From a virus (Duplodnaviria; Caudoviricetes): a stretch of 34,059 bases of DNA. A program made the position numbers and the translations under genes. Numbering within the stretch: the stretch's first letter is position 1; every line of letters begins with the position of its first letter. The notes beneath the pieces are model-generated. The model ran no database searches, had not been told where the DNA came from, and saw only the letters and a list, made by a program, of their open reading frames with translations. The stretch spans positions 1 through 34,059 of IMG/VR virus record IMGVR_UViG_3300030376_003719. One strand, written 5' to 3'. Below, in pieces: positions 1 through 34,059 of this stretch.

Positions 1-2
1 CA

Positions 3-260
3 TCGGCAACCTTTGGTCTTGGAGAGTCCAACGCCCTCAACATTGATGGCACCGCAAGCGCAGATCCAGACGGTACTGATAACGTCTTTCATGTCATGGA
101 ACTTGACCTGAAGAAGCGCAAGCGTTTTCTTGACGTTTCTGGAACTGCCGGAGGCACTTGCCTCACTGCGGTTTTTGCAATTCTGTCCAAGGACAACAAC
201 AGCGCAGTGAACTCCGATTCGCTGTCTGACCGTGGCATGACTGGGTGCATTCGCGCCTGA
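3..260 (+). CDS. C-terminal part of probable capsid decoration/cement protein (5' truncated)
   Basis: Manually translated open frame SATFGLGESN...ELDLKKRKRFLDVSGTAGG...GCIRA* (TGA 258-260); KR[YF]L-type motif and position between capsid and head-tail connector. Confidence 0.6.
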   Translation, partial: SATFGLGESNALNIDGTASADPDGTDNVFHVMELDLKKRKRFLDVSGTAGGTCLTAVFAILSKDNNSAVNSDSLSDRGMTGCIRA

Positions 261-278
261 TCTCTCAGCCCCCTTTCG

Positions 279-323
279 CTCCGGGCGGGTCTACGACTCG
301 CCTCTAGGCCCGCCCGGAGATTT
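279..323 (+). terminator. GC-rich hairpin, probable terminator/attenuator after the capsid genes
   Basis: CTCCGGGCGGGTCTA (279-293) pairs with TAGGCCCGCCCGGAG (305-319), one G-U; only a short T run follows. Confidence 0.55.
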
Positions 324-334
324 ACGGAATACAC

Positions 335-1198
335 ATGGCACTTGCAGCAAACGCTCTCACAACCGTCGCTGATCTCAAGACATATCTTGGTATCACCGTC
401 ACCACTGATGACACTCTTATCGAGACGATCATCAACAACGTGTCGGACCAGATCGAGAGATGGTGTGATCGAAAGTTTGTAGCCAGTACCTTCAAGGAGT
501 ACATCACCGCTAGAGGTGATCGTACTCTTGCGGTGGACAACCCACCCATCATCTCGGTCGATGTCGTTGCGTTTGGAACTCAGGACGCAATCCGGGTTTC
601 TAGCAACGTATCGACAGACCTCATGGCAACTGTTGCTGTTGAGGAAAGCCAGGTCAGGTTGTTTCGAGTAGCCAGCGACGGAACAGCGACAACCACAAAC
701 CTGACCTTTGCTAGTTATCCGACAACCGCAACACTTGCAACAGCCATTGCAGCCGTGACCGGATACACTGCAAGCAAGCAGGTTGATGCACCGACGTTCA
801 TGCTGCACCGAACTGGTGGTCGGGATGTCATGACCTCGACGTTTGCAATTACATATCCTGATGACGCAGAAAGTGACTATCGCGTTGACTACGAGCGCGG
901 TCTGTTGCACATCAAGTCGGATGCGTTTCCGCGTACTGTCGAAGGCACGCTGCTGAATAACAGGTTCCCAAACCAGTTTGAAAGCGTGTTCATCCAGTAC
1001 AGCGGTGGTTACAGCACGATTCCCAACGCACTAGTGCAGGCGGCCTTCGAGCTTTGTAGCGATGCGTATCAGGGCCGCGACCGCGACCGTGGTATCCAAA
1101 GCGAGTCAATCGGTGATTACTCGTACACGATGTCTGACCCCTCGTCCTGGCCGGAGCATGTGCTTGCACTGCTTGGGCCGTTCAGGAGGATCCGTTGA
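335..1198 (+). CDS. Head-tail connector/adaptor (HK97 gp6 / SPP1 gp15-like) with internal insertion
   Basis: LTTVADLKTYLGI...DDTLIETII...IERWCDRKF N-terminus; Y.GGY..IP.ALVQA and SESIGDYSY...LLGPFRR C-terminus. Confidence 0.85.
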   Translation: MALAANALTTVADLKTYLGITVTTDDTLIETIINNVSDQIERWCDRKFVASTFKEYITARGDRTLAVDNPPIISVDVVAFGTQDAIRVSSNVSTDLMATVAVEESQVRLFRVASDGTATTTNLTFASYPTTATLATAIAAVTGYTASKQVDAPTFMLHRTGGRDVMTSTFAITYPDDAESDYRVDYERGLLHIKSDAFPRTVEGTLLNNRFPNQFESVFIQYSGGYSTIPNALVQAAFELCSDAYQGRDRDRGIQSESIGDYSYTMSDPSSWPEHVLALLGPFRRIR

Positions 1199-1545
1199 GT
1201 CTCATCAGCCTGATACAAACAAGAGGGGTCAACGCCCGTGTGTTTCGCGCTACCTTTCGCACAGATGGCGTGGGTACAAGGAAGAAGACCTTCAACCCTA
1301 GACCACGCATGAAGATGTATGTGGCGGCGCGTTCTTCTGACGAGCGGTGGACTGGAGACAGGCAGACAGTTGTAGAAACTGCAACACTGTATGTTGAGGG
1401 TGGGTCTGACATTGAAACGACTGACCGCGTTGAGATTGACGGTATCATGTTCGAGGTGACCGGGAAGCGAACGCCTGGACACCGCAAGGCTGGTGACAGG
1501 CACTTCTATCACATCCTGTCCGCCGCAAGTGATTCGAGTCTCTGA
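1195..1545 (+). CDS. Head closure (stopper) protein
   Basis: 116 aa, DI..TDRVEIDG..FEV motif; follows the connector with overlapping stop/start. Confidence 0.7.
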   Translation: MSLISLIQTRGVNARVFRATFRTDGVGTRKKTFNPRPRMKMYVAARSSDERWTGDRQTVVETATLYVEGGSDIETTDRVEIDGIMFEVTGKRTPGHRKAGDRHFYHILSAASDSSL

Positions 1546-2027
1546 TGGCGCGTGACCTAAAAATCGACGTGATCTTCTCGTTTCCAATTGACGAAATCAA
1601 GAAGGCTATCAGTCGTGCAGCAGACCGGGCGGTGACCGCTACTGTGATTGAAACGCAAGCGCGTCTGACAGAAAAACTCAGTGAGTATGGAACCGGCAAG
1701 GTATACAAAAGAAAAGGCAGATACCACCGTGCGTCCCGCAGGGGTAGACCTCCAGCCGCTGACACCAATATGCTGAGGCTGTCTTTCACCACAGGTATGC
1801 GTGTTGAACGTCGTACAACAGAAAAGACTGTTGACGCGAAGATGAAGCAGGGTGTGAACTTTGGTTCTGCGCTCAAGTACGCACCGATCCTTGAAGATCC
1901 AGAAAAACTCAACAGACCGTACCTTGCGCCAACTGTCCGCGAAATGAAACGCGACAGAGTGTTGCGAGACTTTATGGCGCGTGCCCTTCTGCAAGAAGAA
2001 CCCTTCATCAACGCATTGGTGAAATAA
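1545..2027 (+). CDS. Neck/tail component (HK97 gp10-like)
   Basis: Basic protein with AS..G.PPA.DT..LR.S, KYAPILE and RPYLAP motifs; synteny. Confidence 0.75.
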   Translation: MARDLKIDVIFSFPIDEIKKAISRAADRAVTATVIETQARLTEKLSEYGTGKVYKRKGRYHRASRRGRPPAADTNMLRLSFTTGMRVERRTTEKTVDAKMKQGVNFGSALKYAPILEDPEKLNRPYLAPTVREMKRDRVLRDFMARALLQEEPFINALVK

Positions 2028-2458
2028 TGGCCGTTTCAATTGACCAATCTGTGTACGAAAAGCTGACGGACGACAAGACCGCCACGTCTATCTATGGCCT
2101 GGTTGATGGTCGCATTTCCGCAGAGTACGCAGCCTATGCAGCCAAGTACCCCTACCTTGTGTTTGACAAAACATCGTCTACGACACAGGCACTGAGCTTC
2201 GCAGCCAACCCAGCTTTGATCCACGATTGCCGATACCAGATTCAGGTGTTCGGCCAATGGGAAGATGGGGTCGAGGAAATTCACGAAATTGGGGACATGG
2301 TTGTGGACCTGTTCAGCTTTTTCACAGATACCTCTGTGACCAACTTTGAGAAAATACACTACAGCGTTCTTTCAGGAACCACGGTTGAAAGAGCCGATGA
2401 TCTATTGGTGGCTGGTGTTCAGCTACGCGCTTATGGTGTTCAAACGACGGGACTATAA
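2027..2458 (+). CDS. Tail terminator/completion protein
   Basis: LVDGRI...YPYLVF...YQIQVF pattern, acidic, immediately before tail tube. Confidence 0.75.
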   Translation: MAVSIDQSVYEKLTDDKTATSIYGLVDGRISAEYAAYAAKYPYLVFDKTSSTTQALSFAANPALIHDCRYQIQVFGQWEDGVEEIHEIGDMVVDLFSFFTDTSVTNFEKIHYSVLSGTTVERADDLLVAGVQLRAYGVQTTGL

Positions 2459-2460
2459 CA

Positions 2461-2856
2461 ATGGCAGCTATTCTTGGCTCTGAAGGACTGTGCGTTCTTC
2501 CCTCTGGACATGACGCTCTGTTTCAAACTTGGTCATGTACGTTCAGCAACGTAGTCAACGATATCACCTCTTTTGGAAACACTGGCGTTGTTCGACGACT
2601 TGGCATCTCCGACGCACAGGGGTCGGCTGGTGGATTTTTGCAGGACGGGTCTGCTGACCCCGGCGTGCTTACTGCTGAAAACGCGGTTGGTGCTACTGGT
2701 AGTGCAATGACGCTCACGGCGCAGGACGGCAACACGTTTGCATTCAGCGCAGTCATTGACCAGATCTCTGTGTCCTCTGCGGTCAACGGCGATGCGTCTG
2801 TGACATTCAACTTTTTGATGGCTGATTCTGATGGGGTCACTCAGACTTGGGGCTGA
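2461..2856 (+). CDS. Major tail tube protein
   Basis: 131 aa beta-rich; W...DITSFG...G..D..GS and 'ISVSSAVNGDASVTFNF' pattern; synteny. Confidence 0.7.
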   Translation: MAAILGSEGLCVLPSGHDALFQTWSCTFSNVVNDITSFGNTGVVRRLGISDAQGSAGGFLQDGSADPGVLTAENAVGATGSAMTLTAQDGNTFAFSAVIDQISVSSAVNGDASVTFNFLMADSDGVTQTWG

Positions 2857-3128
2857 TTACTAGCAGCACAAAATTGCAGACTGGCGACGATTGGTGCGTT
2901 GTTTTTGCCATCGAAGGCGGTGGCACCAAGACAATTTACGTCGAGCCAGAGGTAGATGAAAAGCGTGCGGTGTGGGCTGCAATTGGTACGATACGAGCCT
3001 TGCAACTGAAATGGGTAGACTACAAGGCGCGAAGGAGATACCAAATTGACCCACATTTCAATCGACCGGAATGGAAAGAGTTACCACGTTCCCGAAGCGA
3101 CCGTAAGCGACTTGATGAGCCTGCTTGA
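2847..3128 (+). CDS. Hypothetical protein between tail tube and chaperone (start uncertain)
   Basis: Fills the gap on the coding strand; no ATG, only TTG/CTG/ATT candidates. Confidence 0.5.
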   Translation: MGLITSSTKLQTGDDWCVVFAIEGGGTKTIYVEPEVDEKRAVWAAIGTIRALQLKWVDYKARRRYQIDPHFNRPEWKELPRSRSDRKRLDEPA

Positions 3129-3462
3129 GCAGCAGTTTGAGGCAAGCAGGCTGGAGCTTATAGCCGACCTCGAAGTTGTCGGAGCGACAGCCTTGGAAAA
3201 GGTTGATGCGCTCAAAGAGCTTAGGGCAACTAAAGGCTTGACCTCGAACCTGATGCGCTCTGCGTTTGAACTGCAAGGCGCAACACAGATCATCAAGCAC
3301 ATCTGCAAGCCAGAGGACGTGGAAGAGATTCTCCAGGCTTCACCTGATGACCTTGTATGGCTTGCTCTCAAGATCCTCGGTTACGAGGCCGCAGATCCGA
3401 CAGAAGAAGAGGAGCAGGATCCAGATGAGGGAAAACCGAGCAGCCAAGGGACTTCTACCTAG
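3046..3462 (+). CDS. Tail assembly chaperone (lambda gpG analogue)
   Basis: Acidic helical protein upstream of the tape measure; GGAG RBS; slippery G GGA AAA near the 3' end. Confidence 0.75.
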   Translation: MTHISIDRNGKSYHVPEATVSDLMSLLEQQFEASRLELIADLEVVGATALEKVDALKELRATKGLTSNLMRSAFELQGATQIIKHICKPEDVEEILQASPDDLVWLALKILGYEAADPTEEEEQDPDEGKPSSQGTST

Positions 3463-3650
3463 AGGCCGCCACCTTGGCTCATCACATGCCCGGAATTGGC
3501 AACCCGTTGCTATTGACCCTTCGCCAGTTTTCGGGCTTGGCGCGGGGTTGTGCCGATGTACTAAAAGACAACTCTGGTTCTGATGCTTCTACAGACCATC
3601 GCTCAAACGTCGAGCGGGAAATGGCAAAGCTAAATGGCAGGCGCGGGTAA
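3429..3650 (+). CDS. -1 frameshift extension of the tail chaperone (gpGT analogue)
   Basis: X XXY YYZ heptamer G-GGA-AAA at 3429-3435; -1 frame reads GKTEQPRDFYLEAATLAHHMPGIGNPL...EMAKLNGRRG* to TAA 3648-3650, filling the gap to the tape measure. Confidence 0.8.
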   Translation, partial: GKTEQPRDFYLEAATLAHHMPGIGNPLLLTLRQFSGLARGCADVLKDNSGSDASTDHRSNVEREMAKLNGRRG

Positions 3651-5067
3651 ACTTGAAATTGATGTCCAGGTCAGGCTGGACAAGCTCGAAACGCAGCTTG
3701 TCAAAGTCGAGCAGGCTGTCATGCAGACCGGCAAAAAGGTTGAGAAGACCGCTGGCCGGTTTGACTCGATGGCTAAGGGTATCAGCAAGGCCACGCTGCT
3801 TGCTGGCAAACTTGTTGTAGCGGTAACGGCAATTGCTGGTGTAGTCAAAATTGCAGAGGCAGGCACGCAGTTGTTCAAGGCTGCGTTCCGAGCTTTGTCG
3901 GGCGATGCTGCTGGTGCCGAAAAAGCAATTGCAGCTTTTGGCGAAACCATTCGCAGCTTGCCTGTTGTTGGCGGAATCATCGGCGGCATCGCAGACGCAT
4001 TTGTGTCTTTGCTCGAAGAGATCAGTGGTGTCAGAGAAGAGCTTGAACGTCTAGAAAAAGAGTTGGTCAAGGTTACGGCTCAGGCAGCGTTGGCATCACA
4101 AGCACTTGACATAAAAAGACAGAACAACGACCTCAAGCTACAGATAGAAATGTTGAAGTCTAAGAGCGACTTTCACAAGGCCGACATTGCCCTCGCTATT
4201 CAAATGAATGGCCTTGAGCAAAAAAGGCGCAAGATGCTCACTGACATTACGAACGAACACACAAAGGGATCGCGGGCGCACCAGGTTGCGTCTGACCAGA
4301 TCAATGAGCAGATTGATTTGCAAAAAGAGATTTTGCAAATACAGCACGATCAAAACGATGAGCGCATGACCGCGCAAAAAACGGAAGCAAAAAGAGCAGA
4401 AGAACTGGCGGCAGCCAAGCAGAAACTCCGCGAAGAAGCGCAAGCGTTGAAGCAGATTGAAAACGCTGAAGGCACTATTGCATCACTCGAAGACCAGTTG
4501 CGTATTGCAACCGCACTGACTGACGCTGACAAACGCAGGGCCACCATGATGGCGCAGCAGAACCAAATCATGCGCGAGTTTGCGGAACAACAAAAGCGGA
4601 TCAATGAAGACGAAACACTGAGCAATCAACAAAGAGAAAAGCTGTTGGGATTGTTGAATCAGGAAAAGAACCTGAAGATTGATCTCGTCAGGCTTGCTGA
4701 CGACGCTGCTAGAGAAGCAGAGCGCGAAGCAGAAGCGCAAAAGATAAAAGAAGAAGCTCTTCGTAAACAAGGCGAACACTTGCGGGAGCAAAAGAGACTG
4801 CTTGAAGTGCAGCAAGGACTTGATTCTAAAAGAGCAGGGGAACTGGAAAGAAGACTTGGCCTGGCAAGCGCAACCAACGCGCCAACCAAGTCGGGCTTCA
4901 CCGAAACGGCAAGCACCGCTATGGGATCGTTCACGTTTGGTGAGCAAGGCGCACAAGACAAAATCAAAGAACTGCAAAAAGAACAACTCGACTTGCAGAA
5001 GACTATGGAACAACGCTTGCAAAACATAGAAAAGTTCGCGCAGCAAATGGCGCAGGGTGGTTTCTGA
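3634..5067 (+). CDS. Tape measure protein (short, 477 aa)
   Basis: AGKLEIDV N-terminus, hydrophobic Ala/Gly stretch, long E/K/Q coiled coil; position after chaperones. Confidence 0.8.
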   Translation: MAGAGKLEIDVQVRLDKLETQLVKVEQAVMQTGKKVEKTAGRFDSMAKGISKATLLAGKLVVAVTAIAGVVKIAEAGTQLFKAAFRALSGDAAGAEKAIAAFGETIRSLPVVGGIIGGIADAFVSLLEEISGVREELERLEKELVKVTAQAALASQALDIKRQNNDLKLQIEMLKSKSDFHKADIALAIQMNGLEQKRRKMLTDITNEHTKGSRAHQVASDQINEQIDLQKEILQIQHDQNDERMTAQKTEAKRAEELAAAKQKLREEAQALKQIENAEGTIASLEDQLRIATALTDADKRRATMMAQQNQIMREFAEQQKRINEDETLSNQQREKLLGLLNQEKNLKIDLVRLADDAAREAEREAEAQKIKEEALRKQGEHLREQKRLLEVQQGLDSKRAGELERRLGLASATNAPTKSGFTETASTAMGSFTFGEQGAQDKIKELQKEQLDLQKTMEQRLQNIEKFAQQMAQGGF

Positions 5068-5900
5068 TGGGCAATGTCAAAGAGTTGCACAACACAAGGG
5101 CATTGAGTGTTGGAGAAGGGGCCGCAACACTTCGCAAGTCGTATGTGTTTGAGGGCTACACTGACGAGCGTTCTGTGACCGAAGTTTTCGGGCAAACTGT
5201 TGTCAACGACGATAGCACGACTACAGTTGTGCCATTCGTCAGGGGCAGGCATAGCCAGTTTGACCCAGACGGTTGGCCGTTTTTGTTTTGCTACAAGTTT
5301 GATCTTGTCAAGATGCCTGGTAGCAATGACACTTGGCGCGTTGATTATGAGTTCAGATCAATACAGCCGCCTCCCCTCACAACCAACAACAACAGTGTTT
5401 CACAGGGGCCAGAAGAGGTTGGCTTTGAAGAACTCACGGGCAGGGTTACCGGCAGCTTTGACAACGTGTATCGCGTCGGGTTTTCGGTTTCTGACGGAGC
5501 AAGCATCGAGAATGACATCGGCGGCAAAGGTGTTGACGTGGCCGGTACGCCTACCAGCACTTTCAGGTCTAGGTACGAAATACAACTGTCGAAGACATCA
5601 TTTCAACAATTCGACAGAGAGATTGCGTCATACGGCGCACAGGTAGGCACACGAACCAGCCGCGAGTTGTTTGGCATTGATGCTGGATTCCTGTTGTATC
5701 AAGGGGCAAACGTACAGAGAATCACACACAACTCGTACCGAGTAAGTCACACATGGCTGTTCGACGAGTTTGCCCACCTTATACAAGCTCCTCTGTACAC
5801 TGCAAACGGCGGACTGCCTTTGAACGACGAGGGCAGGGCCGAGACTGTGTATGCAGTTCAACCTTTCGATTTAGGCGATTCACACCTTTTTGCAAAGTAG
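5067..5900 (+). CDS. Probable distal tail/tail-tip protein
   Basis: Directly after the tape measure, translationally coupled; beta-rich with aromatic residues. Confidence 0.55.
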   Translation: MGNVKELHNTRALSVGEGAATLRKSYVFEGYTDERSVTEVFGQTVVNDDSTTTVVPFVRGRHSQFDPDGWPFLFCYKFDLVKMPGSNDTWRVDYEFRSIQPPPLTTNNNSVSQGPEEVGFEELTGRVTGSFDNVYRVGFSVSDGASIENDIGGKGVDVAGTPTSTFRSRYEIQLSKTSFQQFDREIASYGAQVGTRTSRELFGIDAGFLLYQGANVQRITHNSYRVSHTWLFDEFAHLIQAPLYTANGGLPLNDEGRAETVYAVQPFDLGDSHLFAK

Positions 5901-5904
5901 ATAA

Positions 5905-6285
5905 ATGGCTAACGAACTCACAATCACAACAAGCGCACAGTACGAAAAGAACAACCACGAACTGAGCTTCACTCCTCCAGCCATCCAAGTGACGGTTTCA
6001 GGAGAAGAACACACCGCAGGGGTGCAAACACTCAGCACAACCCATGCACCACTCGCGTTGAACGATGTCATTGCGGCAGAACAGGGCTGGGCGTGGTTCC
6101 GTAACATTGGAACCAGCGCAGACAGTCACATCAAGGTTGGCGTGAACAACGCAGACAACAGCTTCACCGAGGTATTCAACCTCAAGGGTGGCGAGTACGC
6201 TATCATGCGCCTTGGCAACACGGCACTGTACGCTGAGTCAAGCACGGGTACTCTACACTTGCAGTACAGCATTCTTGAGGACTAA
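5905..6285 (+). CDS. Small beta-rich virion protein
   Basis: 126 aa MANELTIT..., WFRN...LKGGE jelly-roll-like pattern; tail module. Confidence 0.5.
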   Translation: MANELTITTSAQYEKNNHELSFTPPAIQVTVSGEEHTAGVQTLSTTHAPLALNDVIAAEQGWAWFRNIGTSADSHIKVGVNNADNSFTEVFNLKGGEYAIMRLGNTALYAESSTGTLHLQYSILED

Positions 6286-6291
6286 AGCGCG

Positions 6292-7257
6292 ATGGTTCAC
6301 ATCCCCAAGGGCAGGAGCGGAAATCTACGGGCAGATCAGATCAACGAGATGTCCAGGAAGTCCGACTCGGCAATCACTTCAAGTGAAGGGCAAACGCCCT
6401 TGCCGCCTATTCCTCCGCCAATGGGTTCTGGACGCTATCCGATCCATGTCCGCCTCGGCACTTGTGTCACAGAAGAAGACGGCTTGTGCGATGAAAGGGA
6501 TGATGACAATGAGGACGGCAAAAAGGGTGGCGAGGAACCAGTAGGCATCTCGTACCGACACGGATACGAATGGCAAGAAGTCATGTTCGACCGTGACGAA
6601 ATGAAATGGGTTGACGCAGAGGGAGGAAGATCAAACTCCTGCTTCGACCCAGCCTATGCAATTGGTGTCGATGCCTCGCAGGACTATGGTGCAATGCCTG
6701 AGTTCAACGGGCAGCACGCGATGTTGTTTCCAAGCAACGATTCACTTGGCAGGCCATTGCTTGTGTTCGAGCCGCCAGCAGACCAAGGGGGTCTGTTTCC
6801 GGCGTTGGTCGTCACGCAAGCTGGTACAGATTGCAACATAGACAGCAATGCTTTCTACGGATTGAGAAGACTAGAACTGCAAATCACACCAATAGGCACG
6901 CCTTTCTATAGTGTTGTCAGCCAAGACATACTGCAAGCCACGAACTTGGCTGAATACAACGGAAGCTACTTTGGGGCGCAGGTGCAGACTGGTGATGGCG
7001 GGTGTCAGGTTGCTTGGTCGCCAACACCAATACCAGCCAACGCACTGGTGTTTGCAAAGCTGCTGACTGTAAGCGAAGGCGAAAGCTACTATGGGTTCTT
7101 CGCAATCAACGACGAGTGCATCACTTGCTGCGAAGAAGGTGGTTTTGCGACGACCTCGCGGCCAGTAGCGCATCCCGCAGAGAAGATGCCCAACTGGATT
7201 GCTGCGAGAACACAGACAAGCAGCCTGTCTAACATTGACACGGAGATGAGAAAATGA
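6292..7257 (+). CDS. Tail-associated protein
   Basis: 321 aa; L.ADQINEM N-terminal motif, YEWQEV and ATNLAE repeats-like segments, several Cys. Confidence 0.5.
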   Translation: MVHIPKGRSGNLRADQINEMSRKSDSAITSSEGQTPLPPIPPPMGSGRYPIHVRLGTCVTEEDGLCDERDDDNEDGKKGGEEPVGISYRHGYEWQEVMFDRDEMKWVDAEGGRSNSCFDPAYAIGVDASQDYGAMPEFNGQHAMLFPSNDSLGRPLLVFEPPADQGGLFPALVVTQAGTDCNIDSNAFYGLRRLELQITPIGTPFYSVVSQDILQATNLAEYNGSYFGAQVQTGDGGCQVAWSPTPIPANALVFAKLLTVSEGESYYGFFAINDECITCCEEGGFATTSRPVAHPAEKMPNWIAARTQTSSLSNIDTEMRK

Positions 7258-7658
7258 CATCAACCATGTTGTTTCAGTACGACAGCGCAACCGAGAACAG
7301 CACTGTCACAACAGGTGACCAGATGTTCGTCGCGCCTGATGGTGGCATCACGATGCTGACTGCATTGTGGCTTTGTCCGGGTTCTGGCGGCACTTCAAAT
7401 GTAGTCAGAATACACCACGCAAAAAACCTTGGCACGCCCACTGCTGCGAACATGATCTACAGAGGCATGTCTTCTTTCAGAAACACAATCAGCGACCAGT
7501 ACGCTAGTGTCAAGCTGATTATGGAACCAGGCGATGTCCTGTATGGCGCACTACACAGTGGCGATGCAATAGTCATCACGGGCTACGGCATCCTTAGTAG
7601 TGGCAGCGTTGAAGCAAGCCAAGCTACAGGCGGATTGCCAGCAGCCCCCGGCTATTGA
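7254..7658 (+). CDS. Small beta-sandwich virion protein
   Basis: 134 aa, LIMEPGDVL...ITGYG pattern; coupled to neighbour. Confidence 0.5.
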   Translation: MTSTMLFQYDSATENSTVTTGDQMFVAPDGGITMLTALWLCPGSGGTSNVVRIHHAKNLGTPTAANMIYRGMSSFRNTISDQYASVKLIMEPGDVLYGALHSGDAIVITGYGILSSGSVEASQATGGLPAAPGY

Positions 7659-7670
7659 TCGGGGTGAATC

Positions 7671-8924
7671 ATGTTGCAGCTTGCTTGTTGTTGTAAACCT
7701 CCAGAACCAGTGCCGTGCGAAAACGACTTGTTGTGTGGCGACTTCTCTGACAACAGGGCTGCTATTGAGATGTTCAGGTGTTGCGGGACCAAGGCAGAGA
7801 TTACACACCCGATCATGGATGAAAGTGGATCTTGGGTTGATGTGACGTATGAGACATCATTCATGTCTTTCACGCACTCAGTCAATGGTGCTGCATCTGG
7901 TGTTTGGCACCAACTGCCAAGGGTTTTAGGGTCTGGTGAAGGCATAGGTTCAGCAGTTGGCTTGTCCAGCCCTCCTAGTGGTGCAACTTGCACAGTGCAT
8001 CTCAAAAAACTTTTTGCAAATGGTCAAGCTACAGATGAATGGGCCATTGCTGGCGAATTCGGTGCTTGGGAAAAATCAGACTTCACTTTGCCTAGCGGAG
8101 CAACAGACGAAGAAGCATACGCGCACTTTCTGTTGAACTCAGGAGAGGTTGTATGTGGGAGCATACAGCGACGAAGTAGTGGTGACCCAGGCAGATCGTG
8201 GAAAGGCTCACAAGACAGCGATTGCACATACTATCCACCAGCACCTGTTGTCGAAGAGTATTCGATAAGACGTGGCTTGTTGTCTATGAACCTCATCACA
8301 AATTCGTCGCCACGCAACCATAGACTCAAAAACTTTGACCACCCTGATTGGGGTCTTGAAGACGACAACTTGCACGACTGGATGAGAGGTTGGCAGGCAT
8401 ACATAGTTGGTGCCAACCTTGTTGCGTCTTGTCCGGGACCAAACAACACAACCGGGTGGTCAAACGCATACCACGTTGCTATTGAATACATACCTGACCA
8501 GTACATTGGTTCACCTGCTCCCGGAGATCAACCCGGCATAAACACAAACACGATCCACTCAAATTGCTTCAATCAATTTGATTCTGACAGCGATTGCCTG
8601 CGACAGTGTTTGACTGAATCAATTTTTGGATCCATGAACTACGGTGTACCGCTTGGTCCAAGAAGTAGCTGCATAAGCAGCGCACATTACTGCTTCGACG
8701 CACCTGATTTGTGCAATGGACAATTCGGTGAGTGCAACACAGGTTGTGGTTGTTATGTACTTTGGGACTATTCGATAGATAGAAGATGCACAGGTTCTTG
8801 CCGCGAGATTGCTGAGTCGTTGGTTTGCGAGGGTGCCAACTGCTCTTGCATACCAGAAGCTCTTGAAGCCTGTTGGAAAACCGCCATTGGTTCAACACCC
8901 CCTTGCAGTGGATTCATGTCATGA
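7671..8924 (+). CDS. Cysteine-rich tail/receptor-binding candidate
   Basis: 417 aa, N-terminal ACCC, about 27 Cys by manual count clustered at both ends. Confidence 0.55.
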   Translation: MLQLACCCKPPEPVPCENDLLCGDFSDNRAAIEMFRCCGTKAEITHPIMDESGSWVDVTYETSFMSFTHSVNGAASGVWHQLPRVLGSGEGIGSAVGLSSPPSGATCTVHLKKLFANGQATDEWAIAGEFGAWEKSDFTLPSGATDEEAYAHFLLNSGEVVCGSIQRRSSGDPGRSWKGSQDSDCTYYPPAPVVEEYSIRRGLLSMNLITNSSPRNHRLKNFDHPDWGLEDDNLHDWMRGWQAYIVGANLVASCPGPNNTTGWSNAYHVAIEYIPDQYIGSPAPGDQPGINTNTIHSNCFNQFDSDSDCLRQCLTESIFGSMNYGVPLGPRSSCISSAHYCFDAPDLCNGQFGECNTGCGCYVLWDYSIDRRCTGSCREIAESLVCEGANCSCIPEALEACWKTAIGSTPPCSGFMS

Positions 8925-9199
8925 GCGCAGAAAACGAAACAAGGCCAAGCGGGTGCAGGTATGCGGAACAATTAGCCGATACCGGAGAATGGGTGTGCAG
9001 CCTCAATCTGTGCCACAACGATGACTTGCTGTCGTGCTGCAAGACATGCGAGGAGTACGATGGCGCGGTGCGAGGTCTTGGCGACGTGGTAGCCAGAGCA
9101 ACAAAGGCGGTCGGCATCAAGCCTTGTGGGCGATGCCAGAAGCGCAGAGAGCGAATGAACAAAATGACCCAAAACCTTTTTGAGAGACGCAGCAAATGA
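8921..9199 (+). CDS. Small Cys-rich protein with GLGD...GIKPCxxC motif
   Basis: ATGA overlap at 8921; GLGDVVARATKAVGIKPCGRCQKRRERMN. Confidence 0.65.
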   Translation: MSAENETRPSGCRYAEQLADTGEWVCSLNLCHNDDLLSCCKTCEEYDGAVRGLGDVVARATKAVGIKPCGRCQKRRERMNKMTQNLFERRSK

Positions 9200-10605
9200 C
9201 AGTCAATTTTGTGACCGCGAAAACAGGCATCTTCGCACGCCTTGGCAAAATCTTTGGCGTTTGCGATCGCCTGGAAGACTTCCAGTCTGATGTTGTAGAC
9301 AACGCTTCCAAGAGTTTTCAGGAAGCAATCAATGAGTATGTCAACACCCTTGGCGCAACTGCAAACACTGACTTGGACATGGCATCGTCTCTGATCTCAG
9401 GATTGGACGACATGCGGAACACTTTGGCTGCGCCTGTATACAACAGGCTCAAAGTTGCTGCGACTGTGACACTCATCACAATGATGGACGATGATGCCAA
9501 GCTGGCAACCAAGACGACTGAAGCTGCATTGCGTGAGCTTCGTGACCAGATGGTTGCAAACAGCAAGACAGTTGACGGGACCACGGTGACTATTGGAACG
9601 CCAAGCGTCAGCGGGACCGGCAACGGGACTGTCGTTGCCAGTGTTGAGCCTGACAACTTGTACCATCGAACAGTCACCGCTTTGCCTACTGCGCGAAGCG
9701 AGACTATCAAGATGACTTGTGTCAAGGATGCGACCAGTCCCAATGTCGTCGCTGGTGCCGAGATATTTGCTGTCGAAGGTGACGTTGCATACCCTGCGAC
9801 AGACCACAGATGGCCTGGTGGCTCAGGCAATGTCGGTCGCATCGCGTGTTTTTCAGACAACCTGAATGACGGACGCGGCACGCGAAACATGCTACGCAAC
9901 TCGAACTTCGAGAACTGGAGCGCACACACACCAAAGGCGTGGGCGATCCCAACTGGTTCTGCCGGATCAGAAGTTCTGCAAGACAGCAGCCTGTTTGCAA
10001 GGGGCAGCAACTCTCTGAAGATGGTCAGCGATGGGTCAACCCTGATTAGATGTCACCAGCAACTGAACAGCACATCCGGGTCACCATCGAAGCCTTCTGT
10101 TGACGACCTCTATGTCATCTCTCTTCTTGCACGCAAGAGCGGAACAGGATCTAGTGCAGGAGCGTTGAAGGTCGGACTTGCCCAATCTGACGGAACTGGT
10201 GTCAGCAACTCTACGTTCACTACAGCTCACGGCAGCATCTCTGACTCGGCATGGACTCATCTGACATACAGTTTTCGCGCTGGTGGCACAGGGTTGTCCT
10301 TGCCAAAAGACATGTATTTCATGATCCAGCAGTCAACCGCATTCACCAATGGAACTAACCTTCACATTGACGGCCTCGTTTTGGCGAAGATGCACAAGAC
10401 AGCGTTGGGTGGTGTCGCGCTTGGTATCGTGCCAGGTTCGACGGACTTCATTGTTGGCGACACAATTAGCGTGCAGATCACCAACAATGGCGAGGGAGAC
10501 ATGGAGCGTTTCTTGGACAAGTTCTTCAACACATATCAGTCAGGGATTTTCATGCCGCAGGATCTTGCAGGCTCCGAGACTGTTGCTGACAGCTTGATTA
10601 GCTAG
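9196..10605 (+). CDS. Virion protein with carbohydrate-binding-module-like domain
   Basis: 469 aa; NMLRNSNFENW...G.NSLK...WT...F...IDGLVL resembles a CBM4/9-type beta-sandwich; last gene of the late block. Confidence 0.6.
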   Translation: MTVNFVTAKTGIFARLGKIFGVCDRLEDFQSDVVDNASKSFQEAINEYVNTLGATANTDLDMASSLISGLDDMRNTLAAPVYNRLKVAATVTLITMMDDDAKLATKTTEAALRELRDQMVANSKTVDGTTVTIGTPSVSGTGNGTVVASVEPDNLYHRTVTALPTARSETIKMTCVKDATSPNVVAGAEIFAVEGDVAYPATDHRWPGGSGNVGRIACFSDNLNDGRGTRNMLRNSNFENWSAHTPKAWAIPTGSAGSEVLQDSSLFARGSNSLKMVSDGSTLIRCHQQLNSTSGSPSKPSVDDLYVISLLARKSGTGSSAGALKVGLAQSDGTGVSNSTFTTAHGSISDSAWTHLTYSFRAGGTGLSLPKDMYFMIQQSTAFTNGTNLHIDGLVLAKMHKTALGGVALGIVPGSTDFIVGDTISVQITNNGEGDMERFLDKFFNTYQSGIFMPQDLAGSETVADSLIS

Positions 10606-10615
10606 TAGACTGCTC

Positions 10616-10709
10616 AGGACGCGAAAGCGTCCTCCCTTTCCCGCGCTCCCGTCGAGGCAACTCCGGGAGCGCGGTTCTTATATGAGAACACCCCGCGCAT
10701 GGCGGGGTG
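10616..10709 (+). terminator. Cluster of four hairpins after the last late gene (terminator and/or structured RNA)
   Basis: AGGACGC-GAAA-GCGTCCT (10616-10633); 11-bp stem 10641-10651/10664-10674 capped by GAG-GCAA-CTC; weak 10674-10689; CACCCCGC/GCGGGGTG (10689-10709). Confidence 0.55.
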
Positions 10710-10982
10710 CCTTGACCCTTGTGTAAATTGGGACAGCACTGAAGCTGAGAATGCGCGAACGCGCTTGGGTCTATGTACCTGACAGTCCCGCACAGCGATC
10801 CTGACCGCCTTGGGCAAAAAAAAGGTATATCCCCCCATCTATATATAGGATGGCCCACAGGGCGCGTCTGGCCCTGAGAATCCAAAATATATTTCAACCC
10901 CCAAAAACGCTATTCTGAGGCTGCCAGGGCTGTTTTTCACCCTACAAAGGGTATGCAAAGGTAAAAACAAAGGGTCTACCAC

Positions 10983-11010
10983 TTGCATATTGCCTAGAGT
11001 TTGGTATAAT
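10983..11010 (+). promoter_or_regulatory. Strong sigma70-type early promoter
   Basis: TTGCAT (10983-10988), 16 nt, perfect TATAAT (11005-11010) with extended -10 TG; A-rich upstream; start expected near 11016-11018. Confidence 0.8.
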
Positions 11011-11016
11011 GAAAGT

Positions 11017-11648
11017 GTCGAAAGGGGCGAAAGCCAACCTCGACCACAAGGGCTGGGCAGGTCTAAGACCTCCGAGCAGCAGAAATACTCAGAACGCAGG
11101 TTCATTCGCAAGTCCACAAAACTGCCTCTGACGAAACAAAGACCCCGAAGTCGAGGGGACTAGATGGCAAGCCCAGTCCTTGTGGTCAAGAGAGGCGGAA
11201 GCCAATTTCGACTAGCACAAAGGCGTGCTGAAAAGACAGGCAAGTATGGCAGACCAAAACCAGAAAGCCGTGGTGAGTAGGATAAACCGCCTTTGCGCTA
11301 GTCGGGATTGACAAGCCCAGATCATCAAGGGGGCAGCAGCCTACTTTGGAAACAGCCTATCGGGCGAGTTGCGGCGGCTCTTCGGAGCAACAACAGATCG
11401 CAGAGTGCAGGTAGGTCAGTACGGGTAGGTTGCTGCACCCACCATCTTTGACAAGTTAGTAGAACGGGTATCCCTTCCCAAGTCCTAGATTGAAGATCCG
11501 AAAGATTGTCCTCGGACATGACGTTTCCTCTCATCTGGCGGCCTCTGAAAGATGGCGAAAGGGTCGAAGAGATCACTGAACAACGCTTCACATCTCCAGA
11601 CTGCAAGTAGCTTCCAAGCCACAAGAAGGGATGCTCGTTTCACTAACT
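11017..11648 (+). ncRNA. Candidate large structured RNA/leader with four long-stem-closed domains
   Basis: Stems 11042-11058/11171-11187, 11203-11225/11288-11310, 11333-11344/11425-11436, 11454-11477/11625-11648; G-U pairs outnumber A-C mismatches on +; GNRA and UUCG tetraloops; no credible ORF. Confidence 0.75.
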
Positions 11649-11668
11649 CATCTTTGAAAGGGATGCAC

Positions 11669-11821
11669 ATGAGTATCAGCACCACATGCGATGTGTGTGA
11701 ACACGTCATGAGCCGAGAAGAAGAGGCCACTCTGGTCACTTTCACAGGACACGAACACGAAGGTCGAGTTCTTTGTCTTGACTGCATGGCAAAGGTCATT
11801 GACGAAACCGTCGTTTCCTAA
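11669..11821 (+). CDS. Small zinc-finger protein (50 aa)
   Basis: CDVC...CLDC; starts at the ATG of the repeat, not the track's 11552. Confidence 0.7.
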   Translation: MSISTTCDVCEHVMSREEEATLVTFTGHEHEGRVLCLDCMAKVIDETVVS

Positions 11822-11845
11822 AAACCATCTTTGAAAGGGATGCAC

Positions 11846-12133
11846 ATGACTACACGATCAGCTATCAAGACACGCTTTGTCGGTCCCACCAATCACCGAC
11901 CCGCTAGGATCATCGCCAGCGATGGACGAACCGGGATGGACAGTTGGAGACTCACGGTCAGCTATGACCATGCGCTCAACATCGACGAGAACCACCAGGC
12001 TGCGGCTCAAGCGTGGATGCACAAGTTTCTCGACACGCGCTTCGGCAAGCCTGTGGTGTTCGGCCCCGGTTACGTCTACGGCGAAGATATGTTCTGGTCG
12101 TGGGAGTTTGTGGAGGACAAAGCCAATGTCTAA
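11846..12133 (+). CDS. Phage early hypothetical protein
   Basis: IKTRFVGPTNHRPARIIA motif; repeat RBS. Confidence 0.75.
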   Translation: MTTRSAIKTRFVGPTNHRPARIIASDGRTGMDSWRLTVSYDHALNIDENHQAAAQAWMHKFLDTRFGKPVVFGPGYVYGEDMFWSWEFVEDKANV

Positions 12134-12386
12134 GAACAAGACCTTGGAGGATTTCAATGTGTCACTGACTATCACCCCGCATCCTGCGCGTGCGCGTATC
12201 TACGCCACGCTGCGGGAGGCGGAAGACGCGGCGATCCTCTTCAACGCAGAAGTTCACTCTGACCTCCAGGCCCACGCTGCGCTCGATGGGTACTACCACG
12301 ACGCAGGCGCAAAAGTCACAGTCAGCTTTGTCAGAGACCTCGACTCAGAGCGTAAGTGTTTCACAGTAATCGGATGGCTTGCATAA
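12126..12386 (+). CDS. Hypothetical early protein
   Basis: GGAGG RBS then ATG 12126 (MSKNKTLEDF...). Confidence 0.65.
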   Translation: MSKNKTLEDFNVSLTITPHPARARIYATLREAEDAAILFNAEVHSDLQAHAALDGYYHDAGAKVTVSFVRDLDSERKCFTVIGWLA

Positions 12387-12401
12387 CTGAAAGGGATGCA
12401 C

Positions 12402-12671
12402 ATGAGCGAACAAGGACCGGAATACATTGTCTTTCACAGAACATGGTGGCGCAAAAACGCAGACTGGCCTCGCGGCTTGGAGCCTTGGCTCGGCAACAAG
12501 ACCAAAATATGCCATGTGAAGACTGAGGAGGAAGCGCGGAAAGAGTGCTACGACTGGAACTTCAGATTCAACCTGTGCCGCACGCACAAAAAGAAGGACA
12601 AGGAACTCGGAAGAAAGGCCGAGTACATGAGGGCCGATCTGTACAAGCGGCGGCAAGGGCCGCAAAATTGA
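12402..12671 (+). CDS. Basic hypothetical early protein
   Basis: Repeat RBS; YIVFHRTWWRKN...TEEEARKEC..WN. Confidence 0.7.
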   Translation: MSEQGPEYIVFHRTWWRKNADWPRGLEPWLGNKTKICHVKTEEEARKECYDWNFRFNLCRTHKKKDKELGRKAEYMRADLYKRRQGPQN

Positions 12672-12682
12672 AAGGGATACAC

Positions 12683-13138
12683 ATGACTACCGAAAACATT
12701 CTTCACCACATTTCCACTACCCGCACCGCCCTTGAGAATTGCCGAACGTCAGGCAACATCGAATGGGAGGAGCGGCACAGTGAGCGTCTGTTCCAGCTTG
12801 TTGGTCATCTCAGCGGCAACGGCACTGCCATCGAACTGTCCGAGAGCATGACCAACATGCACGGCCCTGATGAAGACCCTGAAGCTCTGGTGTTCAGCCT
12901 GATGCACAACATGATCACTGAGCATGGCATGGACGATGGACGATTCGAGATGACTATCATTCTCCGTCCCGGATTCCTCAGTCCCAACATCACTGTCGAA
13001 GCACCACGCAGTGCGTTCGAGGAGCGTTGGCCGCATGAGGACTATGACCGATTCATCGACTTCATGACTGACGTTCTGATGTCACGACTCGAAGAGCCTG
13101 CGCCTCAAGCGTGGATTGCTGCGCTGGTCGGCAACTGA
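12683..13138 (+). CDS. Acidic hypothetical early protein
   Basis: Repeat RBS; NC..SGN.EW...H and H...EHGM.DG motifs. Confidence 0.7.
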   Translation: MTTENILHHISTTRTALENCRTSGNIEWEERHSERLFQLVGHLSGNGTAIELSESMTNMHGPDEDPEALVFSLMHNMITEHGMDDGRFEMTIILRPGFLSPNITVEAPRSAFEERWPHEDYDRFIDFMTDVLMSRLEEPAPQAWIAALVGN

Positions 13139-13152
13139 TTATCATCCCCTTC

Positions 13153-13188
13153 AGCCCCCACACTCCTTCGCGGGGTGTAGGGGGTTTT
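13153..13188 (+). terminator. Rho-independent terminator ending the first early operon
   Basis: AGCCCCC-ACACTCC-TTCGC-GGGGTGT-A-GGGGG followed by TTTT. Confidence 0.7.
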
Positions 13189-13211
13189 AGCTACAGAAAG
13201 AGAGCAATCAA

Positions 13212-13994
13212 TTGTGGATCATCCCATCAACCATATTAGCCTCTGCGCCGGATACGGTGGTATCGATCTCGGACTCGAGCGCGTTCTGCCAACATGCAGA
13301 ACAATCACTTATGTGGAGATCGAAGCCTTCGCCATCGCAAACCTGGTTGCGAAGATGGAAGCGGGAAAGCTGGCTCCAGCTCCTGTCTGGACGGACCTGC
13401 ACACCTTTCCGTTCGATCAGTTTCACGGAGTGGTGGATATCATCACTGCGGGCTTTCCGTGTCAACCCTTTAGTCAATCCGGCAAGCGTGACGGTGTCAG
13501 AGACAAACGACACTTGTGGCCCCGGATCGCCGAGGGCATCCGACGATCCCGACCAACTCTTGTTTTTATGGAGAACGTTGACGGCATCGCAACAGCCAAG
13601 TCGCCTGGTTACCACTCAGTTCTCCAGCATGTCCTTGCAGACTTGGAAGGGATGGGTTTCAGAGCGACGGCAGGACTCTACACGGCGGCTGAAGTCGGCG
13701 CACCGCACCTGCGAAAGCGATGGTTCGTCCTTGGCTTGGCCGACACCAACGACAGCGGAGGCGGGCAAGATAGGCAACAGAGCGAACCACGGCCAACGAG
13801 GCTTGAGCAACCACCCGACACTTCAAGGTGTTTGCAACCGCAAGCCATTGAACAAGTCACGCGGTGGCCTGCCGGACCAGCCGAGGAACAACACGATTGG
13901 GAAAAGCCGAGGACAATTGAACGTGCAGTGGGTCGAGCAACTAATGGGGCTACCACTAGGTTGGACCGCCTTAGATTGCTTGGGAATGGAGTAG
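13212..13994 (+). CDS. Overlapping alternative-frame (beta) polypeptide of the C5 methyltransferase
   Basis: 260-codon frame nested in the MTase carrying WPTP and LNVQWVEQLMGLPLGWT (motif IX-like); true start may be internal. Confidence 0.75.
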   Translation: MWIIPSTILASAPDTVVSISDSSAFCQHAEQSLMWRSKPSPSQTWLRRWKRESWLQLLSGRTCTPFRSISFTEWWISSLRAFRVNPLVNPASVTVSETNDTCGPGSPRASDDPDQLLFLWRTLTASQQPSRLVTTQFSSMSLQTWKGWVSERRQDSTRRLKSAHRTCESDGSSLAWPTPTTAEAGKIGNRANHGQRGLSNHPTLQGVCNRKPLNKSRGGLPDQPRNNTIGKSRGQLNVQWVEQLMGLPLGWTALDCLGME

Positions 13995-14053
13995 TGCCGC
14001 AACAAGCCGCAAAGGCGTTTGTGGAGCTTATGGAGGAATTGACCAATGAATGA
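13214..14053 (+). CDS. DNA (cytosine-5) methyltransferase, large (alpha) polypeptide
   Basis: Motif I SLCAGYGG, IV GFPCQPFS, VI ENV, VIII R.RWF, X LGNGVVP; motif IX absent in this frame. Confidence 0.92.
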   Translation: MDHPINHISLCAGYGGIDLGLERVLPTCRTITYVEIEAFAIANLVAKMEAGKLAPAPVWTDLHTFPFDQFHGVVDIITAGFPCQPFSQSGKRDGVRDKRHLWPRIAEGIRRSRPTLVFMENVDGIATAKSPGYHSVLQHVLADLEGMGFRATAGLYTAAEVGAPHLRKRWFVLGLADTNDSGGGQDRQQSEPRPTRLEQPPDTSRCLQPQAIEQVTRWPAGPAEEQHDWEKPRTIERAVGRATNGATTRLDRLRLLGNGVVPQQAAKAFVELMEELTNE

Positions 14054-14237
14054 ACAAATCTTCGAAGGGCTTAGAGCGATCTATTTGTGTACCGTCGATC
14101 GAGGAATAACGCTTCGGCGCGATCCGCAAGTGCTGGAGGCTGCGAGATGGATCGCAGGCGTACTTGACGAATGGGAGCAGGGAAAAGTAAAGCCTGCACG
14201 CCCGACCCGTCGATGCAGATACTGTGGACAACGATGA
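14046..14237 (+). CDS. Hypothetical protein
   Basis: GGAGG RBS, overlap with MTase stop; C-terminal CRYC. Confidence 0.6.
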   Translation: MNEQIFEGLRAIYLCTVDRGITLRRDPQVLEAARWIAGVLDEWEQGKVKPARPTRRCRYCGQR

Positions 14238-14365
14238 AGAAGCCCACGATGTACGAGGTGATCCGATTTGTTGAGATGCTTGCACTGCTTGCAGGCGTGG
14301 CGTTTTTCGGAACAATGCTTGTGACACTCATGATCGAGTGCGTCGAGCGCAACGGATTCTATTGA
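14234..14365 (+). CDS. Small membrane protein (43 aa)
   Basis: ATGA coupling; one hydrophobic helix. Confidence 0.55.
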   Translation: MKKPTMYEVIRFVEMLALLAGVAFFGTMLVTLMIECVERNGFY

Positions 14366-14375
14366 AAGGGAACCG

Positions 14376-14639
14376 ATGGCAGAAATCAACATTGAACAAG
14401 CGGAAGCGATGTTTCACAAAGGACTTGATGTGTGCGGCGATGCGCTGGATCTACTCGATCAGCCACACCGTGATCCGTCTCCCGCAGAAGTGTCGGGCCT
14501 GCTCACGGGCTTGCTTGGTTTTGTGATCCAGAAGGCGGGTGGGCCTGGACCAGCACAGGATGTACTTGACCAGTGCTGGACAATGGCTCTGGATGGTCAC
14601 AGGGTTCTGATTGAAAGAGAGCGTGCAGAAGATGTGTGA
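14376..14639 (+). CDS. Hypothetical protein
   Basis: GAAAGGGA RBS; 87 aa helical. Confidence 0.65.
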   Translation: MAEINIEQAEAMFHKGLDVCGDALDLLDQPHRDPSPAEVSGLLTGLLGFVIQKAGGPGPAQDVLDQCWTMALDGHRVLIERERAEDV

Positions 14640-14919
14640 AGTCGAATCAAGACAAATTGATCCGTCAGCGATCACCGTGATCTACGGAGGAGGCAAGCTC
14701 CTCGGAGCTTTCTACAAAGGCTTTTGGCTCACGATCACCCGTGAGGATTGCGATATCGATGAGGATGGGGTGTACAACAATTCCAAACTCAGCGCAGAAT
14801 ATCGAGAGCTTGAAGCCCAACCGATGCAGGTGAGGAGAAGCGGAGTAGTTCCAATTTCCCCGTACTCGATAGGCTTCGAGGACATTGCGAAGTGGCTGGA
14901 CGAAGAGTTCCAGCTATGA
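14632..14919 (+). CDS. Hypothetical protein
   Basis: Overlapping start (MCEVESRQ...), packed operon. Confidence 0.55.
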   Translation: MCEVESRQIDPSAITVIYGGGKLLGAFYKGFWLTITREDCDIDEDGVYNNSKLSAEYRELEAQPMQVRRSGVVPISPYSIGFEDIAKWLDEEFQL

Positions 14920-15341
14920 TGCCAGTCATGGATACACCGGATCTACGATCACTGCTGCTCTTCCTTGCTGAATCGCAGAAGGACATATTGGCTGCGACCT
15001 TGATTGATCGTATGCCTCTGCCTGATGCGGAGAGTGACGATGGGGATCCTCGCACCCTGATGCGATCTCTGCGTGCAAGCATCGAGGTGCTGATAGACAT
15101 AGAGGCGAGGATCGACATGCTTGAACTTGCCGCAGAGACGGTGCCAGGTGACTGGACGGCCAAGCAGTATGCCGGACACCTGCGAGGCTCTCTGCTTGCA
15201 GCAGTGCAGGACCGCGACAACTTTGTGAGCGAATCGGTTACGTTCACGATGTACAAGCACGCACGGTTGCGCTCGATCAGTTGGTGCGCGGATCAGCTCG
15301 ATGATCTTGGTGCGAAGTACACGGAGGGAATGGATGAATGA
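14916..15341 (+). CDS. Hypothetical protein
   Basis: ATGA coupling at 14916. Confidence 0.6.
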   Translation: MMPVMDTPDLRSLLLFLAESQKDILAATLIDRMPLPDAESDDGDPRTLMRSLRASIEVLIDIEARIDMLELAAETVPGDWTAKQYAGHLRGSLLAAVQDRDNFVSESVTFTMYKHARLRSISWCADQLDDLGAKYTEGMDE

Positions 15342-15499
15342 TCGACTGGACAAAGGAACAGATACGGAAGCAACACAGGGCATTCGTTCTGGATCATTAT
15401 CAATCTTGGAAGGATGCAGCGATCATCACTGCGAAACTCAGCGGATGGACCGTCGAGGATGTGATGGATGCTCTGAAAGAAGAAGGGGAAACATCGTGA
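15338..15499 (+). CDS. Hypothetical 53-aa protein (not in ORF track)
   Basis: ATGA overlap upstream and GTGA overlap downstream; MIDWTKEQIRKQHRAFVLDHYQSWKDAAIITAKLSGWTVEDVMDALKEEGETS. Confidence 0.6.
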   Translation: MIDWTKEQIRKQHRAFVLDHYQSWKDAAIITAKLSGWTVEDVMDALKEEGETS

Positions 15500-15651
15500 T
15501 TGGAATCTACGCATTGGTCATGCTTGCGATCTTGCTTGGACTGCTCATCGGTCTGGTGATGTCATCCGTGGTCGCGGAGTGGGGCGAAGACGCAGGTATT
15601 GTCAAAACGCAACAAGGCGAGAAACATGAAGGAACAAACAACACTGATTGA
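15496..15651 (+). CDS. Small membrane protein (51 aa)
   Basis: GTG start after GAAGGGG; single TM helix. Confidence 0.55.
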   Translation: MIGIYALVMLAILLGLLIGLVMSSVVAEWGEDAGIVKTQQGEKHEGTNNTD

Positions 15652-15832
15652 GGAGTTTTGCCAACTGTATCGTTTGTGCAAAACCCTCGACTTCAAAGAA
15701 CTCAAGGTACAATTTCCTGGTCGCGCTGCTGAGTTCAGCGCGATGCAACACACTCTCAACCAAATCGAAAGGGAAATAAATGAGAGACAACACACTAGCT
15801 ACGAGGACTGCTCCAGAGCTTCCGGTCGGTGA
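15626..15832 (+). CDS. Hypothetical protein
   Basis: ATG 15626 (MKEQTTLIEEF...), packed operon. Confidence 0.5.
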   Translation: MKEQTTLIEEFCQLYRLCKTLDFKELKVQFPGRAAEFSAMQHTLNQIEREINERQHTSYEDCSRASGR

Positions 15833-16631
15833 GGTCGCAAAGTATTTCGTGCAGTCTGGTATGTTTCCAGACACCAAGCAGCTTGCGACCGCTGCAACCA
15901 AGCTCATCGTTGGTCGTGGCCTCGGCCTCAGCGACTACGACTGCATGGGTGGTTTGCACATCATCCAAGGCAAAGCAGTGCTTGCCAGCAACGCCATGAG
16001 CGCGGCCATCAAGGCCAGCGGCAAGTACGAGTACCGCGTCGTTGAGCAAACGGAAAGCAAGTGCGTCATCGACTTTTTCATGGTTCACGGTGGCAAGCTG
16101 GGTGACAAAATTGGTTCAACCACATGGACGATGGAGAAGGCGAAGCGGGCTGGCCTGAACGGTCAGAACTGGAAGAAGTATCCGGAGGCCATGCTGTTTG
16201 CCCGTGCAATCAGCGAGGGATACCGGACGCATTGCCCGGACGCGCTCGGATGCTCTGCGCCTGTCTACGTCGAGGCTCATGGCGAGTCAGAGATTCCTGG
16301 TACAGAGCCTCAGATCGTTGACACCACTGCAACCGTGGTGGAGGAGCAGCTTGAGAAGCGCAAGAACAAGGAACTTGATCGAGAGACTTTGCGGGGCCGA
16401 CACATTGACAGGGTTCAGGAAGCAAGCTCTGGTCAATACAAGTGGGATGTCATCATGGTCGAGGGTGATGAACGCAGGTTCTCGACGTTCTCAAAGACTA
16501 TGGGCAAGGTCGCCCGCGCAGCACAGGTTGAAAAGGTCATGTGCGACGTTGAAGTCGTCTTGATCGAGAAGCCGAACGGTGACCAGCACTGGAACCTCGC
16601 TGAAATCGAAGCGATGGAAGGAGCGTCTTGA
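15780..16631 (+). CDS. Single-strand annealing recombinase (RecT/Red-beta-like)
   Basis: HIIQGK...AKRAGL...NWKKYPEAMLFARAIS...CPDALG; adjacent to Gp157. Confidence 0.8.
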   Translation: MRDNTLATRTAPELPVGEVAKYFVQSGMFPDTKQLATAATKLIVGRGLGLSDYDCMGGLHIIQGKAVLASNAMSAAIKASGKYEYRVVEQTESKCVIDFFMVHGGKLGDKIGSTTWTMEKAKRAGLNGQNWKKYPEAMLFARAISEGYRTHCPDALGCSAPVYVEAHGESEIPGTEPQIVDTTATVVEEQLEKRKNKELDRETLRGRHIDRVQEASSGQYKWDVIMVEGDERRFSTFSKTMGKVARAAQVEKVMCDVEVVLIEKPNGDQHWNLAEIEAMEGAS

Positions 16632-17122
16632 TGCCGACTCTCTACGAATTGAGCGCGGACCTCATGTACATCTTGGACCTGTCGGACAAGGAGGGAGGGG
16701 ATGAATCGCTTGAGAAGGCGATGGAGGACATCCAAGGGTCTATTGAAGAGAAGGCCGAAGCCATAGGCATGTTGGTTGCTGAGATGAATGCACTTGCTGA
16801 TGCGCGGAAGGCTGAGGCTCAGAGGTTGATGAATCGTTCTAAGGTCGCGGCCAATGCGGCGAAGCGGGCCAAGGAGTATCTGCGCGAGAACATGGCGATG
16901 TGTGGGATGCAATCTCTTGAAACCAAGAGCTTCAAGATCAGCAGGTGCAGGAACAGCAAGGGTTCCGTTGTTGTCGATGACCACCTGGTTCCTGACGAGT
17001 ACAAGTCAGAGACGGTCCAGACGAAGATTGACACGGATCGCATCCGAGAAGAGTTGGAGTCTGGTGCCGTCCTTCCGTTCGCTACGCTGAAGGAGCGTGG
17101 TGAGAATCTCCGAATCAAATGA
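16628..17122 (+). CDS. Siphovirus Gp157 family protein
   Basis: LYEL...IEEKAE...EAQRL..R...KEYL...M...VPDEY...ID...I...L..G...A.L....LRIK. Confidence 0.85.
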   Translation: MMPTLYELSADLMYILDLSDKEGGDESLEKAMEDIQGSIEEKAEAIGMLVAEMNALADARKAEAQRLMNRSKVAANAAKRAKEYLRENMAMCGMQSLETKSFKISRCRNSKGSVVVDDHLVPDEYKSETVQTKIDTDRIREELESGAVLPFATLKERGENLRIK

Positions 17123-17133
17123 AAGGGAACCAT

Positions 17134-17265
17134 ATGAGCTACAGACCGAACATCTCGCAACTGTTTGTGGGTAAGTCACCGAAGCCACAAGAGGAGCGCA
17201 AGAGCGTGCAGCCCAAACCTAACTCAAGCAAGGAAAAGGAATTGAAGGAGGGCAAGAGTGAGTAG
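17134..17265 (+). CDS. Small basic protein (43 aa, not in ORF track)
   Basis: GAAAGGGA RBS then MSYRPNISQLFVGKSPKPQEE...KSE*; fills the gap exactly. Confidence 0.5.
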   Translation: MSYRPNISQLFVGKSPKPQEERKSVQPKPNSSKEKELKEGKSE

Positions 17266-18034
17266 AAAACTTCCCGCCATCCAGTTCTACACCGGAGACT
17301 GGCTGAAGGACGAGGGGGTGAACCTCTCGTCCCTCGCCGCTCAAGGACTCTGGATCAACATGCTCTGCTACATGAACGCATCACCTGTGCGCGGTACTTT
17401 GGCGAAGGCGAACGGTGAACCGATGACCGTTGAAGACCTGGCCCACCTCGTTCGCATAACTCCAGCCGTCTGCAAGGGTTTGCTTGACGAACTGGTCAAC
17501 AACAACGTGCCGACCGTTGAGTACGACGGTGCGAAAGTCCCCATGTTCACCAGCCGACGCATGGTGGCCGATGAAAGGGTACGGCAAAGGTGTGCCGAAG
17601 GGGGTCGCAAAGGGGGGGGCAACCCCACCTTCAAAACTGGAGGCCAAAGGTTGAAGGGGTCTTCATCTTCACTTTCAACTTCAACTTCAACTTCAACTTC
17701 GATTGATATACCACCTGAGAAGTTTGGTTCTGTCTATGGTTCAAATCTTGAGGAGGCTTCTGATCGTGTGTTTGTCTCCATCCCGGCCAAGAGGCGGAGG
17801 CAGCCATCGACAGCGAGGAGGGCGATCCAGCACGCAATCGGCAGAGAGATCGGCAACCACGAATCGGTGGACCATGCCGTGCGGTACTTCACGGAACGTG
17901 CAACGGTGTACTACAACTCACCCGAAGGTTCAGGGGAGTTCTGGGTCTACCCGGCCAAGTTCTTCGACGATGAACGGTACTTGGAGCCGACCGAAGCATG
18001 GAACGGACGAGAGAAGGCGAGGAACGGACTGTGA
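17258..18034 (+). CDS. Replication initiator/replisome organiser (YdaU/DUF1376-like N-terminus)
   Basis: PAIQFYTGDWL...LS..AQGLW...SRRMV.D...GRKGG then S/T linker and C-terminal YPAKFF...RY. Confidence 0.75.
   Translation: MSRKLPAIQFYTGDWLKDEGVNLSSLAAQGLWINMLCYMNASPVRGTLAKANGEPMTVEDLAHLVRITPAVCKGLLDELVNNNVPTVEYDGAKVPMFTSRRMVADERVRQRCAEGGRKGGGNPTFKTGGQRLKGSSSSLSTSTSTSTSIDIPPEKFGSVYGSNLEEASDRVFVSIPAKRRRQPSTARRAIQHAIGREIGNHESVDHAVRYFTERATVYYNSPEGSGEFWVYPAKFFDDERYLEPTEAWNGREKARNGL
17574..17700 (+). repeat. Iteron-like AAAGG(G)T repeats and (TTCAAC)x4 in the initiator gene; candidate origin
   Basis: AAGG-core repeats at 17574, 17585, 17597, 17608, 17645, 17653; TTCAAC tandem 17674-17697; lambdoid origins lie in this linker-coding position. 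Confidence 0.45.
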
Positions 18035-18504
18035 GCGGTAATGAGACATGGATGGGTAACAGGTTCCTCATCAACGGCCTCTGGCCTGACGCGGACTTCA
18101 CGGACGAGGAGAAGGAGTTGTTCAACAAGGCGTTTGGTGACCTGAATCAAGATTGGGTCAAGCAGGCCATCGAGCAGGCTGCCATGAACAACGTCGGCAA
18201 AAAACCCTACATCAAGTGGATCAAGGCAGAGTTCAGAAAGGTGAAAGAGCAGAACGCGCACAGGGACTTCAAGAAGGACATCCACCAGAAGGCGGAAACG
18301 CCTGGCGACTTCAATGAGCAGTTTGTCGTCGCCAGAAAGTACATTCAGACGTTTGAACCCGAAACGATCAAAGAGTGCGCTGAGATCGTCAAGCGGAAGA
18401 CAGGCATTGAAATCGACATCACGGATGATGTTGAGAACTGGAGCAAAATGGCCGTTGGAATGATGGCAACGGTCCTTGAACAGAAAGGGAACGGTCATGG
18501 TTGA
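18031..18504 (+). CDS. Probable helicase loader/replication partner
   Basis: GTGA coupling to initiator; helical, L....V.QAI......KP.I pattern; position-based. Confidence 0.45.
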   Translation: MSGNETWMGNRFLINGLWPDADFTDEEKELFNKAFGDLNQDWVKQAIEQAAMNNVGKKPYIKWIKAEFRKVKEQNAHRDFKKDIHQKAETPGDFNEQFVVARKYIQTFEPETIKECAEIVKRKTGIEIDITDDVENWSKMAVGMMATVLEQKGNGHG

Positions 18505-18658
18505 CCTTGAGACAAAGAGTGCGTTGATCGACATGGTGATGGAGGGGTATCTCACCATCAAGCGCAACGAGAACGGTGAAGTCGCCTTCGTCATGACGGA
18601 TGAAGGACGAACGGCCATTGAGCAGTGGTTGTTGGAGGAACGACATGATGCCGATTGA
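18497..18658 (+). CDS. Small winged-helix-like protein
   Basis: GAAAGGGA RBS; L.DMV.EGYL...MTDEGR wing motif. Confidence 0.5.
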   Translation: MVDLETKSALIDMVMEGYLTIKRNENGEVAFVMTDEGRTAIEQWLLEERHDAD

Positions 18659-18968
18659 GATGGCCGACAACCTTGTCAAAGAACATTGGTCTGACCCCAA
18701 AGCCTCGGTGGTCGAATTGAAGAAAAAGGTGATGCAGGTATGTTTGGACATCATCAAAGATCGTGGTGTTGATTGGGAGGACGTGAGGAAATCCAGGCAC
18801 ACCTTTGCATTCGAGGCCAGGCAGCACATCTGCGCGTTTGCGTATCAGGTACTCATTTCTAGAATGTCAGAGGGTGAGATTTCTGAGTGGCTCGGAATCA
18901 AACGAACCACATTTCGCTACAGCAGGGTCGCCTTTTTCGAGAAGCAGAGTGAGCAGATACCAGCGTGA
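18645..18968 (+). CDS. DnaA C-terminal-like HTH protein
   Basis: DVRKSR...ARQHIC....MSEGEISEWLGIKRTTFRYS. Confidence 0.6.
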   Translation: MMPIEMADNLVKEHWSDPKASVVELKKKVMQVCLDIIKDRGVDWEDVRKSRHTFAFEARQHICAFAYQVLISRMSEGEISEWLGIKRTTFRYSRVAFFEKQSEQIPA

Positions 18969-19302
18969 GAAAGGCAAACGGGTGGAACGAGCGGCGGCTC
19001 ACGCATGGACGCGAGTCACCGGAGCCGCCGCCCACCGTTCGCAACAGTTCTGCGGCAAGGACGGTGACGGTGACATCAAGGCGCAGGAGGGAATCCACTT
19101 TGAGGTGAAGGCACGCAAGAAAATCGCGTGTGTTCGCTTCATGGAGCAAGCCAAATCTGACGCAAAGAACGGTGATGTGCCGATAGTCATCATGAAGGAA
19201 GACCGGGGTCCGTTCCTCGTTCTTTGTGAATTGGATGACCTCCAGAAGTTGGCGGAGCTACTCGGTGACTCAGTGCGAGAATGTAGGGTGCCAGAAGACT
19301 GA
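18949..19302 (+). CDS. Holliday junction resolvase (PD-(D/E)xK, Hjc-like)
   Basis: QREKGKRVER, GDI, HFEVK, EQA..DA motifs; GTG start 18949. Confidence 0.8.
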   Translation: MSRYQREKGKRVERAAAHAWTRVTGAAAHRSQQFCGKDGDGDIKAQEGIHFEVKARKKIACVRFMEQAKSDAKNGDVPIVIMKEDRGPFLVLCELDDLQKLAELLGDSVRECRVPED

Positions 19303-19540
19303 TGTCTGGTCAGTGGTACAGACCATAGTCCTCACGGCGACAGCGGCAGGTATCTTCCTGACTGTCGGAAGACGCGACCAGGAAATCACAAACAACACAG
19401 AACGGATCACCGAGCTTCGCCACATCTCGACTGATCTAGTACGCTCTCAGGTCTTGGCTGAGGCGAACGACCAGAACCATGCGGTCGCCCTCGCTGACCT
19501 GAAGAGGCGAATCGAAAAACTCGAAGACTCCGGGAACTGA
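19265..19540 (+). CDS. Membrane-anchored coiled-coil protein (start uncertain)
   Basis: TM helix then coiled coil ending RRIEKLE. Confidence 0.5.
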   Translation: MTQCENVGCQKTDVWSVVQTIVLTATAAGIFLTVGRRDQEITNNTERITELRHISTDLVRSQVLAEANDQNHAVALADLKRRIEKLEDSGN

Positions 19541-19541
19541 A

Positions 19542-19745
19542 ATGGTTGAACATCTCTCAGAGGTCGCCATGTCGCTGGCCGCACCGTTCATCATCGGAGT
19601 ATTCACGTTCCTGTGGCGCATGAACACCAAGATGTCTGCGATGGAGGCAAGGCTCGACGCGCACGAACGGCGAATCTGTGCAAACGGTAACAAGCTGCAA
19701 GCGCATTTTGAGAAAGCCTTCACCATACGGAAAGACAGAGAATGA
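19542..19745 (+). CDS. Small TM + coiled-coil protein (holin-like candidate)
   Basis: One TM helix, basic C-terminus. Confidence 0.5.
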   Translation: MVEHLSEVAMSLAAPFIIGVFTFLWRMNTKMSAMEARLDAHERRICANGNKLQAHFEKAFTIRKDRE

Positions 19746-20125
19746 CACGTCTGCTCAACGCAATATGGCTTTTCACGGTCAGCGCATTCGTCTTGAACGG
19801 TTGCGCTGTCGTTCCCAAGGGGACAACACTGACGGGAAAAGCAACGGAGGTGGTGAGCCAAGCATCATCGCCTCACAACCTGAGTGTGTTGAGCGTGACG
19901 GGCGGACTTTGCCTGGTCGCCGGGATGGCCCTACTCGTTGTTACTTCTGGCCGCAAAGGCTGGTATCCGGTGGTCGGCGGATTTTTGCTTGTGGTTCTCA
20001 ATTTCGTGGTAGCGGAGTTCAGCTACTACCTGTTCATCCCGCTCGCCGTATGCAGCGCGATGATTTCCGCAGCCTGGACCTATCGAACGGTCAGGCAAAT
20101 CCTCATGGAGAAAAAAGCCAAATGA
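19742..20125 (+). CDS. Lipoprotein with C-terminal TM helices (spanin-like candidate)
   Basis: Signal peptide with lipobox LNG-C21, then 2-3 hydrophobic helices. Confidence 0.55.
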   Translation: MTRLLNAIWLFTVSAFVLNGCAVVPKGTTLTGKATEVVSQASSPHNLSVLSVTGGLCLVAGMALLVVTSGRKGWYPVVGGFLLVVLNFVVAEFSYYLFIPLAVCSAMISAAWTYRTVRQILMEKKAK

Positions 20126-20259
20126 CTTCAATTCTTGCAACTGCGTTTTTTGGAACGGTGTGGGGCATGGCACTTCTCGTCATCGCTTCTTTTCTTGCTG
20201 GTGTCATGTTCCGTGATTGGTTTCTCAAGCTCATCACGGGTGGAAAGTGGATGAAGTAA
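20122..20259 (+). CDS. Small membrane protein (45 aa)
   Basis: ATGA coupling; hydrophobic; replaces the track's 19678 start. Confidence 0.55.
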   Translation: MTSILATAFFGTVWGMALLVIASFLAGVMFRDWFLKLITGGKWMK

Positions 20260-20765
20260 TGATGAACGGTCCCATCCTTGCAATGATGATTTCTGGTGGC
20301 ACTTCTGGGGAAGGATGGGCCATTGAATACACGATGGAAGTTGAAGGACCAAGGGTTGTCGTAGAGGGTACGGCACGCATTCTTTTTGAAACCTATGACG
20401 ACAACCCTTGCCTTCAATATGAGTTTGACGTACCTGAAGGACGACTAGCTGGACCAGTGATCTCAAGTGATCCTGGTCAGCCCATGCTCGGATTCGACAC
20501 AGTGACACACGAAGAAAAGTCTGTGTGTGTTGAGTGGTGCGAACGGGCCAACACTCAAATCTTGCACATGCCCTATTCATTGCCGCTGAACTTCATCTTC
20601 TATGTCATCAGGGATCGCTTCGGTCCCGACGATGTGCCGAAGCTCCTTGCTGAGTGGGGAGATACGGACAGTGCGTGGGATCTGAACCTTGACGGAACGG
20701 TCAACGGTCAGGATCTAGCGGTGCTGTTGGGCAGTTGGGAAAACAACGATGGCGGAACGCCGTAG
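20259..20765 (+). CDS. Protein with C-terminal dockerin-like Ca-binding repeat
   Basis: DDVPKLLAEWG...WDLNLDGTVNGQDLAVLLGSW. Confidence 0.65.
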   Translation: MMNGPILAMMISGGTSGEGWAIEYTMEVEGPRVVVEGTARILFETYDDNPCLQYEFDVPEGRLAGPVISSDPGQPMLGFDTVTHEEKSVCVEWCERANTQILHMPYSLPLNFIFYVIRDRFGPDDVPKLLAEWGDTDSAWDLNLDGTVNGQDLAVLLGSWENNDGGTP

Positions 20766-21531
20766 AGCCAAGATAGCTGCAATCAGTTGTACGCACGCAC
20801 CGTTCACACCACCTGAAACCACCCGCTGGCTACTTGATACGCTGGCAGACATACCGGGCATCACGCACTTCGGACATCTTGGTGATGTGTTCGAGGGAGC
20901 AGCCGGAAGCATACACGCCAACGAATACAGCCATGACCTCGAAGACGAGTTCGCGCATGGGGCCAGGTTGCTCAAGGACATCAGGGAAGTTCTGCCTGAG
21001 AAGTGCAACCTGTGGGTCAACACCGGAAACCATGATGACAACCTCATAACTGAAGATCCAAGAAGGGTGCCAAAGCCTCTCAGGTCCATGACCAACTGGA
21101 ACGAACACCCTGAGTTCGGGCAAGAGTTCAAACGGTGGACATGGCTGCCGTACAGCAAATCCAAGGAGGCCATCTACCGTGTCGGTCAGGTTCACTTCTG
21201 GCACGGCTTCGACGCAGGCGCATCATCCTGTGAACTCGAAGGCATACAGATGATCTCGCTGGGTGGGTGGATACCCCATTCTCTCGCCGTTCGTGGACAC
21301 ACACACCGTCCGATTCCGCCCACCCAAGCCTATCGCACCAAACGAATCCCGCTGCCTTACTACTACGCAAACGTCGGAACCTGCGGACCCCTCAACCCGG
21401 AATGGGCCAAGAGAAAAGACACCAGTTTGTGGGGAACAGCTATTCTGGTGGTCGATGCTATATGGGACAAACCAAGCCGCCTGAACGGTAAGTGTTGGGA
21501 GGCGCAGCTTTTGAGGATGCCATGCCGGTGA
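20749..21531 (+). CDS. Calcineurin-like metallophosphoesterase
   Basis: SCTH (DxH variant), LGD, GNHD, HG, GHTH motifs in canonical order. Confidence 0.85.
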   Translation: MAERRRAKIAAISCTHAPFTPPETTRWLLDTLADIPGITHFGHLGDVFEGAAGSIHANEYSHDLEDEFAHGARLLKDIREVLPEKCNLWVNTGNHDDNLITEDPRRVPKPLRSMTNWNEHPEFGQEFKRWTWLPYSKSKEAIYRVGQVHFWHGFDAGASSCELEGIQMISLGGWIPHSLAVRGHTHRPIPPTQAYRTKRIPLPYYYANVGTCGPLNPEWAKRKDTSLWGTAILVVDAIWDKPSRLNGKCWEAQLLRMPCR

Positions 21532-21728
21532 CCCCAGCAGAGAAGTTCAAGGAAGAAGCAGTCAAGATGGTCCGCTACTGGTCCATCGAGTTTGAGCTTG
21601 AACACTGGACGATGGCAGGCGTGATGATGGATGTGGCGATGGATATCCTGTATCGTGAGGCCACGGTCACCGTTGATGACGACGAAGATGATGAGGACGA
21701 GGACGATGAGGAAGAGGATGATGAGTAG
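21522..21728 (+). CDS. Small protein with poly-acidic tail
   Basis: GAGG RBS; ends DDDEDDEDEDDEEEDDE. Confidence 0.6.
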   Translation: MPVTPAEKFKEEAVKMVRYWSIEFELEHWTMAGVMMDVAMDILYREATVTVDDDEDDEDEDDEEEDDE

Positions 21729-22018
21729 TGGGGAAAACTAAAGCCACGCCATCATGGAAGGGGGATACGGTCAGGACGCACCGTCCGAGACTTGAGAAGC
21801 TGAACGACAAGTCCGTGATCCAGGCCCACAGGGGGGGTATCGTGATCGTCGAAGAGGTGGTCATGCTCAATGAAAAGGTCAGCCATGAGGACAAGCTGGA
21901 TCTGGTCTACGCGCTTGAACTTCTTGCCGACTGCGTGAGCGTGCTGAACATACGGTTGCAGAACGAGAAAAAGAAGTCACAGAAGAAAACGAAGAAGAAG
22001 ACCACGAAGAGACGATAG
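21728..22018 (+). CDS. Hypothetical protein with Lys-rich tail
   Basis: Coupled GTG start; ends KKKSQKKTKKKTTKRR. Confidence 0.55.
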   Translation: MGKTKATPSWKGDTVRTHRPRLEKLNDKSVIQAHRGGIVIVEEVVMLNEKVSHEDKLDLVYALELLADCVSVLNIRLQNEKKKSQKKTKKKTTKRR

Positions 22019-22019
22019 A

Positions 22020-22370
22020 ATGAATGGCGACGAAAAGCATGTTGACCCCTCCTCGCTTCCCGATATCTCAGGGGGTAAGGGGGGGCTTTCGCTCAATGAC
22101 CGCGAATCGCTCCGCATGATAAAGCAGGCGGTCACGAACGGTTGGGACATCCCCGATGAGTGGAAGGGCGCACTGCCGGGACTCTGCATGACGATTGCGA
22201 TGGACGACCTGCGCGGCGACCGGGAACGGTTGCGTGCTGTCGAGATCCTCCGGGCCATGCAGCGTGACAACCTCGACGCGGCGCAGGTACTCGACAAGGT
22301 GGAGCGGCTGGATGTGGGGCAGGCCACCGAGCGTATCGAGCTTGGACCCATCGAATGGAAACCGCAGTAG
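22020..22370 (+). CDS. Possible terminase small subunit
   Basis: 116 aa helical, RERLRAVEIL helix and short C-terminal beta tail; near TerL; position-based. Confidence 0.45.
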   Translation: MNGDEKHVDPSSLPDISGGKGGLSLNDRESLRMIKQAVTNGWDIPDEWKGALPGLCMTIAMDDLRGDRERLRAVEILRAMQRDNLDAAQVLDKVERLDVGQATERIELGPIEWKPQ

Positions 22371-22846
22371 ACCGGGATCATCTGGCCGAGCAGTCGCGCA
22401 TTTGGACTGCCTCGCGCCTGTCTTGGTTCCCACTGTGGGAGTTCGGCGATATCTGGTCAGAGGCATACATTCAGGGGCACGCCATCATTCACCTTTGGAA
22501 ACCTGGCAGGGGCGGACTCGGACGCTTCCTTGCTCTTCGCCTCTTTGAGCGTGTCTGGCCCTGCTATCTGAGGGATACCGGCAGAAGGCCAATCAGGCTC
22601 ATCGTGAACGGTAAGTATGAGAAGAGATCGAGCGTGCTGGTGGCTGAAAGCATTGGGCGACGACAAATCAGCTACACACCAAAGCCACCAACCAAGATGC
22701 CATCATGGGTAGACGAGCGGGATCAGCGCATCTTCGACCTCATGGCCCGTGGCCTGAGTCAGCGTCAGGCAGCCGAGGTTGAGGGTATATCAGAGGGTGC
22801 CTTGTCCCGGAGGCTGAAGCACATGGGGTCGCGCCTGTATGATTGA
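22355..22846 (+). CDS. Sigma-70-like (region 2 + region 4) transcription factor
   Basis: DIWSEAYI...WKPGRG.L.RFL (region 2-like); RDQRIF...GLSQRQAAEVEGISEGALSRRLK (region 4 HTH). Confidence 0.65.
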   Translation: METAVDRDHLAEQSRIWTASRLSWFPLWEFGDIWSEAYIQGHAIIHLWKPGRGGLGRFLALRLFERVWPCYLRDTGRRPIRLIVNGKYEKRSSVLVAESIGRRQISYTPKPPTKMPSWVDERDQRIFDLMARGLSQRQAAEVEGISEGALSRRLKHMGSRLYD

Positions 22847-24059
22847 CAGCATGAGGCCAGCACTCAAACTCCCGCCCCCATACCAGAAGCAATATGAGGC
22901 TATATGTGATCCGGCCCGCATTGTGGTGATCGAGGCCAGCACCAAGAGCGGCAAGACTGCCGGGTGCCTGATGTGGATGCTCCAGCAGGCATGGAACAAT
23001 GGGCCTGGCCGTACCTACTGGTGGGTCGCTCCCATCTACGCGCAGGCCAAGAACATCGGCTTTATCCGCATGAAGAACATGCTGAAGCAGGCTGATCCCG
23101 ACAAGAACATTTGGTCATCACATGAGGGGGATCTGTGGGTCGAGCTACACAATGGGTCGCGCATCTGGTTCAAGGGTGCTGACAATCCCGATAGCCTGTA
23201 CGGTGAGGATGTGTATGGGGCTGTCATTGACGAGGCTTCCCGCTGCAAGGAAGATGCGTGGGTCGCTGTCCGCTCGACCCTGACTGCAACGCAAGGCCCG
23301 GTCAGGATCATCGGGAATGTGAAGGGTCGCCGGAACTGGGCCTACCTGCTGGCGCGACTTGCCGAGGGTGGCGAGTCAAACATGGCCTACCACAAGCTCA
23401 CTGCATATGACGCGGTTGAGGGTGGCATCCTCGCCGTTGATGAGGTCGAGTCAGCCAAGCGCATTCTGCCGGATCACATATTCCGAGAGCTTTACCTGGC
23501 GGAACCTTCTGACGATGGCGGCAACCCGTTTGGAATTGCTGCTATCGAAAAGTGCATTCAGCCGATGTCTATACAATCCCCTGTCTGCTTCGGAGTCGAT
23601 CTAGCCAAGTCCGTTGACTACACGGTTGTCGTGGGTTTGGACGATGAAGGTAGGGTAGCATCTTGTGAACGCTGGCAAGGCACAGATTGGAAAACCACCG
23701 TTGAGCGAATACATCGACTGGTCGGAGATGAACGATGCCTTGTGGATTCGACTGGACTCGGTGATCCAGTCGTTGAGCAACTGCAAGAACTCATGCCACA
23801 GGTTGAAGGGTTCAAGTTCAGTGCGTCATCAAAACAGCAGCTTATGGAAGGCTTGGCGCAGGCGATTAGCCGACAGGACATCGGATACCCTGACAACTGG
23901 CTGCGAACAGAACTGGACATCTTTGAATACGAACACACAAGAACCGGAGTCAGGTACGCCGCTCCCGCAGGCTCGCACGACGATGGCGTTTGTGCGCTCG
24001 CTCTGGCTGTCCGCGCTCAAGCGCAACTGAGTACCGGATTCTCCTTTAGGGTCTTTTGA
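22839..24059 (+). CDS. terL: Terminase large subunit
   Basis: Walker A STKSGKT, WVAP, Walker B AVIDEA, nuclease GVDLA and HDD..CALALA. Confidence 0.95.
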   Translation: MIDSMRPALKLPPPYQKQYEAICDPARIVVIEASTKSGKTAGCLMWMLQQAWNNGPGRTYWWVAPIYAQAKNIGFIRMKNMLKQADPDKNIWSSHEGDLWVELHNGSRIWFKGADNPDSLYGEDVYGAVIDEASRCKEDAWVAVRSTLTATQGPVRIIGNVKGRRNWAYLLARLAEGGESNMAYHKLTAYDAVEGGILAVDEVESAKRILPDHIFRELYLAEPSDDGGNPFGIAAIEKCIQPMSIQSPVCFGVDLAKSVDYTVVVGLDDEGRVASCERWQGTDWKTTVERIHRLVGDERCLVDSTGLGDPVVEQLQELMPQVEGFKFSASSKQQLMEGLAQAISRQDIGYPDNWLRTELDIFEYEHTRTGVRYAAPAGSHDDGVCALALAVRAQAQLSTGFSFRVF

Positions 24060-27000
24060 TGCTGCAACAAATCAAGTCACTGTTCAATCCCAAGGAATAC
24101 TTCAATTCCTCAATCCGGCTACTGGAGCGAGGTGGTCGGCATGGATCGACCAACCCTCCCTTCTCGTATCGGCACGCGGTACATGAGTTCCGGTCATGGG
24201 TCTACGCTGCCGCGATGATAAATGCCAACGCGGTTGCGGCCACTCCGCTTCGACTCTATGCGCGAAGGTCGGTTGGCAAGAAGGGACTGTGGCGAACCAG
24301 GCCGGTCAACCGAAAGCGTCTCGACTACCTGAACGGTGAGCTTGGCGGTGACCATGCCCCATCTCGCGCAGTCATGACCAAGATCATGGATCTCGGTGAT
24401 GACATGGAAGAGATCACCGAGATGCACCCGGTGAAGGAGCTGTTGCAGAAGGCCAACCACGTCTACAACGGCTTCGACCTCACAGTGCTGAGAACGCTCT
24501 ATCAGGAGTTGACCGGAAACGCATACTTGCACCCTGTCATGGACCAGCAGCTTGGCGTGCCTGTCGAGCTTTGGCCCATGCCAGCGCAGTGGATGCAAGT
24601 CATCCCATCCCGCGACAACTTCATCGAAGGCTACAGCTATGGCAGGACAGATGTCGAGGCTCTGCGCTTCGAGGTCGATGAGGTCATCCACTTCAAGCGA
24701 CCCAACCCCGACAACCTGTTCTATGGGTTGGGCAAGGTCGAAGCTGCGTATGGAACGGTGCAGGCTAATCGCGCAGTGCATGAGATGGACTTGGCGACAT
24801 TCGAGAACCACGCGAGGCCGGACTATGCGGTGATCGTGAAGGGTCCGCACAAGCGCACCGACCTCGACCTGTTCGAGCAGCATGTGTCCGAGCGTCTGCG
24901 CGGTACTCGCAAGGCTGGTCAGTTCCTCGCCATGTCTGGCGATGTCAACCTCATGCCGCTCAACTTCCCTCCAAAGGATCTCAGTGGTCGTGACGAGATT
25001 GTCGAAGAGATCGCTGCGGTGTTCGGCGTTCCTGTGTCGATGCTCAAGGCCAATGACCCGAACCTGGCATCTGCGCGTGCTGGCTTTGCTCAGTGGCGCG
25101 AGTCCACCATCCTGCCCATGCTCCGGATGGATGAGGACGTACTAAACCAAATCCTTCTGCCTATGTTTGGCATTGAGGAAGATGCCTGCCTTGCGTATGA
25201 CAACCCTGTCCCGGCTGACAAGGAGTATGAGCTTCGAGAGCGTCAGGCTGCTGTCGCTGGCGGGTGGCGCACTGCGAATGAAGCACGCAAGGAGGAAGGC
25301 AAGGAAGAGTTTGACGACGAGATGGCCGACGCACTCATGGTTGGCGGCCTGCCGCTCGGTGCTGCCGCGCAAATGGGTATGGGCATGGGCATGGGCATGG
25401 GTATGCCGCCAATGCCGATAGGCAACGGTGCGCCCTTGCCGCCAGGACCGGAAGAGGAAGCACCTGCACTGCCTGAAGCTGAAGAGGCACCAGTGCAGGA
25501 GCCAGAGGTTGCACAGAACTTTGCGCTCAATGGGGCGCAGATTTCCAGCATCGTCGAGGTCTTGCAGAACGTCGCGTCTGGCATCATCTCGCGTGACGCA
25601 GCCATCGAGGTCATTGTTGCTACTGGCGTAGGCCGAGAGCAGGCAGAGGCAATGGCAGTGAGCCAGCAGGAAGAAGCTGCTGCTCCAGTCGAGGCCGAGC
25701 AAATTGAGGACAAGGCTGTCGAACCCGGTGACATGGATCTTTACGACACAAGAGAAGAAGCTGAGGCTAGAGCAAGGGAGCTTGGTTGCGAAGGTGCCCA
25801 CGAACACGAGTTTGAGGACGGAACTGTCCAGTACATGCCATGTGGCGAAATGGACGAGTACACCGAGCTAACCGGGCTGGCACATGAAAAGGCCATCTCA
25901 GACGTTGACCTGAAGCCAACTGAGTCAATGGCAAACTTTGCCGAGCGAGGACTCAAGCTCAGGCAGGAACATGGCCGGGGCGGAACGGAGGTTGGGGTCG
26001 CCCGTGCGCGTGACCTCAAGAACAGGGACACGCTGTCACCGGAAACAGTGCGACGTATGCACTCGTTCTTCTCGCGTCACCGCGTAGACTTGCAGGCACC
26101 AGCGGCCAAGCCTGGACACAAGGAGTACCCATCAGCAGGTGTCATCGCTTGGCTGCTTTGGGGCGGGAACCCGGCCAACCCTGATGGTGGTGGTGCTGGG
26201 TGGGCAGCGCGTAAGGTCGAAGAGCTTGAGCGTTCTTCCAAGAGCTACACCAAAGCCAAGGGCGACAAGGAGCAGTCAACGCCTGCCAAGCCCAACGAGC
26301 GCGTCAGCGGCTCTGACCAAAACAAGCCGGGAAGCGCAGCCAACACACGCGGCGGCATCGAAATCTCAGAGTCTCAGGAGAAGGCTCTGAAGAACAAGGT
26401 TGAGGAACACAACGAAAAGCACGGCGACAAGAAGGGCAAGAAGGTGACCTTGGGTATGCTCAAGTCCGTGTATCGTCGCGGTGCTGGCGCGTTCTCAACG
26501 TCGCACCGTCCGGGTATGGGTAGACAGCAGTGGTCGATGGCTAGGGTCAATGCCTTCTTGCATCTGGTTCGCACTGGTAGCCCAAAAAACTCCAAGTACA
26601 CGACCGACAACGACCTGCTACCCAAGGGTCACCCGAAGAAGGGTGGGCAGTCAAAGAACTGTGGCACCGGAGCAGGTGGATTTCAAGCAGGCAACGATTG
26701 CGCCACTGGTCCAGGTAGTGCAGGTTCCAGCAATGGAGGCAAGGCCAGCAGCCCAAAGAAGGTCAACGACCTAGCACGCAAGATCCGTGAGGATGGCGGG
26801 TTCACATACAACCCGATGAACGACTCGGCACCAACCACAGGTTTTGCGGTTAGCCCGTTCAAGGAGCTTGAGATGGTTGTCGATGTCCAGAAGCCGGAAG
26901 GCATGGACGTTGCCAAGTACCGAGAGAACATCAGGCCCAAGTTGCGCGAGTACATCCAGAAGAACATTGAGCTTCTCGGTCGTGAGGGCGCACACCTTGG

Positions 27001-27148
27001 CGGCTGGTACGACAAGGACAACGGCAAGGTGTACATCGACATCTCGCTTGTCAGAGACAGCATTGAGGACGCAATGAAGATTGCCAAGGACAACGATCAG
27101 GAAGCCATCTTCAACCTCGAAACCTTTGAGACGATCAGCGCGAGGTAA
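24056..27148 (+). CDS. Portal protein (HK97-like, ~first 430 aa) with ~600 aa of appended modules
   Basis: HP..ELL, LTGNAY, EVIHFK.PNP...YGLG, EIAAVFGVP, TANEAR portal motifs; then low-complexity linker and several discrete domains; ATG alternative at 24059. Confidence 0.92.
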   Translation: MMLQQIKSLFNPKEYFNSSIRLLERGGRHGSTNPPFSYRHAVHEFRSWVYAAAMINANAVAATPLRLYARRSVGKKGLWRTRPVNRKRLDYLNGELGGDHAPSRAVMTKIMDLGDDMEEITEMHPVKELLQKANHVYNGFDLTVLRTLYQELTGNAYLHPVMDQQLGVPVELWPMPAQWMQVIPSRDNFIEGYSYGRTDVEALRFEVDEVIHFKRPNPDNLFYGLGKVEAAYGTVQANRAVHEMDLATFENHARPDYAVIVKGPHKRTDLDLFEQHVSERLRGTRKAGQFLAMSGDVNLMPLNFPPKDLSGRDEIVEEIAAVFGVPVSMLKANDPNLASARAGFAQWRESTILPMLRMDEDVLNQILLPMFGIEEDACLAYDNPVPADKEYELRERQAAVAGGWRTANEARKEEGKEEFDDEMADALMVGGLPLGAAAQMGMGMGMGMGMPPMPIGNGAPLPPGPEEEAPALPEAEEAPVQEPEVAQNFALNGAQISSIVEVLQNVASGIISRDAAIEVIVATGVGREQAEAMAVSQQEEAAAPVEAEQIEDKAVEPGDMDLYDTREEAEARARELGCEGAHEHEFEDGTVQYMPCGEMDEYTELTGLAHEKAISDVDLKPTESMANFAERGLKLRQEHGRGGTEVGVARARDLKNRDTLSPETVRRMHSFFSRHRVDLQAPAAKPGHKEYPSAGVIAWLLWGGNPANPDGGGAGWAARKVEELERSSKSYTKAKGDKEQSTPAKPNERVSGSDQNKPGSAANTRGGIEISESQEKALKNKVEEHNEKHGDKKGKKVTLGMLKSVYRRGAGAFSTSHRPGMGRQQWSMARVNAFLHLVRTGSPKNSKYTTDNDLLPKGHPKKGGQSKNCGTGAGGFQAGNDCATGPGSAGSSNGGKASSPKKVNDLARKIREDGGFTYNPMNDSAPTTGFAVSPFKELEMVVDVQKPEGMDVAKYRENIRPKLREYIQKNIELLGREGAHLGGWYDKDNGKVYIDISLVRDSIEDAMKIAKDNDQEAIFNLETFETISAR
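25373..25405 (+). repeat. ATGGGY hexamer repeat encoding (MG)5M linker
   Basis: ATGGGT ATGGGC ATGGGC ATGGGC ATGGGT ATG directly after the portal domain. Confidence 0.8.
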
Positions 27149-27150
27149 GC

Positions 27151-28524
27151 ATGACAAAGGTCAACATAGGCCCAAACTCATACATGGTGCTGGTCAAGGC
27201 CGAGGACTGCGGCACTGGTGCTGGTGGCTTCAAGCCTGGCAACAGTTGTGCAGAGGGAAGAGGCGGCGCGGGTACTGCTGAAAAAGAAAAGCCAAAGACT
27301 GAACGCCAAAGAAGAAAAGAAGAACAGCGCGAAGCTAGAACGCAAAAACAAAAAGCAGAGATCGACAAAAAGCTCAAGTCAATGGACGATCAAGGCATTG
27401 AGGCAAACAGCAATGCCTTTGGAAAAGTTGATACAAGCCAAGAAAACCTAGACCGCTACAACAACTACAGCAACGAAGAAAATGCAGTCAGATACCTTGG
27501 TGGACCCGCGCCAGGTGACCCAAGGGAAATGCTGTTGACCGACGAGGCGAAGGCTCGATACATCAAGGCATACGATGAGGTTTCTGAGTACACAGGCACA
27601 TGGGACGAATACGACAAGCTGATGACCTTGACACCAGAAGGTGAAGACAGACTTTCTGGGGACATACTCAATCAAATGGACGCAGCATCAAACGAGATTA
27701 GCGAGGTGCTTGTTGGAGCAGAAAGGCATTTGCTCGAACAAGGTATCCACGTTGACGGAAGCGATATGCGCGACTTTGTTGTTCAGTATGTACGAGATGA
27801 CATATTTGCACAGCACCAAAGGTCTAGGTTTGGGGACAATAGCAGGACCACACTTGACGTAAGCGGGTATACCGCAACCGCAGCATCAGCAGTAGCGACA
27901 TATGTATCTATAGCCGATGCAAAATCCATAATTGAAGATAGGTACAGAAGCAGCGGTGCCGACCTTCCAGACTTTTCTGACACAAAGTTTGTTGTGGCTC
28001 ACGAAAAATCCACCAACGATGATGGTCGGCCAACAAGAGAAGCAACAGCTTTGAGCGGCGGAGCTATGGGATACTACAACTCGACAACAGGAAACGTGAC
28101 TATTGACGCAGCAGACTACAACAGAGTTTCCCGTCCTGGCTGGCTAAAAGGGTCAGGCGGCAACGGTGCTATGGGGTTTGTTGTTCACGAAATCGGCCAT
28201 GCGCTACACCACAGAAAACTGATGGAAACGGCTGACACATCTACTAAAGGGCCAGACTATACATCTGGAAAGACCAAGTTTCCTTCTTTTGGTTTTCATA
28301 GCTTGGCTGAGAGCAGAACCAAAGTTGCTAGGAACCAAGCAAATCTAAGTGAGTCAGAATGGCGCGACAAATGGTCTTCTACATTCCGCAAGGTTGGCGA
28401 CTACGGCGCAACAAATGAAAAAGAGTTTGTTGCCGAGGCGTTTGCAATGAAGGTTTTGCGCCCAGATGTGTGGGATGAACTCGATGATGTCCGCGAACTC
28501 TACGATTTGCTGGAGGGTCCGTGA
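27151..28524 (+). CDS. Zincin metallopeptidase-domain protein 1 (lethal-factor/MPTase-like)
   Basis: GYYN, HEIGH (28186), YGATNEKEFVAEAFA; N-terminal CGTGAGGFKPGNSCA tag. Confidence 0.8.
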   Translation: MTKVNIGPNSYMVLVKAEDCGTGAGGFKPGNSCAEGRGGAGTAEKEKPKTERQRRKEEQREARTQKQKAEIDKKLKSMDDQGIEANSNAFGKVDTSQENLDRYNNYSNEENAVRYLGGPAPGDPREMLLTDEAKARYIKAYDEVSEYTGTWDEYDKLMTLTPEGEDRLSGDILNQMDAASNEISEVLVGAERHLLEQGIHVDGSDMRDFVVQYVRDDIFAQHQRSRFGDNSRTTLDVSGYTATAASAVATYVSIADAKSIIEDRYRSSGADLPDFSDTKFVVAHEKSTNDDGRPTREATALSGGAMGYYNSTTGNVTIDAADYNRVSRPGWLKGSGGNGAMGFVVHEIGHALHHRKLMETADTSTKGPDYTSGKTKFPSFGFHSLAESRTKVARNQANLSESEWRDKWSSTFRKVGDYGATNEKEFVAEAFAMKVLRPDVWDELDDVRELYDLLEGP

Positions 28525-30163
28525 TGGCTCAAGTAGCATTGCCAGAAACCAAAGATGACATTGATGAGTACCTTGACTTGTATGCAAGAGCGCAAGAGGC
28601 AATGTTAGGCGAGTCTCCAGACAAAAAAGAAATGGCGCGGGTTCGGGATCTTGTTGAAGAAGCACTAGGCGACAACAAAGGCAAGTCCTACACCGTCACC
28701 CTCAAAGCATCTGACTGCGGCGCACACGGCGGACCTGGTGGTGGCTTTACTTCTGGCAACAGTTGTGCAGAGGGTAGGGGTCAGCCTGCCAGTGACGACG
28801 GAACGGTTGTGCAGGTTCAGAAACCAAAAACCCCACACCATCAAGCGTTGGAAAATCAACGCAAGAGAAGGCAGGAAAACAACGACAAAGAAGCCAAGCG
28901 ACGGGCGCGACACCTCAAAGACATTGGCATCAAAGAGGTAGACGAGCCGTTTGGTGCGGTTGATGACAGTCCAGAAAACGTCAAGAGGTTTGAAGATCAC
29001 ACAGAATCACTTGCGTCAATGGGCAAGCTGCACCCAGACGACCCAGACTACGTTGTGTTCACAGACGATTCTAAAGCGTTGTACCTGAAGAGCTACGACG
29101 TAGCCGATGATGCAGTTGAAGCCATGTTCCCGGATTATCCTGAGTTGATGGAAGATGGTGTCATTGCAGGCGACAAGGAACATGCTGCAATCAGAAGAAA
29201 GCAAGCAGAAGAAGTGGGACGCAAGCTGCAAGAAGTCATACAGGGGGCAAACCTGCACCTTGCTGAAAATGGCACGCAAGTCTTGGACCAAACAGCAACC
29301 GCGATGTATGAGTACGCCAAAGAGCAACTCAACAAGTCAAACAGCAAAGAGTCTGTCGAAAAGGTCAAGCGCAAGTTGGCCGAAAGCCTTGCCACAAGCG
29401 CGGCAATCCCTGAAGCGCAAAAGCGCATTGGTGAAGCAATGCGAAAGTCAGGTCAAAAATTGCCAGACTACAGTGACCTGATTTTTACTGTGACAAACAA
29501 AAGCGCAAAAGACTACAACAACCTACCGACCAAGGCAGCAGAGAGAGTGCGTGGCGGTGTGTTCGGGCTTTACAACTCAAGCACAGGGCAAATCACTCTT
29601 GACTCGGATGACGGGTACACCACTATGTTTGAGGGTTGGGCTGTTGGGTCCGAAAAGTTTGGTCCAGTTGGCAACACAGTGCATGAGATAGCGCACCAGC
29701 TACACCACAGAAAGCTGATGAACAAATACAGCAACAATCGTTCTGCAAACTCTCGAGACATCACACAGGCTGGCAATCGTGCGTCTAGTATGAACTTCTC
29801 TAAACTTATGAGGAAGCACCTGACACGCAAAAGTGATCGTCTGGATTTGGGTGATCCATACGACAAGAACGACAAGTTTCAAGGCAAGTACAGTAGCATT
29901 CAGGCCAAAGTCGGCAGGTACGGCATGACGAACTACAAAGAGTTTGTGGCCGAGGCTTTTGCAATCAAGGTCTTGCAGCCAGACTTGTGGGATGAACTCG
30001 ATGATGTCCGCGAACTCTATGATATCTGTGAGGGACCATAATGGCTCAGGTTGTACTTCCCGAAACAAAAGAAGACATTGACGAGTACCTTGAGGAATAC
30101 GACAGAGCGCAAAAGGAAATGTCAGGCGAGGCACCGGACAAAGAAGAAATGGCGCGGGTTCGG
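28469..30163 (+). repeat. Direct repeats marking a 1517-bp tandem duplication
   Basis: 34-bp identity 28469-28502 = 29986-30019; 20-bp identity 28627-28646 = 30144-30163; same offset. Confidence 0.9.
28521..30041 (+). CDS. Zincin metallopeptidase-domain protein 2 with N-terminal small acidic domain
   Basis: GLYN, HEIAH (29682), YGMTNYKEFVAEAFA; paralogue of the upstream gene; residues 1-49 match the downstream 69-aa ORF. Confidence 0.8.
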   Translation: MMAQVALPETKDDIDEYLDLYARAQEAMLGESPDKKEMARVRDLVEEALGDNKGKSYTVTLKASDCGAHGGPGGGFTSGNSCAEGRGQPASDDGTVVQVQKPKTPHHQALENQRKRRQENNDKEAKRRARHLKDIGIKEVDEPFGAVDDSPENVKRFEDHTESLASMGKLHPDDPDYVVFTDDSKALYLKSYDVADDAVEAMFPDYPELMEDGVIAGDKEHAAIRRKQAEEVGRKLQEVIQGANLHLAENGTQVLDQTATAMYEYAKEQLNKSNSKESVEKVKRKLAESLATSAAIPEAQKRIGEAMRKSGQKLPDYSDLIFTVTNKSAKDYNNLPTKAAERVRGGVFGLYNSSTGQITLDSDDGYTTMFEGWAVGSEKFGPVGNTVHEIAHQLHHRKLMNKYSNNRSANSRDITQAGNRASSMNFSKLMRKHLTRKSDRLDLGDPYDKNDKFQGKYSSIQAKVGRYGMTNYKEFVAEAFAIKVLQPDLWDELDDVRELYDICEGP

Positions 30164-30250
30164 CAGCTTGTAGAAGAGGCAGTCAGTCTCAGCAACAAGG
30201 ACTCCAAAAAGATCACACTGACCACAGAGGACAACGATGAGCAATCTTGA
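30041..30250 (+). CDS. Small acidic helical protein (peptidase partner candidate)
   Basis: MAQVVLPETKEDIDEYL...EMARVRQLVEEA, coupled to the peptidase stop. Confidence 0.7.
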   Translation: MAQVVLPETKEDIDEYLEEYDRAQKEMSGEAPDKEEMARVRQLVEEAVSLSNKDSKKITLTTEDNDEQS

Positions 30251-31307
30251 ACACTTCAACCTGGGTCCAGTGTCGGACGTAGACCCCGATGTGCTGACCG
30301 ATCAGATTCTTGATGCGCTTGGCCTGTACATTGAAGATGACGCGCAGCCAGAAAAAACGAACAAGGCACTGGACAGCCTGACAGACCTCATGCAGAAAGT
30401 CGCCGAGGGCAAGCTCACTGCGTCTGCCGCTATCTCGATCACCAAGTCCGCTGGCTTGCATGACGCGGATGTCGAGGATGCCATCATTGCTCAAAGCGTG
30501 ATTGGCAGGCGGGCCATTGCTAAGGCTTTGGCTACTGAAGAGGAAGAAGAAGATGTGATGAGCGTCGGGTTGCCTATGCGGCGACGATTGCTCAACCAAC
30601 TCGACCTCAACGGAGATGGCATAGTTACCTCTGAAGACTTCAACGTGTTGCTGGGCAACTTCGGCTCAAGCGGTGTGGGCGACCTCAACGGAGACGGAAT
30701 TGTGAACGGGCTTGACTTTGGCTTGTTCACCAGTTTGTTGGGACAATACGGCGGATATGATGATCCTGTAGAAAAGGAAGAAGAAGAGAAAGAAGAAGAA
30801 GGCGAACAGGAAGAAGAGAGCGACCCAAACCAGGATGTCTTCGATCAGATGGATGCGGACGGCGACGGGACGATCAGCCAGGATGAATGGCGAGACTATC
30901 GTCAGATCATGCGCGACATTCGAGATGGAGAACTTCCATACGACCCAGCGTATGACCTCAACGGCGACGGCGTAGTAAACAATCAAGACATCGATATTGC
31001 ACAGAACATTCGGGAAGGCGGCAGTCCTTTACGCAAGCTGGAGCATCAGAAAGAGGTTGATATGATTCTTGATGCGGTGCTTGACGAAAAGAAGCCCGAT
31101 TTCGATGAAAAGACCGGCATTGAAATCGCCGGATTGCTTAGTCAAACCTTGGGTACGCAGTTTGCAATTGTTGATCGGGTTCGGCGTGCTATTTATGGAC
31201 GAACAAATGCTGACAAGGACAAGCCAGGAAGAGGACCAGCAAGTGTCACGTCAGACGCTGGAGGTCCATTGGGTTCAGGAACCACGCCAGGAGGCGGTGG
31301 CGGATGA
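30237..31307 (+). CDS. Acidic protein with dockerin/EF-hand Ca-binding repeats
   Basis: DLNGDGIVTSEDF, DLNGDGIVNGLDF, DADGDGTISQDEW, DLNGDGVVNNQDI. Confidence 0.75.
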   Translation: MSNLEHFNLGPVSDVDPDVLTDQILDALGLYIEDDAQPEKTNKALDSLTDLMQKVAEGKLTASAAISITKSAGLHDADVEDAIIAQSVIGRRAIAKALATEEEEEDVMSVGLPMRRRLLNQLDLNGDGIVTSEDFNVLLGNFGSSGVGDLNGDGIVNGLDFGLFTSLLGQYGGYDDPVEKEEEEKEEEGEQEEESDPNQDVFDQMDADGDGTISQDEWRDYRQIMRDIRDGELPYDPAYDLNGDGVVNNQDIDIAQNIREGGSPLRKLEHQKEVDMILDAVLDEKKPDFDEKTGIEIAGLLSQTLGTQFAIVDRVRRAIYGRTNADKDKPGRGPASVTSDAGGPLGSGTTPGGGGG

Positions 31308-32191
31308 GTGGCTGCGGTTGCAACCTTCACAAAAAGGGCTTGGTGATAAACCAGTCCGATTTGGACATATCTGAAGCGCACACCAAGGCTCTTGGTGAGC
31401 TTGATCCGCTTGGGTTCTTGTCTGGCAGCAAGTTCGTTGGCTACGAAAGAATGCTGTTTGAATGGCTTCGTGGAAGAATCCTGAACGCCGCCAACATCAT
31501 CTTCGAGCAAGAACACCCCTCCGCACAGGCTATGGGTGAAGCTCTGATACGAAGCCTTTTTGATGCTACAGACTTTGCACCAAAGGAGTTGCGTGATTTT
31601 CTTGAGGTGCAGATCGAGAGCGGTATCAAGATGGGGGCAGCGGAACTTGGGCCTGAGTTCAAGCCAGAAATTACTTTGCCTGATATTGAGCAGACAGTAG
31701 ATCGTCAGGTCCAGCAGTTCACGGCAATCGGCAACCATGCAGCCAAGACCGAGCTTGGAAAGATAATTGCTCAGGGACTGAAAAACGGCGACACCATCAA
31801 CGACATGACCAAGCGCATCCAAGCGTGGGCCAGATCGAATGGAGACATGGATCGTGCGTTGAGGTCAAGGGCAAGAACTATCGCCAGAACTGAGTCGTCA
31901 AGGTCGCTTGTTTCTGGTCAGATCGAATCTTGGAAAGCCTCCGGTGTTGTCTCTGAAATGGAATGGGTTCTTGCCCCCAACGCATGTCAGTTTTGTCGAG
32001 CTTTGTATCAGCGAGGCAAGGCAAGGGTGCCACTTGGCAAGCCTGGTGATCCTGATGTGCCATTCCTGCCTTTCCCAACCACCTTGCTAGGTACGCAAGG
32101 CGGACGGATGAAGCTAGACTATCGACCAATCACCGGACCGCCATTGCACCCTAATTGCCGATGCGCTCTAAAGCCCATTGTTGAACTATGA
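31304..32191 (+). CDS. MuF / SPP1 gp7-like minor head protein
   Basis: RARTIARTE, CQFC, PPLHPNCRC. Confidence 0.9.
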   Translation: MSGCGCNLHKKGLVINQSDLDISEAHTKALGELDPLGFLSGSKFVGYERMLFEWLRGRILNAANIIFEQEHPSAQAMGEALIRSLFDATDFAPKELRDFLEVQIESGIKMGAAELGPEFKPEITLPDIEQTVDRQVQQFTAIGNHAAKTELGKIIAQGLKNGDTINDMTKRIQAWARSNGDMDRALRSRARTIARTESSRSLVSGQIESWKASGVVSEMEWVLAPNACQFCRALYQRGKARVPLGKPGDPDVPFLPFPTTLLGTQGGRMKLDYRPITGPPLHPNCRCALKPIVEL

Positions 32192-32213
32192 ACAGATACA
32201 GTAGAAAACGCCG

Positions 32214-32912
32214 ATGAATAACAGCATGAAGAACATGAAGCGGAAAACCCTGACGGCATCAGTCGAAGACACCAGCCCAAAGGGTGTGGTTGCGAAGCTG
32301 ACCACCGATTCGGTTGACAGAGATGGCGAGATGCTGGTGCCGCAGGGCATGAACTCCAAGGAGTACGAGCAGAACCCGGTCTTGTTCTACAACCACGACT
32401 ACGCTAACCCCATTGGGACTGTCAGCAACATCAAGAGAGGTGACCGGGATGTGCTTGGAACCCTGAAGTTCGCGCAGCGTCCAGAGGGCTATCAAGGCGA
32501 CTTCTTCCCTGAGTTCGTCGAGGCTCTGGTCAAGCAAGGAATCATCAAGGGTGTGTCTGTGGGGTTCGTGCCGGAGAACGGCGGATCTCGCATGGCGACC
32601 AAGGGAGACATGAGCAAGTATGGGGGAGGAATCAAGCGGGTCTACAACAAGTGGAAGCTGCTTGAAGTGTCGATCGCACCCTTGCCAGCCAATCAAGATG
32701 CCTTGATCTCTGCTGTCGGCAAGGGGCTGGTCACCAGGGCACAGGTGAAGTCCTTCTTGAACGTGAATGTGCCCCAAATCAAAAACCGTATCACTCTCAG
32801 AAGTCGTCGCAGAATCATGCTGACTGAAACTCCTGACGTGAACCATGAACAAGAAATACAGAAATCAGTGGCGCGGGCAATAGCTCGAAGCCGAGGACAA
32901 CTGTACATCTGA
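32214..32912 (+). CDS. HK97-type prohead maturation protease
   Basis: VDRDGE, PVLFYNHD (His), GVSVGF (Ser), LLEVSIAPLPANQDA. Confidence 0.92.
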   Translation: MNNSMKNMKRKTLTASVEDTSPKGVVAKLTTDSVDRDGEMLVPQGMNSKEYEQNPVLFYNHDYANPIGTVSNIKRGDRDVLGTLKFAQRPEGYQGDFFPEFVEALVKQGIIKGVSVGFVPENGGSRMATKGDMSKYGGGIKRVYNKWKLLEVSIAPLPANQDALISAVGKGLVTRAQVKSFLNVNVPQIKNRITLRSRRRIMLTETPDVNHEQEIQKSVARAIARSRGQLYI

Positions 32913-33018
32913 ATGTGACTGCGTGCTTTCTGGCCGAGCCGATGGATAGATTCCGAGCGGATGCGCGAGACAAAAAAGCCAAGCGGTGTAGACAACAACC
33001 ACTTCTAGGAAACCAACA

Positions 33019-34059
33019 ATGACTAAGAGCATCAATGAGGTCGGCAAGGAATTGCAGGCTATTCTCGATGAGGTCGGTATCTCAGGTTTTCCCCGCGCAA
33101 AGGCTCTGTATCTGAAGGATATGGAAGTTCTTGATGAAGACGGCAACCCGGTTGACCCCGAAGAGCTTGAGATCGAGATTGCACGCAAGGAAACGATGGA
33201 ATACAAGGCCGAAGAGGAAGAAGAAGAAGAAGAAGAGAAGGCTGTCGAGTCCGAGGAAGAGGACGAGGAAGCTGAAGACAAAGACATGGAAGAAGAACGC
33301 GAACGTCAGCGTGCTTCTGGCACTCGCAAGCCTACCGCTCGACGCAACCCGCGTCTTGGTGGCAAGGTTGACATTGGCCGTGGTGGTGGTGGCAAGAGCC
33401 TCGACCAGGTTGCAGCCAAGGCAGTGAGCAACGCGCTCGGAAAAAACAAGGTCCGTCTGAAGGGACACGACATGAGAATTGACAACGACAGCGCGGGCAT
33501 GAAGCGATGGGGTTCGCTCAAGCACATCAGCCGCATCAAGACCGCAGACCCCGAACTTGAAGCCTACAAGTTTGGCCGCTGGGCCGCTGCTTGCATGGGT
33601 CACAAGAAGAGTGTTGACTGGTGCGCTAACCGTGGCATTGTCACCAAGGCTCACGTTGAAAACGTCAACTCTGCTGGTGGCTTCCTGGTCCCCGACGAGT
33701 TCAGCGACACGCTCATCAGTCTCCGCGAGGAGTACGGCGTGTTCCGGCGCAACGCGCAGCTTGAGCCGATGGCTTCTGACACCAAGCGCATTCCGAAGCG
33801 TTCCGCAACGCTGACGGCCAACTTCGTTGGTGAGGCCACTGCGGGTACTGAGTCCACTCAGACTTTCCAGCAGGTCAACCTCATTGCCAAGAAGCTCATG
33901 GTTCTGACCACGATCAGCAACGAGCTGAACGAAGATTCCTTGGTGAATCTTGGAGATTCCGTGGCTGGAGAAATTGCCTATAGCTTCGCCAGACGCGAAG
34001 ACGAATGCGGCTTCATTGGTGACGGAACGTCAACCTATGGCGGCATCGTCGGTGCAATC
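33019..34059 (+). CDS. Major capsid protein, HK97 fold (3' truncated; not in ORF track)
   Basis: Manually translated open frame from ATG 33019: ...IVTKAHVENVNSAGGFLVPDEF...FVGE...KKL..LTTISNELNEDS...GDGT. Confidence 0.93.
   Translation, partial: MTKSINEVGKELQAILDEVGISGFPRAKALYLKDMEVLDEDGNPVDPEELEIEIARKETMEYKAEEEEEEEEEKAVESEEEDEEAEDKDMEEERERQRASGTRKPTARRNPRLGGKVDIGRGGGGKSLDQVAAKAVSNALGKNKVRLKGHDMRIDNDSAGMKRWGSLKHISRIKTADPELEAYKFGRWAAACMGHKKSVDWCANRGIVTKAHVENVNSAGGFLVPDEFSDTLISLREEYGVFRRNAQLEPMASDTKRIPKRSATLTANFVGEATAGTESTQTFQQVNLIAKKLMVLTTISNELNEDSLVNLGDSVAGEIAYSFARREDECGFIGDGTSTYGGIVGAI

What the first reader, a model, noticed from the sequence alone, without database searches (positions are those of the whole stretch)
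11017..11648. First transcript is a ~630-nt array of four RNA domains, each clamped by a long stem
Seen: directly after a near-consensus promoter, four non-overlapping inverted-repeat pairs: 17 bp (11042-58/11171-87), 23 bp (11203-25/11288-310), 12+ bp (11333-44/11425-36) and 24 bp (11454-77/11625-48), enclosing unrelated, internally folded inserts of 112, 62, 80 and 147 nt. At least 7 G-U pairs versus 3 A-C mismatches favour selection on + strand RNA. Insert 3 is a rod ending in cUUCGg; insert 4 is a multiway junction. Known: ~20-bp imperfect stems are RNase III substrates, as in rRNA precursors and T7 early RNA. Inference: a polycistronic cassette array of small RNAs released by RNase III at the start of infection, in the slot where phages put anti-defence genes (decoys for defence proteins, antitoxin mimics or aptamers). 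I do not recognise it as a known RNA family.
Basis: partly seen in the sequence, partly recalled or inferred. Interest (0 to 1): 0.88.

Follow-up and report, generated by a model that had tools for sequence, protein, structure and literature searches.

The report
Swappable RNA cassettes in phage leader
Right after its likely first promoter, this uncultured marine phage carries four stem-closed sequence modules that related phages gain and lose like small genes; they are predicted to be folded RNAs, likely made and cut out by the host's ribosomal-RNA machinery, and would most likely act as protein decoys, which is untested.

Summary
The four stems are real at the stated coordinates and far beyond chance. 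The region is a variable array, not one fixed RNA. Relatives carry domain 3 alone, directly after the same promoter: it is 111/112 and 98/110 identical while the tail gene's silent sites are saturated, and it shows two compensatory pairs. Domains 1+2 (306 nt) and domain 4 (206 nt) are cleanly absent there, at 5- and 9-nt repeats, and small protein genes sit where domain 4 sits. Domains 1 and 2 share a paralogous, structure-preserving frame with unrelated inserts. They match rRNA-operon boxA, and domain 4's stem starts at boxA as pre-23S processing stems do. No Rfam family matches. Best reading: exchangeable RNA-gene cassettes in an rRNA-operon-style frame, probably released and acting in trans. 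The main rival is a cis-acting, lambda-pL-like leader.

The parts
10983..11010 (+). Likely sigma70-type early promoter: TTGCAT (3/6 -35), 16-nt spacer, extended -10 TGnTATAAT; predicted +1 near 11017
   Evidence: sequence; -10 box at the same place in L012, L038, L024 by eye; not listed by the consensus scan
11017..11022 (+). 5' end GUCGAA, predicted to pair with 11447-11452 (inside the first boxA-like site) and close domains 1-3
   Evidence: pair probabilities 0.58-0.84; MFE
11017..11058 (+). Unit 1 left frame: GGC-GAAA-GCC hairpin (11026-11035) and 5' arm of stem 1 (11042-11058)
   Evidence: paralogous to the unit 2 frame, 0 of 2000 shuffles score as high
11059..11170 (+). Domain 1 insert, 112 nt, no homologue found
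   Evidence: insert z +0.41
11171..11187 (+). 3' arm of stem 1; overlaps the start of unit 2
11185..11225 (+). Unit 2 left frame: GGC-GGAA-GCC hairpin (11194-11203) and 5' arm of stem 2 (11203-11225)
   Evidence: versus unit 1: one two-sided change, three one-sided changes that keep or gain a pair, one that breaks a pair, and a 3-bp insertion in both arms
11226..11287 (+). Domain 2 insert, 62 nt, A/C-rich loop, no homologue found
11288..11310 (+). 3' arm of stem 2
11024..11329 (+). 306-nt block (domains 1+2) absent in relatives; the joint falls in a 5-nt GGGGC repeat
   Evidence: joint 11023>11330 in runs X6, X10, X14; L012
11330..11440 (+). Domain 3: conserved rod RNA of about 110 nt; arms 11333-11344/11425-11436, cUUCGg loop 11380-11385, loop-E-like GAA (11349-11351) and AGUA (11418-11421; motif recalled)
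   Evidence: 111/112 identical to L012, 98/110 to L038; 2 two-sided and 3 one-sided pair-keeping changes, 2 pairs broken, of 36 pairs
11444..11453 (+). boxA-like site ATCTTTGACA, directly before stem 4, not followed by a ribosome-binding site
   Evidence: B. subtilis boxA consensus in PMC13753749; TCTTTGAMA before the 23S stem in 6 of 6 proxy operons, the GACA form in 5
11454..11648 (+). Domain 4: 24-bp stem (11454-11477/11625-11648) around a 147-nt insert; the frame resembles rRNA processing stems (GGGTA at 11466; RYAYCNYTTC arm at 11468)
   Evidence: absent from L012 and L038 and from the laid contigs of X6, X10, X15, where another cassette follows; bounded by CATCTTTGA repeats at 11443 and 11649
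11649..11671 (+). Cassette-head repeat: boxA-like ATCTTTGAAA (11650-11659) overlapping the Shine-Dalgarno GAAAGGGA (11656-11663) of the first early gene (11669-11821); further copies at 11826, 12388, 12669
   Evidence: proxy 16S ends CACCTCCTTTCT

Best explanation
The stretch is a variable array of four stem-closed modules that related phages gain and lose at short repeats; it is likely the start of the first early transcript, likely transcribed under the host's rRNA-type (boxA/Nus) antitermination complex, likely cut at its long stems by RNase III, and the freed RNAs would most likely act in trans as decoys for host proteins. Shown: the stems, the modular presence and absence, the conservation and compensatory changes of domain 3, the shared frame of domains 1 and 2, and the boxA-like sites with their position at the foot of stem 4. 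Inferred step by step: (1) host RNA polymerase starts near 11017; (2) each module folds on its own as it is made; (3) NusB-S10 loads at boxA after domain 3 and carries the polymerase through domain 4 into the early genes; (4) as no terminator follows the array, free RNAs need cleavage, most plausibly by RNase III in stems 1, 2 and 4, leaving domain 3 as a rod; (5) cassettes are probably exchanged by the phage's RecT-like protein at the same repeat that heads the early protein genes, so they would be selected like accessory genes. My odds: modular array 0.9, RNA-level selection on domain 3 0.85, boxA functional 0.7, RNase III release 0.55, action in trans as decoys 0.35.
For: Modularity: L012, L028 and L038 carry domain 3 alone. 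Runs X6, X10 and X14 join 11023>11330. The four-domain form also occurs in another sample of the same study (X2) and in another study (X4, pieces 10971-11122 and 11251-11502, no differences). After domain 3 and boxA come different cassettes: domain 4 in the window, protein genes in L012 and L038, other sequence in X6/X10 (295 letters) and a gene-like start in X15. Selection: domain 3 is 111/112 and 98/110 identical, against 36/99 and 26/84 four-fold sites in the tail gene and 205/340 in the upstream spacer of L038; it has two A-U>G-C double changes. Frames of units 1 and 2 are homologous and keep their pairing, while the best pairwise insert p is 0.03 of 6 tests. boxA: all 3 + strand ATCTTTGAMA-type sites of the 34-kb genome lie at 11444-11836. 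TCTTTGAMA is present in the slot of 5 of 5 loci with a long RNA leader and 0 of 9 others with at least 950 nt in view (the lineages are related, so not independent). It matches the B. subtilis boxA (PMC13753749, passages). Exact TCTTTGAAA stands before 16S in 8 of 11 proxy genomes with the leader in view. TCTTTGAMA stands before 23S in 6 of 6 proxy operons, where the processing stem begins at boxA; 4 of 6 have GGGTA 10-12 nt later, and domain 4 has it 11 nt later. No + strand terminator-like site was found in 9500-14000. A RecT-like gene is at 15780-16631. One pb+db set suffices for RNase III (PMC1540722, abstract).
Against: Inserts alone fold no better than shuffles. No homologue of domain 1, 2 or 4 was found, so their insert structures are untested by covariation. 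Domain 3 covariation rests on two distinct lineages and is not significant in the tool's control (60 of 500 shuffles as high); its high identity could also reflect recent exchange, since L038 shares early genes with the window. Domain 3 always lies in cis, just before boxA. The 11650 and 11827 sites overlap a Shine-Dalgarno and form a small CAUC/GAUG hairpin, so they may be translation signals, and the first boxA is predicted to pair with the 5' end. Domains 1 and 2 have no clean boxA before them. The rRNA-stem likeness of domain 4 is post hoc, uses genomes of a proxy phylum, and the RYAYCNYTTC motif matched only 3 of 6 proxy operons. The host is not established. No target or partner protein was identified.
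Confidence: 0.45

Rival explanations
1. A cis-acting early leader like lambda pL: domain 3 plus boxA is an antitermination platform (nut- or put-like), and the stem of domain 4 is an RNase III switch that tunes translation of the first genes. Domains 1 and 2 are accessory tuning elements. Nothing acts in trans.
For: Domain 3 is followed by boxA in every case seen. L023 and L024 have a different 65-nt element in the same place before boxA. boxA overlaps the Shine-Dalgarno of the first two genes. Nus binding near a Shine-Dalgarno represses suhB and lambda N translation (PMC5725501, passages). No N-like protein was recognised.
Against: Eight relatives run the same early region from short leaders with neither the RNA nor boxA (by eye). 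Domain 4 swaps with protein-gene cassettes. A cis switch does not explain two paralogous frames with unrelated inserts.
Confidence: 0.25
2. One large ornate RNA (GOLLD/ROOL-like) with optional subdomains that stays in one piece.
For: The 5' end is predicted to pair with 11447-11452 and close domains 1-3 into one multiway junction. The L024 leader is enclosed by one terminal stem. The size is in the range of such RNAs.
Against: No Rfam match. Domain 3 stands alone in relatives. No pairing between domains is predicted. Domain 4 lies outside the closing stem.
Confidence: 0.12
3. Domains 1, 2 and 4 are neutral or selfish inverted-repeat insertions (MITE-like), or hairpins that act at the DNA level; only domain 3 is functional.
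For: The long arms look like terminal inverted repeats. Domain 4 lies between 9-nt direct repeats and domains 1+2 between 5-nt repeats. The inserts are not more stable than shuffles. The minus strand folds almost as well. They were seen in one lineage only.
Against: Single copy in the genome. No transposase among the ORFs scanned. The 9-nt repeat is the phage's own cassette head. The frames of units 1 and 2 keep pairing through G-U and a two-arm insertion, and keep a GNRA loop.
Confidence: 0.08
4. The domains are self-cleaving ribozymes of an undescribed class that cut the early transcript.
For: A relative (L014) has a type II hammerhead among its early genes (RF02276, 44.1 bits). Hammerheads flank phage genes such as ardA (PMC3088659, passages).
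Against: No ribozyme family matches at gathering score or at E up to 10. I found no intact hammerhead core by eye. Long closing stems would hold the products together.
Confidence: 0.07
5. The region encodes short peptides.
For: Several + strand ORFs of 20-57 codons overlap the array.
Against: None carries the phage's GAAAGGGA ribosome-binding site. Domain 3's changes follow base pairing.
Confidence: 0.03

Closest known systems
Bacterial rRNA operon leader and spacer (boxA, NusB-S10 complex, RNase III processing stems)
   Same: Strong promoter, untranslated folded RNA, boxA directly followed by the 5' arm of a long stem that encloses an RNA (domain 4).
   Different: No rRNA or tRNA; stems enclose 62-147 nt; the first boxA comes about 430 nt after the start; the transcript runs on into protein genes; the content varies between relatives.
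Phage lambda pL leader (nutL, RNase III stem, N gene)
   Same: Early promoter, boxA, then a long stem before the first gene (nutL about 200 bp upstream of N: PMC5725501, passages; the RNase III stem is recalled and appears there only as a reference title).
   Different: No N-like protein or lambda-type boxB recognised; four modules rather than one stem; modules are exchangeable.
Phage T7 early RNA with RNase III sites (recalled)
   Same: First transcript punctuated by long imperfect stems.
   Different: T7 stems are hairpins between protein genes; here the stems enclose non-coding inserts.
GOLLD and ROOL RNAs (PMC12286853, passages)
   Same: Large phage-encoded structured RNAs of unknown function; GOLLD is known from marine samples.
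   Different: No match to their Rfam models; no tRNA island; domain 3 occurs alone; no inter-domain pairing predicted.
UG27 reverse-transcriptase ncRNA arrays (bioRxiv 10.64898/2026.09.22.753630, abstract and passages)
   Same: Phage array of roughly 150-nt units, with gain and loss of single units between close relatives.
   Different: UG27 units share one fold and template cDNA for a linked RT; here only two units share a frame, the inserts are unrelated, and no RT was found among the ORFs scanned.
Phage RNA counter-defence genes: vsgRNAs (bioRxiv 10.64898/2026.06.01.729453, abstract) and Racrs (recalled)
   Same: Precedent for small phage RNAs that sequester host defence proteins.
   Different: No CRISPR-repeat or tracrRNA family matches; no Acr or Aca neighbour recognised; host Cas systems unknown.

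Membership tests
Any Rfam 15 family (GOLLD, ROOL, riboswitches, ribozymes, SRP, 6S, tmRNA) | Covariance-model match at the gathering score | tested here: not met
   0 matches in the window; only SNORD63 at E 6.1 on the minus strand at E up to 10; ARAGORN 0
GOLLD/ROOL-type large ornate RNA | One conserved fold over the whole length | tested here: not met
   Domain 3 occurs without domains 1, 2 and 4
GOLLD/ROOL-type large ornate RNA | Often near tRNA islands | tested here: not met
   No tRNA in the 34-kb record
rRNA-operon-type expression unit | boxA sequence in the leader | tested here: met
   11444, 11650, 11827 match the B. subtilis consensus and proxy rRNA operons
rRNA-operon-type expression unit | Long stem starting at boxA and enclosing the RNA | tested here: met
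   Domain 4 only; not met for domains 1-3
rRNA-operon-type expression unit | NusB-S10 binding and antitermination | not testable with these tools
   Needs binding or reporter assays
rRNA-operon-type expression unit | Encodes rRNA | tested here: not met
   No Rfam rRNA match; longest sense match of the four domains to 6 proxy operon stretches is 12 nt
RNase III substrates | Helix of at least one turn | tested here: met
   17, 23, 12 and 24 bp
RNase III substrates | Proximal and distal box determinants of the host enzyme | tested here: inconclusive
   Domain 4 arm matches a post hoc motif of proxy 16S stems; stems 1-3 do not; host enzyme unknown
RNase III substrates | Cleavage with 2-nt 3' overhangs | not testable with these tools
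   No RNA run available
Lambda nut / N antitermination | N-like protein and boxB hairpin next to boxA | tested here: inconclusive
   No family hit for the early ORFs; GNRA hairpins lie 240 and 410 nt upstream of boxA and are absent from the domain-3-only relatives
UG27 ncRNA array | Linked reverse transcriptase | tested here: not met
   None among 52 ORFs against PHROGs and 40 against Pfam
UG27 ncRNA array | Units share one fold | tested here: not met
   The domain 3 model hits no other unit; inserts not alignable
Hammerhead and other known self-cleaving ribozymes | Catalytic core and Rfam match | tested here: not met
   the same scan found the hammerhead in L014
MITE | Multiple copies and a cognate transposase | tested here: inconclusive
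   Single copy and no transposase found in the phage; host genome not available
vsgRNA / Racr | Repeat or tracrRNA of the host's Cas system | not testable with these tools
   Host unknown; no Rfam CRISPR family at E up to 10

The most novel reading that the evidence does not exclude
Phages keep an exchangeable pool of RNA-only accessory genes: unrelated RNA payloads are slotted into reusable stem frames copied from the host's rRNA processing signals, traded at the same repeats as early protein genes, mass-produced in the first minutes of infection, and used as decoys against host defence or takeover targets. Domains 1-4 and the modules of L023 and L024 would be six new RNA gene families in one small phage group.
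Probability: 0.3. Interest if true: 0.9.

Novelty: new variant of a known kind. Interest (0 to 1): 0.7.

Why it matters
Early regions of phages are mined for anti-defence proteins, and gene callers skip this stretch as intergenic. Here natural variants show that non-coding modules are gained and lost in that slot as units, one of them in the place of a protein gene. If the RNAs are released and act in trans, phage accessory genomes include a class of RNA genes that protein-centred searches miss. The promoter-module-boxA-stem grammar gives a way to find them, and each module is small enough (110-195 nt) to test in vitro without the host.

Tried and rejected
Rfam at gathering and at E up to 10, and ARAGORN: nothing. 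blastn against phages: no match; against plasmids: one chance 38-nt hit. Pattern scans of viral contigs: unit 1/2 frame, 11 hits, none a homologue; domain 3 loops, 1 of 26 real and the same contig as L012; domain 4 frame, 0 of 18; L023/L024 element, the 3 contigs already known. An early-gene anchor gave 31 loci and no new homologue. The domain 3 model over 45 sources found only its 3 training sequences. The prokaryote genome scan gave 3 weak, short hits and no host. Sequencing runs: no RNA holder listed, which says nothing about expression. A hexamer shared by three inserts (GCAAGT) is chance-level (p about 0.10). CAAG is about twofold enriched (12 versus 6.4) and was not pursued. Antisense matches of inserts to the phage genome or to proxy rRNA: only at E 0.67 or worse (11-nt matches and one 19-nt imperfect match). 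Sarcin-ricin loop, SRP, 5S, Y RNA, T-box, tracrRNA, twister, HDV and group I likenesses were considered by eye from memory and dropped. Literature searches listed no paper describing this array; I saw titles and abstract starts only, apart from the papers cited. Published catalogues of candidate phage structured RNAs (recalled) and their supplements were not checked and could hold domain 3. One paper on boxA in CRISPR arrays was not held.

Full report
Setting. The window is the whole 34,059-nt record of a tailed phage with its recognised genes on the + strand: head-tail connectors, then unassigned ORFs ending at 10605 that I take from their position as the tail module, then small early genes, a DNA methyltransferase, RecT-like and Gam-like proteins, terminase, portal and head genes. 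Runs that hold it are marine metagenomes. The host is not established. A terminase relative at 60% identity is named from a Planctomycetota genome, one ORF has dockerin/EF-hand repeats, and the ribosome-binding site GAAAGGGA fits a 16S end CACCTCCTTTCT; I read this as a weak pointer to Planctomycetota. The finding lies between the last tail gene and the first early gene (11669).

Observation. The four arm pairs are exactly as described, with 67 Watson-Crick, 7 G-U and 2 A-C pairs. Four stems score at least 12.5, against a maximum of 1 in 200 shuffles and in 51 other windows; a threshold of 10 did not discriminate. The region folds at z -5.6 on + and -4.5 on -. Each domain pairs only within itself, while the 5' end is predicted to pair with 11447-11452. 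The inserts alone are no more stable than shuffles (z +0.41, -0.17, -0.87, +0.93). The G-U excess has p=0.09. The promoter has a perfect extended -10 but a 3/6 -35, and the consensus scan missed it. Rfam and ARAGORN find nothing.

Relatives show a cassette array. The last tail protein gave 11 viral loci and 20 metagenome loci. L012 (and L028, identical over the stretch printed) has the same promoter and start sequence joined directly to domain 3, then the cassette-head repeat and a protein gene. Domains 1+2 (306 nt) are missing at a 5-nt repeat and domain 4 (206 nt) at a 9-nt repeat. Of 8 runs laid, X6, X10 and X14 show the same 306-nt joint, X15 holds domain 3 followed by a different gene-like start, X1 (possibly the source), X2 and X4 hold the four-domain form or pieces of it without differences, and X12 covers only upstream DNA. 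L038 has domain 3 alone behind a TTGACA-17-TATGAT promoter. So what follows domain 3 is an exchangeable cassette: an RNA module in the window, protein genes in L012 and L038. Of 14 distinct loci with at least 950 nt in view (7 more had too little), 5 have a long non-coding leader and a TCTTTGAMA site, and 9 have no such site; eight of the nine show short leaders by eye, and L040 is inverted. These lineages are related, so the split is not 14 independent events.

Domain 3 is under selection as a structure, on thin sampling. It is 111/112 identical to L012 and 98/110 to L038, while four-fold sites of the tail gene match at 36/99 and 26/84. Of 36 pairs, 2 change on both sides, 3 change on one side and still pair, and 2 break. 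With two distinct lineages this is not significant in the tool's shuffle control (60 of 500). Recent exchange could also explain the identity, because L038 shares early genes with the window and the L012 spacer and early gene are 84% and 89% identical.

Domains 1 and 2 share a frame. Each begins with a GGC-GRAA-GCC hairpin and a stem of related sequence (0 of 2000 shuffles score as high). Between the two copies there is one two-sided change, three one-sided changes that keep or gain a pair, one that breaks a pair, and a complementary 3-nt insertion in both arms. Their inserts do not align. No homologue of domain 1, 2 or 4 was found anywhere I could search.

The missed feature is boxA. ATCTTTGACA (11444) and ATCTTTGAAA (11650, 11827) are the only such + strand sites in the genome. 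They match the B. subtilis boxA consensus (PMC13753749, passages). As a proxy for the host I read rRNA operons from the phylum of a Chthoniobacter genome: 12 of 41 genomes had a 16S match. Exact TCTTTGAAA precedes 16S in 8 of the 11 with the leader in view. TCTTTGAMA precedes 23S in 6 of 6 operons, and there the processing stem starts at boxA; 4 of 6 carry GGGTA 10-12 nt further on. Domain 4's stem starts at the last base of boxA, has GGGTA 11 nt on, and its inner arm fits a motif of the 16S stems. That likeness is post hoc, and the motif matched only 3 of 6 operons. L023 and L024 repeat the grammar with other contents: a shared 65-nt element, boxA, then a stem-closed module. The two downstream sites overlap a Shine-Dalgarno and may serve translation instead.

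Mechanism. I commit to an array of RNA genes in an rRNA-operon-style frame (0.45). Modularity, domain 3 conservation, the shared frame and the boxA-like sites are shown. Transcription, Nus loading, RNase III release and action in trans are inferred. No + strand terminator was found, so free RNAs would need cleavage, and one proximal-plus-distal-box set can specify an RNase III cut (PMC1540722, abstract). The RecT-like gene offers a route for exchange at short repeats (established knowledge, not tested). The decoy role rests on position and on precedent (vsgRNA preprint, abstract); the neighbouring genes are of unknown function. The main rival is a cis-acting leader like lambda pL (0.25; PMC5725501, passages). 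A single large RNA (0.12), selfish insertions (0.08), new ribozymes (0.07; L014 has a type II hammerhead) and peptides (0.03) follow.

Known systems and novelty. It works like an rRNA operon leader or the lambda and T7 early leaders, but encodes no rRNA and has no recognised N protein. It is not GOLLD or ROOL (PMC12286853, passages) and not a UG27 array (preprint abstract and passages), though UG27 arrays are a precedent for gain and loss of RNA units in phages. Eight literature searches listed no description of this arrangement; catalogues of candidate phage RNAs and their supplements were not checked. Earlier notes of this scan report boxA-framed RNA arrays in other phages; I had noted boxA before reading them, did not test them, and do not count them as support. 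They suggest that the grammar is widespread, which lowers the uniqueness of this case. What this case adds is natural variants that gain and lose single modules. Verdict: a real feature, a new variant of a known kind, interest 0.7.

Noticed in passing
L014 4679-4740 (+): Type II hammerhead ribozyme (RF02276, 44.1 bits, E 4.9e-6) between early genes of the relative from a complete 32.9-kb record.
   Followed up: partly
L023 5714-5790 and L024 5696-5770 (also L022, L029, L034, L035): A different 65-nt element right after the early promoter, 73% identical between two lineages, with a CUGGC/GCCAG versus CCCGC/GUGGG stem by eye, ending in boxA-like TCTTTGACA; no Rfam match.
   Followed up: partly
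L024 5694-6010: About 310-nt leader RNA closed by a terminal stem, with a T-loop-like GGTTCGAGTCC near its 3' end; fold z only -1.8.
   Followed up: partly
window 11649, 11826, 12382, 12663, 17120: Cassette-head repeat TGAAAGGGATRCACATG before early genes (5 matches, 0.29 expected). The longer copies form a CAUC/GAUG hairpin around the Shine-Dalgarno; L014 uses an analogous hairpin repeat.
   Followed up: partly
L013, L023, L024 early regions: Repeated short GC-rich motif just before ribosome-binding sites (GGGGCGCGGCTCA..AACGCGC in L013/L023; GCGGGATGACCCCGCGCAAC twice in L024).
   Followed up: no
L082 2037-2275 (same as L083): About 240-nt rod-like fold (-104 kcal/mol) directly upstream of the early genes of another phage; no Rfam match at gathering score.
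   Followed up: no
L138 and L144, from 901: boxA-like site followed at once by a stem of about 20 bp in a non-coding stretch of another phage.
   Followed up: no
window 10606-10980: The upstream spacer holds two GC-rich inverted repeats after the tail gene and an A-tract/TATATATA stretch conserved in L012 (84% identity); possibly terminator and origin or packaging signals.
   Followed up: no
window 30237-31307: 356-aa protein with EF-hand/dockerin repeats inside the head-gene region.
   Followed up: no
window 24056-27148: Unusually long portal protein (1030 aa) with further domains of unknown function at its C-terminus.
   Followed up: no
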